Source: Candidatus Borkfalkia faecipullorum
GTDB lineage: Bacteria > Bacillota > Clostridia > Christensenellales > Borkfalkiaceae
NCBI GenBank assembly: GCA_019114245.1
Contig: DXFX01000071.1
Span: forward strand, 1,681-65,680
DNA length: 64,000 bases
Direction of reading: 5' to 3'
Part shown: piece after piece, positions 1 through 64,000 of the stretch
Numbering within the stretch: position 1 is the stretch's first letter
How the letters are laid out: every line of letters begins with the position of its first letter
The notes under the pieces: generated by a model
The model's database searches: none
What the model was told of the DNA's origin: nothing
What the model saw: only the letters and a program-made list of their open reading frames with translations
Translations under genes and position numbers: made by a program

Positions 1-1
1 C

Positions 2-1306
2 CTCATCCGCGAGGGGAAGGCGTTTGTGTGCGACCTTTCCGCGGAAGAGATCAAAAACACGCGCGGCACGCTGACGGAACCCGGCGTGGAGAGCCCGTAC
101 CGCAACCGCAGCGTGGAGGAAAACCTCCGCCTGTTCACGGAGATGAAAGAGGGCAAGTACAAGGACGGCGAAAAGTGCCTGCGCGCCAAGATCGACATGG
201 CTTCGCCCAACGTCAATATGCGCGACCCCGTCATCTACCGCATCCTGCACGCCACCCATCACCGCACGGGGGACAAGTGGTGCATTTATCCCATGTACGA
301 CTACGCGCACCCCATCTGCGACTATCTGCAGGGCGTGACGCACTCCCTCTGCACGCTGGAATTTGAAGATCACCGCCCGCTGTACGACTGGGTGGGGATC
401 ACCCTCGGATTTTCTCCCAAGCCCCGCCAGATCGAGTTTGCCCGCCTGAACATCACCAACACGGTGATGAGCAAGCGCTACCTCAAAAAGCTGGTGGAGG
501 AAAAACTCGTCCACGGCTGGGACGACCCGCGTATGCCCACCCTTTCGGGCCTGCGCAACCGCGGCATTCCCGCGGCGGCGGTGCGCGATTTCTGTTCGAG
601 GATCGGCGTCGCCAAGGCAAATTCCGAGTGCGAATATTCCTATTTTGAGGCGTGCGTGCGCGAATATCTCAACGCCCACGCGGAGCGCGCGATGGCAGTG
701 CTTTCCCCGCTCAGACTCACCATCACCAATTACGAAGGGGAGGAAGAGCTGGACTTCGATGTCAACCAGACGGACGAGACCGCGGGAACGCGCAAAGTGA
801 AGTTCGGCAAGCACCTCTTTATCGAGAGCACGGACTTCTCCCTCGACCCTCCGCCCAAGTACTTCCGGTTGAAAAAAGGAGGGTACGTACGCCTGAAAAA
901 CGCGTATATCGTGCGCTGCGACGACGTCGTGACGGACGAAAAGGGCAACGTGACGGAGGTGCTCTGTTCGTATGTTCCCGAAAGCCACAGCGGCAACGAC
1001 ACCAGCGGCATCAAGGTGAAAGGCGTCATCCACTGGGTGAACGCGGATACCTGCGTGGACGCGGAAGTGCGCCGGTACGAGAGCCTGCTGCGCGACGCGG
1101 ATTACGCGGGCCAGGATTTCTCCGAGCGCATGAACCCCGACAGCGAAACCATCCTTTCCGCGAAGGCGGAGCCTTATCTTGCGCAGGCGGCGGACGGAAC
1201 GCCCTTCCAGCTGATGCGCACGGGATATTACAAAAAATGCACGGACGGGGACAAACTCGTCCTCTCCGAGATCGTTTCCCTGAAAGACAATTTCAACAAA
1301 AAATAA
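2..1306 (+). CDS. glnS: Glutaminyl-tRNA synthetase, C-terminal ~435 aa (5' end lies outside the window)
   Basis: Frame stays open to the window edge. HATHHRTGDKWCIYPMYDYAHPICD..THSLCTLEFEDHRPLYDWV and VMSKR motifs closely match class I GlnRS. Confidence 0.9.
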   Translation, partial: LIREGKAFVCDLSAEEIKNTRGTLTEPGVESPYRNRSVEENLRLFTEMKEGKYKDGEKCLRAKIDMASPNVNMRDPVIYRILHATHHRTGDKWCIYPMYDYAHPICDYLQGVTHSLCTLEFEDHRPLYDWVGITLGFSPKPRQIEFARLNITNTVMSKRYLKKLVEEKLVHGWDDPRMPTLSGLRNRGIPAAAVRDFCSRIGVAKANSECEYSYFEACVREYLNAHAERAMAVLSPLRLTITNYEGEEELDFDVNQTDETAGTRKVKFGKHLFIESTDFSLDPPPKYFRLKKGGYVRLKNAYIVRCDDVVTDEKGNVTEVLCSYVPESHSGNDTSGIKVKGVIHWVNADTCVDAEVRRYESLLRDADYAGQDFSERMNPDSETILSAKAEPYLAQAADGTPFQLMRTGYYKKCTDGDKLVLSEIVSLKDNFNKK

Positions 1307-1312
1307 GACGGC

Positions 1313-1347
1313 ACGGCCGCGCCTATGTGCGCGGCCGGTAAAATTTT
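1313..1347 (+). terminator. Stem-loop after glnS (cggccgcgc/gcgcggccg) with a weak T tail
   Basis: 9-bp GC stem read directly, followed by gtaaaatttt. Confidence 0.55.
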
Positions 1348-1381
1348 CTGGCCGCAGAAAATCACTTTTTTGCGCGTGGGA

Positions 1382-1410
1382 TTGACAAACCCGCTTTTTA
1401 CAGCTATAAT
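1382..1410 (+). promoter_or_regulatory. Consensus sigma-70/A promoter TTGACA-17-TATAAT
   Basis: TTGACA at 1382-1387, 17-nt spacer, TATAAT at 1405-1410, about 70 nt upstream of the 1482 start. Confidence 0.75.
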
Positions 1411-1481
1411 AGTAATAAGCACAGTTCCGTTTATGCGGAAACAAAATAATTGCAGAAAGATCAACAGGGAGAAACAACATC

Positions 1482-2555
1482 GTGAAGATCTGTAAAAATT
1501 GCGGAAAGGCGACCGGCGAGGACAAAGTCCGCTGCCCTTACTGCGGTTATCTTTTTGAAGAGGACTTAGACAGCGTTCTCAGCAAGATGAAAAGCAATCT
1601 GAACGCTTACAAGGAGGAGGTTGCCTCCGCGCAGCCCGCGGCCCAACCCGCGGCGCAGTCTGCCGTACAGCCTGCGGTGCAGCCTGCGGCCCAGCCTGCC
1701 GCACAGCCCGCGGCGGAAGCTTCTCAGAAGGAGCGGTTCGAGCTTCTTACCGAGGTGGCGCAGCTGAAAGGGGAACTCAAGGCTCTGCACGGGGAGATCG
1801 ACCGCATGAACGGGATGCAGTCGCGCTATTACGCGGCTCCTGCGGCGGAACCTGCCGCCCAGAAGAGCGCGGAACAGCCCGCGGCTCAGCCTGCACCGCA
1901 GGCGGCCCAGCCCGTCTACTATGCGCAGACCTATCCGCCCATGCCGTATGCCGTACAGCAGCCGTACGCGGCTCCTGCGGCGCCCGCGGCACAGAGGAGT
2001 GCGCCCGTTTCCAAAAAACGCACGCGCAGCGCCAACAGGATCGTCATTTCCGTCATCGCTCTCATCATGCTGGGGCTTTCTATTGCTTTCTTCTTTACGC
2101 CGTGGATGAAGGGTACATACGAATTCAGCGGGCTGGATTCCCTCAAATACCTGTATGAAAAGCTGTTCAACAACGGCGGCAACGAGCGGATGCAGGCATT
2201 CCTCGACTACATCAGGACGGTGGAGTTTGCGCAGAACGAGATCCTCGCATCCGTCTGCCGCACAGTCTGCTACCGCGTTGTGGAATTCGGGATCCCCGTG
2301 TACTTTGTGCTTCTGGTACTCGGATTCCCGCTCCTGTTCAGTATGTTCGGCAAAGTGCGCGGCAAGGGCTGGCACCTTTTCTGTGCCTGGACTTCCTTCA
2401 TCGTGGCGGGCATCCTCACCCTGATCTTCTGGTGGGTAGGGCAGTTCAATGCGCTCACCACTCTTTTCCTGGTCGGTGCAGGCGCAAACTTCGTCCGCGT
2501 TCTCTTCCTCCTGTTCTTCAAGGGGAAAAAAACGAATAACGGCGGACTCGAATAA
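1482..2555 (+). CDS. Zinc-ribbon protein with a Pro/Ala/Gln-rich repeat region and a C-terminal multi-TM domain
   Basis: GTG start after AGGGAG. N-terminus CKNCG..x..CPYCG (zinc ribbon), AAQP repeats, hydrophobic C-terminal half. Confidence 0.7.
   Translation: MKICKNCGKATGEDKVRCPYCGYLFEEDLDSVLSKMKSNLNAYKEEVASAQPAAQPAAQSAVQPAVQPAAQPAAQPAAEASQKERFELLTEVAQLKGELKALHGEIDRMNGMQSRYYAAPAAEPAAQKSAEQPAAQPAPQAAQPVYYAQTYPPMPYAVQQPYAAPAAPAAQRSAPVSKKRTRSANRIVISVIALIMLGLSIAFFFTPWMKGTYEFSGLDSLKYLYEKLFNNGGNERMQAFLDYIRTVEFAQNEILASVCRTVCYRVVEFGIPVYFVLLVLGFPLLFSMFGKVRGKGWHLFCAWTSFIVAGILTLIFWWVGQFNALTTLFLVGAGANFVRVLFLLFFKGKKTNNGGLE
1629..1715 (+). repeat. In-frame 12-nt tandem repeat encoding (A-A/V-Q-P/S), about 7 copies
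   Basis: gcgcagccc gcggcccaaccc gcggcgcagtct.. translates to AQPAAQPAAQSAVQPAVQPAAQPAAQPAA. Confidence 0.85.
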
Positions 2556-2564
2556 TTCAGAGTT

Positions 2565-3164
2565 ATGAAAATTGCTATTGACGTCATCTTTATCCTGTTT
2601 CTGCTGGTGATGGCCGTTGTCGGGTACAGAAAGGGATTCCTGAACAGGGCCTGGTGGCTGATGGACATTGTCATCATCGTCTTTTTGGGGATGAACTTTG
2701 AACCCAAGCTGGCACAGCAGTTGGGGGACGCGGGGCTTACCGCCGCCATAGAAGGCGCCCTTTCGGGGGCGGCGGGCGGGGATACCCTGTTCGGCAAACC
2801 GGTTGCGGACATTGCGCAGATCGCGGTATCCGTCATCGTGTGGGCGGGGCTTGCCATCGTCGTGGCGATCGTCATGGCCATCGTCAAGGCCATTTTGAAA
2901 AGTCTGCGCAAATTTCTCTCTTTCCGCGTCATCGACGGCGTTCTCGGGGCAATGTACGGCATGGTCATCACGCTGGTCGTGCTTCTCGTCATCGGCGCCG
3001 TTGCGGGAACTTTTACCGACTTTGCGCCCGTCTCTTCCGCGTACGATCTGTGCGGGCAGACGCATTTGTTCCGCTACATTTTCGGGGCAAATCCCTTCCA
3101 GGAAACCATCAACGCGCATTTCCCTCTCGGCTCGTGGATCTACGGAGCCCTGCAATCCAAATAA
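2565..3164 (+). CDS. CvpA-family membrane protein
   Basis: 199 aa with 4-5 hydrophobic segments. The N-terminus IDVIFILFLLVMAVVGYRKGF is typical of the CvpA family. Confidence 0.65.
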   Translation: MKIAIDVIFILFLLVMAVVGYRKGFLNRAWWLMDIVIIVFLGMNFEPKLAQQLGDAGLTAAIEGALSGAAGGDTLFGKPVADIAQIAVSVIVWAGLAIVVAIVMAIVKAILKSLRKFLSFRVIDGVLGAMYGMVITLVVLLVIGAVAGTFTDFAPVSSAYDLCGQTHLFRYIFGANPFQETINAHFPLGSWIYGALQSK

Positions 3165-3169
3165 TTTTA

Positions 3170-3208
3170 CGGCCGCGGCGCAAGCGCTGCGGCCGCATTT
3201 TTGCTTTT
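3170..3208 (+). terminator. Rho-independent terminator after the cvpA-like gene
   Basis: cggccgcggcgc/gcgctgcggccg stem followed by atttttgctttt. Confidence 0.7.
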
Positions 3209-3289
3209 CGGGAAAAAATGCAATTTTTAATGAAATCGCTTTACAAATCAGCGCGGACTTGTTAAAATAGTATATATTAAATGCGACGA

Positions 3290-3510
3290 CAGAGGACAAG
3301 CCTCCGCGATCCGCTTTTTCAGAGAGCTCCCGCAAGGTGAAAGGGGAGCAAGGCAGGGCGCGGCAGAGTATCCCCTCTCAGCACGCGGGGCGAAACGGCA
3401 AAAGGGAGTAGTCTTGCGCGCGGTCTTTCTTCCGCGTTATCAAAAAGGGCGTATGTTTGTATGTTTTGGTGGTCCCCTCTTAGTTTTCCGAAAACGAGAG
3501 GGGATTTTTT
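3290..3510 (+). promoter_or_regulatory. T-box leader (tRNA-Ile sensing) controlling ileS
   Basis: AGAGAG box (3321), GGTGAAAG, AGTAGT, F-box-like CGCGTTA, and T-box-like TTGGTGGTCCCC (3467-3478) overlapping the terminator stem cccctct/gagagggg plus T-run (3474-3510). Candidate ATC specifier at 3370-3372. Confidence 0.7.
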
Positions 3511-3548
3511 AAATCGTAAAAATTGTCAGAACCGCAAGGAGAAGAACA

Positions 3549-6500
3549 ATGTCAGAGAAAAAGCTTTATTCCAAGGTAGACACGGCGATGAACTTTGTCG
3601 AGCGCGAAAAGGAAGTGATCGCGTTCTGGGAAAAGGAGCACGTGTTTGAGGACAGCGTGAAGGAGAGAGAGGGCGGAGAGGAGTTTTCTTTCTACGACGG
3701 CCCGCCCACGGCAAACGGCAAGCCGCACATCGGCCACATTCTCACCCGCGTGATGAAGGACATCATTCCCCGCTATCAGACGATGAAGGGCAAGCACGTC
3801 CTGCGCAAAGCGGGCTGGGACACGCACGGTCTGCCCGTCGAGCTGGAAGTGGAAAAGATGCTCGGCATGGACGGCAAGCAGGACATCGAAAAATACGGCA
3901 TCGAGCCGTTTATCAAAAAGTGCAAGGAAAGCGTCTGGAAATACAAGGGCGAATGGGAAAAAATGTCCGAACGCGTGGGTTACTGGGCGGACATGGAAAA
4001 CCCGTACGTCACCTACGACGACAAGTACATCGAGTCTGTCTGGTGGGCGCTGAAAGAGATCTGGAAGAAGGGGCTCCTGTACAAGGGGCATAAGATCGTC
4101 CCTTACTGCCCGCGCTGCGGCACGGCGCTCTCCTCGCACGAGGTGGCGCAAGGCTACAAGGACGTCAAGGAAACGTCCGTGTTCGTGCGCTTCAAGAGAA
4201 AGGGACTGGAAAATTCCTACTTCCTCGCCTGGACGACTACGCCGTGGACGCTCCCTTCCAACGTCGCGCTCTGCATGAACGCGGACGAGGACTATGCGGA
4301 GATCGAGGCGGAGGACGGCACGCATTACGTTCTGGCGCAGGCGCTCCTGCCCACTCTGTTTGAAAATTACAAGCTCCTGTCCGTCAAAAAGGGCAAGGAG
4401 TACGAATACGCGGAATACGAACCGCTCTTCACCTATGCGCAGGGCACTTTCCGCGAAAAGGCGTACTACGTCGTGTGCGACGGCTACGTCACGCTGACGG
4501 ACGGCACGGGAATCGTCCACATTGCGCCCGCCTTCGGCGAGGACGACTACCGCGTGGGCAAAAAGTATTCGCTGCCCGTGGTCAACCTGGTGGACGAGCG
4601 CGGCTGTTTTGTGCCTGCCGTCAAGGAATTTGCGGGTACGTTCGTCAAAAAAGCGGACAAAGGCATCATTCAGATGCTCAAAGAAAAGGGGCTGTTGTTC
4701 AAGGAAATGGTGTACGAGCACAGCTATCCCCATTGCTGGCGCTGCGATACGCCGCTGCTGTACTATGCGCGCGAAAGCTGGTTCATCAAGGTGACGGCGG
4801 TCAAGGACGAGCTGATCAAGGCGAACAATTCCGTTCACTGGATGCCCGATACCATCCGCACGGGCCGCATGGGCAACTTCCTGGAAAACGTCATCGACTG
4901 GGGCCTTTCCCGCGACCGTTACTGGGGTACGCCTCTGCCCGTCTGGGTCTGCCCGGACTGCGGCAAGGTACACGTCATCGGCAGCAAGCAGGAACTGAAA
5001 GAGCTGTGCGGCATCGAAGGGGACATCGAACTGCACCGCCCGTACATCGACAACTGCACCTTCAAGTGCGAGTGCGGCGGCACCATGAAGCGCACCCCCG
5101 AAGTCATCGACTGCTGGTTCGATTCGGGTTCCATGCCCTTCGCGCAGTACCATTATCCGTTTGAAAACAAAGACCTGTTCGACGAAACTTTCCCCGCCGA
5201 TTTCATTTCCGAGGCGGTCGACCAGACGCGCGGCTGGTTCTATACGCTGCTCGTCATTTCCACCATTCTGTTCGGAAAGGCTCCCTTCAAAAACTGCATC
5301 GTGCTGGGACACGTCAACGACAAAAACGGCGTCAAGATGTCCAAGCACAAGGGCAACGTCGTCGATCCCTGGAGCGTGCTCGACAAGCAGGGCAGCGACG
5401 CCGTCCGCTGGTATTTCTACACCTCCAGCGCGCCGTGGATCCCGTCCCGCTTCTATCCCGAAGCGGTGTCCGAGGCACAGCGCCGCTACATGGGCCCGCT
5501 GTGGAATTCCTACGCGTTCTTCGTGCTGTATGCGGAGATCGACAAGTACGATCCTTCCAAATACGATCTGAAAAAGTGCAAACTTACGCTGATGGACAAG
5601 TGGATCCTGTCCAAGCTGAACACCCTCGTCAAGACGGTGGACGAAGATCTGAGCGAATACGACATCACGGACAGCGCCCGCGCCCTGCAGGATTTTGTGG
5701 ACGTCCTGTCCAACTGGTACGTCCGCCGCGGCAGGGAACGCTACTGGGGCAAAGAGATGACGGAGGACAAGGCGGCGGCTTACACCACGCTGTACACCGT
5801 CCTGGTCACGCTTGCCAAGCTCACCGCGCCGTACACGCCTTTTATTGCAGAACAGATGTACCGCAACCTCGTTCCCAATTTCTATAAAGACGCACCCAAA
5901 TCGGTGCATATGTGCTCCTTCCCCGTCTGCGACGAAACGGCCATCGATCCCGACCTCGAAAAGGGTATGGATTCGGTGCTGGAAGTCGTGGTGCTGGGCA
6001 GGGCGGCGCGCAATGCGGGATCGCTCAAAAACCGCCAGCCGCTCGCCAACATGATCGTCGCCACCGAGCGCGACCTCGACCTCAACGAGGAACTGCAGGG
6101 CGTCATCCTGGACGAGCTGAACATCAAGAAAATGACGCTCAGCAAGGACGCGTCCGCGCTGATCACCTATAAACTCAAGCCGCAGATGAAGACGCTGGGG
6201 CCCAAGTACGGCAAACTTCTGGGCGGGATCCGTTCCTTCCTCGAAACGTGCGACGGCGCCGCCGTCGTGGCCGCCGTCAGAAACGGCGGAACGTTCAGAA
6301 CGGAGATCTCGGGCGCGGAAGTGGAACTGACCGAGGACGACCTCCTCATCTCCACCGAGAGCGCGGCGGGCTACGTCTCCGCAAGCGACAAGGGCATCAC
6401 CGTGGCTCTGAATACCAAGCTGACCCCCGAACTCATCGACGAGGGGATCGGGCGCGAACTCATCTCCAAACTGCAGACCATGCGCAAGGAAGCGGGCTTT

Positions 6501-6689
6501 GAAGTGACCGACCGCATCGACGTGTACTACACGGCGGAAGGGCAGACAAAGCAGGTGCTCGCATCGCACAAGGATGCCATCGCCGCCGTCGTCCTCGCGG
6601 ACAGCGTGCAGGAGGGCAGCGCCGAAGGCTACACCAAGGATTGGGAGCTGGGCAAGGACAAAGTGACGCTCACCGTCGTCAAGAGATAA
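3549..6689 (+). CDS. ileS: Isoleucyl-tRNA synthetase (type 2, 1046 aa)
   Basis: PPTANGKPHIGH (HIGH motif), KMSKHKGN (KMSKS motif), and editing-domain length consistent with IleRS. Confidence 0.95.
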   Translation: MSEKKLYSKVDTAMNFVEREKEVIAFWEKEHVFEDSVKEREGGEEFSFYDGPPTANGKPHIGHILTRVMKDIIPRYQTMKGKHVLRKAGWDTHGLPVELEVEKMLGMDGKQDIEKYGIEPFIKKCKESVWKYKGEWEKMSERVGYWADMENPYVTYDDKYIESVWWALKEIWKKGLLYKGHKIVPYCPRCGTALSSHEVAQGYKDVKETSVFVRFKRKGLENSYFLAWTTTPWTLPSNVALCMNADEDYAEIEAEDGTHYVLAQALLPTLFENYKLLSVKKGKEYEYAEYEPLFTYAQGTFREKAYYVVCDGYVTLTDGTGIVHIAPAFGEDDYRVGKKYSLPVVNLVDERGCFVPAVKEFAGTFVKKADKGIIQMLKEKGLLFKEMVYEHSYPHCWRCDTPLLYYARESWFIKVTAVKDELIKANNSVHWMPDTIRTGRMGNFLENVIDWGLSRDRYWGTPLPVWVCPDCGKVHVIGSKQELKELCGIEGDIELHRPYIDNCTFKCECGGTMKRTPEVIDCWFDSGSMPFAQYHYPFENKDLFDETFPADFISEAVDQTRGWFYTLLVISTILFGKAPFKNCIVLGHVNDKNGVKMSKHKGNVVDPWSVLDKQGSDAVRWYFYTSSAPWIPSRFYPEAVSEAQRRYMGPLWNSYAFFVLYAEIDKYDPSKYDLKKCKLTLMDKWILSKLNTLVKTVDEDLSEYDITDSARALQDFVDVLSNWYVRRGRERYWGKEMTEDKAAAYTTLYTVLVTLAKLTAPYTPFIAEQMYRNLVPNFYKDAPKSVHMCSFPVCDETAIDPDLEKGMDSVLEVVVLGRAARNAGSLKNRQPLANMIVATERDLDLNEELQGVILDELNIKKMTLSKDASALITYKLKPQMKTLGPKYGKLLGGIRSFLETCDGAAVVAAVRNGGTFRTEISGAEVELTEDDLLISTESAAGYVSASDKGITVALNTKLTPELIDEGIGRELISKLQTMRKEAGFEVTDRIDVYYTAEGQTKQVLASHKDAIAAVVLADSVQEGSAEGYTKDWELGKDKVTLTVVKR

Positions 6690-6692
6690 ATT

Positions 6693-7550
6693 ATGCGTAT
6701 CGCAGAAAACTGGAAGGATTATACCATTCTCGCCACGGGCGACGGGTATAAGCTGGAACGCTGGAAGGACGTCGTTCTGCTCCGTCCCGACCCGCAGGTC
6801 ATCTGGCAGGCGCAGCGCGATCTGTTTTCCTATCCCGAGATCAACGCCGTGTACCGCCGCAGCGACAAGGGCGGCGGCGCATGGGAATTCCGCAAGCCCA
6901 TGCCCGAAGAATGGACGGTCAGCTACCGCGACCTCACGTTCAAGATCAAGCCGATGGGCTTCAAGCACACGGGGCTGTTCCCCGAACAGGCGGTCAACTG
7001 GGACAGAATGTCCGCTCTGATCGCGGGTTCGGGCAGGAAAATCAAGGTGCTCAACCTGTTTGCCTACACGGGCGGCGCCACCGTCGCCTGCGCCAAGGCG
7101 GGCGCGGAGGTCGTCCATGTGGACGCCGCCAAGGGCATGGTGGAGCGCGCGGGAGAAAACGCCCGCCTCTCGGGTATCCACAGCGGGATCCGCTACATCG
7201 TGGACGATTGCAAAAAGTTTGTCCGGCGGGAGATCCGCCGCGGCAACCGCTACGACGCCGTCATCATGGATCCGCCTTCGTACGGCAGGGGCCCCGGCGG
7301 CGAACTGTGGAAGATCGAGGACAGCCTGTACTCCTTTGTGCAGCTGTGCACGCAGGTGCTTTCGGAAGATCCGCTCTTCTTTCTCATCAACAGTTATACC
7401 ACGGGATTGCAGCCCATGGTTTTGCACAACATTTTAAAACTCTGCCTTTCGGGGCGGAAGGGAAAAATCGACGCCTATGAGGTAGGGATCGCCACGCAAG
7501 AGGGCATCCCTCTGCCCTGCGGCGCGGGAGGAATGTTCGTCAATGAATGA
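6693..7550 (+). CDS. Class I SAM-dependent (rRNA-type) methyltransferase
   Basis: VLNLFAYTGGATVACAKAGA..VHVD (SAM-binding motif I) and VIMDPPSYGRG (DPP motif). Confidence 0.75.
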   Translation: MRIAENWKDYTILATGDGYKLERWKDVVLLRPDPQVIWQAQRDLFSYPEINAVYRRSDKGGGAWEFRKPMPEEWTVSYRDLTFKIKPMGFKHTGLFPEQAVNWDRMSALIAGSGRKIKVLNLFAYTGGATVACAKAGAEVVHVDAAKGMVERAGENARLSGIHSGIRYIVDDCKKFVRREIRRGNRYDAVIMDPPSYGRGPGGELWKIEDSLYSFVQLCTQVLSEDPLFFLINSYTTGLQPMVLHNILKLCLSGRKGKIDAYEVGIATQEGIPLPCGAGGMFVNE

Positions 7551-8238
7551 CCTTACCATACTTTATGAGGACAATCACATCATCGTGGTGTTAAAACCGC
7601 AGGGAGTGCCTTCCTGCGGGGATGAGAGCGGGGATGACAGCCTGCTCGAAGCGGTGCGCCGCTATGTCAAAGTGACATACGAAAAGCCGGGAAACGTGTA
7701 CATCGGGCTGATCCACCGCCTCGACCGTCCCACGGGCGGCGTGATGGTGTTTGCCAAGACCAGCAAGGCGGCGTCCCGCCTGGCCGAGCAGATGCGCGGC
7801 GGCGATTTTGAAAAGCAATACCTCACCGTTCTGGTGGGTTCGCCCGCGGAAAAGCGCGCCACGCTCGTCAACTATCTGAAAAAGAATCCCGTCAACAACA
7901 TGGTATACATCTGTCCGCAGACGACGGACGGCGCCAAAATGGCTTCCCTCGAATACGAAGTTCTCGAAGAGAAGGGGAGCTGTTCGCTGGTGCGCGTCAA
8001 GCTCCACACGGGCAGGACGCACCAGATCCGCGTGCAGATGGCGGGCATCGGCACGCCCGTCTACGGGGATATGCGCTACGGCGGGGAAAACGCCAAAAAG
8101 GGCGGGCTCGCCCTGTGGGCATACTCTCTCTCGTTCACCCATCCCGTCACCAAGGAGCGGATGCGCTTCATGGCGGAACCGCCCGTGGACGCTTCGCCGT
8201 GGAAGTATTTCGACGTGGAGAAAGCGCTCAAATTGTGA
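7543..8238 (+). CDS. RluA-family pseudouridine synthase
   Basis: HRLDRPTGGVMVFAKT catalytic Asp motif and TGRTHQIRVQMA. Confidence 0.85.
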   Translation: MNDLTILYEDNHIIVVLKPQGVPSCGDESGDDSLLEAVRRYVKVTYEKPGNVYIGLIHRLDRPTGGVMVFAKTSKAASRLAEQMRGGDFEKQYLTVLVGSPAEKRATLVNYLKKNPVNNMVYICPQTTDGAKMASLEYEVLEEKGSCSLVRVKLHTGRTHQIRVQMAGIGTPVYGDMRYGGENAKKGGLALWAYSLSFTHPVTKERMRFMAEPPVDASPWKYFDVEKALKL

Positions 8239-8307
8239 CGGACAGGAAAAAATTTCCTTTCCTGCACAAGAAAAGAGTAAAATTTTGTTGAAAGCAAAAA
8301 AATGCGT

Positions 8308-8336
8308 TTGACAAAAACCCCTTTATAAGGTACAAT
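8308..8336 (+). promoter_or_regulatory. Promoter TTGACA-17-TACAAT
   Basis: Hexamers read directly. Located upstream of the 8416 gene. Confidence 0.7.
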
Positions 8337-8415
8337 AAACAGGTACAAGCATTTTTGAGGGCAAAGCGCGCAATGTGCGCCGCGCCCATTCAATATGAGG
8401 ATTGGAGCAAAGGGA

Positions 8416-10584
8416 ATGAACAAACAGAAAGTCAGCATACTTGCATTGATCGTTGCGTTTGCGCTCTGCGTGGCGGCAGCTTGCCTGTCCGTCGGGTTTA
8501 TGGGCGCGGGTGCTGCGGCAAACGTTACCTATTCGGGCGTGTTTACCACAAGCGGCGCAACCAAAGAGGACAGCGAGGACAATTACCTCACCTACAAGCT
8601 GGGCGAAGGCGGCACCGTCACCCTGCGCAAAAACCTTGCGCTGAAATGGTACTCCTTTGCAGACGCCGAAAACAAGACGGTCACCGATGCCGGCGCGGCG
8701 CAGTACTTCACTCTCAAACTCTCTCTGGCAGATTCCGTTTTCACCTCCTTCACGGTGGCGATGGAAAGCACGCAGATGAGCATGAGCAAGGAAGGCAAGA
8801 CGGTCAATGAGGTCGTGTTCACGCCTGCCGACGGCGGAAAAGTCAATGTTTCCGTCAACGATGCGGAGGGCGCAGTCGCTCTTTCCGCCGCCGATCTCAC
8901 CATTTCCTTTACGGGCGACGACGGCAACGGCAACTTCGACGTCAGCGTTTCCGACGGCACCGATACGGTGACGGGAACGTTTGCCAACGTCGGCAAATAT
9001 TATGCGCAGTATGCTTCTTCTTCCGCAACCACGCCCATCACGCCGCTCACCTTCAAGGCGGAAGGAAAGGACGTGCTGTTCTCGGTCAAGGAGCTCAACG
9101 GACAGAGCTTCCTGCTCGACGCGGATGAGAAGATTTCGGACAACGTGGCTCCCGCTCTGGTCATCAACAGCGAGATCAAACAGCTCGTTCTCGGCGAACA
9201 GATCGATTTCGACTATGTCGCCATCGATGTCTGCTCCACCTCCATCACCACCACGCGCTACTATCTCGTGGAGGGGATGCCCGTCATGGACGGCGAAGAG
9301 GAAGTGACGGCAAAGTTTGACGAAGACGGCAAACTCGTCGGATACAACGATTTGGATACGGACAAGCGCTTCAACGAGACGGATTTCCCCGACAACAATA
9401 TCGACGGCGGCGTGCTGAGCATTGCCTTCCGTCTGACGGACGGCAACTCCAACAGCGGCTACTACTTCATCGAATGGTACGCGGGCGGCACGCTGAACAT
9501 GGTCAACCCCAACAGCGTGGAAACCACCCCTGAAGTGCAGTTTGTTTCCACCACGGACAACGCCGTGGACGCGGACAACAAATATGCCGACAACATCACG
9601 GCATACCAGAATGCCGTCACGCAGGCCGCTCTGAAAGACGGCAAGAGCATCCAGGTCGGCAGCGGCGCTTACTACTACATTCCTTCCCTCAAAGCATACA
9701 TTTCCGACGATTCCTGCGGCTACACGGATATGAAGTTCACCGTGTATTACCGCACCAACACCAGCGATACCCAGACCGTTTCGGGTGAATACGACGATCT
9801 GCGCATCCCCGTCAGCACGGAAGGGGATTACGCGTTCCGCGTCGTTCCCACCAACAGCGCGGGCAACGTGATGATCGGCCTCATCGAACAGGCGGACGGA
9901 ACGTACCGTCCCGAAGAAGTCTCTTCTTCCAACGTCTGGGATGTGAAAAACCTGGTCACGTTTACCTTCAGCGTCCGCTATTACGGCGCATCCATCGAGG
10001 AGCCGGAAGAGGCGGAAACGGGTTACAGAGACGCAACGTACACCGTCGAAGATTTCGAGATCATCGCGCTCAGCGGCTACAAGACGGAATACAAACTCTT
10101 CCTGTTTGAAGCCAACAGCGGCGTCACCGTCTCCTCCATTTCCCAAATCAAGGAAGCGGAACAGGCGGACGGCACCAACACCCTCGGCACCTGGAAAGAG
10201 ATCTCCAAGTACGATTCCTCTCTCGCCGATGACGAAGGCGACAACCTGTACAACTGGAATCCCGACAACTCCCTCAGCTTTGTGCCGCAGGAGATGGGAT
10301 ATTACAAAGTGCAGGTGACGGTGGACGATCAGAGCGGCATCACCCAGAACGAGGACGGTTCCTATCCCTCCGCTTACCAGATCATCGGTATCACGGCGGA
10401 AGCGGTCGTCATTCCCGGCACCACCTACTGGCTGCAGAACAACATCCTTTCCGTGGTCTTCCTCGGCGTCGGCGTGCTCTGCCTCATCGGCATCGTCGTC
10501 CTGCTGGTCGTCAAGCCCAAGGACAAGGTCGCAGAAGACAAGGCGCGTGAAGAAGAACTCAAAAACAAACGCGCAGGCAGATAA
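8416..10584 (+). CDS. Large secreted/surface protein with an N-terminal signal sequence and a C-terminal TM anchor (about 722 aa)
   Basis: MNKQKVSILALIVAFALCVAAACLS signal-like N-terminus. C-terminal ILSVVFLGVGVLCLIGIVVLLVV followed by a charged tail. The ORF track starts at 8395; the ATG at 8416 is preferred because GGAG lies upstream. Confidence 0.7.
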   Translation: MNKQKVSILALIVAFALCVAAACLSVGFMGAGAAANVTYSGVFTTSGATKEDSEDNYLTYKLGEGGTVTLRKNLALKWYSFADAENKTVTDAGAAQYFTLKLSLADSVFTSFTVAMESTQMSMSKEGKTVNEVVFTPADGGKVNVSVNDAEGAVALSAADLTISFTGDDGNGNFDVSVSDGTDTVTGTFANVGKYYAQYASSSATTPITPLTFKAEGKDVLFSVKELNGQSFLLDADEKISDNVAPALVINSEIKQLVLGEQIDFDYVAIDVCSTSITTTRYYLVEGMPVMDGEEEVTAKFDEDGKLVGYNDLDTDKRFNETDFPDNNIDGGVLSIAFRLTDGNSNSGYYFIEWYAGGTLNMVNPNSVETTPEVQFVSTTDNAVDADNKYADNITAYQNAVTQAALKDGKSIQVGSGAYYYIPSLKAYISDDSCGYTDMKFTVYYRTNTSDTQTVSGEYDDLRIPVSTEGDYAFRVVPTNSAGNVMIGLIEQADGTYRPEEVSSSNVWDVKNLVTFTFSVRYYGASIEEPEEAETGYRDATYTVEDFEIIALSGYKTEYKLFLFEANSGVTVSSISQIKEAEQADGTNTLGTWKEISKYDSSLADDEGDNLYNWNPDNSLSFVPQEMGYYKVQVTVDDQSGITQNEDGSYPSAYQIIGITAEAVVIPGTTYWLQNNILSVVFLGVGVLCLIGIVVLLVVKPKDKVAEDKAREEELKNKRAGR

Positions 10585-10598
10585 TTTCAGCCTTTCAC

Positions 10599-10631
10599 GG
10601 CCCCGCACAGCGTGCGGGGCCGCAGTTTTTT
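10599..10631 (+). terminator. Rho-independent terminator
   Basis: ggccccgca/tgcggggcc stem followed by gcagtttttt. Confidence 0.8.
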
Positions 10632-10645
10632 CTCAAAACGCCGCA

Positions 10646-10683
10646 GCGGGCAGAAACGCATTTGCGTTTCTGCCCGCTTTTTT
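10646..10683 (+). terminator. Second tandem terminator
   Basis: gcgggcagaaacgca/tgcgtttctgcccgc 15-bp stem followed by tttttt. Confidence 0.85.
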
Positions 10684-10743
10684 AAATCCTTTGAGGGAAA
10701 GGGGGCATTCATAAGCGGGAGGGGGTGCGGCATACAATATCGC

Positions 10744-10971
10744 ATGGACTTATCTCAGGTACAAGCAGGCAAAACCGCCGTCATCTTGCAGGAAGATCTG
10801 CCGCCCCTCGTACGGCTTCGCTTAAAGGCGCTCAACCTCTCGGAGGGGCGCAGGGTGCGCGTGGTTCGCGTCGCGCCTTTCGGCGGGGTGCGGATGTTTG
10901 AGGCGGAGGGGGTCCGCTTTGCCCTGCGCGCGGAAACGGCGCGCAGGATCCTTGTGGAGGTGCTGTCGTGA
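10744..10971 (+). CDS. feoA: FeoA-family iron transport protein
   Basis: 75 aa, LSQVQAGKTAVI..RLRLKALNLSEGRRVRVV SH3-like FeoA pattern. Translationally coupled to feoB. Confidence 0.8.
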   Translation: MDLSQVQAGKTAVILQEDLPPLVRLRLKALNLSEGRRVRVVRVAPFGGVRMFEAEGVRFALRAETARRILVEVLS

Positions 10972-12779
10972 ACATTCTCTTTGCGGGAAATCCGAATTGC
11001 GGAAAATCCACTCTGTTCAATGCGGTCACGGGCGCGCACGCGCGCACGGGCAACTGGCAGGGGGTCACGGTGGGCGCCCTGTCCCGCCGCGCAAAACTGG
11101 GCAAAAGGGAAGTCACCTTTACCGACCTCCCCGGGGTGTATTCGCTGCAGGCGTATTCGCTGGAAGAAAAGGAGGCGAGCGCCGCCCTGCGCGGCAGTTT
11201 CGACGCCGCCGTGTGCGTCGCGGACGCGCTCACCCTTCCCCGCTCTCTTGCGCTGTTGGGGGACATCCTGGCGCAGGGAACGCCCGTCCTTTTGGTCGTC
11301 ACCATGGCGGATCTTTTGCGGCGCAGGGGCGGTTTTCTGGACGAAAAACGCCTTTCCGAACGGCTGGGCATTCCCGTGCTGCTGGTGGATTCGCACAGCA
11401 AGGGGGACGTTGCGCGCCTTCGCCGCGCGCTGGAAGAGGGGGCGCCCCGCCGCGCCGCTCCCCCGCGGCAGGACGTGCTTTCGGGCATCTATTCTGCGGG
11501 AACGGCCGAGGAGAGCAGGCTGGAAAAGCTCTTTTACAATAAATACTTTGCCCTGCCTTTCTTTTTGTTTTTGCTCTTTTGTACCTTCTTTTTCGCCTTT
11601 GCACCCTTTATGCCGGGCGCGCTGTGCAAAGATCTGCTGGAAAACGCGATCTCCGCGCTGGGCGATCTTCTGGCGGAGAGCATCCGCTCTGCGGGCGCGG
11701 TCGCGGCAGGGGAATTTGTGCGCGCACTTTTTTCCGGCGTGGGGATGCTTTTGTCCTTTCTGCCGCAGATCTTTATTCTGTATCTCGCCCTCTTTCTGAT
11801 GGAGGAGAGCGGGTATCTTTCCTCCCTCGCCTTTATGACGGACGGGCTGTTTTCCCGCGTGGGTCTGACGGGCAGGGCGGTCTTTTCCGTGCTGATGGGG
11901 TTCGGGTGTACGGCAACGGCCATTCTCACCACCCGCGGACTGGAAAACAAGAGCCTGCAGACGCGCGTCGTGTGCATCCTCGCCTACGTTTCCTGCAGTG
12001 CAAAAATGCCCGTCTATCTCACCCTGTGTTCCGCCTTTTTTGCGCATCCCTTTTTTGCCGTCGTCGCGGTGTACTTTGCGGGGGTACTCATCGCGTTCGG
12101 GGCGGCGCTCGCCCTGCGCGGCGGGGAGGAGACCTTTATCCTTGAAATAGCGCATTTACAGCGCCCCCGCCTGCGCGTGGCCGCAAAATCGTTGCTATTT
12201 TCCCTCAAACAGTTTATAATAAAAATTGTCACGGTGGTTGCCGCCTTTCTGGTCGTTTTGTGGTTTGCGCTCTCTTTCTCGTTCACCTTTGAATACGTGG
12301 GCGCCGACAGCGAAAACAGCATTCTCGCCATGCTTTGCAGGGGACTTTGCGTGCTGTTTTATCCCATGGGGATACGGCAATGGCAGGTGGCGCTTGCCGC
12401 CTTTTCGGGGCTGGTCGCCAAGGAGAGCGTCGCGGGGACGCTGGCTCTCTTTTACGGGGAAAACCTCACGCAGGCGATGAGCGCCTCTTCCGCGGCGGCG
12501 TTTCTGCTCTTTATGATGACCTGTTCCCCCTGCGTATCCGCCATAGCCGCCACCGCCAAGGAACTGGGCCTGCGCCGCGCCCTGCAGATCGCCGCTCTGC
12601 AGACGGCAACCGCGTTCGGCGCTGCCTATCTTTTATACGCTCTGCTTGCGGGCGGCGCACTCGTCGCGTGCATTGCGGCGCTGGTTCTGCCCGTCGCGGC
12701 GGGGATCTTGCTGAAAGGAAAACGTCATGCAAAAATTCACGGTACAAAAAAGGGGAAATTTAAGAGATTTCACCGATGA
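10968..12779 (+). CDS. feoB: Ferrous iron transporter FeoB
   Basis: G-domain GNPNCGKSTLFN followed by a polytopic membrane domain. GTG start overlaps the feoA stop. Confidence 0.9.
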   Translation: MNILFAGNPNCGKSTLFNAVTGAHARTGNWQGVTVGALSRRAKLGKREVTFTDLPGVYSLQAYSLEEKEASAALRGSFDAAVCVADALTLPRSLALLGDILAQGTPVLLVVTMADLLRRRGGFLDEKRLSERLGIPVLLVDSHSKGDVARLRRALEEGAPRRAAPPRQDVLSGIYSAGTAEESRLEKLFYNKYFALPFFLFLLFCTFFFAFAPFMPGALCKDLLENAISALGDLLAESIRSAGAVAAGEFVRALFSGVGMLLSFLPQIFILYLALFLMEESGYLSSLAFMTDGLFSRVGLTGRAVFSVLMGFGCTATAILTTRGLENKSLQTRVVCILAYVSCSAKMPVYLTLCSAFFAHPFFAVVAVYFAGVLIAFGAALALRGGEETFILEIAHLQRPRLRVAAKSLLFSLKQFIIKIVTVVAAFLVVLWFALSFSFTFEYVGADSENSILAMLCRGLCVLFYPMGIRQWQVALAAFSGLVAKESVAGTLALFYGENLTQAMSASSAAAFLLFMMTCSPCVSAIAATAKELGLRRALQIAALQTATAFGAAYLLYALLAGGALVACIAALVLPVAAGILLKGKRHAKIHGTKKGKFKRFHR

Positions 12780-13551
12780 ACACTATCCGCAGGGCTCTTT
12801 TGCCCTCAGCCGCCTGCTCCGCGCGGGGGATGTGCGCGTCAACGGCGTAAGGGTGAGCAAAAACGTCCCCCTCGAAGCGGGGGACGAGGTCGTCTATTAC
12901 ACCACCGCCAAGGACGAGGAGCGCGTCTTTTATCGGGAGATCTACCGCGACGAAAATATTCTCGTCGTGGATAAGTTTGCGGGGGTCAATTCGGAGGCGC
13001 TCGCCGAACATCTTTTCCGCGCCTGCGGCGCCAGATTTATACACCGTCTGGACAGAAACACCTGCGGGGTCATGTGCTTTGCGCTCAACGACGAAGCGGA
13101 AAAACAGCTGCTTGCCGCCTTCCGCGAACGCCGCGCGGAAAAGGTGTACCGTGCGATCTGTTTTCATCCCTTCCGCCGCAAGAGCGCCGTCTGTGCGGCA
13201 TATCTCGTCAAGGACGAGCGCGCCGCCCGCGTCAAGATCTTTGACGAACCCGTCCGCGGCTCGGAAAAGATCCTCACGGAATACCGCGTGCTCGAAGACC
13301 ACGGAGAATATTCCCTCGTGGAGATCCGCCTGCACAGCGGAAAGACGCATCAGATCCGCGCGCACCTCGCTTTTCTGGGCAATCCCGTGGCGGGGGATGA
13401 AAAGTACGGGGACGAAGTCCTCAACCGGAAATACCACGTAAAACGGCAGATCCTCGTGGCAAGCTCCCTCGCCTTTACGTTGCAGGGCAGGCTTTCCTAT
13501 CTCAGCGGCAGGGTGTTCTCCTCGTCCTTTTCCGCGGCTCTTCCGTCCTGA
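12727..13551 (+). CDS. RluA-family pseudouridine synthase with an S4-like N-terminus
   Basis: HRLDRNTCGVMCFALN, SGKTHQIRAHLAFLGNPVAGDEKYG. Confidence 0.8.
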   Translation: MQKFTVQKRGNLRDFTDEHYPQGSFALSRLLRAGDVRVNGVRVSKNVPLEAGDEVVYYTTAKDEERVFYREIYRDENILVVDKFAGVNSEALAEHLFRACGARFIHRLDRNTCGVMCFALNDEAEKQLLAAFRERRAEKVYRAICFHPFRRKSAVCAAYLVKDERAARVKIFDEPVRGSEKILTEYRVLEDHGEYSLVEIRLHSGKTHQIRAHLAFLGNPVAGDEKYGDEVLNRKYHVKRQILVASSLAFTLQGRLSYLSGRVFSSSFSAALPS

Positions 13552-13584
13552 ATCAGGGCCCGCGCTTTTATAAAATACGATTTT

Positions 13585-13617
13585 AAAACCGCTACAAAGT
13601 TGTAGCGGTTTTATTTT
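13585..13617 (+). terminator. Rho-independent terminator
   Basis: aaaaccgctaca/tgtagcggtttt stem followed by attttg. Confidence 0.85.
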
Positions 13618-13627
13618 GTCATTTTTC

Positions 13628-13656
13628 TTGACATTTGATTCTGAAAGTATTAATAT
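13628..13656 (+). promoter_or_regulatory. Promoter TTGACA-17-TAATAT, with ATTAAT palindromic cores that are a possible ArsR operator
   Basis: Hexamers read directly. TTAATAT recurs at 13650-13656 and 13668-13674. Confidence 0.6.
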
Positions 13657-13700
13657 ATGAATAGAAATTAATATGTAAACCAATTTTAACGGAGGGCGTT

Positions 13701-14066
13701 ATGGCGGAAAGAGAGAATGCGTTGGAAGCGTGCGAGCATGAAATGCTTGCCGTGCGCGCGAAAAAGGCGATGCCGAAGGAAGAGGACGTGGCGCAGATGT
13801 GCGCGGCGTTCAAGGCGATCGGCGAACCTTCCCGCATGAAGATCCTGCTTGCCTTGATGGAAGGGGAGATGTGCGTCTATCACATTGCGCACGCGGTGGA
13901 CGGGTTGCAGAGCAACGTCTCCCACCAGCTTCGCCTGTTGAAAGATGCAAAGATCATCCGTTCGCGCAGGGAGGGGAAAAATATTCTGTATTCCATCGCG
14001 GACGAACACATAGCCAGCATTATTCTGATGAGCAAGGCGCACCTGCACTGTGAGCCGAAGGAGTGA
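13701..14066 (+). CDS. ArsR/SmtB-family metal-responsive repressor
   Basis: FKAIGEPSRMKILLAL..GEMCVYHIA..SNVSHQLRLLKDAKII wHTH signature. Confidence 0.85.
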   Translation: MAERENALEACEHEMLAVRAKKAMPKEEDVAQMCAAFKAIGEPSRMKILLALMEGEMCVYHIAHAVDGLQSNVSHQLRLLKDAKIIRSRREGKNILYSIADEHIASIILMSKAHLHCEPKE

Positions 14067-14070
14067 CGGT

Positions 14071-16167
14071 ATGAACAAAGAGATCAAGATCACGGGGCTG
14101 GATTGCGGCAAATGCGCGCTGGATCTGGAAGATCGTCTGAAAAAAACGGAGGGCGTTTCCTCTGCGCACGTGGATTTTGTGCGGCAGAGAGTGCGCCTGG
14201 ATTGCGACGGGGAGAAGTCCTATCAAAAGGCGATCGAACAGATCAACGGGTTTGAGGACGTGCGCGTCGTGGAACAGCCTTCGCGCGCAGGTTTGGCGGC
14301 TGCGCATAAAACGGAGATCGTCTGCGTGGCGCTTTCCTTCGTCTTTCTGGCGGCGGGGATCGTGCTGGAACAGCTTGCCTCCGGCCTCGCGGCGGAAATT
14401 GCGCAGTATATCCTGTTCGGACTTTCCTATTTTATTGTCGGCTGGAAGATTTTGTGGAACACGGTGAAAAACCTTTCCCGCGGGGAAATTTTTGACGAAA
14501 ACTTTCTCATGACGGTCGCCAGTATCGGCGCCATCGCGCTGGGGCAGTATGCCGAGGCGGCGGAAGTCATGGCGCTGTACAGTCTGGGCGAGTTGCTCCA
14601 GTCGATCGCGGTGGGCGCATCGCGCAGGTCGATCGCGTCGCTCATGCAGCTCAAGAGCGAAACGGCGACCCTCCTCACCGAGCAGGGAGAAAAGATCGTC
14701 CCGCCCGAAGAGATCAAAAAGGGAGACCGCCTGCTGATCAAGGCGGGTGAAAAGATCGCCGCGGACGGCGTGATCGTGCGCGGCAGGACTTCCCTGGACA
14801 CCCGGTCTCTGAGCGGCGAAGCGATGCTTCGCGACGTCGGGGAAGGGGACAAGGTGCTGGGCGGCTGCATCAACGTCGGCGGCGTCATCGAAGTGGTCGC
14901 GGAAAAGGACTATTCGGAGAGCACGGTGGCAAAGATCCTCGACCTCGTGGAAAACTCCACCTCCAAAAAGGCGAAGAGCGAGCAGTTCATCACCAAATTT
15001 TCCAGGATCTACACCCCCGTCGTCTGCATTGCGGCGCTTCTCGTGGCCTTTCTCGCGCCCGTGTTTACGGGAAATTACGTCGCCAATCTGGGCAGCTGGG
15101 TCAACCGCGCGCTCGTCTTTCTCGTGATCTCCTGCCCGTGCGCGCTGGTCATTTCCGTGCCGCTCTCCTATTTCAGCGGTATCGGGTTTGCGGCAAAACA
15201 CGGCGTTCTGGTCAAGGGCTCCACGGGGTTGGATGCGCTTGCCGCCGCGCGCATTGCCGCCTTTGACAAGACGGGCACTTTAACTTACGGAAACTTCGTC
15301 ATCGGAAACGTGTACGGCGAGGACAAAGACCTGCTGCTTGCGGTTGCCGCCGCGGCGGAAAAAAATTCCTCTCACCCGCTGGCGGAAGCCTTCCGCGACC
15401 TGCCCGTAAAGGATGAAGCGACGGACGTTCAGGAGCGCGCCGGCTACGGGATCGAATGCACGATCGGCGGCGAGCGCGTCCTGGCGGGGAACAAAAAACT
15501 GATGGACGTATACGGGATTTCCGTGCAAAACGTCGAGGACGCAGGCACGCTCGTCTACGTTGCGAAGGGCGGAAAGTACCTCGGCTGCGTGGTCATTGAG
15601 GACAAGATCAAGGAAAACGCGCGCGATGCGCTTGCACAGCTGAAAAAGGAGGGGATCTCCGCCTGCTATATGCTGACGGGCGACAGCCGCCGCCGCGCGG
15701 AAGCGGTGGCAAAACAGGTGGGCGTGGACGGCGTGTATGCCGAACTTCTCCCCGCTGACAAGCTGACGACGGCGCAGCATCTGCAGGAACAGGGCAAACT
15801 CATGTACGTGGGGGACGGCATCAACGATGCGCCCGTCCTCGTACAGGCGGATGCGGGCGTTTCGATGGGCGGCGTCGGCAGCGACGCGGCGATCGAGGCT
15901 TCGGAAGTCGTGCTGATGCGCGACGATCTCTCCCTGCTGCCTTTTGCCAAAAAGACGGCGCGCCGCACGCGCGTCATCGTGTTTGAAAACATCGTGTTTT
16001 CCATTGCCGTCAAGGTGATCATCATGGCGCTGGGGCTGTTCAATCTCATTCCCCTGGGGCTCGCGGTGTTTGCCGACGTGGGCGTCATGCTGCTGGCGGT
16101 GTTCAATTCTTTCCGCACGAGGATCGAATTCAGCCGTCCTGCCTCTCCCGAAAAGTGTAAGATCTGA
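14071..16167 (+). CDS. Heavy-metal (Cd/Zn/Co-type) translocating P1B-type ATPase
   Basis: N-terminal HMA-like GLDCGKCA, CPC motif (SCPCALVIS), DKTGTLT, GDGINDAP. The ATG at 14071 after AAGGAG is preferred over the track start at 14050. Confidence 0.9.
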   Translation: MNKEIKITGLDCGKCALDLEDRLKKTEGVSSAHVDFVRQRVRLDCDGEKSYQKAIEQINGFEDVRVVEQPSRAGLAAAHKTEIVCVALSFVFLAAGIVLEQLASGLAAEIAQYILFGLSYFIVGWKILWNTVKNLSRGEIFDENFLMTVASIGAIALGQYAEAAEVMALYSLGELLQSIAVGASRRSIASLMQLKSETATLLTEQGEKIVPPEEIKKGDRLLIKAGEKIAADGVIVRGRTSLDTRSLSGEAMLRDVGEGDKVLGGCINVGGVIEVVAEKDYSESTVAKILDLVENSTSKKAKSEQFITKFSRIYTPVVCIAALLVAFLAPVFTGNYVANLGSWVNRALVFLVISCPCALVISVPLSYFSGIGFAAKHGVLVKGSTGLDALAAARIAAFDKTGTLTYGNFVIGNVYGEDKDLLLAVAAAAEKNSSHPLAEAFRDLPVKDEATDVQERAGYGIECTIGGERVLAGNKKLMDVYGISVQNVEDAGTLVYVAKGGKYLGCVVIEDKIKENARDALAQLKKEGISACYMLTGDSRRRAEAVAKQVGVDGVYAELLPADKLTTAQHLQEQGKLMYVGDGINDAPVLVQADAGVSMGGVGSDAAIEASEVVLMRDDLSLLPFAKKTARRTRVIVFENIVFSIAVKVIIMALGLFNLIPLGLAVFADVGVMLLAVFNSFRTRIEFSRPASPEKCKI

Positions 16168-16172
16168 TTTTT

Positions 16173-16202
16173 TGCCGCCTCCGCTCTGCGGAGGCGGCTT
16201 TT
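16173..16202 (+). terminator. Rho-independent terminator
   Basis: gccgcctccgc/gcggaggcggc stem followed by ttttt. Confidence 0.9.
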
Positions 16203-16267
16203 TGCGCTTGTGTCATGGCGGAATATGACATTTTTTTGCCGAAAACGAAAAAGATGAGCGTAAGTAT

Positions 16268-16296
16268 TTGCTTTTGTTAAAAACTTGTGATAAAAT
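16268..16296 (+). promoter_or_regulatory. Promoter TTGCTT-17-(TGa)TAAAAT with extended -10
   Basis: Hexamers and TG read directly, about 120 nt upstream of the permease start. Confidence 0.6.
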
Positions 16297-16310
16297 AGAG
16301 AAAAATATAA

Positions 16311-16333
16311 AAAGACAAGGCGCCTTGTCTTTT
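16311..16333 (+). terminator. Terminator-like hairpin inside the permease leader (possible attenuator)
   Basis: aagacaagg/ccttgtctt stem followed by ttt. Lies between the promoter and the RBS. Confidence 0.35.
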
Positions 16334-16412
16334 TCCCTTTTCAGGGAAAAAACGGATATTAGCCGCTGAAAATGCGGCCGATAGAATATTTTATACTTTT
16401 TGGAGGTTTCAG

Positions 16413-17939
16413 ATGGTTGAAAATCAGAATACCGAAGAGCCGAAAGTAGAGTCTGCGGACGTCGGCGGCGAAGCGGTTGCAGAGACCAAGTACACGGGCT
16501 TCCTCGGAAAAGTGGACAACTACTTCGGCATTACGAAGATGAAGTCCAGCTTCAAGACGGAAATGCTCGCGGGGCTGACCACATTCATGACGATGGTTTA
16601 CATCCTCATGGTCAATGCCAATATGTTCGGAAATCCGTATGGAACGGGCGAACTTATTGGCGTGTCGTATGGAGCAATGTACATTGTCACCGCTCTTGCG
16701 GCGATCGTCGGTACTCTTCTCATGGCATTCCTGGCAAAACTGCCTTTCGCGCAGGCTCCGGGTATGGGATTAAATGCGTTTTTTGTTTACACTATCTGTC
16801 TTGGGATGGACGGTAGGTACTCTTATGCAAACGCATTACTCATTGTGCTTTGCTCTGGTATACTTTTCCTGCTTTTAACCATCGTCGGAGCGCGTAAAAC
16901 GATTGTCCGTTCCGTTCCGGAATCGATTCGTATTGCAATCCCTGCAGGTATCGGCCTGTTCATTGCGTTTGTCGGTATGCAGAATGCGGGCATCGTCGCT
17001 TTGGATACTTCTACAAAAGTTACTCTTGTATCTTTTAACTTGCTGAAGTTTACTACAAGTGGGGCAGCAATGATTGCAGCGGCAGTTGCTTTCATTTCCT
17101 TACTTATGATCGCTATTTTCTCCAAACTGAACGTTCGCGGGGCGATGGTTTTTGGTATCATCGGCAGTGCCATCCTGTACTACATCTTTATCGGAATCGG
17201 ATATGCTGCAGGTTCTGCATCCTGTGAAGCGGTTTTCAATGAAATCAAATTTGAAGATCCCATTTCAGCATTCAAAAAGTTTGGTACGGAATCCTTTGGA
17301 CAGGTATTCATTGAAGGGTTTAAAGGTATAGGTGGCGCGGAGATCTTTGACTTTATCGCGGCGCTCATCGCGTTTGCAATGGTCGATATGTTCGATACCA
17401 TCGGTACCCTGATGGGAACTTGCCAGGCGGCCGGCAAAGAAAGCGGCCTGCTCGATGAAACGGGCGAAGTGAAAAACATCCAGAGAGCGCTCCTTTGCGA
17501 CTCCATCGCAACCTGCACGGGCGCGATCCTCGGTACTTCCACCGTCACGACCTTCGTCGAATCTTCTGCAGGCGTAGCGGAAGGCGGCAGGACGGGTCTG
17601 ACCTCTTTGGTCGTCGCTGTTCTGTTTGCGATCGCTATGTTCCTCAGCCCCATCGCGGCGCTCGTTCCTTTCTGCGCAACGGCAGGCGCTCTCATGTATG
17701 TCGGCGTACTCATGATGCGTAACGTTACGAACATCGACTGGAAAGATCCCGCAGCGGCTGTTCCCGCATTCCTCACTATCTCCGTGATGAGCTTTACCTA
17801 TTCCATCTCTTACGGTATTGCGGCGGGCTTCCTCTCCTATACGATCATCAAGCTCTGCACAGGTAAAGTCAAAGAGATCAGTCCTGTTACGGCGATCCTC
17901 AGCCTCGTGTTCCTGTTCACCTTCCTGTTCACGCACTGA
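16413..17939 (+). CDS. NCS2/AzgA-family purine (adenine/guanine/hypoxanthine) permease
   Basis: FKTEMLAGLTTFMTMVYILMVN, polytopic, and ESSAGVAEGGRTGLTS motif. Confidence 0.85.
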   Translation: MVENQNTEEPKVESADVGGEAVAETKYTGFLGKVDNYFGITKMKSSFKTEMLAGLTTFMTMVYILMVNANMFGNPYGTGELIGVSYGAMYIVTALAAIVGTLLMAFLAKLPFAQAPGMGLNAFFVYTICLGMDGRYSYANALLIVLCSGILFLLLTIVGARKTIVRSVPESIRIAIPAGIGLFIAFVGMQNAGIVALDTSTKVTLVSFNLLKFTTSGAAMIAAAVAFISLLMIAIFSKLNVRGAMVFGIIGSAILYYIFIGIGYAAGSASCEAVFNEIKFEDPISAFKKFGTESFGQVFIEGFKGIGGAEIFDFIAALIAFAMVDMFDTIGTLMGTCQAAGKESGLLDETGEVKNIQRALLCDSIATCTGAILGTSTVTTFVESSAGVAEGGRTGLTSLVVAVLFAIAMFLSPIAALVPFCATAGALMYVGVLMMRNVTNIDWKDPAAAVPAFLTISVMSFTYSISYGIAAGFLSYTIIKLCTGKVKEISPVTAILSLVFLFTFLFTH

Positions 17940-18054
17940 TCGCGTAAAAACAAAAAAAATCCCCGCGCCTCGGCACAAAAGCCTGGCGCGGGCTTTTCTT
18001 TTTCGGAAAAGTATGATATAATCAAAACAGAAAATTCTCCGCGGAGGAAAAACC

Positions 18055-19764
18055 ATGCTTGAAAAATTCATCGACGCCGCCATCGGCAACAAAAAGGCGG
18101 AAACAGTTTTAAAAAACGGAAGCTTCGTCAACGTGTTCACGGGCGAGATCGTCAGGGCGGATATCGCCATAGAGGGCGGCAAGATCGTCGGCTTCGGCGA
18201 ATATGAAGGGGAAACGGAATACGACATTTCGGGCAAGATCGCCGTTCCGGGACTCATCGACGCGCACGTTCACATCGAAAGCTCCCAGCTCTCGCCCGAG
18301 GAATTTGCCAAGCTGGTCCTGCCGCGCGGCACGACGACGGTCGTCGCCGACCCGCACGAGATCACAAACGTCTGCGGCATTGCTGGCGCGCAGTACATTG
18401 CGCAGGCCTGCGCGCGCACGCCTTTGGAAGCAAAGGTCATGCTCCCTTCCTGCGTGCCTGCCACCGCCTTTGAAACGAGCGGCGCCGTCCTCACGGGCGC
18501 GGATACCGAAAAATACATCCGAGAGGATTTCATCTACGGGCTGGGCGAGTTTATGAACTATCCCGGCGTCATTTACAAGGACAAAGAGGCCCTGCGCAAG
18601 CTGGAAGCGGCGCACGCGGCCGATAAGGTGATCGACGGCCATGCGCCCGATACGCACGGAAAGGGGCTCAATGCCTATCTGAGCGCGGGCATTTCCACCG
18701 ATCACGAATGCACCTCTCCCGAGGAGGCGCTGGAAAAGGTCTCCAAGGGCGTGTATGTGCATCTGCGCGAAGGTTCCGCCACGCGCAACGTTGCGGCCAA
18801 CTGCAAGGCGGTCAACGCCTATAATTTGCGCCGCTTTCTGTTCTGCACGGACGACCGCCACGCCGCAGACCTCAAAGCAAAGGGACATCTGGACAACGCG
18901 CTGCGCGTAGCCGTGGCGGCGGGCATGGATCCCGTGTGGGCGGTCATCGCCGCAACGCTCAATTCCGCCGAGTGCTACCGCCTGTACAAAAAGGGCGCCA
19001 TCGCGCCCGGGTACGATGCGGACATCGCCGTATTCGACGATCTGAAAGACTTCCGCTGCGCCTGCACCTTCAAGGGCGGGAAGCTTGTCGCCAAAGAGGG
19101 GAAAGCGCTGTTTGAAACGCACAATTTCCTGCCCGACGCCGTGAAAAATACTGTACACGTGGGCGAAGTGAAGGCGGAGGACTTCCGCCTCAAACTCAAG
19201 GGGACGCGCGCAAACGTCCTGCGCCTCATCAAGGACAACGTCGTCACCGAGCGCGTCGTGCGCGAGGTGAAGAGCGAAAACGGCGACGTCTGTCTGCAAG
19301 GAACGGACCTTCTGAAAATGGCTGTGGTGGAGAGGCACCACGGCACGGGCAACATCGGGTTGGGCCTTCTGGAAGGGTACGGATTGCACGGCGGCGCCAT
19401 CGGGCTGACCATCGCGCACGATTCGCACAACATTATCGTGCTGGGCGACAACAATGCGGACATGGCGGCCGTCGTGGCGGAATTGCGCCGCATCGGCGGC
19501 GGCATGGCGGTGGTGAAGGGGGGCAAGGCGCAGTCGCTTTCTCTCGACATTGCGGGGCTGATGAGCTCTCTCCCCGCCGACGAGTACATCGCGCAGTCGG
19601 AAGCGCTCCTGGAAAGCGCGTACGGCATGGGCATTTCCCGCGACTTCGAGGCGTTTATGAGCCTTTCTTTCCTTGCGCTCCTCGTCATTCCCTCCATCAA
19701 ACTTTCGGACAAAGGGCTGTTCGACGTCACAAAGTTTGCCTTTATCCCCGTGGACGCGGACTGA
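18055..19764 (+). CDS. ade: Adenine deaminase
   Basis: PGLIDAHVHIESS amidohydrolase metal motif; 569 aa length and overall pattern fit adenine deaminase. Confidence 0.85.
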   Translation: MLEKFIDAAIGNKKAETVLKNGSFVNVFTGEIVRADIAIEGGKIVGFGEYEGETEYDISGKIAVPGLIDAHVHIESSQLSPEEFAKLVLPRGTTTVVADPHEITNVCGIAGAQYIAQACARTPLEAKVMLPSCVPATAFETSGAVLTGADTEKYIREDFIYGLGEFMNYPGVIYKDKEALRKLEAAHAADKVIDGHAPDTHGKGLNAYLSAGISTDHECTSPEEALEKVSKGVYVHLREGSATRNVAANCKAVNAYNLRRFLFCTDDRHAADLKAKGHLDNALRVAVAAGMDPVWAVIAATLNSAECYRLYKKGAIAPGYDADIAVFDDLKDFRCACTFKGGKLVAKEGKALFETHNFLPDAVKNTVHVGEVKAEDFRLKLKGTRANVLRLIKDNVVTERVVREVKSENGDVCLQGTDLLKMAVVERHHGTGNIGLGLLEGYGLHGGAIGLTIAHDSHNIIVLGDNNADMAAVVAELRRIGGGMAVVKGGKAQSLSLDIAGLMSSLPADEYIAQSEALLESAYGMGISRDFEAFMSLSFLALLVIPSIKLSDKGLFDVTKFAFIPVDAD

Positions 19765-19798
19765 CGCTTTTTCAAGACTGATACATAACCGATTTTGC

Positions 19799-19828
19799 GG
19801 CGCCTGCCAAAGCAGGCGCCGTTTTTTT
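19799..19828 (+). terminator. Rho-independent terminator
   Basis: ggcgcctgc/gcaggcgcc stem followed by gttttttt. Confidence 0.9.
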
Positions 19829-19877
19829 GTTGTCGGGCAAAACGGCTTGTACCCGTTCTGAAAATCCTTTTCTTTAA

Positions 19878-20409
19878 TTGCCTTATCTGCTGATGACTTA
19901 TCCCTATTCGGAAACGCAGGAAACGCAGTTGGTCACTTTGACCGACCCCACGGCGATCCCTGCAGGGTATTCCTTTGACGGCTGGTGCAGACAATCCGAT
20001 CTTTCCGATGCTTCCGTTTCAAGTCTGCCCGCAGGGATTTACGGCGACATAGACCTGTACGCAAAATTCCTGCCCAATCAATATACGGTCATGCTCAATG
20101 CGGGCGGCGGCAGTCTGACGGAAAACAAGGTCACGCTCACCTTCGGGGAAAACTTCACTCTTCCCGTACCCGTGCGCGAGGGCTATACGTTCGGCGGATG
20201 GTTTCCTCATCGACGGAACGCAGGTCACGGACGGGGAGGGCAGATCTCTCGGTGAATTCGGAGAAAAAATGCTCGGCTTTGTTTCCTCGGGTTCCATTCA
20301 GCTGGTTGCCCGCTGGACGAGCGGGAATTCCTCGTCTGCACGGCAGGCCGCAGGGATGCCGTCTGTTTCGGAACAGGCGGCCATGCCTGTCAAAAAGAAA
20401 ATCGGCTAA
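19878..20409 (+). pseudogene. 5'-truncated, frameshifted remnant of a Listeria-Bacteroides-repeat surface protein, paralogous to the 20824-23229 gene
   Basis: DPTAIPAGYSFDGWC..LPAGIYGDIDLYAKF..YTVMLNAGGG..REGYTFGGWF aligns to aa ~520-640 of the neighbouring gene. Around 20205 the reading frame shifts by +1 and continues LIDGTQVTDGEGRSL..LVARW to a stop at 20407-20409. Confidence 0.75.
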
Positions 20410-20415
20410 TTCTTT

Positions 20416-20475
20416 GCAGCCCTCCTGCCCCTCGCAGGAGGGCTGCCTGCGTCTGCACGGGCGGCAGGCTTTTTT
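20416..20475 (+). terminator. Two hairpins after the remnant; the second has a T-run
   Basis: 13-bp stem gcagccctcctgc/gcaggagggctgc, then gcctgc/gcaggc followed by tttttt. Confidence 0.5.
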
Positions 20476-20619
20476 ACTCTGAAATATGTAGATAACAAAT
20501 ATTTTGTTTTCAGTAAAAGGGACGTGTTTTTGCGGGAACGTTGATGAAAAATTACTGCAATTTATCGAAAGCTTCGGACATAAAATTCTCCGAAAAAGGG
20601 CAAAAATTTGGTTTTTTGT

Positions 20620-20635
20620 TGCACATTTATGTGCA
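20620..20635. promoter_or_regulatory. Perfect 7-2-7 palindrome TGCACAT-TT-ATGTGCA (candidate operator)
   Basis: Read directly. Sits in an AT-rich region about 110 bp upstream of the -35 at 20743. Confidence 0.3.
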
Positions 20636-20742
20636 TATCGATAGAAAACGTCTATTAAGTTTGTTTTTATATCTCTGTGTCCAAAATGAAAAAATTTTGT
20701 ATTTTTTACAATTTTGTCATACGGAAATGCGCATTGTAACAT

Positions 20743-20771
20743 TGACAAGAATAATACAAAGTGTTATAATA
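20743..20771 (+). promoter_or_regulatory. Consensus promoter TTGACA-17-TATAAT
   Basis: Hexamers read directly. Confidence 0.75.
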
Positions 20772-20823
20772 AGGAAAAGTTAAGACGAACGCAGACAGGG
20801 CACTTTCAAAAGGGAGCGCGGCG

Positions 20824-23229
20824 ATGCGGAAAAGAGAGAAAAACTTCCGCGCTTGTCTGTATTTTTTTGGTGGGTGGTCAGAAATGAAGCTTGACGACAT
20901 ACTTAATTTTTTGTTCAGAACGCGCCGTGGCCTGGGAGTCGTGGCGATTTCCACGTTGGGAGGAGCGCTGCTCACGGGCGGCTGTTTCCTGACGGACGTG
21001 ATGGCGTGTGCCTGCGATCAGACGGGTTGCGGCGTGTGCGCGGGCTGTCTGAGCGATCTGGACAGCTGCGTCAACGAACTTTGCACCTGCGGTGAACCGG
21101 ACTGCAACGGTTGCACGTCCTGCCTGTTTGGGGACGGCTGTACGCAGCAAAACGGAAACTGCACGACGGATTGCGGCGGCCTGAACAGGACCTGTTTTAC
21201 GGACTGCGGCCTTTCCTGCGGCGGTGACTGCAGCGAAATGACCTGCAATTTCATCAACTGTCAGTCCACCTGTACGGAGCCTGCAAAACCCAGATATGAT
21301 GCGGATCTCATCTGGATCAACAGCACGGCGGGCGACAAGATCGGGACCTCAACGACCTCCTCGTATGAAGAGGGGACGAAAGTCACCCAGATTTCCACAA
21401 ACAACTCGGGCGATTATTATGAGATCGAAGGGTTCTATACAAGTTATGAAAACGGGGAATTTTCCGACCGCATTGCGGGTTCGGACGGCAAACTGATAAA
21501 AGACATTAAGGCGGAGGATCTGCCCTCCACGATCTATGTAAACTGCACGGAGCTGTACTTCGGAGAATCGAGACAGATCCAATTCAGGGCGGTCACCATG
21601 CAGAACGGCGAAGCTCAGGAGCTGAATGCCGAGATCGATTCCATGAGCGTCATGGTCGGTATGCCGATCGGCGAAGTCCCCGAATTCCCGACCATCGAGG
21701 GATACAATTTTGCCGAACTGAGGAATCGGGACGGATACACGGTCACGCTGCAGACGGGCGAAAATTTCCATCTGTATTCCTATAGCTTCGATCCGCAGGA
21801 TCTCCTGCCGGAACTCCTTGTCGTCTATGAGCCCATTTCTCTCGAAGTCAGCTTTAAAGTGGACAATATGGCGTACATTTTGTCGGACGTCAGTTACAAC
21901 GAAATGTTCATAAACTTGTTCACAAGGTTTGAAAGCGAATATCCCGACGTGCTGACAGGAGACGGCTCGCGCGAGTTTGTCGGCTGGTCTTATCAGAAAG
22001 AGATCTTCGATCCGGTTTCCGGTCAGGACAGGGTGACGTCCGGAGTCACGGTGTACGCGATCTGGAGCGAATACGTCACGCTCACGCTGCATTATACGCA
22101 GGGCCCCGAATCGGACGTCACTTCGCAGCAGACATACCTCAGCGGCACGTCCGTCACGCTCGGCAGGCTGGAACCTGTGGGCAGATACACCTTTGAAGGG
22201 TGGTATCTGGATGCGGGCTTCATGCAGCCGTTTACGGACGGCAGCGAACTGTATGCGCAGCATCTGTATGCAAAGTGGTCAGCTGCCGATAAATATATGA
22301 TCTACTATTATCTGGACGATTCGGGCATCGTCTATCTGCGCGACGAATACACCTATTCCTCGACTTCTCCTTATATCCTGCAGGAGATCACCGATCCTTC
22401 CGTCATTCCCGTGGGCTACGAGTTTGCGGGCTGGTGCAGGGAAAAAGATCTCTCCGACACCCCCATCGAAAGGCTGCCCGCAGGCGTTTACGGCGATCAG
22501 TACCTTTACGCGAAATTTGAACCCAGGCAATACACGATCCGCCTCAATCCGGGCGCAGGCAGTCTCGGCAACGGCAACACCGCCTACGTTACTTTCGGGG
22601 AAAGGTACGAATTGCCCGTTCCCGTGCGTACGGGTTACGATTTTGCAGGCTGGTTCCTGACCAACGGTCTGCAGTGTACGGACGGGGAAGGAAACTCTCT
22701 CAATGTATTCGATGCTTCGTTGGCGGAGCAGGCGGAAAGCGACTCCCTGCAGATGGTCGCCCGTTGGGAAGTGGCAAAATGTACGCTGACCTTCTACAAC
22801 TGGGATAACAGCGTAATTTTCAGTACGGAAGTGGAATACGGCACCGCCCCCGGGCATCTTGCGCAGCTGGACGTTCCTCCCGAGAGGCCGGGCTATACTT
22901 TCACGGGCTGGGATGGCATCGACGGGGGTGACTTTGACGAAAACGAGATCGTCAGGGAAGACCTCAGATACAGGGCTGAATTCTCGCCCAACGTCTACAC
23001 GATCACGCTGGATGCAAACGGCGGAACGTTCGGGGACGGCCAGAGCACGAAAGAAGTGAAGATCACCTACGGTACGGCCATCAGTCTGGACGTGCCGACG
23101 CGCGAGGGATATACCTTCCTCGGCTGGTACGATGCGGAGGGGAACGAAGTCACCTCCTTCGACGGCGTCATGACGGATGAGTACGCGGAGACAGGCAACA
23201 TCACTCTGTACGCAAAGTGGTTTCAGTGA
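20824..23229 (+). CDS. Secreted protein with an N-terminal TM/signal segment, a 22-Cys module and multiple Listeria-Bacteroides (Flg_new/InlB B-repeat-type) repeats
   Basis: Repeats such as YTITLDANGGTFGDG..REGYTFLGWYD..ITLYAKW. Cys-rich region spans aa 54-150. An alternative start lies at 20884 (MKLDD..). Confidence 0.8.
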   Translation: MRKREKNFRACLYFFGGWSEMKLDDILNFLFRTRRGLGVVAISTLGGALLTGGCFLTDVMACACDQTGCGVCAGCLSDLDSCVNELCTCGEPDCNGCTSCLFGDGCTQQNGNCTTDCGGLNRTCFTDCGLSCGGDCSEMTCNFINCQSTCTEPAKPRYDADLIWINSTAGDKIGTSTTSSYEEGTKVTQISTNNSGDYYEIEGFYTSYENGEFSDRIAGSDGKLIKDIKAEDLPSTIYVNCTELYFGESRQIQFRAVTMQNGEAQELNAEIDSMSVMVGMPIGEVPEFPTIEGYNFAELRNRDGYTVTLQTGENFHLYSYSFDPQDLLPELLVVYEPISLEVSFKVDNMAYILSDVSYNEMFINLFTRFESEYPDVLTGDGSREFVGWSYQKEIFDPVSGQDRVTSGVTVYAIWSEYVTLTLHYTQGPESDVTSQQTYLSGTSVTLGRLEPVGRYTFEGWYLDAGFMQPFTDGSELYAQHLYAKWSAADKYMIYYYLDDSGIVYLRDEYTYSSTSPYILQEITDPSVIPVGYEFAGWCREKDLSDTPIERLPAGVYGDQYLYAKFEPRQYTIRLNPGAGSLGNGNTAYVTFGERYELPVPVRTGYDFAGWFLTNGLQCTDGEGNSLNVFDASLAEQAESDSLQMVARWEVAKCTLTFYNWDNSVIFSTEVEYGTAPGHLAQLDVPPERPGYTFTGWDGIDGGDFDENEIVREDLRYRAEFSPNVYTITLDANGGTFGDGQSTKEVKITYGTAISLDVPTREGYTFLGWYDAEGNEVTSFDGVMTDEYAETGNITLYAKWFQ

Positions 23230-23277
23230 TCGGACATTTACAACAAACAATATAAAATAAAGCAGAGGAGGATAAAT

Positions 23278-26200
23278 ATGTCAGCAAGATTGAAAAAGAT
23301 GATCTGCCTGCTGGCGGTTTCGGCAGTGCTTGCCGTGGCAGGGGTTCTGTTTGCCGCCTGCGGCGAGAAAAAGGAACCGCCCCAGGCGGTGGACGCGAGC
23401 ACCATCAAGTACGACGGCTCGCTGTTTTCCTGGACGGCGCCCGACGGCGCAACTTCTTACACCATCACGGTGAACGGCACGCAGCTTTCCGTCCCCAACG
23501 GGACGTCGAGGAGCTATCCTGCCGTCTCCTTCCCCGCGGATACGTACGAGTTTTCCATTGTCGCGGAAAACGAATACGGTACCAGCGAATCCGTTTCCAA
23601 ATCTTTCTACCGTCTGGAAACCATCGGGACGGAGGACATCACCTTTGACGAAACGGGCAAAATGTCCTGGACTCCCGTCGTGGGCGCTCTCGAATACGTC
23701 GTGGAAGTCAACGGCGAACAGACCGTGACGCCCGCCACGGAATTTTCGGATTTTGTCTACGGCGAGCGCAACCAGATCCGCATCAAATCCAACGGCACGG
23801 ACGATACGTACTTCTCATTCTGGAGCGAAACGCTCTCCAAGACCTATCTCGCTTCGCCTACGGACGTGGCGTATGACGGGCAGTACATCACCTGGAAAGG
23901 TTCGTCCGCCGCAAGGGAATACACCGTCTACATCAACGGCGGCCTGTACGAGACGAGCACTTCCACAAAACTTCTGTACGACGCGCAGGATCTGGATTTC
24001 ACCGTAGAAGTCGCGGCGGAAGGGGACGGCGTGAGCAGCTTCCCTTCGGGCAAGAGCGAGGAAAAGGAATTTCTCTTCCTCGGCCAGGTGAAAAACATCC
24101 GCGTCAGCGAGGGCGTGCTCCTGTGGGACGCCGTCGACAACGCCACCGCGTACCTCATCCGCATCAACGGTTCGGCAGAAAAGCGCGTGACGGAGACAAA
24201 ATACACTCTCACGGCGGGCAGTTCGCAGACCGTGAGCATCCGCCCCGTCGCGTCCGACGAAGCCACCTATTTCTCTTCGTGGACGGATCAGCAGTCTTTC
24301 TTCGTGCTGCGCGCTCCCCAGCTGCTGTGGGACAGCGCCCAGGTCCCCGACGGAACGCCCATGCGCAATCTGTACTGGAACGCCGTCAACGGCGACGTGA
24401 GCGGCTACAACATCCGCGTCACCACTCCTTCGGGCGAGCAGAGCGATACCTATACGGATTCCGCACAGCCCTCTTTCCTGTACGGATTTGACGAGGTGGG
24501 CGAGTATTCCGTCAGCGTGCAGTCTGTCGCGGGCACGGGTACGGGAACGGAAAATTCCGCATTCTCCGCGCCCATCACCGTCATCCGCCTTGCCGCTCCC
24601 AACAGGGATGCGAAGAACTTTATCGTCAGTGACGCTTCCGACCTTACAGAAGGTTTCGACGTCTACTATACGAGCGTTTCGGGCGCTTCGCGCTACCGCC
24701 TGTACAAGGACGGAACGCAAACGCAGATCACTTCCTCCACGCCGTCCATGCACGTCACGCAGGTTGTGGAACAGGATAGCATGGCCCAGCGCACCATCAC
24801 TTACGGAATTGCCAGCGAGGGCAGCGTAAAGACGATCGGCGGCGAAACGGTGGTCACCCTTTCCTCTCTCACAAAGGATATGCTCACCTTTGACGTCACC
24901 GTTCTTCCCGCGCCTACCAACGTCAACATCAGCGGCGGCGTGGTCACGTGGGACGCCAATTTATCGGCAAACGGATACACCGTCAACATCGGCACCCTGC
25001 GCGACGTGGATTATGCGCAGTACAATCTCTCTTCGATCACCACGGCGGGTTCTTACGAACTGTCCGTCTGCTCGCGCGGCAACGGCAAGGAAGTGCTTCC
25101 TTCCTCGTATACGGCGGCGCTCAGCATCACCAAACTCAGCGCTCCCACGGGCATCCGCGTGGATACGACGGTCAACGAGGGCCAGCTTCTCTGGGATTCC
25201 GTCCGCAATGCTTCCAGCTACAACATTTACTTCAACGGCAGCAACGAGCCGATCGACGACACGCAGCTGGATAACATCAACAACTACATCACAGTCGACA
25301 CCGTCACCGTCGTCATCGAGGCGGTCGCGGATACGTGGAATGCCGATCATACCGAATACTTTATTTCTTCCAACCGCTCCAATACGGCGCTCTTCACAAA
25401 GCTTGCGCCCGTAACCTTCAACGATCCCACGTTTACCTCCACGGAGCTTTTGTGGAATCCTCCCGCAAACTATTCGGGAGCCGTTTCCTATCAGGTCTAC
25501 GACGGGCAGGGCTATCTCTACGACGGCAGGATCGACGGCACGCGCATGGATCTCTCCACGCTGAAAGCGGGGTACTACACCTTCTGCGTCAAGTGCATCG
25601 GCGACGGCACCAACACCATCAACTCCGATCTGTCCACCCCCGTTTCCATCGAAAAACTGGAAACGCCGGACGTCGTCAGGTCGGACACTGTGTACACCTG
25701 GGACCGCATTTCGGGTGCGCAGAGCTATACCGTGTATGTGGACGGAACGCTCGCCGCAACCATTCAGCAGGAGGATGAGAAGGCCGCTTACGAATTCAAG
25801 CCCGCGTTTGACAGCATCAAGACGTACACGGTCACCGTCACGGCGATCGGCGACGGCGGATATAGGTTTATCGATTCCACGCCCTTCGAGCTTAAACAGG
25901 TGGTCAACCAGCTCTCCGCTCCCAAGATCAGTTTCTACTACGATAAGGAATCCTATCAGCCGGACGGTAACATCGTCATCACGGTCGATACGGAGGGCCG
26001 CGAACTGGATACGGGGTATCGCTACATCGTCAACGACGTGATCGTCTGCGAAGCCACGACGGAAGCTTCATACAGCTACAATGCAAGGAACAAGGGCGCG
26101 CACACCGTTGCCGTGGTCGCTCTGGGCGGCCGCTTCGACGGAAACGGCGTCTACTATATCGACTCGCCGCGCGCGGGCGGAAACGACACGGCAAAGATCA

Positions 26201-26457
26201 CCCTGCTGGATGCTCCCAACCAGAGCAGCATTGCCATCTCCAAAGAGGGGAGGATCACCTGGTCGGCCGTGGCAAACAACAACAACGGCTACGAACTGAT
26301 CATCACCTACGGAGACGGTACCGAACAGAAGACGGTAAAGACGCAGGGCGCGCAGTACACGGACGCGAACTACGCAAACATCGTATCCATCCAGATCCGC
26401 GCTCTGGGCAACGGCGTCACTTCGGTCAGCTCCGAGTGGGTCACCTGGACAAAATAA
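23278..26457 (+). CDS. Large lipoprotein (1059 aa) built from about 11 FN3-like repeats
   Basis: Lipobox LFAAC after a hydrophobic signal sequence. Recurrent W-x-[AVP]-V-x-[GN]A-x-x-Y-x-[VI]-x-[VI]-NG signature (for example MSWTPVVGALEYVVEVNG, LLWDSVRNASSYNIYFNG). AGGAGG RBS. Confidence 0.8.
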   Translation: MSARLKKMICLLAVSAVLAVAGVLFAACGEKKEPPQAVDASTIKYDGSLFSWTAPDGATSYTITVNGTQLSVPNGTSRSYPAVSFPADTYEFSIVAENEYGTSESVSKSFYRLETIGTEDITFDETGKMSWTPVVGALEYVVEVNGEQTVTPATEFSDFVYGERNQIRIKSNGTDDTYFSFWSETLSKTYLASPTDVAYDGQYITWKGSSAAREYTVYINGGLYETSTSTKLLYDAQDLDFTVEVAAEGDGVSSFPSGKSEEKEFLFLGQVKNIRVSEGVLLWDAVDNATAYLIRINGSAEKRVTETKYTLTAGSSQTVSIRPVASDEATYFSSWTDQQSFFVLRAPQLLWDSAQVPDGTPMRNLYWNAVNGDVSGYNIRVTTPSGEQSDTYTDSAQPSFLYGFDEVGEYSVSVQSVAGTGTGTENSAFSAPITVIRLAAPNRDAKNFIVSDASDLTEGFDVYYTSVSGASRYRLYKDGTQTQITSSTPSMHVTQVVEQDSMAQRTITYGIASEGSVKTIGGETVVTLSSLTKDMLTFDVTVLPAPTNVNISGGVVTWDANLSANGYTVNIGTLRDVDYAQYNLSSITTAGSYELSVCSRGNGKEVLPSSYTAALSITKLSAPTGIRVDTTVNEGQLLWDSVRNASSYNIYFNGSNEPIDDTQLDNINNYITVDTVTVVIEAVADTWNADHTEYFISSNRSNTALFTKLAPVTFNDPTFTSTELLWNPPANYSGAVSYQVYDGQGYLYDGRIDGTRMDLSTLKAGYYTFCVKCIGDGTNTINSDLSTPVSIEKLETPDVVRSDTVYTWDRISGAQSYTVYVDGTLAATIQQEDEKAAYEFKPAFDSIKTYTVTVTAIGDGGYRFIDSTPFELKQVVNQLSAPKISFYYDKESYQPDGNIVITVDTEGRELDTGYRYIVNDVIVCEATTEASYSYNARNKGAHTVAVVALGGRFDGNGVYYIDSPRAGGNDTAKITLLDAPNQSSIAISKEGRITWSAVANNNNGYELIITYGDGTEQKTVKTQGAQYTDANYANIVSIQIRALGNGVTSVSSEWVTWTK

Positions 26458-26506
26458 CGAATGAGTTTTAAGCCCCGCAGGCGCCGCCTGCGGGGCAGGA
26501 GACAGA

Positions 26507-27463
26507 ATGTTACCTGCAATCCATATCGCGGGGATCCACGTCCCCATGTATTCTCTGATGGTGTTTTTGGGGATCGTCGCCTTTTTCGTCACCTATTTCC
26601 TGTATGTGGAAAAAGGGGAAAAGCTGGACCGCGTCACCTCCAACAGACTGCTGTTTGTTTCCATCCTCGGCATCGCGTTTTTGGGCTTTTCCGCCATGTT
26701 TTTCAACTCTCTCTTTCACACCATCGAGGCGGGGGAGATCAGGATCGGCGGGATCACCTGGCTGGGCGGCGTGCTGGGCGGCGTGCCGTTCACCGTCTTT
26801 CTCATCCACAAACTCGTCCCCAAGGCGAAGGGCAGGGCGCTCTACTATTTTTCCCTGCTCGTTCCGGGGCTGGTCATCGGCCACGCGTTCGGCAGGCTGG
26901 GCTGCTTTTTCGGCGGCTGCTGCTACGGAAGGGTGACGGACAGCATTTTCGGCGTAATCTTTCCGGAAGGGAGCCTCGCCGCACAGCAATACCCCGGCGA
27001 AAACGGCGCAAGCCTGCCCGTTCTGCCCACCCAGCTGTTCGAGTCCGTCTTTGAATTTGTGCTCTTTTTCGTGCTGGTCATCTTCCGCAAAAAGCTGAAG
27101 CCTTACAACCTTCTCATTTACTTTTTCGCGTACGGGGTGTTCCGCTTCAGCATGGAATTTCTGCGCGGGGACGACAGGGGCTCCACGGGGTTCGCCCTCT
27201 CTCCCTCGCAGTTCATCTGCATCCTGCTGCTGATCGCGGCGGTGCTCATCCTGCTGTTCTATCGCGGCATTCTCTTTAAAGGGCTCGCGCAAAAGTGCGC
27301 CGTCTGGCAGGAACAGGCGGCCGCGGCGGTCGCCGTTCCCGTGCGGAGCAGCAGGCGCAATCCCATCGGGGAGATCGAGGAACTGCATCGCCTGATGAAG
27401 GCGGGCATCATCTCCGAAGAGGAGTTTGAAGAGAAAAAGGCGGAACTTCTCAAAAGGATTTAA
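26507..27463 (+). CDS. lgt: Prolipoprotein diacylglyceryl transferase with a C-terminal SHOCT-like extension
   Basis: GHAFGRLGCFFGGCCYGR Lgt signature. C-terminus IGEIEELHRLMKAGIISEEEFEEKKAELLKRI. Confidence 0.85.
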   Translation: MLPAIHIAGIHVPMYSLMVFLGIVAFFVTYFLYVEKGEKLDRVTSNRLLFVSILGIAFLGFSAMFFNSLFHTIEAGEIRIGGITWLGGVLGGVPFTVFLIHKLVPKAKGRALYYFSLLVPGLVIGHAFGRLGCFFGGCCYGRVTDSIFGVIFPEGSLAAQQYPGENGASLPVLPTQLFESVFEFVLFFVLVIFRKKLKPYNLLIYFFAYGVFRFSMEFLRGDDRGSTGFALSPSQFICILLLIAAVLILLFYRGILFKGLAQKCAVWQEQAAAAVAVPVRSSRRNPIGEIEELHRLMKAGIISEEEFEEKKAELLKRI

Positions 27464-27498
27464 GCGGCAAACTTTTTGCCGTTTCGGCAAAGGAACAA

Positions 27499-27532
27499 AA
27501 CGGGCGCCCGCAGAGCTTTGCGGGCGCCCGTT
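27499..27532. terminator. 14-bp perfect stem-loop after lgt
   Basis: aacgggcgcccgca/tgcgggcgcccgtt. The T tail on the + strand is weak. Confidence 0.55.
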
Positions 27533-27559
27533 GAAAAATAGGTTTCAGGCGGCGGAAGG

Positions 27560-27590
27560 GGCGGGAAAAACAACTTTTTTCCGCCTTTTT
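27560..27590 (+). terminator. Hairpin followed by a T-run
   Basis: ggcgggaaaaa/ttttttccgcc (one bulge) followed by ttttt. Confidence 0.55.
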
Positions 27591-27602
27591 GTAAAGAAAT
27601 AT

Positions 27603-27631
27603 TGACAAATCCGCCGTTTAAAAGTATAATA
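27603..27631 (+). promoter_or_regulatory. Consensus promoter TTGACA-17-TATAAT at the head of the fab cluster
   Basis: Hexamers read directly. Confidence 0.75.
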
Positions 27632-27721
27632 TTAGAAATGGATGGTAGTGAATACGGCCTCCCGCATTGCCTATGGTGCGGCGGAACGCCTTCGCACAAA
27701 CTTTTTTTACGGGGTACAGAT

Positions 27722-28144
27722 ATGCAGAAAGTGAATTTTACTCTCAAAGGACTTCGCGCAGACGAAATGAGCATCAGACTCAACGCCGTGCGCCCGCAGA
27801 ACGGCAAGCTGGAATTAAAGCCTACCTTTTCGCGCAAGGTGCGCCGCGCTGTGGAAAACGATAAATTGTGCTTTATCACTCTCACGGTCAAAATCGAAAA
27901 GACGGACGATTCTCCCAAGCCGTTCGATCTGAACGTCACCTATACGGGCGTATTTGAATCGGAAGCGAGCACGGAGGAAGAGCGCCGCGCCGTCGTCGTG
28001 GAGGGTACCGCTCTGCTGTATCCCTATCTGCGCGCAGCGGTCACCACGCTGACCACGGCCGCCATGGCGGCTCCCGTCGTGCTGCCCGTCATCAACGGGC
28101 CTCTCTTCGCAGAGGACAGGGAGAACACAGGCATCGTTTCCTGA
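27722..28144 (+). CDS. SecB-like chaperone-family protein (140 aa)
   Basis: Pattern F.L+.L....+S+.. , LNVTYTGVF, ALLYPYLRAAVTTLT....APVVLPVIN parallels the SecB segment ILFPYARE.I...V.RG.FP.L.LAPVNF. ATG at 27722 is preferred over the track start at 27602. Confidence 0.5.
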   Translation: MQKVNFTLKGLRADEMSIRLNAVRPQNGKLELKPTFSRKVRRAVENDKLCFITLTVKIEKTDDSPKPFDLNVTYTGVFESEASTEEERRAVVVEGTALLYPYLRAAVTTLTTAAMAAPVVLPVINGPLFAEDRENTGIVS

Positions 28145-28154
28145 GGAGAAACTC

Positions 28155-28574
28155 ATGAATAAAGAAGAAATCAAAAAAATTCTTCCCCATCGCGAGCCCA
28201 TGCTCCTTCTCGAGGAAGTGGACGTCAACGAGCAGGGGGAAGCGGTGGGCAAATACACCGTGAAAGGGGACGAGTTTTTCCTGCAGGGGCATTTTCCCGG
28301 CAATCCCATCGTTCCCGGCGTCATCCAGTGCGAGATGATCGCGCAGACGGCGGTGGCGCTCATCCCGGACGTGCACGACAGTCTGCCCATGTACACGGGG
28401 CTGAACAACGTCAAGTTCAAAAACCCGCTCCTGCCCGGGGATACGGCGGTGATGACCGTCTCTCTCACGGCGAGAAGGGGAAATTTCTGCTTTGCCAAGG
28501 GCAAGCTGGAAGCAAACGGAAAGCTTTGCACCAGCGCGGAATTTTCCTTTGCCATCGTTCCGAAAAAATCATAA
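28155..28574 (+). CDS. fabZ: 3-hydroxyacyl-ACP dehydratase
   Basis: LPHREPMLLL..GHFPGNPIVPGVIQCEMIAQ. Confidence 0.9.
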   Translation: MNKEEIKKILPHREPMLLLEEVDVNEQGEAVGKYTVKGDEFFLQGHFPGNPIVPGVIQCEMIAQTAVALIPDVHDSLPMYTGLNNVKFKNPLLPGDTAVMTVSLTARRGNFCFAKGKLEANGKLCTSAEFSFAIVPKKS

Positions 28575-28592
28575 ATTGTTGATTTCTCACAC

Positions 28593-28628
28593 ACGCGCCT
28601 CCGCTTTTTGCGGCAGGCGCGTATTTTT
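28593..28628 (+). terminator. Terminator after fabZ
   Basis: acgcgcctccgc/gcggcaggcgcgt (one bulge) followed by attttt. Confidence 0.7.
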
Positions 28629-28691
28629 GTTATTTTACTGAACAAAAAGCCCCGTTCTGCCGCGGTTTTGTACCTTTTTAGGGAAGAAGGC

Positions 28692-28720
28692 TTGACTTAA
28701 AAGCGTAAATTTACTATAAT
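28692..28720 (+). promoter_or_regulatory. Promoter TTGACT-17-TATAAT
   Basis: Hexamers read directly, upstream of fabH. Confidence 0.7.
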
Positions 28721-28772
28721 GGAATGTAGGGAAAGGTATGCCCTTTCCAATACAGGGAGGCAGACAAATCGT

Positions 28773-29738
28773 ATGTCTTTTTATATAGCGGGAACGGGCA
28801 GCGCCCTTCCTGAAAAGGTAGTCACCAACGACGACCTTGCACAATTTCTGGATACTTCGGACGAGTGGATCTATACCCGCACGGGCATCCGCCGCCGCCA
28901 CGTGCTCACGCACGAAAAGCTGGACGATCTCGCCATCCGTTCCGCGCAGACCGCGCTTGCGGATGCGGGCGTTTCGGGTGCGGATGTCGACCTCATTCTC
29001 TGCGCAACCATGCGCGGGGATACCTACACGCCCTCCCTTGCCTGCATCGTGGGCGAGGCGATCGGCAGTCATGCCCCGTCGTTCGATTTGAACGCCGCCT
29101 GCGTGGGGGTGCTGTATGCCATGGAAGTGGCGGACGCCTTCATCTCTTCGGGCAAGACAAAAACCGTTCTTATCGTCTCCGCGGAGGCGATGAGCAAGCT
29201 GGTCGACTGGACGGACCGCTCCACCTGCGTCCTGTTCGGGGACGGCACGGGCGCCATGGTCGTCCGCGCGGGCGAAGGCAGGCTGGCGGGCGTTTTGTCC
29301 ACCAATCCCGATTCCAAAGTCATCCGTATGCCCAACTTCGAGGGGCTGAACAGTCCTTACAACGAGTACGAACAGGAAAAGCTTGCCATCTATATGGACG
29401 GCGGCGAAGTGTACAAATTTGCCGTCAACGCCATGGGCAGGAACATCGAGGAGGTGTGCGAAAGGGCAAATCTTACCCCCGCGCAGATCGACTGGTACCT
29501 GCCGCACCAGGCAAACGTGCGCATCATCGATGCGAGCCTGAAAAAGTATAAGATCGACAAGAGCAAAGTGCTGCTCAACATTGCGGATTGCGGCAATATG
29601 TCCGCCACGTCCGTGATGGTGCTTCTGGACGAATACGCCAAAAAGGGAACCTTCCGCAAGGGCGACAAGCTTCTCTTCGTCGCGTTCGGCGGCGGACTCA
29701 CGAGCGGCGCCGTCATCGTGGAATGGAAAAAAGACTGA
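28773..29738 (+). CDS. fabH: 3-oxoacyl-ACP synthase III
   Basis: TSDEWIYTRTGIRRRH, active-site-region AACVG, PHQANVRII. ATG after AGGGAGG. Confidence 0.9.
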   Translation: MSFYIAGTGSALPEKVVTNDDLAQFLDTSDEWIYTRTGIRRRHVLTHEKLDDLAIRSAQTALADAGVSGADVDLILCATMRGDTYTPSLACIVGEAIGSHAPSFDLNAACVGVLYAMEVADAFISSGKTKTVLIVSAEAMSKLVDWTDRSTCVLFGDGTGAMVVRAGEGRLAGVLSTNPDSKVIRMPNFEGLNSPYNEYEQEKLAIYMDGGEVYKFAVNAMGRNIEEVCERANLTPAQIDWYLPHQANVRIIDASLKKYKIDKSKVLLNIADCGNMSATSVMVLLDEYAKKGTFRKGDKLLFVAFGGGLTSGAVIVEWKKD

Positions 29739-29779
29739 TCACAATTATCAAAAATTTTATCTATAAGGAGTATTGAATT

Positions 29780-30007
29780 ATGACAACGTTGGAAAAATTG
29801 AAGGAAATCCTCAGCGAATGCAAGGGAGAAGAACTGGACATCACGCCCGAAACCACTTTTGAAGAACTGGAATTCGATTCCCTGGACAAAGTGGACATCG
29901 TCATGCAGATCGAAGAGGCATACGACATTTCCCTCGGCGAAAATATGCAGCTTTCCACCGTCGGTGAACTGATCGAAAAGATCGACGAGGCTGTGGCAAA
30001 CAAGTAA
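29780..30007 (+). CDS. acpP: Acyl carrier protein
   Basis: 75 aa with LEFDSLDKVDIVMQIEE (DSL phosphopantetheine attachment site). Confidence 0.9.
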   Translation: MTTLEKLKEILSECKGEELDITPETTFEELEFDSLDKVDIVMQIEEAYDISLGENMQLSTVGELIEKIDEAVANK

Positions 30008-30008
30008 A

Positions 30009-30950
30009 ATGCAGACAAAACTTACAAAACTTCTGGGGATCCGTTACCCCATCATGCAGGGGGGCATGGCGTGGATCGCCGACGCCTCTCTTGCAAGCGC
30101 CGTGTCCAATGCGGGCGGACTGGGCATCATTTCCGCCATGAACGCCAATGCGGACTGGGTGCGCGAAGAGATCAGAAAGTGCCGCACGATGACGGACAAA
30201 CCCTTCGGCGTGAACATCATGCTGATGAGTCCGCACGTCGAGGAAGTGGCAAAGATGGTAGCGGAAGAAAAAGTTCCCGTCGTCACGACGGGTGCGGGCA
30301 ATCCCTCCCGCTTTGTTAAAATGTGGAAGGAGGCGGGCATCAAGATCATTCCCGTCGTGGCTTCCACGGCGCTTGCCAAAATGGTCGAGCGCGCGGGCGT
30401 GGACGCAGTCGTCGCGGAAGGCGGCGAAAGCGGCGGTCACGTCGGCGACCTCACCACCATGGCGCTCGTTCCGCAGGTCGTGGATGCGGTCAGCATCCCC
30501 GTCGTGGCGGCGGGCGGCATTGCGGACGGCAGGGGCATGGTTGCGGCGTTCGCGCTGGGCGCGTGCGGCGTACAGATGGGCACCCGTTTCCTCGTGGCAA
30601 CGGAATGCACCGTCAGTGCGGAATACAAGAAGAAAGTCCTCGCTGCAAAGGATATTTCCACCATGGTCACCGGCCGCAGGCTGGGGCATCCCGTCCGCGC
30701 CATCAAAACGGCATACACCAACCAGTACGCCAAGCTGGAAGCGGATTCCAACTATCCCGACGAGAAGCTGGAAGAATACGGCGTAGGCTCCCTGCGCAAG
30801 GCCGCCAAGGACGGCAACGCGACGGAAGGATGCTTCCTTGCGGGGCAGATCGCGGGCATGGTGAACAAGGAACAGCCCGCCGCAGAGATCATTGAAGAGA
30901 TCATGACCAAGGCGGAAAAGATGATGGAGGGCGTCAAATGGGACGTGTAG
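30009..30950 (+). CDS. fabK: Enoyl-ACP reductase II (FMN-dependent, NPD family)
   Basis: LGIRYPIMQGGMAWIA..SNAGGLGII, plus fab-cluster context. Confidence 0.85.
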   Translation: MQTKLTKLLGIRYPIMQGGMAWIADASLASAVSNAGGLGIISAMNANADWVREEIRKCRTMTDKPFGVNIMLMSPHVEEVAKMVAEEKVPVVTTGAGNPSRFVKMWKEAGIKIIPVVASTALAKMVERAGVDAVVAEGGESGGHVGDLTTMALVPQVVDAVSIPVVAAGGIADGRGMVAAFALGACGVQMGTRFLVATECTVSAEYKKKVLAAKDISTMVTGRRLGHPVRAIKTAYTNQYAKLEADSNYPDEKLEEYGVGSLRKAAKDGNATEGCFLAGQIAGMVNKEQPAAEIIEEIMTKAEKMMEGVKWDV

Positions 30951-31774
30951 CCTTTCTGTTTGCGGGGCAGGGCGCGCAGGTGCCGGGCATGGCCGCGGAC
31001 GTAAAAGACCTTCCCAAAGTGAAAAAGCTGTTCGACCTGGCGGAGAGCATCCGCCCCGGCACCGTGGAGAAAATGCTCAGCGGAACGCAGGAAGAGCTGA
31101 ACAGGACGCTGCTCACCCAACCCACCATGTTTCTGGCAGACCTCGCCTATGCGTACGCAAAGGAAGAGGAGATCGGCACGCCCGAGTGCGTGTGCGGCTT
31201 TTCCGTGGGCGAAGTTCCCGCGCTGTGCTTTGCAGGAGTGCTTTCCGAGGAAGACGCGTTCCGCACCATCTGCAAGCGTGCAGAGCTGATGGAAGCGTAT
31301 ACGCAGCGGGTAGCAGGCTGTATGATCGCGGTCATCGGGCTTGCGCCCGACGCGGTGGAAGCGCTGTGCGACGGGGAGAACACCCATCCTGCCAACTACA
31401 ACGGCAGCAAGCAGACGGTCGTCGCCTGCAAGGCGGAAGCGGAGGCGGAATTTACTGCCAAAGTCAAGGCGGCGGGCGGCCGCGCCATGAAACTGCGCGT
31501 TTCGGGAATGTTCCATTGTCCCGAACTTTCGCCCGAGGCGGCGGCGTTTGAAGAGTTTTTGCGCTCTTTAAAGATGAATGCGCCCCGTCTGGACGTGTAC
31601 GCCAATCTCACGGCAAAGCCGTACGAAGGGGATTTTGCGCGCACGCTCGCACTGCAGATGTGCTCGCCCGTGCGCTTTACCGCAACGATCGCGGCCATGA
31701 AGGAGCGCGGCGTGGACGAGTTTGTCGAGGTCGGCCCCGGAAAAGTCCTTACGGGACTTGTCGCGCGCGGCTGA
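30938..31774 (+). CDS. fabD: Malonyl-CoA:ACP transacylase
   Basis: AFLFAGQGAQVPGM, GFSVGE nucleophile elbow. Confidence 0.85.
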   Translation: MGRVAFLFAGQGAQVPGMAADVKDLPKVKKLFDLAESIRPGTVEKMLSGTQEELNRTLLTQPTMFLADLAYAYAKEEEIGTPECVCGFSVGEVPALCFAGVLSEEDAFRTICKRAELMEAYTQRVAGCMIAVIGLAPDAVEALCDGENTHPANYNGSKQTVVACKAEAEAEFTAKVKAAGGRAMKLRVSGMFHCPELSPEAAAFEEFLRSLKMNAPRLDVYANLTAKPYEGDFARTLALQMCSPVRFTATIAAMKERGVDEFVEVGPGKVLTGLVARG

Positions 31775-31843
31775 ACGCGGAAAACGCGCTTTTTCGAGTA
31801 AATATTAAACAAAAATAATTTTTTTGTTGCAAAAAGGACGGAT

Positions 31844-32584
31844 ATGGCAGACAACAGAGTGGCGCTCATCACGGGCGCGGGCAGGGGGATCGGCGCGCAG
31901 ATCGCGCTCACCCTCGCGGCAGAACATACAGACATCGCCGTTGTCGATTACAGCGAACAGGCGGCGGCACAGGAAACGCTGGACGCGCTTGCGGCGGCGG
32001 GCGTTACCGCACGCTATTATAAGTGCGACGTTTCCGATTTTTCCGCAACCAAGGCGACGGTCGATCAGATCGTCAAGGATTTCGGGAAAATCGACATCCT
32101 CGTCAACAACGCGGGCATCACGGCGGACAAACTCATCATGCGCATGGAAGAGGCGGACTGGGACAGGGTTCTCTCCATCAACCTCAAAGGGTGCTTCAAC
32201 ATGGTCAAGCACGTCACGCCGTACATGATGAGAAAGCGTTACGGCAGGATCGTTTCCATCAGCTCGGTCGTGGGCATGATGGGCAACGCGGGGCAGGCAA
32301 ACTATGCCGCCTCCAAAGCGGGGATCATCGGGCTGACCAAGACGGTCGCCAAGGAATTCGGTTCCCGCAACATCACCGCCAATGCGGTGGCGCCCGGCTT
32401 TATCAAAACGGCAATGACGGACGCACTCACCGAGGAGCAGAAACAGGCAATGTACAAACTCATTCCGCTCGGCTGTCTGGGCGAAACCAAGGACATTGCC
32501 AATGCCGTCAAATTCCTCGTCTCCGACGACGCGCGCTACATCACGGGCGTCGTGCTGAAAGTGGACGGCGGTATGTACATTTAA
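31844..32584 (+). CDS. fabG: 3-oxoacyl-ACP reductase
   Basis: TGAGRGIG, NNAGI, YAASKAG SDR motifs. Confidence 0.9.
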   Translation: MADNRVALITGAGRGIGAQIALTLAAEHTDIAVVDYSEQAAAQETLDALAAAGVTARYYKCDVSDFSATKATVDQIVKDFGKIDILVNNAGITADKLIMRMEEADWDRVLSINLKGCFNMVKHVTPYMMRKRYGRIVSISSVVGMMGNAGQANYAASKAGIIGLTKTVAKEFGSRNITANAVAPGFIKTAMTDALTEEQKQAMYKLIPLGCLGETKDIANAVKFLVSDDARYITGVVLKVDGGMYI

Positions 32585-32590
32585 AGGCAC

Positions 32591-32625
32591 GGCGGGGAGC
32601 GCTTTGCTTCCCGCCTCGTTCTTTT
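32591..32625 (+). terminator. Terminator after fabG
   Basis: ggcggggagc/gcttcccgcc 10-bp stem (one G-U pair) followed by tcgttctttt. Confidence 0.7.
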
Positions 32626-32645
32626 AAAAATCGGAAAATATTCCG

Positions 32646-32745
32646 AAATAAATAAAAATTAAAATAAAAATAATTTTATTTTATTTATTTTAATTCAATT
32701 TTAATTATTTTTTAATTTTTTAATTATTTTTAATTATTTTTAAAA
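32646..32745. repeat. 100-bp tract of 99% A+T with phased aattattttt repeats
   Basis: Only one C (32696) in 100 nt. The unit aattattttt recurs at roughly 10-11 bp intervals. Confidence 0.9.
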
Positions 32746-32841
32746 CAGATCGGGGAAAAAGGGGAAAGCTGCGGAACCGGTGCCGCCCGAACAAATGCCG
32801 GAGAATTTCTTTTACGCGACAGCGCGAAGGAGCTATCAATC

Positions 32842-34074
32842 ATGGAAAAAAGAGTTGTCGTCACGGGGCTGGGCGCCATCACGCCGCTCGGCAACGACGT
32901 AAAAACAACCTGGAACAATATGAAGGCAGGCGTCTGCGGGATCGATACGGTCACTAAGTTCGATATTTCCGAATACAAATGCACGCTTGCGGCGGAAGTA
33001 CACGGGTTCGATCCCACGCTGTATATGCCCAAGGGCGAAGTGCGCAAGACCGATCTGTACACGCAGTATGCGGTGGCGGCCGCCACACAGGCGTACGAGG
33101 ACAGCGGCATGACCGCGGAAAGCGTCGCGCCCGATCGGTTCGGCGTCTACATCGGTTCGGGGATCGGCGGCATTCAGACGCTGATCACCGAGCACACCAA
33201 ACTCATCGAAAAGGGACCGGCGAGGATCTCTCCCTTTTTCGTGCCGATGATGATCTCCAACATCGCGTCTGGCACGGTGGCCATCAAATACAACGCGCAG
33301 GGTCCGAACATCGGCATCGTCACCGCCTGCGCCACCTCTACAAACAGCATCGGCGAGGCGTTCCGCGCCATCCGTCACGGCTATGCGGACGTCATGCTCG
33401 CGGGCGGCAGCGAGGCCGCCATCACCCCGCTCTGCTTTGCGGGATTTATCAGCTGTCAGGCGCTTTCCCAAAGCACGGATAAAAACCGCGCGTCTATCCC
33501 GTTCGACGCGGAGCGCGCAGGCTTTATCATGGGCGAAGGCGGCGCCGTGGTCATGCTGGAAGAGTACGAACACGCCGTAAAGCGCGGCGCTAAGATCTAT
33601 GCGGAAGTTGTGGGCTACGGCTGCACCAACGACGCCTATCATATGACGGCGCCCAATCCCGAAGCGATCGCCTCTTCGCGGGCGATCGAGCTTGCCGCAC
33701 AGCAGGGCGGCGTTGCGGCGGACAGGGACGTGTACGTCAACGCGCACGGCACAGGCACGCCGCTCAACGACAAGACGGAAACGGCGGCGCTCAAGCGCGC
33801 GTTCGGCGCGGACGCATACAAGCTGCACGTGTCTTCGACCAAGTCGATGACGGGGCATATGCTCGGCGCGGCGGGCGGAGTGGAGGCGATCGCCGCCATT
33901 CTCGCGCTGGACGAGGGAGTCATTCCTCCCACCATCAATTACCGCGTGAAGGACGAGGCGTGCGACCTCGACGTCACTCCCAACGAGGCGGTCAGTACAA
34001 AGCTCACCTACGCCCTTTCCACCTCGCTCGGGTTTGGCGGTCACAACGGCTGTCTTGCCTTTAAAAAGCTGTAA
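32842..34074 (+). CDS. fabF: 3-oxoacyl-ACP synthase II
   Basis: RVVVTGLGAITPLG, TACATS, NAHGTGTP, GHNG. Confidence 0.92.
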   Translation: MEKRVVVTGLGAITPLGNDVKTTWNNMKAGVCGIDTVTKFDISEYKCTLAAEVHGFDPTLYMPKGEVRKTDLYTQYAVAAATQAYEDSGMTAESVAPDRFGVYIGSGIGGIQTLITEHTKLIEKGPARISPFFVPMMISNIASGTVAIKYNAQGPNIGIVTACATSTNSIGEAFRAIRHGYADVMLAGGSEAAITPLCFAGFISCQALSQSTDKNRASIPFDAERAGFIMGEGGAVVMLEEYEHAVKRGAKIYAEVVGYGCTNDAYHMTAPNPEAIASSRAIELAAQQGGVAADRDVYVNAHGTGTPLNDKTETAALKRAFGADAYKLHVSSTKSMTGHMLGAAGGVEAIAAILALDEGVIPPTINYRVKDEACDLDVTPNEAVSTKLTYALSTSLGFGGHNGCLAFKKL

Positions 34075-34143
34075 GCCTGCCCATGCGTTCGGTCCGTTTA
34101 CCGCATTGAACGCATTTTTTCACAACAGTAAGGAGAACGGAAC

Positions 34144-34590
<447 letters not shown>

Positions 34591-34658
34591 GCGGCCGCCC
34601 CGGCGGGTACGTCTCATAGGTTTGCCGCGGAAAACGCTCCGCGGAGAATGAGGTCTTT

Positions 34659-36005
34659 ATGTTCAGTAAAATTTTAATTGCAAACCGCGGCGAGATCGCC
34701 GTCAGGATCATCCGCGCCTGCAACGAAATGGGGATCCGCACCGTGGCGGTGTATTCGGAGGCGGACGCGCAGGCTCTGCACGTCAATCTTGCGGACGAAA
34801 GCTATTGCATCGGCCCCGCCCTCTTAAAGGACAGCTATCTCAACATGACGGCGCTCATCGACGTCGCCATTGCCACGGGCTGCCAGGCGATCCACCCCGG
34901 TTACGGGCTTCTGAGCGAAAATCCGCGCTTTGCGGAGCTCTGCGAAAAGTGCAACGTCAAATTCATCGGGCCGCACTATTCGGTCATTGCCAAGATGGGC
35001 GACAAGGACGAGGCGCGCCGCACCATGAAAAAGGCGGGCGTACCCGTCGTTCCCGGGCTGGATGAGATCACGGACATCGCTGAAGCAAAGAAGTTTGCTT
35101 CGCAGATCGGTTACCCCGTCATCGTCAAGGCCGCCGCAGGCGGCGGCGGAAGGGGCATCCGCATCGTCTGGAAGGAAGAGGACTTTGAAAACGCCGTCCG
35201 CACCGCTTCCGCGGAGGCGGAAAGCGCCTTCGGCAACGGAAAATGCTATCTGGAAAAGTATCTCACCGACGTCAAGCACGTGGAAATGCAGATCGTGGCG
35301 GACAACCAGGGCAACGTCGTGTGCCTGGGCGAGCGCGACTGCTCCATGCAGAGGAAAAATCAGAAGCTCATTGAAGAGAGTCCCTGCGTCACCCTCCGCC
35401 CCGAAGTGCGCGAAAAGATGATGCAGGCGGCAGTCCTCGCCGCAAAGACGGTCAATTATACCAGCCTCGGTACCATCGAGTTTTTGCTGGATAAGCAAAA
35501 CAATTTCTATTTCATGGAAATGAACACCCGTCTGCAGGTGGAACACCCCGTCACGGAATACGTCACGGGCATCGACATCGTCAAGTGGCAGATCCGCATC
35601 GCGGCGGGCATCGAATTTTTGTATAAGCAGGAGGACATCCGTTTCCGCGGCTGCGCCATCGAGTGCCGCATCAACGCGGAGGACGTTCGCAACAATTTCC
35701 GCCCCTGCTGCGGTCAGATCAAGTTCATGCACATTCCGGGCGGGCCGTGGGTACGCTTCGATACCGCCATCTACCAGGATTACGTCATCCCGCCGTATTA
35801 CGACAGCATGATCGGCAAACTCATCGTGTACGCGAGAGAGCGCACGGAAGCCATCCGCAAAATGAAGGCGGCGCTGTGCGAGCTGGTCATCGACGGCGTT
35901 CACACCAACGCGGAGCTTTCCGCAGACATTCTGGCACAGCCGGAATTCAAGGACGGCAGCTACTGCACAAACTTCCTCGAAAAGTTTTTAAAGAATTATA
36001 AGTAA
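34659..36005 (+). CDS. accC: Biotin carboxylase
   Basis: KILIANRGEIAVRIIRA, ATP-grasp GGGGRGIR, EMNTRLQVEHPVTE. Confidence 0.95.
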   Translation: MFSKILIANRGEIAVRIIRACNEMGIRTVAVYSEADAQALHVNLADESYCIGPALLKDSYLNMTALIDVAIATGCQAIHPGYGLLSENPRFAELCEKCNVKFIGPHYSVIAKMGDKDEARRTMKKAGVPVVPGLDEITDIAEAKKFASQIGYPVIVKAAAGGGGRGIRIVWKEEDFENAVRTASAEAESAFGNGKCYLEKYLTDVKHVEMQIVADNQGNVVCLGERDCSMQRKNQKLIEESPCVTLRPEVREKMMQAAVLAAKTVNYTSLGTIEFLLDKQNNFYFMEMNTRLQVEHPVTEYVTGIDIVKWQIRIAAGIEFLYKQEDIRFRGCAIECRINAEDVRNNFRPCCGQIKFMHIPGGPWVRFDTAIYQDYVIPPYYDSMIGKLIVYARERTEAIRKMKAALCELVIDGVHTNAELSADILAQPEFKDGSYCTNFLEKFLKNYK

Positions 36006-36043
36006 GGCAGGGGAACCTCCTGCACAGTGAGGAGCATAGAAAA

Positions 36044-36937
36044 GTGAATTTTGAGGATTTAAAAAAGTTCTTTTTCAGAAAACCCAAAAACGCCTTGGAA
36101 GGAACGGACGAAAATGCCCCCGCGCCCGAAAACAAGCCCGCGCAGGACGCGCAGATCCCCGATCAGCTTGCGGAAAAATGCGAAAAGTGCGGCAAGATCA
36201 TTCTTTCGGACGAGATGAAGGAAAATTTCGGCGTCTGTCCCAAGTGCGGCCATTATAAAAAACTCAGCGCGCGCGACCGCATCGCCATGTGCGCGGAAAA
36301 TTTCACCGAACTGTTTGCCGACGTCATAGGCGAAAACGTGCTCGGCTTTCCGGGGTATGACGAAAAGCTCGCCTCCCTGCGCGCCAAGACGGGCGAACAG
36401 GACGGCGTCGTCTGCGGGGAAGGGGAGATCGGCGGCGTTCGCTGTGCCCTTTTCTCCATGGATTACCGCTTTATGATGGGCAGTATGGGCCATACCGTCG
36501 GGGAAAAGATCACAAAGACGTTCGAGTACGCCACAGAACATTGCCTGCCCGTCGTGGGGTTTGTCCTCAGCGGCGGCGCGCGTATGCAGGAGGGGATCAT
36601 CTCCCTCATGCAGATGGCAAAGACGTCCGCCGCGGTCGCAAAGCACAGCGAAGCGGGATTGCTGTATATTTCCGTACTGACCGATCCCACCACGGGCGGC
36701 GTGTCCGCGTCCTTTGCGTTTGAGGCGGACATCATCATGGCGGAAAAGGGGGCGCTCATCGGCTTTGCGGGGCCGCGCGTCATCGAACAGACAATGCGCC
36801 AGAAACTTCCCGAAGGGTTCCAGCGGGCAGAATTTCTGGAGAAAAAAGGCTTTGCCGATCTCATTGTGGAGCGCCGTGAAATGAAGGAAAAACTTGCCGC
36901 GCTCCTGAAATTCCATGCAACGGAGATGGCGCAATGA
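36044..36937 (+). CDS. accD: Acetyl-CoA carboxylase carboxyltransferase beta subunit
   Basis: Zn ribbon CEKCG..CPKCGHY. GTG start. Confidence 0.88.
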   Translation: MNFEDLKKFFFRKPKNALEGTDENAPAPENKPAQDAQIPDQLAEKCEKCGKIILSDEMKENFGVCPKCGHYKKLSARDRIAMCAENFTELFADVIGENVLGFPGYDEKLASLRAKTGEQDGVVCGEGEIGGVRCALFSMDYRFMMGSMGHTVGEKITKTFEYATEHCLPVVGFVLSGGARMQEGIISLMQMAKTSAAVAKHSEAGLLYISVLTDPTTGGVSASFAFEADIIMAEKGALIGFAGPRVIEQTMRQKLPEGFQRAEFLEKKGFADLIVERREMKEKLAALLKFHATEMAQ

Positions 36938-37698
36938 ACGCATACGAAATCGTTTTGAAGAGCCGCGAAAAGGGCAGACCCACCGCGGTGAAATATATTG
37001 AAAAGCTCACGGAAAGCTTTATCGAACTGCACGGCGACCGCCGCTTTTCGGACGATTCTGCCGTCATCGGCGGGATCGGCACCATCGGCGGAAAGCCTGT
37101 CACCGTCATCGGCATCGAAAAGGGAGCGGACACTGCGGACAAGATCGCGCACAATTTCGGCTGCGCACATCCCGAAGGATACAGAAAGGCGGTCAGACTG
37201 ATGAAGGAGGCGGAAAAATTCCACCGCCCCGTCCTCTGCCTCGTGGATACGTCGGGCGCCTATTGCGGCATCGGCGCGGAAGAGCGCGGGCAGAGCGAGG
37301 CCATCGCCTCATCCATTCTGGATATGATCCGTTTAAAAACGCCCACGCTTTCCATCATCATCGGGGAGGGCGGCAGCGGCGGCGCGCTGGGGCTTTCCGC
37401 GGCGGACGAAGTGTGGATCACGGAAACGTCCACCTATTCGGTCATTTCCCCCGAGGGCTGCGCCTCCATTTTGTGGAAGGACGCGCAGAAAGTGGCGGAG
37501 GCTTCCGCCTGCCTCAAACTCACGGCGGCCGATCTTTACGAGCTGCACGCCGTCGAACGCGTGCTCGAAGAGAGAAATTTTTCCGACGAGTTTTTCTCGA
37601 CTCTGAAAGAAAGCGTGTCCGCATTCTTCGCACAGAAGAGAGAGATCCCGCCCGAACAGCTTGTTCAGCAGCGTTACGAGCGGTTCCGTAAGTTCTGA
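36934..37698 (+). CDS. accA: Acetyl-CoA carboxylase carboxyltransferase alpha subunit (short, 254 aa)
   Basis: GYRKAVRLMKEAEKFHRPVLCLVDTSGAYCGIGAEERGQSEAIA. ATGA overlap with accD. Confidence 0.88.
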   Translation: MNAYEIVLKSREKGRPTAVKYIEKLTESFIELHGDRRFSDDSAVIGGIGTIGGKPVTVIGIEKGADTADKIAHNFGCAHPEGYRKAVRLMKEAEKFHRPVLCLVDTSGAYCGIGAEERGQSEAIASSILDMIRLKTPTLSIIIGEGGSGGALGLSAADEVWITETSTYSVISPEGCASILWKDAQKVAEASACLKLTAADLYELHAVERVLEERNFSDEFFSTLKESVSAFFAQKREIPPEQLVQQRYERFRKF

Positions 37699-37779
37699 AA
37701 AAAGGGCAACGTACCCTTGATTTTTTGACAAAGAGAGAAAATTTTTGCGCCTATTCAGGTCGCGATCCAGGAGGAGAGA

Positions 37780-38595
37780 ATGATTGCCATTGTCACCGAT
37801 TCGTCCGTCGGCTATTCCCAGGAAGAAATATCCAGCCGCGGCGTTCTGAGCGTCGTACCCCTCAATTACCAGCTCGGCCCCAATTTTTACGAAGAGTATC
37901 CTTCGGGCAGAAACGGCAATTATATGCAGATGATGCAGCAGGTCAGCCCGTGCAAGACGGCGCAGCCCGCGCTCAACAACTTTATCCGTACTTTCTCCGC
38001 CCTTGTCGGGCGCGGTTACGATGTCATTTGCATCGTCCTTTCGTCCGCGCTTTCGGGGACGTATTCTTCCGCGTGCTTTGCGGCGGACCAGGTGGGCGGC
38101 AACATCCGCGTGGTCGATTCCATGACCATCGGCGCAGGGATGCACCTGCTCGTGGATGAAGCGGTCAACATGGTCAAGTGCGGGCTCAGCGCGGAGGAGA
38201 TCGTGGGGCATCTGGACAGATTAAAGCAGAAAATCGGCATTGTCTTTACGGTGGAATCGCTCGACCGCCTCGTGTTCGGCGGCAGAATGATGAGCCCGAA
38301 AGCCAAAACCACGCTCAATCTGCGCCCCGTGTTCACGCTCAAGGGCAAGATCTTTTTCAAAAACAATGCGCGCGGCGCGCGCGAACGGCTGGAAGAGATG
38401 GTCTCTCTCGTTCCGGAAAATACGCGCAGGCTCATCGTCTGCCGCTGCGGCGAGGAAACGGACGTCTCCGAGTTTACTCAGATGCTCAAAGAAAAGCTCC
38501 CCGCGGTGCACATTCATCAGCGCGTGGTGGGGCCCGTGCTCAGCATCCATGTGGATGCGGGCGCGTTCGGCGCGGCGTACGTTCTCAAAGACTGA
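37780..38595 (+). CDS. DegV-family fatty-acid-binding protein
   Basis: IAIVTDSS N-terminus, SSALSGTY motif, 271 aa. Confidence 0.85.
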   Translation: MIAIVTDSSVGYSQEEISSRGVLSVVPLNYQLGPNFYEEYPSGRNGNYMQMMQQVSPCKTAQPALNNFIRTFSALVGRGYDVICIVLSSALSGTYSSACFAADQVGGNIRVVDSMTIGAGMHLLVDEAVNMVKCGLSAEEIVGHLDRLKQKIGIVFTVESLDRLVFGGRMMSPKAKTTLNLRPVFTLKGKIFFKNNARGARERLEEMVSLVPENTRRLIVCRCGEETDVSEFTQMLKEKLPAVHIHQRVVGPVLSIHVDAGAFGAAYVLKD

Positions 38596-38600
38596 AATGT

Positions 38601-38628
38601 GGGGCGGAAAAATTTTCCGCCCCGTTTT
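38601..38628 (+). terminator. Rho-independent terminator
   Basis: ggggcgga/tccgcccc stem followed by gtttt. Confidence 0.8.
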
Positions 38629-38725
38629 GCTGTACGCGTTGCGGCGGCGCGCCGATTTAGCGCTCTGCCGTTTGTCTTTAAAAACGGGATGCGTTTGTAA
38701 AATTTGAGGACAAAGGGGAGGAAAA

Positions 38726-39610
38726 ATGCAACCGAAAATGCTGTATATGCGCAAAACGCCCCTTTCCAGCGGAGCGATCCTGTTTTTGCTTTCCGCAGGG
38801 TTCGTACTCTTTCCCACGCAGTGGCTGGGAGATCTTCTGACGCAGGACGAACTCCTCGCGCAGATGCTGGGACTGGGGATTTTGCGCATCGTCATGGCCG
38901 CGATCATGCTCGTGCTCGCCCTGCAGATGGGCATTCGCGGCGTTTGGGCGCCCGCAAAACTGCCGTATTTGCTGTTTGCCCTGCCCGCGCTGGCCGTCGC
39001 CGTCAACAACCTTCCCGTCGTGGCGCTTTGCCGCGGCACAGCGGGCGTCACGGGCGGCGGGGAATACGTCGCCGCTTTCGCTTTGCAATGTCTCGGCGTG
39101 GGACTGTTCGAGGAAGTCGCTTTCCGCGGCGTCATCTTTCCCTTTGCGCTGGGGGTGACGGGTACGGAAAAGAAGGGCAGGTTCGCCGCCGTTCTCCTTT
39201 CCTCCGCGGCGTTCGGATTGCTGCATCTCGTCAACCTGCTGGGCGGATTTTCGGGCGGCGTCTTTTTGCAGGTGGGGTATTCCTTCCTCATCGGCTGTAT
39301 GCTGTCCGTGTGCGTCTTTTGCGGCAGCGGCGTGTTCGCCTGCGCACTTGTGCACGCGGTGTACAATTTTTGCGGAAATCTCATTTACTCGGTCGGAAAT
39401 TTCGGGTTCGGCGCGTTCAAAGACGTGTGGTGCGCGGAAGAGATCGTGCTCACCGCGCTGGTTTCTCTGGCGGCGATCGCGTATTTTGCACTGATTTTGT
39501 GGAAAAAGAGTCCTGCGCAGGCGGACTTGTTTGCCGTTGTTCCGCCTGAAAGCGACAAAAAGGAGGAAGAAAATGCTGACGAGAGAGCCGACGGAGCAGA
39601 TGATCGCTGA
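38726..39610 (+). CDS. CPBP-family intramembrane glutamic endopeptidase (CAAX/Abi-like)
   Basis: EEVAFRG, FGLLHLVN and HAVYNF motifs in a polytopic protein. Confidence 0.8.
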   Translation: MQPKMLYMRKTPLSSGAILFLLSAGFVLFPTQWLGDLLTQDELLAQMLGLGILRIVMAAIMLVLALQMGIRGVWAPAKLPYLLFALPALAVAVNNLPVVALCRGTAGVTGGGEYVAAFALQCLGVGLFEEVAFRGVIFPFALGVTGTEKKGRFAAVLLSSAAFGLLHLVNLLGGFSGGVFLQVGYSFLIGCMLSVCVFCGSGVFACALVHAVYNFCGNLIYSVGNFGFGAFKDVWCAEEIVLTALVSLAAIAYFALILWKKSPAQADLFAVVPPESDKKEEENADERADGADDR

Positions 39611-39722
39611 ATGGAAGCGTGCTTTTAAAGAGAACAGGGGAAAACTTTCCCCCGGATTGGATGAAAGGGATCTGGAAAATTATTTCCTCGTGTCGGAGTA
39701 TATACGGCTGAAAAAGAAATAA
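39573..39722 (+). CDS. Small hypothetical protein (49 aa) overlapping the CPBP 3' end
   Basis: ATG 7 nt downstream of AAAGGAGGAAG. Product is MLTREPTEQMIAEWKRAFKENRGKLSPG.. Confidence 0.35.
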   Translation: MLTREPTEQMIAEWKRAFKENRGKLSPGLDERDLENYFLVSEYIRLKKK

Positions 39723-39814
39723 CTCGCGACGGCGTCGCGGATGGCAGAATGACATAGGTCTGCGCTCCGTGCGACCGTTTTGATGAAAGGACAGGAAACG
39801 GGCGGATGAAATCC

Positions 39815-39843
39815 GCATAAATCGCCAAAATGCGACATACAAT
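39815..39843 (+). promoter_or_regulatory. Sigma-E-type sporulation promoter (GCATAAA-14-CATACAAT)
   Basis: Matches the B. subtilis sigma-E pattern xHATAxx-14-CATACAxT. Lies 40 nt upstream of spoIIID. Confidence 0.55.
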
Positions 39844-39882
39844 ATACCACTTGTGTAGAAAACGCAAAAGGGGTAGAATTGT

Positions 39883-40131
39883 ATGTGGGAATATATGGAA
39901 AGGCGGGCGCGGGCGAGTGCGGAATACATTTTGCAGACGGGCGCCACGGTGCGGGCGTGTGCGGAGCATTTCGGAACGAGCAAATCCACCGTACATAAGG
40001 ACGTTACGGAACGTTTGCGGGAAGTGGATCTTGCCCTGTGGGAAAGCGTGCGCGCCGTGCTTGAAAAAAATCTTGCCGAACGGCACATCCGCGGCGGCAA
40101 CGCCACGCGGGAAAAATATCTGCACAAATAA
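39883..40131 (+). CDS. spoIIID: Sporulation transcriptional regulator SpoIIID
   Basis: TVRACAEHFGTSKSTVHKDVTERL..RHIRGGNATREKY aligns along its full length with SpoIIID. Confidence 0.9.
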   Translation: MWEYMERRARASAEYILQTGATVRACAEHFGTSKSTVHKDVTERLREVDLALWESVRAVLEKNLAERHIRGGNATREKYLHK

Positions 40132-40180
40132 AAAGCGCGCGGCGCTCCCTCTTCTTTGCAGGGGAGCGCCGCGCGCTTTT
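40131..40180. terminator. Long GC hairpin flanked by A- and T-runs (bidirectional terminator)
   Basis: aaaagcgcgcggcgctccc/ggggagcgccgcgcgctttt. Confidence 0.85.
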
Positions 40181-40242
40181 GCAAAAAGAAATGCCCGCGG
40201 TGCCGTCCGCGGGTAAGTTCTTTTTATGCAGTAAAAGGCGGT

Positions 40243-40509
40243 TTAAAGTTTCTGTTCGCGCGTTTCGCGGTTTTTGTACGCGACAACGGCCTGTGCCAGC
40301 TGATCGGGGCAGGAGGTGTTGTTTCTGCACTTGATCCCGCGCAGAATGCTTTCCACCTCGTCCAGGGTCTTGCCTTCCACAAGTTTGGAAATTCCCTGCA
40401 GGTTTCCGCTGCAGCCGCCGATAAATTTTACGTTGTGGATCTTGTTTTCTGCGTCCACGTCAAAGATGATCTGGCGGGAGCAGGTTCCTTTTGTGTTGTA
40501 AGTGTACAT
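40243..40509 (-). CDS. TSCPD-domain protein (TIGR03905-like 4-Cys family)
   Basis: GTCSRQI..FIGGCSGNLQGISKLVEGKTLDEV..GIKCRNNTSCPDQLA. Confidence 0.75.
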   Translation of the reverse strand: MYTYNTKGTCSRQIIFDVDAENKIHNVKFIGGCSGNLQGISKLVEGKTLDEVESILRGIKCRNNTSCPDQLAQAVVAYKNRETREQKL

Positions 40510-40566
40510 TGTTTTATTACCTCATTCGGGGAAAAGAGAATCATATCGACAGAATGCGCAAAGCGT

Positions 40567-41091
40567 TCAGTCTACAAGATTTTCATAGATCACTGCGTAT
40601 ACGTCCGCAGCTTTCAGTTCCCATTTTTTATAAATATTCTGTGCGGTTTTTCTGTCCGGCACAACAAATTTGAGTTCCAGCATGGGCTGGGCAGGGGCGA
40701 GGATGCGCAGAAACACCGTATAGGTGCCGTCCTTGTTCTGGTAGTAATCGGACTTGCATTCCTGCCTGTTCCTGTACCTTGCGCTGTTGTTTTTGACAAA
40801 GACGGAAATTTCCTCTCTGGTGCTCTTGGGAATGTTTATGTAGAAATTGGCGAGGCAGCTTCTTCCGTCGGGAGTGATGGTGTACAGGGTATCGTCGTTG
40901 GTTTCCACCGTGCAGATAAAGCCGTCCTCCAGAAGCTGGGAAATGATCATCATGCAATCCATGTAATTGATCCAGTCGTTGCTGGTGGAACACATATCGA
41001 TGATCGTCCGTTCGGAAAGGGCGCTCTCCATTTTGTCAAAGACGAACAGTAATATTAATTTGTTAACAAACATATCGCCTTGGATCTGCAT
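40567..41091 (-). CDS. DUF4364-like protein
   Basis: LILLFVFDKMESALSERTIIDM..YMDCMMIISQLLEDGFI resembles the DUF4364 family of Clostridia (recalled from memory). The true start may be internal (MFVNK). Confidence 0.5.
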   Translation of the reverse strand: MQIQGDMFVNKLILLFVFDKMESALSERTIIDMCSTSNDWINYMDCMMIISQLLEDGFICTVETNDDTLYTITPDGRSCLANFYINIPKSTREEISVFVKNNSARYRNRQECKSDYYQNKDGTYTVFLRILAPAQPMLELKFVVPDRKTAQNIYKKWELKAADVYAVIYENLVD

Positions 41092-41131
41092 GGGGGGATT
41101 CCTTTGATATAGTATTTTTCCACGGACAAAA

Positions 41132-41158
41132 AATCCGCTTTTTTCATGAAAAAGCGGA
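41132..41158. terminator. Palindromic hairpin flanked by A- and T-runs
   Basis: atccgcttttt-catg-aaaaagcggat. Confidence 0.7.
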
Positions 41159-41198
41159 TGATTTTGTCGCCTGTGTATAACTTATGAAATTGTGCGCG

Positions 41199-41423
41199 TC
41201 AAGCAAATTTTTTCAGCGCTTCGACGAGGTCGTCGCAGTTGTCGGAGTGGATCTCGACGACGAGCGGTTTGGAGAGGTCGAGGCTGAAAATACCGAGGAT
41301 GGACTTCGCGTCGACGACGTATTTATCGCTCTTCAGGTCGATCTCATAAGGATAATCCTGCACGATTTTGACGAACTCTTTCACGTTCTGTGCCATTTGC
41401 AGAGAAATTTTTATGGATTTCAT
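41199..41423 (-). CDS. HPr-fold family protein lacking the His15 phosphorylation site
   Basis: 74 aa. VDAKSILGIFSL aligns to the HPr segment NLKSIMGVMSL, while the GIHARPA region is replaced by QMAQNVKE. GGAGG RBS. Confidence 0.6.
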   Translation of the reverse strand: MKSIKISLQMAQNVKEFVKIVQDYPYEIDLKSDKYVVDAKSILGIFSLDLSKPLVVEIHSDNCDDLVEALKKFA

Positions 41424-41498
41424 AAAGGCCTCCGAATTTTGTTTTTCTATATTATACATAAATTTTTCGGGAAAAGCAAGATATTTGCGAAAATTAAC

Positions 41499-41527
41499 TT
41501 AAACTTTTCTGAAATTTGTGCTATAAT
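41499..41527 (+). promoter_or_regulatory. Extended -10 promoter (TGcTATAAT) with a weak -35 TTAAAC
   Basis: Read directly, upstream of the 41578 gene. Confidence 0.5.
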
Positions 41528-41577
41528 GATATTCGAGCAAGGCAAGTTGTCAAATCTGCACAGAAAAAGGAGGGAAT

Positions 41578-42303
41578 ATGGATACGAGCAGGGAACAGAT
41601 CGCGCTTTTTTTGCGCCGCTGTGACGAACTGATGCAGTCGAAGTATATCATAGCGGACACCAAGATCGGCGAATTGCTGCAATCGATCGCGATGTCCGAT
41701 CTTCTGTACGCGTTTTTCCGCGACGCCACGGCGCATTTCGATTATGCGGGCGCAAAGCGCAAGTATATGAACTTCGCGCCCTACGGCGACGCGCAGAAAA
41801 AACTCCTTTTCCCCGAAGATCCCGTAGAACGACTGGCGTTTGTGTTCTGCCTTTTCATGGAATTTGACAACAAGACGATGGATCTGGGCTGGTTTTTACA
41901 GGAATATTTTTACGAGGACGGCAGCTTTTACGAAAGTTTTTACGCGTTTTGCAACCAGGTGGTAAAGCCGTTCAGGAACGCCGTCAAGGTGATGTTTGAC
42001 GAGCCGCCGCGCGGCCGTCCCGCCCGCAACCCTGCGCCGCAGGCCGCCGTGCCGCAGGAAAAGCTCCCGTTTACGCCGCAGTGCATCGAAGAGGAAAAGA
42101 AGCTTGTCTACTCTTCCGCGCTTGCGCCGGCGGACAAAGTGGATGCGCTGCTTCTGCTCAATGCTCTCGCCGCGGCGAAAACCGTCCCGCTGCGCTGCGC
42201 GCTTTTAAGCGGGTACGACCGCTTTGCCCGCACCTGCGGCAGGAACAACCCTTATGTTGCCGCCATGCGCGCCGAGCTTGCACGGTTGAAGGAGAATTTA
42301 TGA
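41578..42303 (+). CDS. Hypothetical protein (241 aa)
   Basis: GGAGG RBS and ATGA coupling to the downstream Nudix gene. No family recognised. Confidence 0.6.
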   Translation: MDTSREQIALFLRRCDELMQSKYIIADTKIGELLQSIAMSDLLYAFFRDATAHFDYAGAKRKYMNFAPYGDAQKKLLFPEDPVERLAFVFCLFMEFDNKTMDLGWFLQEYFYEDGSFYESFYAFCNQVVKPFRNAVKVMFDEPPRGRPARNPAPQAAVPQEKLPFTPQCIEEEKKLVYSSALAPADKVDALLLLNALAAAKTVPLRCALLSGYDRFARTCGRNNPYVAAMRAELARLKENL

Positions 42304-42839
42304 ATCTGCAAGAAAAGACAGTGAAAAAAAATTACGTGTACCGCGGCAAGATCGTCAACCTCCGCGTGGACGATGCGCTGTTGCCGGACGGAAAACCCTG
42401 TAAGCGCGAGATGATCGAGCATCCGGGCGGCGCCTGCGTCCTGTTTGTCAGGGAGGGGAAAATTCTTCTGGTCAGGCAGTTCCGTTATGCGTACGGGGAA
42501 GAGCTTTTGGAGATCCCCGCGGGCAAACTCAATCCCGGCGAAGATCCCGCAGTGACCGCCGCGCGCGAGCTGGAAGAGGAAACGGGGTACATTCCCGAAA
42601 AGGTGAATCTGCTGTACACCATGTATCCCACGCCCGGCTACACCAACGAAAAAATTTACATTTACGAGGCGGAAGGCGCCCGCGCGGGAAAGGAACATCC
42701 CGACGAGGACGAGTTTATCACCAGCTCCTTTTATCCCGCCGACGAAGTGTGCAGGATGATAGAAAGGGGAGAGATCCGCGACGCAAAGACCATCATCGCG
42801 GTACAGCATTACCTCCTGAAAGGGAAAGGTTTGCTGTAA
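42300..42839 (+). CDS. Nudix hydrolase, ADP-ribose pyrophosphatase-like
   Basis: Nudix box GKLNPGEDPAVTAARELEEETG. The N-terminus YRGKIVNLRVD is typical of NudF. Confidence 0.85.
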   Translation: MNLQEKTVKKNYVYRGKIVNLRVDDALLPDGKPCKREMIEHPGGACVLFVREGKILLVRQFRYAYGEELLEIPAGKLNPGEDPAVTAARELEEETGYIPEKVNLLYTMYPTPGYTNEKIYIYEAEGARAGKEHPDEDEFITSSFYPADEVCRMIERGEIRDAKTIIAVQHYLLKGKGLL

Positions 42840-42869
42840 AAAAAGGGGTACGTGTTATAAAAATAAGGA

Positions 42870-42936
42870 CAAGCCGCCCCAAAAAAGCGGCTTGGCGAAA
42901 AAAAAGGGCGCCTGCGGCAGAATGCCGCAGGCGCCC
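42870..42936. terminator. Two hairpins between convergent genes
   Basis: caagccgc/gcggcttg, and gggcgcctgcggc/gccgcaggcgccc with an A8 run upstream (a T-run on the - strand). Confidence 0.8.
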
Positions 42937-42969
42937 CGTTTTGCAGGGACAAAGAAAAGGGCAGGCGGA

Positions 42970-43173
42970 TTACTTGCAGCCGCAGCCGCAACCGCTGAAC
43001 AGGTTGTACAGTCCGCCCTTTTTGCACACGCAGTAAGCGATCGCAAGGATGATGGGGAGCCAGCAGCTGTCGAGAATGTTGTTGAGGATTCCCGTCTGCG
43101 AGCAACACAGGACGAGCAGAAGAATCAGGATCCACAGGCAGCCGTTCCCGCCAAGGCTTTCAAAACAGTTCAT
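42970..43173 (-). CDS. Tiny Cys-rich hydrophobic peptide (67 aa) ending in GCGCGCK
   Basis: MNCFESLGGNGCLWILILLLVLCC..AIAYCVCKKGGLYNLFSGCGCGCK. Has its own terminator on the - strand. Confidence 0.55.
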   Translation of the reverse strand: MNCFESLGGNGCLWILILLLVLCCSQTGILNNILDSCWLPIILAIAYCVCKKGGLYNLFSGCGCGCK

Positions 43174-43398
43174 TGAATATTTCCTCCTGTTCGCCGCGGC
43201 GGATATGTATATTTTTTTGCGTCGCGGCGTAAATTAGGGGCAAGACGCGCAGGAGTGTCTGCGCGAAAAGCCTTATACTCATATGTATTCGCCCGCCCGA
43301 AAAAGTGTTCCGCCTGCCATAAAATTCCATTTTTTTGCATAAAATACCGCAATATACGTGCAAAAAAGGGGCGTGAAAAACTTTTCACATTCATTTAC

Positions 43399-43427
43399 TT
43401 GCTTTGCCGCGCTCTTTTTGATATAAT
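43399..43427 (+). promoter_or_regulatory. Promoter TTGCTT-17-(TGa)TATAAT
   Basis: Read directly, about 150 nt upstream of the ECF S-component gene. Confidence 0.65.
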
Positions 43428-43578
43428 AAAAGACCAAAGAAGGCAGTTTTTTTGCCTTTGCGGACACAATTCGCTATGCGATGGATCTGCACCCCGGGCG
43501 GGGCAGAATCCGTTTTATGCGCATAAATACATTTTTTTTCACGGATATTCCCAAAGCGGAAATCCGATGGAGGCATTT

Positions 43579-44256
43579 ATGAAAAAAAGCAAGTTCTTTT
43601 CGGCAAGGAACATCGCTTATCTTGCGGTGCTTCTCGCGCTGGTCATCGTGCTGCAGCTGATCGGCACACTGATCGGGAATCTGGGCGTCACGGCTCCCAG
43701 CCTCGTACTCATTCCCATCGTGCTGGGCGCGATCCTGCTCGGCCCCGTGGGCGGCGGATTTTTAGGGTTCGCGTTCGGGCTGGTCGTCGTGCTCGCGGGC
43801 GTGTTCGGAATGGATAAATTCACTTTCATTCTGTTCAGCGATCATCCTGTCCTTACCGTTCTCCTTTGCCTTGTCAAGGGAACGGCGGCAGGCGCCGCAG
43901 CGGGGCTCCTCTTCAAGGTTCTGCGCGGAAAAAACGAAAACGTCGCCGTCGTTGTCGCGTCCCTGTCGGCGCCCGTCGTCAATACGGGGCTGTTTATTCT
44001 CGGGGCGCTGCTGATGAGCGATACGCTCAGCGCAAACTTCGTTGCGGACGGGCAGACCGTTCTGTATTTCCTCATCGTCGGCTGCGCAGGGCTGAACTTT
44101 ATCTTTGAATTTATCATCAACGCCGTTGCGTCTCCCGCCATTTATACGGTGGCGCGCATCGTCGGCAGAAAGGTGGGCGCAAGGTCGCCCCGCCCGCAGG
44201 AGAGAGCGGACGAACAGACCGTGCAGGCTCTGCCCCGCAAGGAAACGATAAAATAA
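43579..44256 (+). CDS. ECF-transporter S component (pantothenate-type suggested by coaX linkage)
   Basis: Six hydrophobic segments in about 225 aa. ATG at 43579 after GGAGG. Lies immediately upstream of coaX. Confidence 0.6.
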   Translation: MKKSKFFSARNIAYLAVLLALVIVLQLIGTLIGNLGVTAPSLVLIPIVLGAILLGPVGGGFLGFAFGLVVVLAGVFGMDKFTFILFSDHPVLTVLLCLVKGTAAGAAAGLLFKVLRGKNENVAVVVASLSAPVVNTGLFILGALLMSDTLSANFVADGQTVLYFLIVGCAGLNFIFEFIINAVASPAIYTVARIVGRKVGARSPRPQERADEQTVQALPRKETIK

Positions 44257-44274
44257 GCAAAAGGCGGAACAGCG

Positions 44275-45054
44275 ATGATCCTCTGTATCGACGTCGGAAA
44301 TACAAACATCAAATACGGCCTGTTTGAAGGGGACGTCCTCAAAGTTTCCTTCCGCGGCGCCACCGAACTCAAACGCACCAGCGACGAGTACGGCACCATT
44401 CTGACGAATATGCTCTCCATCCGCGGCATTTTGACGGATGCGATCGACGGAGCCATCATTTCCTCCGTCGTTCCCGCGCTCAATTATACCATTCAGCATA
44501 TGTGCGCCGGCTATCTCGGCGTGGAGCCGCTGATGGTGGGGGCGGGTCTCAAAACGGGTCATAACCTGCGCGTGGACGACGCGCGGGAAGTGGGGGCGGA
44601 CAGGATCGTCAACGACGTCGCCGCCATTCAGAAGTACGGCGCGCCCCTCATCGTCATCGATTTCGGCACGGCGACGACGTTCAACGCCGTCAACGAGCAG
44701 GGCGAGTTCATCGGCGGAGCGGTTGCGCCCGGCATCCGCGGTTCGATGGATTCCCTCGTTTCGGGAACGGCAAAGCTCCCCCGCGTGGAGATTGAAACGC
44801 CCCGCTGCGCTATCGGAAAAAACACGACGACGAATATGCAGTCGGGCATCGTGTTCGGCTTTGCGGGACTGGTGGACTACATCGTCCGCAAAATGAAAAA
44901 AGAGATGAAAAACCCTGACGTGCGCGTCGTCGCGACGGGCGGGTTCAGCGAGATCATCGCAAAGGAGATCTCCTGCATCGATTACGTGGACAAGCTTCTC
45001 ACCCTGCGCGGGCTGAAGCATTTGTACGATTTAAACTCTGTCGGAAAAAACTGA
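44275..45054 (+). CDS. coaX: Type III pantothenate kinase
   Basis: MILCIDVGNTNIKYGLF, IVIDFGTATTF. Confidence 0.92.
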   Translation: MILCIDVGNTNIKYGLFEGDVLKVSFRGATELKRTSDEYGTILTNMLSIRGILTDAIDGAIISSVVPALNYTIQHMCAGYLGVEPLMVGAGLKTGHNLRVDDAREVGADRIVNDVAAIQKYGAPLIVIDFGTATTFNAVNEQGEFIGGAVAPGIRGSMDSLVSGTAKLPRVEIETPRCAIGKNTTTNMQSGIVFGFAGLVDYIVRKMKKEMKNPDVRVVATGGFSEIIAKEISCIDYVDKLLTLRGLKHLYDLNSVGKN

Positions 45055-45122
45055 TTTTTCCGGCAATCGGCACCATGCCGCGCTCTGCGCGGTGACATTA
45101 CGGGACAGGAGGAGGTCATTCA

Positions 45123-46406
45123 ATGAAAACGGTCGGAGTTGCAATTTTAGGTCTCGGGGTAGTGGGCGGAGGAACGTATAAGATCCTCACCGAACACAGG
45201 GAGTTTTACCGCCGCACGCAAAATGTGGACATCTCCGTGGAATGCGTTCTCGAACTCAACCGCCAGCGCGCGCTGGATCTGGGAGTGGAGGAGAGCAGGA
45301 TCTGCAGCAACATTGCGGAAGTGGTCAGCAACCCGAACGTGGACATCGTTGTCGAGGTGATCGGCGGCGTGGAACCTGCCCGTTCCTTTGTCCTTGCGGC
45401 GCTGCACAGCGGAAAATCGGTCGTCACGTCCAACAAGGAACTCTTCTGCAAATACTGGTTTGAACTGGAAAAGGCGGCAAAACGCACCAACGTGGGCCTG
45501 TATTTTGAAGCGAGCTGCGTGGGCGGCGTTCCCATCATCCGCACGCTGATCGACGGGATGCAGGCAAACGTCGTCAACAATCTCACGGGCATCATCAACG
45601 GCACCACAAACTACATCCTCACCCGCATGGCGCGCGAGGGACTGGATTACCGTGAGGCGCTCAAAGACGCGCAGGCGCTCGGCTATGCGGAAAAGGATCC
45701 CACGGCAGACGTGGAAGGGTACGACGCGACGTACAAGCTCTCCATTCTCGCAAGCCTCGCTTTCCATACCAAAGTCCCGCTGGACAAGATCTACCGCGAG
45801 GGGATCACGGACATCTCCAGACAGGACATCGCCTACGGCGAAGAACTCGGTTATGTGCTCAAACTTCTCGCCATCGGCAAAAACGACGGGAAAGGCAACA
45901 TCGAAGTGCGCGTACACCCCGCCTTCATCCGCAAGGATCATCCGCTCGCATCCGTCAGCGACAGCTTCAACGCCGTGTTCCTGAAAGGGGACTGCGTGGG
46001 CGACATCATGCTGTACGGCAGGGGCGCGGGCGCGCTTCCCACGGGCAGCGCCATCGTGTCCGACGTCATCTATGCCGCAACGCACAGCGATCCCAAGTAC
46101 GCCGCGTTCAAAAACACGCAGCAGGCGGAAAAGGGCGTCCGCTTTGTCTCCGATTTCAAGAGCCGCTACTATATCCGCTTTACGGCCAAGGACCGCCCCG
46201 GCGTTCTTGCCAAGGTGGCAGGCATCTTTGCAAAGTACAACATCAGCATCATCGACCTCATCCAGAAGGGCGAGGACATGGAAAATATCCCTATCATTCT
46301 CATCACGCACGAAACGGGCGAACTCTCCGTCCGCCACGCTCTCGAAAAGATCGCCGCGCTGGAAGACGTTGTGGAAGTCAACAGCGTGATCAGGGTAGGT
46401 GACTGA
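45123..46406 (+). CDS. hom: Homoserine dehydrogenase with a C-terminal ACT domain
   Basis: GLGVVGGG Rossmann motif, EASVGGGIPII-like ASCVGGVPII, ACT-like tail. Confidence 0.9.
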   Translation: MKTVGVAILGLGVVGGGTYKILTEHREFYRRTQNVDISVECVLELNRQRALDLGVEESRICSNIAEVVSNPNVDIVVEVIGGVEPARSFVLAALHSGKSVVTSNKELFCKYWFELEKAAKRTNVGLYFEASCVGGVPIIRTLIDGMQANVVNNLTGIINGTTNYILTRMAREGLDYREALKDAQALGYAEKDPTADVEGYDATYKLSILASLAFHTKVPLDKIYREGITDISRQDIAYGEELGYVLKLLAIGKNDGKGNIEVRVHPAFIRKDHPLASVSDSFNAVFLKGDCVGDIMLYGRGAGALPTGSAIVSDVIYAATHSDPKYAAFKNTQQAEKGVRFVSDFKSRYYIRFTAKDRPGVLAKVAGIFAKYNISIIDLIQKGEDMENIPIILITHETGELSVRHALEKIAALEDVVEVNSVIRVGD

Positions 46407-46407
46407 G

Positions 46408-46749
46408 ATGATCGTGCGTGCCGATCTTCCCTACAACGTCACACCGCATTTCAAGGGCGGCGAAGGGGAAGTGCTTCTCAAAGACCTCACGGCGGGCAAA
46501 AAGCCCGCAAATGTGCGTGTGTTCAACGAGATGGTCCTGCGTCAGGGCTGTTCCATCGGGTACCATGCGCACACGGACGATTGCGAGATCATCTACATTC
46601 TCGAAGGGGAAGGGGTGTATCTCGACGGCGATGAAAAAAAGCAGGTTTTCGCGGGCGATACGCTCCTCTGCTATGCGGGGGAAAGCCATTCCCTCAGCAA
46701 CGAGCGGGAACAGCCTTTAAAGTATCTCGCCGTCATCGTACAAAACTGA
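46408..46749 (+). CDS. Cupin-domain protein
   Basis: GYHAHTDDCEIIYILEGEG..GESHSL cupin motifs. Confidence 0.75.
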   Translation: MIVRADLPYNVTPHFKGGEGEVLLKDLTAGKKPANVRVFNEMVLRQGCSIGYHAHTDDCEIIYILEGEGVYLDGDEKKQVFAGDTLLCYAGESHSLSNEREQPLKYLAVIVQN

Positions 46750-46803
46750 ACTTTCGGCGCCGCTCTCTGCGGCGCCGTCGTCATGTCAGACAGGAGGAAT
46801 ATC

Positions 46804-47679
46804 ATGCGTGCAGCCGTACTTGTCAATGCCTATATCCGCGCCGCGGGAATGCTGCGCCAGGCGGAACGCGTTGCGGAAGAACTGCGCCTGCTGGGCGTGG
46901 AAACGGACATCGTAAAAAACGGGACTTTTCTGAGCAATGTCATCAAAAACGAGATAACGTCCCCTCAAAATTACGACTTTGTCGTGTATCTGGACAAGGA
47001 CAAATACCTGCCGCGGATGCTGGAAAAGTGCGGGCTGAGGCTGTTCAACAGCGCGAAGGCGGTAGAGGAGTGCGACGATAAAATGCTCACCTGCATCGCG
47101 CTGGCGGGGGGCGGAGTCAACCTTCCCGACACCCTTCCCGCGCCCCTGTGCTACTATGCGGATGCCCGCGTCCCGCAGGAATTTGTGCGCGGAGTGGGGG
47201 AGCGGCTGGGCTTTCCTCTCATCGCCAAAAAGAGCTTCGGCAGCTGGGGCATGGACGTGCGCCTGATCGCAGACGAGGAGCAGCTCGCCGCCGTCGCGGA
47301 GGAATTCCGCCTGTATCCGCACCTGTATCAGAAGCGGGTGGGAAAACCGGGGGAGGATTACCGTATTCTCGTCGTCGGGAAGAAGGCGATCGCTTGCATG
47401 AAGCGCAAAAACGAAGGGGATTTCCGTTCCAACATCGAGGCGGGCGGAAAGGGGGAAAAGGCTTGCCCTGCCCCTGTCTTCTTTGAAACGGCGGAGAAGT
47501 GCGCGCAAATTCTGGGCCTGGATTACTGCGGCGTGGATCTGCTGGACGAAGGGGGCGTTCCTTACGTGTGCGAAGTCAATTCCAACGCCCTTTTTAACGA
47601 GGCGGAGCGGGTGACGGGCGTCAACGTCGCGGGGGCGTATGCAAGGTACATGGTAAATTGCATAAAAGGGGAGAAGTGA
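46804..47679 (+). CDS. RimK-family ATP-grasp ligase
   Basis: FPLIAKKSFGSWGMDVRL, DFRSNIEAGG, YVCEVNSN. AGGAGG RBS. Confidence 0.8.
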   Translation: MRAAVLVNAYIRAAGMLRQAERVAEELRLLGVETDIVKNGTFLSNVIKNEITSPQNYDFVVYLDKDKYLPRMLEKCGLRLFNSAKAVEECDDKMLTCIALAGGGVNLPDTLPAPLCYYADARVPQEFVRGVGERLGFPLIAKKSFGSWGMDVRLIADEEQLAAVAEEFRLYPHLYQKRVGKPGEDYRILVVGKKAIACMKRKNEGDFRSNIEAGGKGEKACPAPVFFETAEKCAQILGLDYCGVDLLDEGGVPYVCEVNSNALFNEAERVTGVNVAGAYARYMVNCIKGEK

Positions 47680-47726
47680 GCGGATAAACGCAAAAAATAT
47701 TTGAATAAAACGAATAAAAATGTAAA

Positions 47727-47763
47727 ACGCACCGCGAAAAGCTTGCCTTTTTTCGCGGTGCGT
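47727..47763. terminator. 14-bp perfect hairpin after the rimK-like gene (no strong T tail)
   Basis: acgcaccgcgaaaa/ttttcgcggtgcgt. Confidence 0.45.
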
Positions 47764-47872
47764 GATATGATAAACACACTTCACCGCGCACGCGCGCGGG
47801 ATTTTTGTATGCTATCTGTTCCCCGACTATGGTTTCGGCGGATGAGGATAAATTTATTTTTGAGGTACTGAA

Positions 47873-48754
47873 ATGAAGAAAGTGCTTTTTGCGGTAGTTT
47901 CCGCACTGTTGGTTGCGGTAATGGCAGTGTCCGCGGTTGCGTGCTCGGGCGGCACCAAGGTAAAAGTGATCGAGATCGATCTTTCCGCGGAAGAATATGG
48001 GATCGCCATCGAAAAGGGCAACACGGAGCTGAAAACGCAGATCGACGAGATCGTCAACGATCTGATCGGGGACGGCGTGGACGTCGACGGGAAAAAGGTC
48101 AAGTTCAACGACATCTATCTTGAAGAGATGGAGGCCTTTGAAAACGGGGAGTTCCTCAGCATCGGCGAAGTGGCTACGGAAAGCACAAACCGCGACAACG
48201 AGCTGGTCGTGGCAACGAACGCAGAATTTGCGCCTTTTGAATACATCAGCGGCGAATCTTTTGGCGGGATCGATATGCAGGTCGCAAAGATCATTGCCGA
48301 CAAAATGGGCAAAACGCTCGTCATCAAGCACATGGCTTTTGAATCGGTGATCGGTTCGATCACGACGGGAATGGCGGACATCGGCATGGCGGCTATGACC
48401 ATCAGCGCCGACCGTCTCGAAGAGGTCGATTTCTCCGTTCCTTATTGCAAAACGGCGCAGCGCATTGCGGTTGCGGCGGACGATACGCGCTTTGACGAAT
48501 GCAAGACGGCGGAGGACGTGAACAATGTCCTGAAAGGGCTGTCCGGGGTCAAAGCAGGCGGCGCTACGGGGCAGACGGGCCTTTATTATCTGCAGGGCAG
48601 CGAAGATTTCGGGTTTGAAGGTTTTGCAAACCTGGAAATACAGCAGTTCACAAAAGTTTCCAATGCGGTACAGGCGTTGGTTTCCGGGAATATCGAAATC
48701 GTCTGCGCGGACAGAGATACGTTGAAGGTCGCGACGGACGGCGTTAACAGATAA
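47873..48754 (+). CDS. Amino-acid ABC transporter substrate-binding lipoprotein
   Basis: Lipobox AVACS. FAPFEY..GGIDMQVAKIIADKMG family 3 SBP pattern. Confidence 0.85.
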   Translation: MKKVLFAVVSALLVAVMAVSAVACSGGTKVKVIEIDLSAEEYGIAIEKGNTELKTQIDEIVNDLIGDGVDVDGKKVKFNDIYLEEMEAFENGEFLSIGEVATESTNRDNELVVATNAEFAPFEYISGESFGGIDMQVAKIIADKMGKTLVIKHMAFESVIGSITTGMADIGMAAMTISADRLEEVDFSVPYCKTAQRIAVAADDTRFDECKTAEDVNNVLKGLSGVKAGGATGQTGLYYLQGSEDFGFEGFANLEIQQFTKVSNAVQALVSGNIEIVCADRDTLKVATDGVNR

Positions 48755-48762
48755 CAAAAAAG

Positions 48763-49452
48763 ATGCGTAAGATCGAGATGTTTTTAAGGTATTTTATAGA
48801 CTACGGCGGCTATAAAACGGCGCTGACGGGTCTGAAAAATTCCTTAATCATTGCTATATTCGGGCTGATCATAGGGATAGTGCTCGGTTCTGTCGTGGCG
48901 GCGATCAAGGTCGCGGGTGCGCGCAACAGGGTTGCCAAAATCATTTCCTATGTCGGGGACGTATATACCAGCATCTTCCGCGGCACGCCTATCGTGGTCC
49001 AGCTGATGATCTTCTATTTTATCGTTTTCAACGGGGTTCCGATGAGCGATCTTATGAAAGTGGTCATCGTGTTCGGGCTGAACAGCGGCGCCTATGTTGC
49101 GGAGATCATGCGCGGCGGCATTTTGTCCGTCGACGCGGGGCAAATGGAAGCGGGAAGGACTTTGGGGCTTTCCTACACGGCCACGATGATCAAGATCGTC
49201 ATCCCGCAGGCTGTAAAAAACGTGATACCTACATTGGGCAACGAGCTGATCGCACTGACCAAAGATACGTCTGTGGCAGGTTATGTCGCGACGATGGATC
49301 TGAACGCCGCTTTTTCGGCGATCGCAGGTGCGACATACGATGTGATCATTCCTTATCTCATGCTCGCGCTGATCTATTTCCTGATCGTATTGCTGCTCAC
49401 GTTCCTGATTCGGTTTGTGGAAAGGAGGATGCGCAAGAGTGAAAGACGATAA
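48763..49452 (+). CDS. Amino-acid ABC transporter permease
   Basis: His/Glu/Gln/Arg-type permease signature [15 protein letters not shown] and EAGRTLGLS. Confidence 0.88.
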
Positions 49453-50347
49453 GAAACGTTCTCCGAAATTTGCAAAGACGGAAAAGACGCCTGTGGAGCC
49501 GTGCGATCCCGAAGCGCTCATCGAGGTGCAACATCTCACCAAAAAATACGGCGATCTTCTCGTTCTCAACGACGTCAGCGAAAAGATCATGCAGGGCGAA
49601 AAGGTGGCCATCATCGGGCCTTCGGGCAGCGGAAAGAGTACCTTTTTGCGCTGTCTGAACGTTCTGGAAGATCCCACGGACGGCTACGTCTTTTTTGAGG
49701 GCAACAACCTGTGCGATCTGCGCGTGGACATCAATCTGCAGCGCCGCCGCATGGGCATGGTGTTCCAGCAGTTCAACCTGTTCAACAACATGAACGTGCT
49801 CAAAAACATCACGCTCGCGCCCGTTCACGTGGCGTTGCAGGATCTGCGCAAGACGCGTCGCAAAAACTTTTTCACGCGCATTGCCAACGTGTTCCGTTCC
49901 AAAGAGAAGAAAAAGCCCCTCGTTCCCTTGCAGACAAGCAAAAAACAGATCGTCGCGGACGCGGAGCAAAACGCCATGCGGCTGTTGGGCAGGATAGGGC
50001 TTGCGGACAAGGCGAAGGTGTATCCTTCCACCCTTTCGGGCGGACAGCGCCAGCGCATCGCCATCGTCCGCGCGCTCGCCATGAACCCCAAAGTGATGCT
50101 GTTTGACGAGCCGACCAGCGCACTCGATCCTGAAATGGTGGGGGAGGTGCTCGAACTCATCAAGGAACTCGCCGACGAGGGGATGACCATGGTCATCGTC
50201 ACGCACGAAATGGGCTTTGCCCGCGAGGTCGCCACCCGCGTCTTTTTCATGGACGGCGGCAAGATCCGCGAACAGGGCGGCCCCGAACAGATCTTCGGCG
50301 CGCCGCAGGACGAGCGTCTCAAAGAATTTTTATCCAAAGTATTGTAA
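49439..50347 (+). CDS. Amino-acid ABC transporter ATP-binding protein with a basic internal insert
   Basis: [27 protein letters not shown]. The start is ambiguous (49415 ATG or 49439 GTG). Confidence 0.88.
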
Positions 50348-50354
50348 CAATCAA

Positions 50355-50382
50355 AGCTCAGACAAAGTCTGGGCTTTTTTTT
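50355..50382 (+). terminator. Rho-independent terminator
   Basis: agctcagac/gtctgggct stem followed by tttttttt. Confidence 0.85.
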
Positions 50383-50405
50383 GCCCATAAATTCTGCTGT
50401 AAATA

Positions 50406-50434
50406 TTGCAATCTGGTTTTTTATATGATATAAT
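50406..50434 (+). promoter_or_regulatory. Promoter TTGCAA-17-(TGa)TATAAT dedicated to the TIR-HD gene
   Basis: Read directly. GAGGTG RBS precedes the ATG at 50502. Confidence 0.65.
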
Positions 50435-50501
50435 AAAATCTGCGGCGAAGGGAGGAAAAGTCTCTCTTTTTTCAAAATCGGCGCAGACAGTGAGGTGAAA
50501 T

Positions 50502-53459
50502 ATGGCGGCGGAACGGAGAATTTTTATCAGTTATTCGTCAAAGGAACTGGATATCGCGGCAAAAGTATGCGATTATCTGGAGCGCAACGGCATTTTGTGC
50601 TGGATCGCGCCGAGGAATGTGGACGCGGGCGGCAACTATGCTTCGCAGATCGTGCGGGCGATCAAGCAGTGCGACATTCTGGTGCTGCTCGCTTCGCGCA
50701 GTACCAATGCGTCGGGCCACGTCAGCAACGAGGTCAGCATTGCATTCGACAACAAAAAGACGATCATTCCCTTTAAATTGCAGGATTTCGAGTTTACGGA
50801 CGAATACCTGTATTTTCTGGGCAGAAAGCACTGGATCGAGACGCACGGAGACGTCAATGCGGGGCTGGAAAAGCTGCGCGCCACCGTGCTGAGCGTTATC
50901 GGCGAACAGGCGGCGCCGACCGCCGCGGTGCCGCAGGAACCTCTTTTCCGCGCAAGGCCCGCCGCGCCCGCAGAACCCGCCCCGACCGAAGAGCGGCAGG
51001 GCAGCCGCCACACGCGCGAAAGCATTGTCGCTTCCCTGATCGCGGGGTGCGAAAAATATCCCTATTATCTGTACAAAAAGGTAAACACGCCCGAACGGTA
51101 CGAAAACTTCCTGCAGCACGCGCTCGTCATGTTTTCGGAAACGGTGAGCGTGTATCGGTACAACAAGTGTCTTTCCGATTGCGAAAACATCATCGACCTG
51201 CTGGTGGAAAATCTTTCGGGAGAGGCGGAATGCTGCGTGCAGGTGCAGGGTCTGCCAGGCGGCGCAAAGAACATGATCCTGCAGCTCGTGTTTTACAAAA
51301 TGCTGGAAAATTTCCGCACGGGAAAATCCGACGTCCTGCCTTTTTACCTTTCGGCGAGCTATTACGAAAAGATCCCTTACAACCCCGACAACGTTTACGG
51401 GCAGATGAAGGACGTGATCGGCAAGGACTGCAGGGAATACTTTGCCTATTTGCAGGAGAATCCGACCGTGCGCCCCGTGCTGCTCATCGAGGCGATCCGC
51501 GAGCACAACGTCGCGCGCTTTTCGCCCGAAAACGCCGTGGCGGAGCTCTGGTCGCGGTATAAAAAGTTCAACAGGGCGTGCGCCATCGACGTGGGGCTCA
51601 TCAAAAACCGCGCGAGGCTGAAGCGCGTCATTCCCATCGCGGGAGACGCCAAGGGGTACACACTCGTGGTGAACCAGATCCCCATTGACGACAAAAACGC
51701 CTGCCTGCGCCTGATCGGAAGCGTGTTCGCCATGTACGGCTACGATCTGGACCCGCAGGAAGCGTATTCCTTCCTCAGGGCGATGCAGTATCCCGCCGTG
51801 GACATTTTCCTCGTGCGACTCATCGCCACGGAAACCATATCCGTGTACAACCGCGACGACATCCGCCTGACGGACATCTACGAAAAATTTGCCCTTTCCG
51901 AACTCTACGGCGATGCGGAACAGCTGAAAAAAGTTTCCCGCGAACTGACGGCGTATGTCTTTGACCAGTCTTACACGCTGCCGTCCACGGGTTACAATGC
52001 CGCCATGTGGTCGCTGCCGCACAAGCACAATACCTATCTCGAATTTCTCATTGCCTACTACTTTGTCTACCGCATCGAGCACTATAAGGAATATTCCGAG
52101 CACAGATTTTTCGCCATCGTGCTCACGGCAATGTCCAATCACTTTGTCGTCTCTTTCCTCAAAGAAAACTATACCCTGCAGGAGATCCTGCTGCATTTCA
52201 TCCTGGAAAATTACGAAAGCTTCGATATGCAGCAAAAGGTGAACGCCGTGTACTGGCTGGGCAGGATCACCTTTAAAAATCTGGCGGGGGAGGCGGTGGA
52301 ACTTCTCACCCGCGAGTTTGACAGGATGCTCCCGCTCGTCAAGACCAACAACAGGAGCACGCAGGAAAATTACGACAATCATTTTATGTTCCGCTCGGTG
52401 TGTATCGGGCTCTTGTATCAAAGCAAGATGAAGGCGATGGACGAATACCTGTGCGTGGTGGTCACCAACGACATTGCCAACGCCATCAACAGGGGCGCCA
52501 CCATCGAGTATTTCGGCGACAATTACCAGATGGTCGCGCACGATTCGTACTATCTGGACAGCGATCTGAACCTGGGCGAACAGGCAATCAAGATCCTGAT
52601 CAGCCGCATCGAAAACGCGCTCACGGGAAACACGGGCAAGTTTGTGGAAAACAATCTCGTCACCCTGCTCACGCTTCTGCAATCGCGCATCCAGAACGAC
52701 AGGACGGTACTGAAATACGATGTACGTCCCTACGTTTCCAAAGCGATGGAACTGCTTTCTCTCTACCGCAAGCGCCCGCAGAACATCGTTTCCTCCAAGC
52801 TGATGTACTATTTCCAGAGCGTGGAAGAGGATTTTCACTACTATCTCGATCATGCCCGTTTCGACATCGGGCCGATCATTTACAACAGGTACAGGCGGCT
52901 CAAACAGGTCAAGCGCACCCAATGGCTGAAACACGACATTTACGATCCCGAAAGCGTTGCCGAACACAGTTACAGCGCCTGGATGCTCGCCATGTTTTTC
53001 CTGCCCGAAGAATTGCAGATGGAAGGGTACTGCAAGAGGGAGGTCCTGGATATGCTCCTCATCCACGACATGGCGGAAGCCGCCGTGGGGGACGCGCGCA
53101 CCAGCCTTTCCGAACAGAAAAAGGAACTCAAAGAGCAAAACGACGTTCTGCGCAAACTCTTTCTGAAAGGGACGTATCCGGACATCGCCAATCTCTCCTA
53201 TTACTATAACATCTGGACGGGGTACTACAACGGCATCAATGCCAACGCCAAGGTCGCGCGGGACATCAATCTTTTACAGTCCGTCTATACCTTCTGCGAA
53301 TATTATTGCACCTTCCCCGATCACTTTACAAAGCAGGACGCCGCAGCGTGGATCCGCGAAAAGAACAACCTCAAGACGGAAGTGGGGTACCAGCTGTTCG
53401 AGCGGCTCATCCTCAAAAACAACGATTTCAGGCGGCTGTTTGAGGAGATAGAAATGTAA
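50502..53459 (+). CDS. TIR domain / degenerate STAND(NACHT-like) core / helical region / YfbR-type HD domain fusion protein (985 aa)
   Basis: aa 5-115 RIFISYSS..ILCWIAPRNVDAGGNYASQI..SGHVSNEVSIAF (TIR). aa 250-257 GLPGGAKN, aa 325-332 PVLLIEAI, aa 504-521 SLPHKHNTYLEFLIAYYF (STAND-like). aa 817-864 ESVAEHS..LLIHDMAE..VGDA (HD). Confidence 0.75.
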   Translation: MAAERRIFISYSSKELDIAAKVCDYLERNGILCWIAPRNVDAGGNYASQIVRAIKQCDILVLLASRSTNASGHVSNEVSIAFDNKKTIIPFKLQDFEFTDEYLYFLGRKHWIETHGDVNAGLEKLRATVLSVIGEQAAPTAAVPQEPLFRARPAAPAEPAPTEERQGSRHTRESIVASLIAGCEKYPYYLYKKVNTPERYENFLQHALVMFSETVSVYRYNKCLSDCENIIDLLVENLSGEAECCVQVQGLPGGAKNMILQLVFYKMLENFRTGKSDVLPFYLSASYYEKIPYNPDNVYGQMKDVIGKDCREYFAYLQENPTVRPVLLIEAIREHNVARFSPENAVAELWSRYKKFNRACAIDVGLIKNRARLKRVIPIAGDAKGYTLVVNQIPIDDKNACLRLIGSVFAMYGYDLDPQEAYSFLRAMQYPAVDIFLVRLIATETISVYNRDDIRLTDIYEKFALSELYGDAEQLKKVSRELTAYVFDQSYTLPSTGYNAAMWSLPHKHNTYLEFLIAYYFVYRIEHYKEYSEHRFFAIVLTAMSNHFVVSFLKENYTLQEILLHFILENYESFDMQQKVNAVYWLGRITFKNLAGEAVELLTREFDRMLPLVKTNNRSTQENYDNHFMFRSVCIGLLYQSKMKAMDEYLCVVVTNDIANAINRGATIEYFGDNYQMVAHDSYYLDSDLNLGEQAIKILISRIENALTGNTGKFVENNLVTLLTLLQSRIQNDRTVLKYDVRPYVSKAMELLSLYRKRPQNIVSSKLMYYFQSVEEDFHYYLDHARFDIGPIIYNRYRRLKQVKRTQWLKHDIYDPESVAEHSYSAWMLAMFFLPEELQMEGYCKREVLDMLLIHDMAEAAVGDARTSLSEQKKELKEQNDVLRKLFLKGTYPDIANLSYYYNIWTGYYNGINANAKVARDINLLQSVYTFCEYYCTFPDHFTKQDAAAWIREKNNLKTEVGYQLFERLILKNNDFRRLFEEIEM

Positions 53460-53484
53460 AAACGAAGCGCGCTTTTCAGCGCAT

Positions 53485-53521
53485 AAAAAACGGCGTCACT
53501 GCTTGCAGTGACGCCGTTTTT
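53485..53521. terminator. Bidirectional terminator between convergent genes
   Basis: aaaaaa-cggcgtcactg/cagtgacgccg-ttttt. Confidence 0.9.
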
Positions 53522-53567
53522 ATACTACGTTCTCTTGTTTTCAGGACAAAATCCCCGCGCGGTGCGC

Positions 53568-54305
53568 TCAGAAAGGCCGCCCGTTTTTTTCGGGCAAAAA
53601 TTTCCAGTACCGCACGGGCATATAGCCCTTCATCTGCTTTTCGTGCGGGCGCTGGGCAATGTTCACGCTCTCGTAATACTGTTTCCAGAGATTCTGAAAG
53701 TTTTCCTCATCGGGGGAAAGGGGAACGTCCACCTTTTCCTCGGTCTGTACGATCACGCAGTCTTTGCCGTTCCAGAGGGCGGCTTTCCTGCGCGAAAGGT
53801 CGTGCATGACAAAGGGCTGACCTCCCAGCCTGCGCAGAAAATGGGGGAGGATGAGGTCGAGAATGTCGTTGTCTGGGGTGAAAGGGGCGTACCATATGCC
53901 GTTTGCACCTTCCATAAAGCGCAGAAATCCCTTCATGCGGTGCGCTTCCAGCGTCACCTTGCCGCGCAGATCCCACGCGGCGGAAACGCTCGCGTCCGCG
54001 CGCCTGTCCCGCACGGGCGCTCTTTCCTGCACGATGCGCCGTATATACCGCAGGGCGACCATCTCGCGCTCGGGGGAGCAGGAGCGCAAAATCAGTCCGA
54101 TGTCGTCCAGCGAATGCCTGTCGTATTGCAAAAGCCGCCTCTTTACGCGGTCGGACTTTTCTTTTTCCTCCTGCACGCAGACGATCTGCGCGCCCAGCGG
54201 CAGCTGGAAAGAGCGGGAGAGGAGGAGACAGCTCTTGTCCGTGCAGGCGGAAAACACGGCGGTATAAAAGCAGTTTTCGCTGCCGTCCGTAACGTAGACG
54301 TTCAC
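53568..54305 (-). CDS. DUF4130 / TIGR03915-like putative DNA-repair protein (partner of the radical SAM enzyme)
   Basis: MNVYVTDGSENCFYTAVF N-terminus and MPVRYWKFLPE C-terminus are typical of the family. GTGA overlap with the upstream gene. Confidence 0.7.
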   Translation of the reverse strand: MNVYVTDGSENCFYTAVFSACTDKSCLLLSRSFQLPLGAQIVCVQEEKEKSDRVKRRLLQYDRHSLDDIGLILRSCSPEREMVALRYIRRIVQERAPVRDRRADASVSAAWDLRGKVTLEAHRMKGFLRFMEGANGIWYAPFTPDNDILDLILPHFLRRLGGQPFVMHDLSRRKAALWNGKDCVIVQTEEKVDVPLSPDEENFQNLWKQYYESVNIAQRPHEKQMKGYMPVRYWKFLPEKNGRPF

Positions 54306-55561
54306 AGCTGCCCCGTGAGAACGCTGGCAGAGGTGTCCAGCGTGGAGAACATGGAAAGCTGTTCGCTGGTCTGCGAGTGCTCTTCCAGCGCCAGCATACG
54401 GCGCACGGCGGAAGTGTTTTCGCTGCCGTAAAACTTTCCGCCGCAGGTGATAAAGTGCTGTGCGCGCTTGAGCACGATGCGCATTCTCGCAAGGTCCTCA
54501 AAGCGCAGGGCGCCGAACCTGCGCGCTTTCATGATCTTGTACGCGCCCAGCGTGCCTATGCCGGGTACGCGCAGCAGCATTTCCAGGGGCGCCGTGTTGA
54601 TCTCCACGGGGAAGCACTGCATATTTTTCAGCGCCCAGGCGCACTTGGGGTCGTACTCCTGCGGCAGGTTTTCTCCCTCGCCCGCGATCTCCTCGGCGGA
54701 AAACCCGTAATAGCGCATCAGCCAGTCCGCCTGGTACAGCCTGTGTTCGCGCAGCAGTCCCGTGCAGGTGTCGGGCAGAAGGGAATGCCGCACCACGGGC
54801 ACGTAGGAGGAATAATACACCCTTTTGAGGGAAAACTTTCTGTACATCGCCTGCGAAAGGCGCAGGATCTGCCCGTCCGCTTCGGGGGAAGCTCCCACGA
54901 TCATCTGCGTCGTCTGCCCTGCGGGCAGAAATTTGCCCTTTCCCTTGCCCTTGTGTTCGGCGGTAAACTCGCTCTTTTGCAGGGCAAGCTGTTTCATGGG
55001 CAAAAGCAAGCTTTCCCGCGTCTTTTGCGGGGCAAGCAGTTTCAGGCTCCTTTCGGAGGGGAGCTCCACGTTATAGCTCATGCGGTCCACCGTGCGCGCC
55101 GCGCGCGTGAGCAGGAGGGGGTCGGCATAGGGGATGCCTTTGAGATGAATGTATCCGTTAAAGCGGTACTCTTTTCTCAGTTTTTCCGCCGTTTCCACCA
55201 GCCGTTCCATGGTGTAATCGGGGTTTTTCGTCACGGCGGAGGAGAGGAACAGCCCCTCGATATAGTTGCGCCTGTAAAACGCCATCACCAGCTGACAGAT
55301 CTCGTCGGGGGTGGCCTCCGCGCGCGGGACGTCCGCCTCCGCGCGGTTGGGGCAATACAGGCAGTTGTAGATGCACTTGTTGCTGAGCAAAATTTTCAAA
55401 AGTGAAATGCAGCGCCCGTCGGGTGTGAACGAGTGGCAGATCCCGCCGATCGAGGCGTTCCCCAGCCCGCCCTTTTTGTTGGCGCGGGCAGAGCCGGACG
55501 AGGAACAGGATACGTCGTACTTTGCGCTTTCCGTCAGAATTTTCAGCCGTTCCGCTTCCAT
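54302..55561 (-). CDS. Putative DNA modification/repair radical SAM protein (TIGR03916-like) with a C-terminal HhH
   Basis: CIYNCLYC CxxxCxxC cluster motif. LLRVPGIGTLGAYKIMKARR helix-hairpin-helix. AGGAGG RBS. Confidence 0.75.
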   Translation of the reverse strand: MEAERLKILTESAKYDVSCSSSGSARANKKGGLGNASIGGICHSFTPDGRCISLLKILLSNKCIYNCLYCPNRAEADVPRAEATPDEICQLVMAFYRRNYIEGLFLSSAVTKNPDYTMERLVETAEKLRKEYRFNGYIHLKGIPYADPLLLTRAARTVDRMSYNVELPSERSLKLLAPQKTRESLLLPMKQLALQKSEFTAEHKGKGKGKFLPAGQTTQMIVGASPEADGQILRLSQAMYRKFSLKRVYYSSYVPVVRHSLLPDTCTGLLREHRLYQADWLMRYYGFSAEEIAGEGENLPQEYDPKCAWALKNMQCFPVEINTAPLEMLLRVPGIGTLGAYKIMKARRFGALRFEDLARMRIVLKRAQHFITCGGKFYGSENTSAVRRMLALEEHSQTSEQLSMFSTLDTSASVLTGQL

Positions 55562-55584
55562 GCCGTTTCCCTCCTTTTTCTTTC

Positions 55585-55613
55585 AGTATAGACCATTTTT
55601 TTAAAAAAGTCAA
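55585..55613 (-). promoter_or_regulatory. Promoter TTGACT-17-TATACT (read on the - strand) for the radical SAM operon
   Basis: The reverse complement of 55585-55613 gives TTGACTtttttaaaaaaatggtcTATACT. Confidence 0.65.
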
Positions 55614-55624
55614 ACATTTGTTTG
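55611..55624. promoter_or_regulatory. SOS/Cheo-box-like palindrome CAAAC-N4-GTTTG overlapping the -35
   Basis: caaacatttgtttg matches 12 of the 14 positions of the CGAACRNRYGTTYG pattern. Confidence 0.4.
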
Positions 55625-55741
55625 TATTTCTGGATGGAAGATTTTTCAAAATTTCACTTGTTTTTCATGCAACGTTGGTGTTATAATAATATTGTTGATT
55701 TACAATGCTAAGTAAAATAGTGAGTACGGAGGAAAAGCGAC

Positions 55742-56410
55742 ATGAAAGTGCTGATCGTAGACGATGAAGAGATGATCCGCAACGTGCTGCGGGAGTACAT
55801 CGAGTTTGAGGGAAACGAGGCGTATGAAGCGGCGGACGGCATCCAGGCAGTCAAGATGTGCAAGGAAAACGATTACGACATCATTCTGATGGACGTGATG
55901 ATGCCTTCTCTGGACGGTTTTTCCGCGGTCAAGGAGATCCGCAAGTTCAAGGACATTCCCGTCATCATGCTCTCCGCAAGGGGGGAGGAGTACGACAAGC
56001 TGTTCGGCTTTGAAGTGGGCGCGGACGACTACGTCACCAAGCCTTTTTCTCCCAAGGAAGTGATGGCGCGCATCGCGGCCGTCACCAAGCGCCACAAGGC
56101 GGGCGCACCCGCCTCGCGCGAGACGCTGCAATTTGAGGGGCTGGAGATCGACATGAAGGGGAGAAACGTGTTTGTGGACGGCAAAAAGCTGGATCTCACC
56201 CCCAAGGAATACGAGCTTCTCTTTTACCTCGTCAAAAACAACGGCATTGCCCTTTCACGCGAAAAGCTGCTTTCCGACGTGTGGGGATTTGATTTTTACG
56301 GGGACGACAGGACGGTGGACACCCACATCAAGATGCTGCGCGGCAGTCTGGGCGAATACCGCAAGTTTATCGTCACGCTGAGGGGATTGGGTTACAAATT
56401 TGAAGCATGA
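55742..56410 (+). CDS. OmpR-family response regulator
   Basis: Receiver domain (DVMMP, D at the phospho-site) plus winged-helix LTPKEYELLFYL..RGLGYKF. Confidence 0.92.
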   Translation: MKVLIVDDEEMIRNVLREYIEFEGNEAYEAADGIQAVKMCKENDYDIILMDVMMPSLDGFSAVKEIRKFKDIPVIMLSARGEEYDKLFGFEVGADDYVTKPFSPKEVMARIAAVTKRHKAGAPASRETLQFEGLEIDMKGRNVFVDGKKLDLTPKEYELLFYLVKNNGIALSREKLLSDVWGFDFYGDDRTVDTHIKMLRGSLGEYRKFIVTLRGLGYKFEA

Positions 56411-57906
56411 GCAAAATCAGGCATTTCCACAGCATCAATTTCATATTGTGGCTGAGTTTCCTTATTTTTGCGGCGTTTATCATCATGTTCACGTGGGTGT
56501 TTCAGACCACCCTTTTAAGAGTTTTTCTCAGCAAGCAGATCTCGGACGATCTCAATTCTTTCGGCAAGCTTGCCTACGAACGTCTGCACATTGAACTTCC
56601 CGTTCAGGAAAACATGGCGGACATCGAGCGCTGTGTGGAGACGCTGCAGAACAACGACCGCGCCGCCACCGTGTATCTGTTTTCGGCGGATGCGAAAAAG
56701 CTGTATCCCGTAGCGGATGCGAACGAAGTGTATGCCTTTTCCACCTCGGAAGAGGAAAACGGAACGGTGCTCAGCTCCGAACAGATCGATTTTCTGCGCG
56801 CAAAGGAAAAGTACCAGCCGGAAATTTTGAGCGATCCGAAAATTTCCGCAGGGCTTCCGCTCCTTCTGGACAATTCGCGGTTTTGCTATATCGCCTATTT
56901 CGGAGAGACCGCGGCGGCGGAAACGGCGGACGGGACGGACGGAGCGTATCTGTTCATCGAGTATTCCACCGAACTTGTGGATACCGCCATGGGGACCATG
57001 CGCGTACAGCTCGTCCTCATCTCCATCATCGTCATCTTCCTGGCGCTGATCGTTTCCGTGCTGCTTTCCATGAAACTGACAAAGCCCATCACGCGCATCA
57101 CGCGCGCCGCCAAACGCATGGCGGAAGGGGATTTCAGCGTCAACTTCAAGGGCGAATATTCCTACGACGAAATGGAACAGCTGGCGGAAACACTGGACTA
57201 TGCCAAGGAGGAGATAGGAAAGTCCGATCAGCTGCAGAAAGAGGTGCTCGCCAACGTCACGCACGATCTGAAGACCCCGCTCACCATGATCAAGGCGTAT
57301 GCCTCCATGATCCAGGAGATCTCGGGCAACGATCCCGTCAAGCGCGCCAAGCACACGCAGGTCATCATCGAAGAATCGGACAGGCTCACCTCTCTCGTCA
57401 ACGATATTCTCAACCTCTCCAAGATCCGTTCGGGCATGGACTCGCTGAAAATTTCCAATTTCAACCTTTCCGAGTTTATCCATGAGGTTCTGGAACGGTT
57501 CAGCTATCTCACGGAAACGCAGGGGTACACCATCACGCGCGACGTCGAGGACGACCTGTTCACCGAGGCGGACGCGGAAAAGATAGAGCAGGTCATCTAC
57601 AATCTTGTCGGAAACGCCGTCAACTATACGGGCGAGGACAAGAAGATCGCAGTCGGGCTCAAGCGCACGGACAAGGGGCTCAGGTTCACCGTGTCGGATA
57701 CGGGCCGCGGGATCCCCGAAGAGGAGATCAAGACCATCTGGGACAGATACTACCGCTCCTCCGAAACGCACAAGCGCCCCATCCGCGGGACGGGGCTGGG
57801 ACTTTCCATCGTCAAGACGATCCTGTTAAAGCACGGATTTGAGTTCGGCGTGGAGAGCGAAGTGGGCAAGGGAAGCACTTTCTACGTCATCTTCCCCGAC
57901 AAATAA
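56407..57906 (+). CDS. Sensor histidine kinase (2 TM, HAMP, HisKA, HATPase_c)
   Basis: H-box ANVTHDLKTPLT, N-box NLVGNAVNYT, G-box DTGRGIP..GTGLGLSI. Confidence 0.92.
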   Translation: MSKIRHFHSINFILWLSFLIFAAFIIMFTWVFQTTLLRVFLSKQISDDLNSFGKLAYERLHIELPVQENMADIERCVETLQNNDRAATVYLFSADAKKLYPVADANEVYAFSTSEEENGTVLSSEQIDFLRAKEKYQPEILSDPKISAGLPLLLDNSRFCYIAYFGETAAAETADGTDGAYLFIEYSTELVDTAMGTMRVQLVLISIIVIFLALIVSVLLSMKLTKPITRITRAAKRMAEGDFSVNFKGEYSYDEMEQLAETLDYAKEEIGKSDQLQKEVLANVTHDLKTPLTMIKAYASMIQEISGNDPVKRAKHTQVIIEESDRLTSLVNDILNLSKIRSGMDSLKISNFNLSEFIHEVLERFSYLTETQGYTITRDVEDDLFTEADAEKIEQVIYNLVGNAVNYTGEDKKIAVGLKRTDKGLRFTVSDTGRGIPEEEIKTIWDRYYRSSETHKRPIRGTGLGLSIVKTILLKHGFEFGVESEVGKGSTFYVIFPDK

Positions 57907-57912
57907 AAAGAT

Positions 57913-57944
57913 CGCCCCGAAAGCGAAGGCTTTCGGGGCGTTTT
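57913..57944. terminator. Bidirectional terminator
   Basis: cgccccgaaagc/gctttcggggcg stem followed by tttt. Confidence 0.9.
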
Positions 57945-57945
57945 C

Positions 57946-58497
57946 TCATGCGGGATAAATGGCGTTTACCATTGCCAGGGCAAGCTGTTCGGGCGATTCC
58001 CTGCAGTCGTTGTCCAGCCACGCCATAGAAACGTTGAACAGCATCCCCGCGTAAAGATAGGGGGCGTAGCCGTCCGATTCGGGATGATCTTCTTTAAATT
58101 TCTGTGCAAAGTGCTTGTTGAGGTAATCGAGATAGATATATTCCAGCCTCGCCCTGCGCAGAAGTTTCAGCGTGGGGGCGTTTTCGCGGAACAGGCGGAA
58201 CACGGAAGTCACCACCAGCACATAATCCTCCCGCGTCCGCGCAAAAAAATGCTGTTCCAGCTGAAAACTTTTTCGGTTGTGTTCAAAGTAAAAGAGGATG
58301 ACGTCTTCCTTGTTTTTAAAGTGCCTGTAAAAGGTCACTCTGCCCACGCCCGCCTTAATGTCCGTCACGCTGATCTTTTCGTATTCGTATTCCTGCATCA
58401 GTTTAAACAGCGCCTGCGTGATATAATAGTTGGAATATTCTTCCGGCGTGTAATCCACGGTACACTTTCCCCCTTTTTGTTTCAATGGGGGATACAT
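57946..58497 (-). CDS. TetR-family transcriptional regulator
   Basis: ISVTDI..GVGRVTFYRHFKNKEDV HTH signature. Confidence 0.8.
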   Translation of the reverse strand: MYPPLKQKGGKCTVDYTPEEYSNYYITQALFKLMQEYEYEKISVTDIKAGVGRVTFYRHFKNKEDVILFYFEHNRKSFQLEQHFFARTREDYVLVVTSVFRLFRENAPTLKLLRRARLEYIYLDYLNKHFAQKFKEDHPESDGYAPYLYAGMLFNVSMAWLDNDCRESPEQLALAMVNAIYPA

Positions 58498-58532
58498 AAT
58501 CCGCCCATCTGTTTCTTTGCCCTTTTTCGGGA

Positions 58533-58561
58533 TTGACTTTTTTCCCGTTTTCTTCTATGAT
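58533..58561 (+). promoter_or_regulatory. Promoter TTGACT-17-TATGAT, divergent from the TetR gene
   Basis: Read directly. Confidence 0.6.
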
Positions 58562-58633
58562 ACAACTGTTCCATCAAGGTTGTCAACCAAATGCGCGCAG
58601 GAAAGACGGCCGAAAGGAACAGGAGGAAGAAAA

Positions 58634-59170
58634 ATGTCGGATAAAGATTTTGTCACATACGAATACATGGCAAAGACGGGAAAGGCGGAGGAGTCTGCAA
58701 GGCTTGCCGACCTTTATGAAGCGTTCGGTTGGGAGATCGTGTCCTCTGCGCCGTCGGCGCTCTCTTCGGTCACGCTGTCCCTGCGCAGGGACAGAAAGCT
58801 CAAGCACCGCGCGGAGCTGCGCAGGCTGCAGGGGCAGGCGGAAAACGTACTTCAGACGATCAGGCGCCTGAACGGTGCAAAGACCTTCGGGGCGCGCGTT
58901 TTCAGCTATATTTTCGGCGCCATCGCCGCCCTCGTGCTCGGCGGAGGGATGTGCCTGGTCATGCTGAATGCGGGCGGCGTCGCCGGCTTTGCCGGCGGGA
59001 TCGTGCTGGGGGTCGCGGGCATCGTGCTCTGCTGCGTCAATTATCCCATGTATAAAAAGATCTCGCAGAAGAATACGGCGCGGCTCATGCCCGTCATCGA
59101 GGAAAACGAGGAAAAGCTTTCCAACCTGCTCGAACAGGGCAACGACCTGCTCAGCACAGAACTCATTTAA
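58634..59170 (+). CDS. Hypothetical membrane protein (178 aa, 2 TM)
   Basis: AGGAGG RBS. Soluble N-terminal half followed by FSYIFGAIAALVLGGGMCLVML and FAGGIVLGVAGIVLCCV. Confidence 0.6.
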   Translation: MSDKDFVTYEYMAKTGKAEESARLADLYEAFGWEIVSSAPSALSSVTLSLRRDRKLKHRAELRRLQGQAENVLQTIRRLNGAKTFGARVFSYIFGAIAALVLGGGMCLVMLNAGGVAGFAGGIVLGVAGIVLCCVNYPMYKKISQKNTARLMPVIEENEEKLSNLLEQGNDLLSTELI

Positions 59171-59187
59171 AGGAACAGCGGCAGACT

Positions 59188-59415
59188 ATGTCACAAAAAA
59201 GGGAGAACGTACACAACTTTTTAAACCATCTGCGCAAGGATTTCGCCTATCGCACCTTTGTCTTTTCGGGACTCTCCTTTTGTGCCACGGTCCTGTTTGC
59301 GGGATATAACCTCTTTCTCGGCATCGCGTACGGCGCGGCGATTTTCCGTCAGGATCGTATGGGTGGCATTGCGGGAACTTCGCGCCGTGCGCAGGGCATG
59401 ATACAAAGCGAAAAA
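59188..59415 (+). pseudogene. Possible truncated membrane-protein gene (only about 53 plausible N-terminal residues)
   Basis: MSQKRENVHNFLNHLRKDFAYRTFVFSGLSFCATVLFAGYNLFLGIAYGAAIF, then non-membrane-like sequence running through a terminator. Confidence 0.3.
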
Positions 59416-59446
59416 GGGCGGGTTTTGAACAAAACCCGCCCTTTTT
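59416..59446 (+). terminator. Rho-independent terminator
   Basis: gggcgggtttt/aaaacccgccc stem followed by ttttt. Confidence 0.9.
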
Positions 59447-59455
59447 CGCGCAAAC

Positions 59456-60292
59456 ATGGCAAGATATTCACCCGAAAGAATGATAAGATATGTTTTGAAA
59501 TTCTATACGGGGAGCAGACTCTTGGCACGGAAAATCGTCATCACGTCCGGAAAAGGCGGGGTAGGAAAAACGGCGATCGCCGTCAATCTCGGCTTGCGGC
59601 TCGCCTCGGCGGGGGAGCGCGTGATCCTTGCGGACGCGGATTTCGGACTCAACAACATCGACGTCGTGTGCGGCGTGGAGGGCGCCGTTCTGTACGACAT
59701 TGTGGACGTCATCGAGGGGAGATGCCGCGCCGCGCAGGCGCTGGTAAGGCACCCGGAATGCCCCAATCTCTCCATTCTGCCCTCCAACCGCACGGACCCG
59801 AACAAATACGTTTCCCCGCAGGCGGTGCGGCTGATCATCGATTCGCTCGCGCCCCGTTACGATTATGTGCTCATCGATTGCCCCGCGGGCATCGGCAGCG
59901 GCTTTCACCGCGCGGTGGCCTCCGCGGAAGAAGCGCTCGTCGTCACCACGCCGCACGTGTCCTCCCTGCGCGACGCGGACAAGGTGATCGCAGTGCTCAA
60001 AAGCTATCGCTTAAAAAAAGTGGAACTGGTCGTCAACATGGTGCGCGGCGACCTCGTCGTGGACGGGGACATCCTTTCCCCGGACGAGATCGCGCGCATT
60101 CTGAAAATTCCGCTGGTGGGCGTCGTCCCGCAGGAGGACGGCGTGTTTTTGGGGGAGCGCGGCTGTGCGGGGCGCGCGTTTAAAATGTTGGCAGGCAACA
60201 TTGCAAAGGGAACGAGAAAGATCTATAATGTAACGGGAAGATACAACGGGTTTTTCGGTTCCATCCGCCGCAATCTGAAAAAAAATCTGTGA
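59456..60292 (+). CDS. minD: Septum site-determining ATPase MinD
   Basis: Deviant Walker A SGKGGVGKT, DADFGLNNID, and a C-terminal amphipathic GFFGSIRRNLKKNL. The start is uncertain (59456, 59480 or a later TTG). Confidence 0.85.
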   Translation: MARYSPERMIRYVLKFYTGSRLLARKIVITSGKGGVGKTAIAVNLGLRLASAGERVILADADFGLNNIDVVCGVEGAVLYDIVDVIEGRCRAAQALVRHPECPNLSILPSNRTDPNKYVSPQAVRLIIDSLAPRYDYVLIDCPAGIGSGFHRAVASAEEALVVTTPHVSSLRDADKVIAVLKSYRLKKVELVVNMVRGDLVVDGDILSPDEIARILKIPLVGVVPQEDGVFLGERGCAGRAFKMLAGNIAKGTRKIYNVTGRYNGFFGSIRRNLKKNL

Positions 60293-60293
60293 T

Positions 60294-60914
60294 CTAAAAC
60301 AGGCTGAACCTTTTTCCCGTCGTCAGCAGATAGATGAGGTTGAAGGCAAAATCTGCCGCCGTGCAGAGGCTCAGGCTCACCGCCGCGGCGCGGCGGAAAG
60401 GATAGGGGAGATCGCGCACCGTTTTCCGCGCGGGCTCCCATACGACGGCCATGCCCAGCGTGATCAGCCCGCCCCAGAGCAGGGTAAAGGAAAGGCTCAC
60501 GCTCCCAAACAGCTGGAATTTCTGGTAGGAGTAATTCCACAGCCGCACGTGAAGAAGGTCTGTAAAGAGGGTGCCTACGGCCAGCTCCGCCGCCGCGGGA
60601 GGGAAGGACGCCAGGACAAAATAGAGGGCAAGCACGCCCAGGCGCGCCGCCGCTTTCCGTGCGGGCGGCAAGGGGGCGGCCTTTTTCCACAGCGGCGAAA
60701 GCCGCCCCGTCTGCGGCGTTCCCAAAAGGAAATGTTCGGCAAGCACGGCCGTCCCGTAGATGGTGCAAAAGGGCAGGGTGAGAAAGCCGCGGTCGGCAAG
60801 CACGTTCCAGCGGAACAGAAACAGCGCCGTTTCCGCGCACCAGCCAAAAAACGAGAGAATAAAAAAGAGGATCGCGCAGTCACAGACGCAATGCCGCGCG
60901 GAAAGAGTTTTCAT
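60294..60914 (-). CDS. Polytopic membrane protein, PF06541-like (putative ABC-transporter type IV / DUF1113)
   Basis: FFGWCAETALF..RGFLTLPFCTIYG signature. ATG at 60914 is preferred. Confidence 0.55.
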   Translation of the reverse strand: MKTLSARHCVCDCAILFFILSFFGWCAETALFLFRWNVLADRGFLTLPFCTIYGTAVLAEHFLLGTPQTGRLSPLWKKAAPLPPARKAAARLGVLALYFVLASFPPAAAELAVGTLFTDLLHVRLWNYSYQKFQLFGSVSLSFTLLWGGLITLGMAVVWEPARKTVRDLPYPFRRAAAVSLSLCTAADFAFNLIYLLTTGKRFSLF

Positions 60915-60964
60915 AAATGCAGTTTGTGTAAAGGCAGAACAAATATTTGTCGGGAGGAAAGCAT

Positions 60965-61204
60965 ATGCGTAGATTGCGGGAAAGCGCGCTGCGGGCGCGC
61001 GACGTTCTCGAACGGGAAAAACAGCCACTTTCGGAGGGCTGCCGCGCGCTCATCGCGCGCGACGTTGCCGCCGCCTTGTCGGAATACTTCGTTCTCACGG
61101 GCAGCGTCCGCCTGAAAGTGGAGCGCGGCGAAAAGGTGAAGATCACGCTGGAAGCGGAGGCGGAAAGCATTTTGCCCTTTGCCTCATTCGGCGGCGGGCT
61201 TTAA
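60965..61204 (+). CDS. Small protein (79 aa), possibly MinE-like
   Basis: GGGAGGA RBS. RDVAAALSEYFVLTGSVRLKVERGEKVKITLEAEAE loosely parallels the MinE segment ++IL.VI.KYV.I....V.V.L. Confidence 0.3.
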   Translation: MRRLRESALRARDVLEREKQPLSEGCRALIARDVAAALSEYFVLTGSVRLKVERGEKVKITLEAEAESILPFASFGGGL

Positions 61205-61209
61205 ACAAA

Positions 61210-61258
61210 ACGGCATATATAGGCTCAAATATTGTGCAAATTCTACAAGATATTGTAT
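61210..61258. promoter_or_regulatory. Candidate NrdR boxes upstream of nrdD
   Basis: ctACAAGATATTGTat (61243-61258) matches 13 of 16 positions of acaCwAtATaTwGtgt. Weaker boxes lie at 61210-61225 and 61222-61237. Confidence 0.45.
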
Positions 61259-61303
61259 TTGTTTGAAAACTGTTGCATTTGCGACAGTTTTTTTTTGCGA
61301 GTG

Positions 61304-61312
61304 TGATATAAT
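61304..61312 (+). promoter_or_regulatory. Extended -10 element TGaTATAAT
   Basis: Read directly, 33 nt upstream of the nrdD ATG. No good -35 was found. Confidence 0.45.
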
Positions 61313-61344
61313 AATAGAGAAGTAAAAAAAGAGGTCGAGTTACT

Positions 61345-63471
61345 ATGCAGGTCATCAAGAGAGACGGCGCCATCGCCGATTATGACAGGGCAAAAATCGC
61401 GATCGCGATCGGCAAGGCAAATGCGGAAATGCAGTCCGCTTCCGAGCGCGCAACGGGGGAAGAGATCGAGAGCATTCTCGATTTCATCGAAGCGAAAAAG
61501 AAAAAGCGTATGCTGGTGGAGGACATTCAGGACATCATCGAGCAGAAGCTGATGGAACAGGGGCATTACGAGCTCGCCAAGACGTACATCATCTATCGTT
61601 ATAACCGCGCGCTCGTGCGCAAGGCAAACACGACGGACGAGGCGATCCTCAGCCTGATCCACAATTCCAACAAGGACGTGATGGAGGAGAACTCCAACAA
61701 AAACGCGCTTGCGGCGGCAACCCAGCGCGACCTCATCGCGGGCGAAGTTTCCAAGGACCTCACCCGCCGTATCCTCCTGCCCGAAAAGATTTCCAAGGCG
61801 CACGACGAGGGCGTTCTGCACTTCCACGACGCCGATTATTTCATCCAGCCTATTTTCAACTGCTGCCTCATCAACATCGGGGATATGCTGGACAACGGCA
61901 CCGTGATGAACGGCAAACTCATCGAAAGCCCCAAGAGCTTCCAGGTCGCCTGCACGGTGGTCACGCAGATCATCGCGGCGGTCGCCTGCTCGCAGTACGG
62001 CGGTCAGTCGGTGGATATCCGCCACCTGGGCAAATATCTGCGCAAGAGCCGCGAAAAGTTTGAAAAACATTTCCGCGACGCCTGCCCCGAACTTTCGGAC
62101 GAAGAGATGAAAAAACTGGTGGACGACCGCATTCAGGACGAGCTGCGCAGCGGCGTGCAGACCATTCAGTACCAGATCAACACGCTGATGACCACCAACG
62201 GCCAGTCTCCTTTCGTCACCCTTTTCCTGTACCTGGACAAGGACGACGAATATCTCGAAGAGAACGCGCAGATCATCACCGAGATCCTGCGCCAGCGCTA
62301 TGAAGGGATCAAAAATGAAAAGGGCGTCTACATCACGCCCGCGTTCCCCAAACTCGTGTACGTTTTGGACGAGATCAACTGCCTCAAGGGCGGCAAGTAC
62401 GATTACATCACCGAGCTTGCTGTAAAGTGCTCTTCCAAGCGCCTGTATCCCGACTACATTTCCGCCAAGAAAATGCGCGAGATCTACGAAGGCAACGTGT
62501 TCAGCCCCATGGGCTGCCGCTCTTTCCTCTCGCCGTGGAAGGACGAAAACGGAAATTATAAATTTGAAGGCCGCTTCAACCAGGGCGTCGTTTCCATCAA
62601 CCTGCCGCAGATCGGCATTCTCGCCAAGGGCGACGAAGGAAAGTTCTGGAAACTCTTTGACGAGCGCCTCGATCTCTGCCGCGAAGCGCTGATGGTGCGC
62701 CACCGCGCTCTGCTCGGCACCAAATCGGACGTTTCGCCCATCCACTGGCAGTACGGCGCCATCGCCCGCCTGGAAAAAGGGGAAGTCATCGACAAGCTTC
62801 TGTTCAACGGCTATTCCACCCTTTCCCTCGGCTACATCGGCCTGTACGAGGTGACAAAGCTGATGAAGGGCGTCTCCCAGACAGACCCCGTCGGCGAAGA
62901 ATTTGCCGTGCGCGTCATGCAGCATATGCGCGACAAGACGGATCAGTGGAAAAAGGAGACGGGCCTGGGCTTTGCTCTGTACGGCACTCCCGCCGAATCC
63001 CTCTGCTACCGCTTTGCACGCATCGACAAGGAGCGTTTCGGCACCATCGAGGACGTGACGGACAAGGGGTATTACACCAACTCCTACCACGTGGACGTGC
63101 GCGAACACATCGACGCGTTCTCCAAGTTCTCCTTCGAGGCGCAGTTCCAGAAGATCTCTTCGGGCGGCTGCATCTCGTACGTGGAGATCCCCAATATGCA
63201 GAACAACCTCGAAGCCATGCAGGAAGTGGTTCGCTTTATCTACGACAACATCCAGTACGCGGAGTTCAACACCAAGAGCGATTACTGCCACGTCTGCGGC
63301 TGGGACGGGGAAATCATCATCAACGAAAACAACGAATGGGAATGCCCCAACTGCCACAACAAGGATCACAAGAAGATGAACGTCACCCGCCGCACCTGCG
63401 GATACCTGGGCGAAAACTTCTGGAACCTGGGCAAGACCAAGGAGATCAAGGCGAGGGTGCTGCACCTGTAA
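61345..63471 (+). CDS. nrdD: Anaerobic ribonucleoside-triphosphate reductase (class III)
   Basis: N-terminal ATP-cone (VIKRDG), Zn site CHVCG..CPNC, glycyl-radical tail RRTCGYLG. Confidence 0.95.
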   Translation: MQVIKRDGAIADYDRAKIAIAIGKANAEMQSASERATGEEIESILDFIEAKKKKRMLVEDIQDIIEQKLMEQGHYELAKTYIIYRYNRALVRKANTTDEAILSLIHNSNKDVMEENSNKNALAAATQRDLIAGEVSKDLTRRILLPEKISKAHDEGVLHFHDADYFIQPIFNCCLINIGDMLDNGTVMNGKLIESPKSFQVACTVVTQIIAAVACSQYGGQSVDIRHLGKYLRKSREKFEKHFRDACPELSDEEMKKLVDDRIQDELRSGVQTIQYQINTLMTTNGQSPFVTLFLYLDKDDEYLEENAQIITEILRQRYEGIKNEKGVYITPAFPKLVYVLDEINCLKGGKYDYITELAVKCSSKRLYPDYISAKKMREIYEGNVFSPMGCRSFLSPWKDENGNYKFEGRFNQGVVSINLPQIGILAKGDEGKFWKLFDERLDLCREALMVRHRALLGTKSDVSPIHWQYGAIARLEKGEVIDKLLFNGYSTLSLGYIGLYEVTKLMKGVSQTDPVGEEFAVRVMQHMRDKTDQWKKETGLGFALYGTPAESLCYRFARIDKERFGTIEDVTDKGYYTNSYHVDVREHIDAFSKFSFEAQFQKISSGGCISYVEIPNMQNNLEAMQEVVRFIYDNIQYAEFNTKSDYCHVCGWDGEIIINENNEWECPNCHNKDHKKMNVTRRTCGYLGENFWNLGKTKEIKARVLHL

Positions 63472-63477
63472 AGCTGT

Positions 63478-64000
63478 ATGAATTACGCCAACATCAAAAA
63501 ATACGACATCGCCAACGGCGTGGGGGTGCGCGTCTCCCTGTTTGTCAGCGGCTGTACGCACCATTGCAAGGGCTGTTTCAATGCCGAAGCGTGGGATTTT
63601 GCGTACGGTCAGCCGTACACGGAGGCAACGGAGGAGGAGATCCTCGCGGCGCTCTCTCACGAGTATATCGCGGGGCTTTCCCTGTTGGGCGGCGAACCCT
63701 TTGAACCGCAGAACCAGCGGGCGCTGCTCCCGCTCCTGCGCAAATTCCGCGAACGGTATCCGCAAAAGAGCGTGTGGTGCTATTCGGGCTACACGCTGGA
63801 AACGGACATCCTTGCGGGCAGGGCGCACTGCGAGGCGACGGACGAAATGCTCTCCTATATCGATATTCTCGTGGACGGCGAGTTTGTCGAAGAGAAAAAA
63901 GACCTCAAACTCCGTTTCCGCGGATCGTCCAACCAACGCATCATAGACGTAAAGAGGACTCTGTCGGAAGGCACGGTAAAACTGTGGAAAGACGGGGACT
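63478..64000 (+). CDS. nrdG: Anaerobic RNR activating radical SAM enzyme (3' end at or beyond the window edge)
   Basis: Own translation gives MNYANIKKYDIANGVGVRVSLFVSGCTHHCKGCFN..GGEPF. No stop codon before 64000. Confidence 0.9.
   Translation, partial: MNYANIKKYDIANGVGVRVSLFVSGCTHHCKGCFNAEAWDFAYGQPYTEATEEEILAALSHEYIAGLSLLGGEPFEPQNQRALLPLLRKFRERYPQKSVWCYSGYTLETDILAGRAHCEATDEMLSYIDILVDGEFVEEKKDLKLRFRGSSNQRIIDVKRTLSEGTVKLWKDGD

Follow-up and report, generated by a model that had tools for sequence, protein, structure and literature searches.

A candidate NLR-like immune protein with an N-terminal TIR domain and a conserved C-terminal HD_3 phosphohydrolase domain in Candidatus Borkfalkia faecipullorum

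Locus and transcription signals

The window analysed here is a stretch of 64,000 nucleotides of contig DXFX01000071.1 from Candidatus Borkfalkia faecipullorum (GenBank assembly GCA_019114245.1). A gene on its forward strand (nt 50502–53459, stop codon included) starts with ATG and encodes a protein of 985 residues with the domain order TIR, NACHT-like, helical and HD_3. The ABC-transporter operon upstream ends in a terminator-like hairpin on the same strand (nt 50353–50377; an 11-bp stem followed by a T-run), which would insulate the TIR–HD_3 gene from that operon. A promoter-like site, TTGCAA-17-TATAAT with the TG of an extended -10 element (nt 50406–50434, forward strand), agrees with the consensus at 10 of 12 positions and is assigned by this match only. 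A Shine–Dalgarno sequence, GAGGTG (nt 50492–50497, forward strand), can be read 4 nt upstream of the ATG. Downstream, the hairpin GGCGTCACTG-cttg-CAGTGACGCC (nt 53492–53522), read from the sequence without strand assignment and flanked by an A-run and a T-run, lies between two convergent genes and is likely to be a bidirectional terminator. The gene has, by sequence scan, its own promoter-like site and terminator-like hairpins, i.e. independent transcription signals. The locus is fixed in this species, with an amino-acid ABC transporter on one side and a DUF4130/radical-SAM pair on the other; the gene occupies the same site in a sister species and in all contexts seen for this species. The neighbourhood of the gene in the window contains no Thoeris-type ThsA-like partner gene (SIR2/SLOG or similar), and searches of phage and plasmid collections found no copy of the protein.

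Domain structure

The first-pass annotation had divided the protein into four parts (TIR, NACHT-like, helical and HD), and all four are confirmed, TIR and HD by profile searches and the other two by conserved motifs in homologs or by an AlphaFold model of the whole protein (pLDDT 86.5). The TIR domain (residues 5–133, nt 50514–50900, forward strand; dN/dS 0.031) matches Pfam TIR_2 (PF13676) over residues 7–125 with E=8.8e-19 and 68.6 bits (cut-off 28), covering 121 of the 122 profile positions, and in Foldseek searches this part of the model matches the SPARTA, SARM1 and MAL TIRs. Glu77 (nt 50730–50732) of the HVSNE motif is invariant in all 54 aligned homologs, at identities down to 43%; together with the profile match, this bears out the TIR_2-type assignment made earlier. 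We take Glu77 to be the putative counterpart of the catalytic glutamate of SARM1 (E642), an equivalence drawn from the motif pattern rather than from residue-level superposition. The Pro/Ala-rich linker that had been placed at residues 135–165 is likewise seen (residues 134–170, nt 50901–51011, forward strand): it is disordered, with pLDDT <50 for residues 136–167, and is the most variable segment of the protein (entropy 3.3 bits, dN/dS 0.32). A helical region of moderate conservation (residues 171–243, nt 51012–51230, forward strand; model helices 172–185 and 197–214) precedes the NTPase domain.

The nucleotide-binding domain (residues 244–395, nt 51231–51686, forward strand) is of a diverged NACHT type, as judged by its alpha/beta fold, its motif columns and Foldseek. 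The Walker A-like motif GLPGGAKN (residues 250–257, nt 51249–51272, forward strand) sits between strand 245–250 and helix 256–272 of the model, with Gly250, Pro252, Gly253, Lys256 and Asn257 invariant in the 54-homolog alignment. It deviates from the canonical GxxxxGK[ST] in having Ala255 for Gly (Ala in 50 of 54) and Asn257 for Ser/Thr (54 of 54), with Lys256 kept despite the deviant motif. The Walker B motif LLIEAIREH (residues 327–335, nt 51480–51506, forward strand) belongs to the segment PVLLIEAIREH on strand 324–333. Where the definition of Kibby et al. has D[GAS]hDE, the window protein reads E330-A-I-R333-E334; position 330 is Glu in 43 and Asp in 10 of the 54 sequences, and the invariant Arg333 takes the place of the first of the two acidic residues. 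The helical and winged-helix part of the NOD module follows (residues 396–530, nt 51687–52091, forward strand), containing His509 (nt 52026–52028) and Thr511. His509 and Trp503 are invariant, His507 is present in 49 of 54 and position 511 is Thr or Ser in 48 of 54, and the wider family has the consensus WxLxxxHxSxxDFLIA; the winged-helix His (and Ser/Thr) that follows the NTPase domain in NACHT proteins is present. Of the NACHT motifs named earlier, the P-loop, Walker B and winged-helix His are in place, but the first two are not canonical.

A Pfam search gave no match of the window protein to NACHT or to any other NACHT profile. Its middle region retrieves relatives at E-values to 1e-10 and beyond, however, and the distant ones carry GxxGxGK[ST] and DG[x]D[E] motifs. 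Pfam NACHT is matched by five of 47 distant relatives (best 4e-7; P0202, 30.2 bits against a cut-off of 26.7), and the series of motifs connects the deviant window clade back to canonical NACHT relatives. On this evidence the NTPase domain is NACHT-derived but divergent. To judge from the alignment, the nucleotide pocket of the window clade is coordinately remodelled (GLPGxAKN; [E/D]A[IV]RE), the changes in the TIR clade being Gly to Ala/Tyr/Glu/Asp, Ser/Thr to Asn and acidic to Arg. Since both Walker motifs are non-canonical, a classical NTP-driven switch is not assured. Foldseek returned the NOD-type structures RPP1 (1.3e-5), NLRC4 (3.3e-4), NLRP9 (4e-4) and Avs3 (8e-4), as well as ORC1; these matches do not discriminate between NACHT and NB-ARC. 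With the canonical NACHT relatives and the effector swapping described below, they substantiate the earlier assignment to immune-type NLR/STAND proteins; the protein is in this sense a bacterial relative of the NLR receptors of animals and plants.

The helical sequence that had been noted after the NTPase part proves to be all-helical in the model (residues 531–790, nt 52092–52871, forward strand; pLDDT ~90, dN/dS 0.072). This array joins the NOD module to the HD domain, has no Pfam match and, with an entropy of 1.49 bits, is not hypervariable. The C-terminal domain (residues 791–985, nt 52872–53456, forward strand; dN/dS 0.037) is a YfbR/HDDC2-type HD_3 phosphohydrolase domain. It matches Pfam HD_3 (PF13023) over residues 799–955 with E=4.9e-24 and 85.5 bits (cut-off 22.5) and YfbR-like (PF12917) with 26.8 bits (cut-off 25.9), and resembles HDDC2 both by sequence (E=6.7e-10) and by structure (target TM 0.77–0.79). 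The metal ligands His822, His855, Asp856 and Asp921 are invariant in 54 of 54; the catalytic-type residues Glu859 and Asp864, both present in the window protein, are conserved in 43 and 45 of 54, and a conserved R..W pair (Arg805/Trp808) lies upstream of the ligands. The profile and the ligands uphold the YfbR/HD_3-type assignment of the first-pass annotation, except that the fourth metal ligand is Asp921 (in ARDIN) and not Asp864, which falls within HDxxExxxGD, the catalytic motif of the YfbR type. About 85% of family members keep the catalytic residues. In about six of 47 distant relatives the HD dyad is degenerate and the domain is still present, which indicates that the fold is retained even without catalysis.

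A constant core with swapped outputs

About 150 full-length homologs were found (43–99% identity), and a search with just the middle module gives 198 representatives after clustering at 50%. The profile E-values, the number of full-length homologs and a whole-gene dN/dS of 0.064 rule out a chance arrangement. In the family as a whole, which comprises ~200 clusters at 50% identity, the NACHT–helical–HD_3 part forms the constant core. HD_3 is kept in 45 of 47 distant relatives whatever the effector, and the N-termini of these relatives include TIR_2 (12), PNP_UDP_1 (4), SIR2_2, PRTase-CE and Metallophos domains. Among the PADLOC models that the N-termini match are ThsB, SAVED-TIR, the CBASS PN-superfamily and endonuclease effectors, PRTase_III-A, LmuA, ThsA and nitrilase. 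The family has the arrangement known from Avs, in which the N-terminal effector is exchangeable and the core of NTPase plus sensor is conserved. All four short forms examined are without an N-terminal effector and instead abut a small gene encoding one or two transmembrane segments; they have canonical NACHT motifs, and the one enzymatic domain that can be recognised in them is an intact HD. Close homologs lacking TIR are immediately preceded by a CorA-like gene. The short forms adjoin an OLD-family ATPase, serine recombinases and a RES toxin, and one homolog lies within a T4SS/ICE region.

PADLOC v2.0.0 contains no system-specific model for the core: the window protein matches models in its TIR region only (E 1e-7 or weaker), the matches in relatives all fall within N-terminal residues 3–318 and the short forms have none. 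Among the NCBIfam Thoeris models, ThcB4 reaches 24.4 bits where 220 are required. These matches, confined to the TIR level, agree with the earlier statement that the architecture corresponds to no catalogued defence system, and a literature search found no paper on the NACHT–helical–HD_3 core. The family, which is missed by current defence-finding models, occurs in gut Clostridia that have not been cultured and whose defence systems are little explored.

Proposed function

We propose that the window protein is a single-gene, NLR-like abortive-infection protein of an uncatalogued family, with the TIR domain as output and HD_3 as a nucleotide-directed sensor or regulator; this statement, taken whole, has in our estimate an even chance of being right. 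A function in defence or conflict is, by itself, probable, whereas placing HD at the sensor or regulator step is tentative and falls slightly short of an even bet. At rest, the protein would be an auto-inhibited monomer. An infection-associated cue would be read by the conserved C-terminal helical/HD module and the NACHT-like switch would then oligomerise, gathering the TIR domains and starting Glu77-dependent NAD+ hydrolysis, with cell arrest (abortive infection) as the predicted outcome. HD_3 would bind a ligand of the 5'-(deoxy)nucleotide type whose level increases on infection, and would probably turn it over. Entropies of 1.4–1.7 bits and dN/dS of 0.03–0.07 in all domains leave no hypervariable sensor, which fits a conserved, small-molecule-like cue. 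Because HD_3 is constant across swapped N-terminal effectors, it goes with the switch and not with the TIR domain; a nucleotide-directed sensor or regulator is the most likely of its roles, handling of the TIR product is less likely, and the actual sensor may instead be the helical array. A bolder version, which is speculative and on balance unlikely, would take the family to be bacterial NLRs in which an enzyme-derived domain, HD_3, detects a small nucleotide danger signal, for instance dNMPs released by chromosome breakdown or a modified nucleotide specific to the phage, with ligand turnover setting the threshold and resetting the switch; given the remodelled pocket of the TIR clade, control of oligomerisation may there have moved from P-loop NTP exchange to HD ligand occupancy.

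HD had also been considered as a second effector; with HD in the constant core, this is only one of two live readings. The helical array (residues 531–790) would then be the sensor, HD_3 a constant dNMP/dNTP-hydrolysing effector that starves phage replication, and TIR, PNP or SIR2 an add-on second effector at the N-terminus. We regard this alternative as possible but doubtful. It draws on the invariant metal ligands, on an HDxxExxxGD motif intact in most members across ~20% identity, on the short forms with their canonical NACHT and HD as sole recognisable enzyme, and on the membership of the phage dATPase DatZ in the HD_3 superfamily; the conserved catalytic residues as such fit an effector as well as a sensor. 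Nucleotide depletion is established in defence, with nucleotide phosphatases and HD enzymes as immune effectors (CARF-HAD phosphatase, PMC12715507; dGTPase/SAMHD1-like, PMC13519002), and PUA-Cal-HAD is described as being triggered by m6-dAMP, with a dNMP as danger signal (preprint 10.64898/2026.01.15.699771), so that both readings of HD_3 have precedent. The swapped part is normally the effector, however, and here HD is constant while the recognised effectors are swapped or are membrane proteins in trans; the relatives that lost the HD dyad and kept the domain (about six of 47) also argue against an effector role. Judging from YfbR, moreover, hydrolysis of dNMPs by a 5'-deoxynucleotidase is an inefficient route to dNTP depletion.

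It is improbable that the protein instead serves housekeeping in gut Clostridia, as a regulator of nucleotide or NAD metabolism, and merely shares domains with immune proteins. The gene is under strong purifying selection (dN/dS 0.064 against an 89%-identical ortholog, 0.03–0.07 in each domain), and its dN/dS and dS are indistinguishable from those of the flanking housekeeping genes. Fixed, vertically inherited and housekeeping-flanked in this species, it is atypical for a defence gene, and its absence from the searched phage and plasmid collections also weighs against the defence reading; the first of these features, the shared site in the sister species and the ordinary metabolic genes that flank many homologs would suit such a regulator. 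Its distribution is patchy, however (at least 47 loci among 185,579 species representatives, a lower bound limited by the search pattern), the neighbourhood differs in almost every genus and no conserved neighbour or partner gene occurs across 40 homolog loci. The exchange of N-termini among known defence effectors and the membrane-protein partners of some members also speak for conflict. Homolog contexts are enriched for TIR and defence genes in counts made without a matched control set: TIR_2 is found in eight of 129 immediate neighbours (raw counts) and about 15 of the 129 match PADLOC models at E<1e-8, MADS, PifA, QatA, SspF, PbeA and NsnB among them, in addition to the OLD, RES, ICE and recombinase contexts. 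Contexts vary between genera, but in this species the gene lies at one fixed, housekeeping-flanked site and not in a defence island. The suggestion that HD_3 processes, matures or quenches a TIR-derived ADPR-type product is very improbable: TIR and HD co-occur in the window protein and ~150 close homologs, and HD-family enzymes can hydrolyse nucleotide signals, but HD_3 is equally conserved with PNP, SIR2, PRTase-CE, Metallophos/endonuclease, nitrilase or membrane-protein outputs, none of which makes TIR products, and its motif set is that of the YfbR/HDDC2 5'-nucleotidases.

Comparison with known systems

Most bacterial NLR-like proteins characterised to date detect phage proteins through repeat domains. 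In the ~200-cluster family, the sensor position holds a nucleotide-phosphatase fold whichever effector is present. If HD_3 is a sensor, NLR-type switches would here have a new way of gauging the nucleotide pool; if it is an effector, it would be a new constant nucleotide-depleting one. The bNACHT proteins (Kibby et al., preprint 10.1101/2022.07.19.500537) are STAND proteins encoded by one gene each: an effector (TIR, SIR2, PNPase, nucleases) comes first, followed by a NACHT module with the winged-helix His and then by a C-terminal region. The window protein has the same layout, and its distant relatives carry D[GAS]hDE and match Pfam NACHT. It differs in its constant C-terminal HD_3, the domain list of Kibby et al. 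(10.1101/2022.07.19.500537) having no HD phosphohydrolase, and in the deviant Walker A/B of its clade, with the protein itself below any NACHT profile. The strictly conserved non-canonical P-loop of the TIR clade amounts to a natural experiment on the rewiring of a STAND switch.

Avs proteins (Gao et al.) likewise combine a swappable N-terminal effector, a STAND NTPase and a C-terminal sensing part, activation driven by oligomerisation is proposed for both, and Avs3 is among the Foldseek matches. In Avs, however, phage proteins are bound by large sensor domains, built of repeats or shape-complementary to their target, whereas the C-terminus here consists of an enzyme fold behind a conserved helical array and shows no hypervariability, and no Avs/AVAST model of PADLOC was matched by the window protein or its relatives. 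The main text of a 2026 survey of antiviral STAND proteins (PMC13581612), which has 589 clades, makes no mention of HD. The plant TIR-NLRs RPP1 and ROQ1 also fuse an N-terminal TIR with a catalytic Glu to a STAND NOD, with NADase activity on oligomerisation as the expected output. The RPP1 tetramer core is the best Foldseek match (E=1.3e-5), a likeness at the fold level with about 11% identity; in the plant proteins the NOD is of the NB-ARC clade and the sensors are LRR and C-JID, in contrast to the NACHT-derived module and HD_3 C-terminus here. Rst_TIR-NLR of the P2/P4 hotspots (PMC9122126) is also a TIR plus STAND NOD protein, and the PADLOC matches of the window protein end with the TIR domain.

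PUA-Cal-HAD, CARF-HAD and the SAMHD1-like enzymes belong to unrelated families, none of which combines a STAND switch with HD_3, and the analogy is one of logic only. YfbR, HDDC2 and DatZ (5'-deoxynucleotidases and a phage dATPase) are free-standing proteins of about 180–215 residues. The HD_3 domain of the window protein shares their fold, the H..HD..D ligands, the HDxxExxxGD motif and the upstream R..W pair, and differs from these small enzymes in being the C-terminal module of a 985-residue STAND protein.

Domain structure

The open reading frame at 50502–53459 (+) was confirmed and encodes a protein of 985 residues. Profile searches place a TIR_2 domain at residues 7–125 (E = 8.8e-19) and an HD_3 domain at residues 799–955 (E = 4.9e-24), with a YfbR-like model barely over its cut-off; the middle 660 residues have no match among the Pfam, NCBIfam or PADLOC models. 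Among solved structures, human HDDC2 (E = 6.7e-10), archaeal YfbR-like proteins and the phage dATPase DatZ come closest to the C-terminus in sequence. With 54 homologs as input, AlphaFold2 gave a confident model (mean pLDDT of 86.5, pTM of 0.72), with disorder confined to a Pro/Ala linker (residues 136–167). In this model, residues 215–395 are α/β, with a strand (residues 245–250) that leads through GLPGGAKN into a helix (residues 256–272) and with PVLLIEAIRE on a further strand (residues 324–333); helices extend through residue 790 and are followed by the HD fold. Foldseek searches of the PDB matched the TIR and NTPase part to the plant TIR-NLR RPP1 (E = 1.3e-5), NLRC4, NLRP9, Avs3, ORC1 and RFC, the C-terminus to HDDC2 (target TM of 0.77–0.79) and the TIR domain to the TIR domains of SPARTA, SARM1 and MAL.

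The catalytic-type residues of the TIR and HD domains are conserved: in the 54-sequence alignment, which extends to 43% identity, E77, G250, P252, G253, K256, N257, R333, H509, E817, H822, H855, D856 and D921 are invariant. A single-sequence PDB search with the TIR domain returned chance matches to antibodies and a partial Cat1 alignment and was uninformative for the residue-level placing of E77, the putative catalytic glutamate. Together, the profile searches, model, Foldseek matches and alignment bear out the TIR domain, the linker, the NACHT-type motifs and the HD domain that the first-pass annotation had read in the sequence. Its proposed HD metal ligands stand as far as the H..HD set is concerned; the fourth ligand is D921 and not D864, which belongs to the YfbR-type HDxxExxxGD motif.

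Nucleotide-binding pocket

The defining Walker B motif of NACHT domains is D[GAS]hDE (Kibby et al., 10.1101/2022.07.19.500537), and the 985-residue protein fails the canonical NACHT tests for both Walker A and Walker B. Judged by its motifs it is nevertheless clearly NACHT-derived, because the motif series runs back to canonical distant relatives. The most distant of these carry GxxGxGK[ST] with DGIDE, DGADE or DGCDE, an intermediate group has GxxGS[Y/E/D]KN with DG[IV]R[DN], and the clade of the 985-residue protein has GLPG[S/C/G]AKN with [E/D]A[IV]RE. Three co-occurring changes are strictly conserved, namely loss of the glycine before the lysine, replacement of Ser/Thr by Asn and replacement of the first acidic residue after Walker B by Arg. 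The dN/dS of the nucleotide-binding domain (NBD) is 0.057. On this sequence evidence, the pocket is remodelled rather than decayed.

Constant core and interchangeable output modules

About 150 full-length homologs (43–99% identity) were collected, nearly all of them proteins with TIR_2 and HD_3 from metagenome-assembled gut Clostridia; scanning the GTDB species representatives by sequence pattern located at least 47 loci, which belong to Lachnospiraceae, Christensenellales, Oscillospiraceae, Acutalibacteraceae and Ruminococcaceae. When the unannotated middle alone (residues 166–795) served as the query, an exhaustive phmmer search yielded 198 representatives (50% clustering), of which 101 reach E ≤ 1e-10; the start of the module in the matches ranges from residue ~50 to ~630. 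A Pfam scan of 47 distant relatives among these representatives found HD_3 in 45, while the NACHT profile reached five; their N-termini carry TIR_2 (12), PNP_UDP_1 (4), SIR2_2, PRTase-CE or Metallophos. The PADLOC models matched by the relatives' N-termini are ThsB, SAVED-TIR, CBASS PN-superfamily and endonuclease effectors, the CRISPR III-A PRTase, LmuA, ThsA and nitrilase, and no PADLOC model reaches the NACHT-like/helical/HD core of either the window protein or the relatives scanned.

Local HMMs derived from the alignment detect the NBD–helical–HD core in essentially all full-length representatives, which fall into three architecture classes: short forms of ~830–880 residues that lack an N-terminal domain, proteins of ~960–1035 residues with a TIR domain or a ~240-residue N-terminus of unknown type, and proteins of ~1080–1150 residues with PNP, PRTase or Metallophos. 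In all four short forms (~830 residues) with readable contigs, a small Pfam-less gene abuts or overlaps their start (L062, 3604–4212; L063, 5514–5999; L064, 4199–4858; L065, 4403–4993; coordinates local to each homolog locus). The products have 161–219 residues and one or two N-terminal transmembrane segments, and those of L062 and L065 are visibly homologous to each other. BLAST found no homology between these membrane partners and the N-termini of fused members, which rules them out as split-off N-terminal domains; they are probably effectors acting in trans. The TIR-less close homologs at L030–L032, whose ~190-residue N-terminus matches no Pfam family, have a gene for a CorA-like membrane protein directly upstream (e.g. 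L031, 8092–9507; PADLOC CorA, E = 3e-12). Because fused N-termini vary and membrane-protein genes occur separately, the output module is interchangeable, either fused or in trans, and the NACHT-like, helical and HD_3 segments form the invariant unit.

Five homologs (P0107, P0110, P0125 and P0140, 1211–1466 residues; P0003, 1215 residues) have an extra region of ~235 residues before the TIR domain and/or of ~250 residues after the HD domain that has no Pfam match and could be either a further domain or a gene-call fusion.

Gene organization, selection and genomic context

The gene looks like an independent transcription unit from its sequence signals, since it has its own ribosome-binding site (GAGGTG, 4 nt 5′ of the ATG) and a predicted near-consensus promoter-like site with an extended −10 element (50406–50434) that comes after a strong predicted terminator closing the upstream ABC-transporter genes (50353–50377), and since a GC-rich 10-bp hairpin flanked by an A-run and a T-run (53492–53522) separates it from the convergent downstream gene. 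An antisense ORF of 866 residues (50538–53138, −) spans nearly all of the gene and is in all likelihood a shadow ORF, the coding region being GC-rich.

The gene is under purifying selection. Compared with a sister-species ortholog that is 89% identical and lies at the same locus, dN/dS is 0.064 overall and 0.03–0.07 in the TIR, NBD, WHD, helical-array and HD segments, with 0.32 in the linker; dS (0.92) agrees with that of the flanking genes. The overall ratio, together with 117 near-identical cluster members, rules out a decaying or spurious ORF. Column entropy is alike across all structured domains (1.4–1.7 bits), and neither it nor the per-domain dN/dS reveals a hypervariable sensor of the kind found in bNACHT01 or Avs proteins.

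The gene is fixed in the window's species, where an amino-acid ABC transporter lies on one side of it and a DUF4130/radical-SAM pair on the other: traced through the exact DUF4130 neighbour, it is present in eight of eight contexts, with no presence/absence polymorphism (the frameshift-ridden assembly of L055 was left out). The convergent pair itself (53568–55561, −; 245 and 419 residues) is conserved at the corresponding position in the sister species (L066) and appears to be a housekeeping DNA-metabolism pair with no relation to the role of the 985-residue protein. No counterpart of the window gene at ~99% identity came out of the GTDB scan, though the gene contains both search patterns; the nearest match, at 89%, was a sister-species fragment (L047, a 2,028-bp contig), and the representative of the window's species may lack the gene, be missing from the collection or be masked. 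Searches of phage and plasmid collections gave generic HD matches only and no family member.

From genus to genus the neighbourhood changes in nearly every case, without any conserved partner gene; for example, one homolog stands alone between FTHFS and uvrBA, another lies with a SIR2 gene in a T4SS/ICE region and a third adjoins a TIR-LRR gene and a large Tubulin_2/transglutaminase module. Among 129 immediate neighbours at 38 loci, eight carry TIR_2, ~15 match PADLOC models with E < 1e-8 (MADS mad2/3/8, PifA, QatA, SspF, PbeA, NsnB, REase and PDC-S20) and the remainder are ordinary metabolic and transport genes. The neighbourhoods thus look enriched in defence genes relative to an estimate, given in PMC13434031, that ~1.5% of genes are anti-phage, a literature figure rather than a matched control set. 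The eight TIR_2 neighbours suggest that TIR genes form small islands in gut Clostridia; TIR genes beside homologs (L003, 13014–14456, −; L015, 7985–9370; L019, 2712–4973; L048, 12980–14935; L052, 12946–14949) comprise TIR-methyltransferase, TIR-Sel1/TPR and TIR-LRR types.

At eight loci or more (L052, 1–9923; also L003, L008, L013, L014, L036, L041 and L048), a recurrent module of five or six genes immediately precedes the homolog. It encodes Tubulin_2 (~1250 residues), proteins of ~636, ~1093–1346 and ~379–414 residues, a transglutaminase-core protein (~442 residues) and a ~590-residue protein with a faint RyR match. Most of the module's products belong to no Pfam or PADLOC family, and the recurrent large upstream neighbours (clusters c2–c5) almost all lack matches in both collections. 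The module may be an uncharacterised conflict system.

Proposed mechanism and role of the HD_3 domain

By analogy with TIR-NLRs, bNACHT and Avs proteins, we infer that the C-terminal part would sense a cue, upon which the NOD would oligomerise and bring the TIR domains together to hydrolyse NAD+ via E77, leading to cell arrest. We tentatively favour HD_3 as the sensor or regulator, because it is constant together with the switch while the recognised effectors vary, because about six of the 47 distant relatives retain the domain despite a degenerate HD dyad, and because a recent report offers a precedent for a dNMP as a danger signal (10.64898/2026.01.15.699771). A conserved small ligand is suggested by the C-terminal half, which shows conservation instead of diversification. 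The conserved catalysis would then serve to turn over this ligand, a logic comparable to that of CARF domains that degrade their own activator.

Somewhat less likely, in our estimate, is the rival reading of HD_3 as a constant nucleotide-depleting effector, for which the high conservation of the catalytic residues and the C-terminal effectors known in bNACHTs (Kibby et al., 10.1101/2022.07.19.500537) would speak; the constancy of HD_3 beside varying effectors leads us to prefer a sensor or regulator. A housekeeping role for the whole protein is improbable, as it fits poorly with a patchy distribution, with swapped effectors and with the genomic contexts. The earlier proposal that the HD domain processes or quenches the TIR product was rejected, as the domain is equally conserved alongside non-TIR outputs.

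Comparison with known systems

By analogy, the 985-residue protein would work like a TIR-NLR, bNACHT or Avs protein, yet it is a canonical member of none, because its Walker A and Walker B sequences depart from the NACHT definitions, it matches no PADLOC system model and it carries an enzyme fold (HD_3) where those proteins have repeat sensors. It differs from Thoeris in falling far under the ThcB4 cut-off and in having no ThsA-type partner gene. The domain list of the bNACHT survey (Kibby et al., 10.1101/2022.07.19.500537) does not include HD, nor does HD occur in the main text of a 2026 STAND survey (PMC13581612), among whose 589 clades the family may be present, unnamed. No published description of a NACHT/STAND and HD_3 architecture was found in the searchable literature on bNACHT, YfbR and PF13023 and in Kaur et al. 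2020/2021. Among the PADLOC and NCBIfam models searched, the first-pass view that no catalogued system has this architecture is upheld. The notable features of the protein are its constant HD_3 module and its rewired P-loop.
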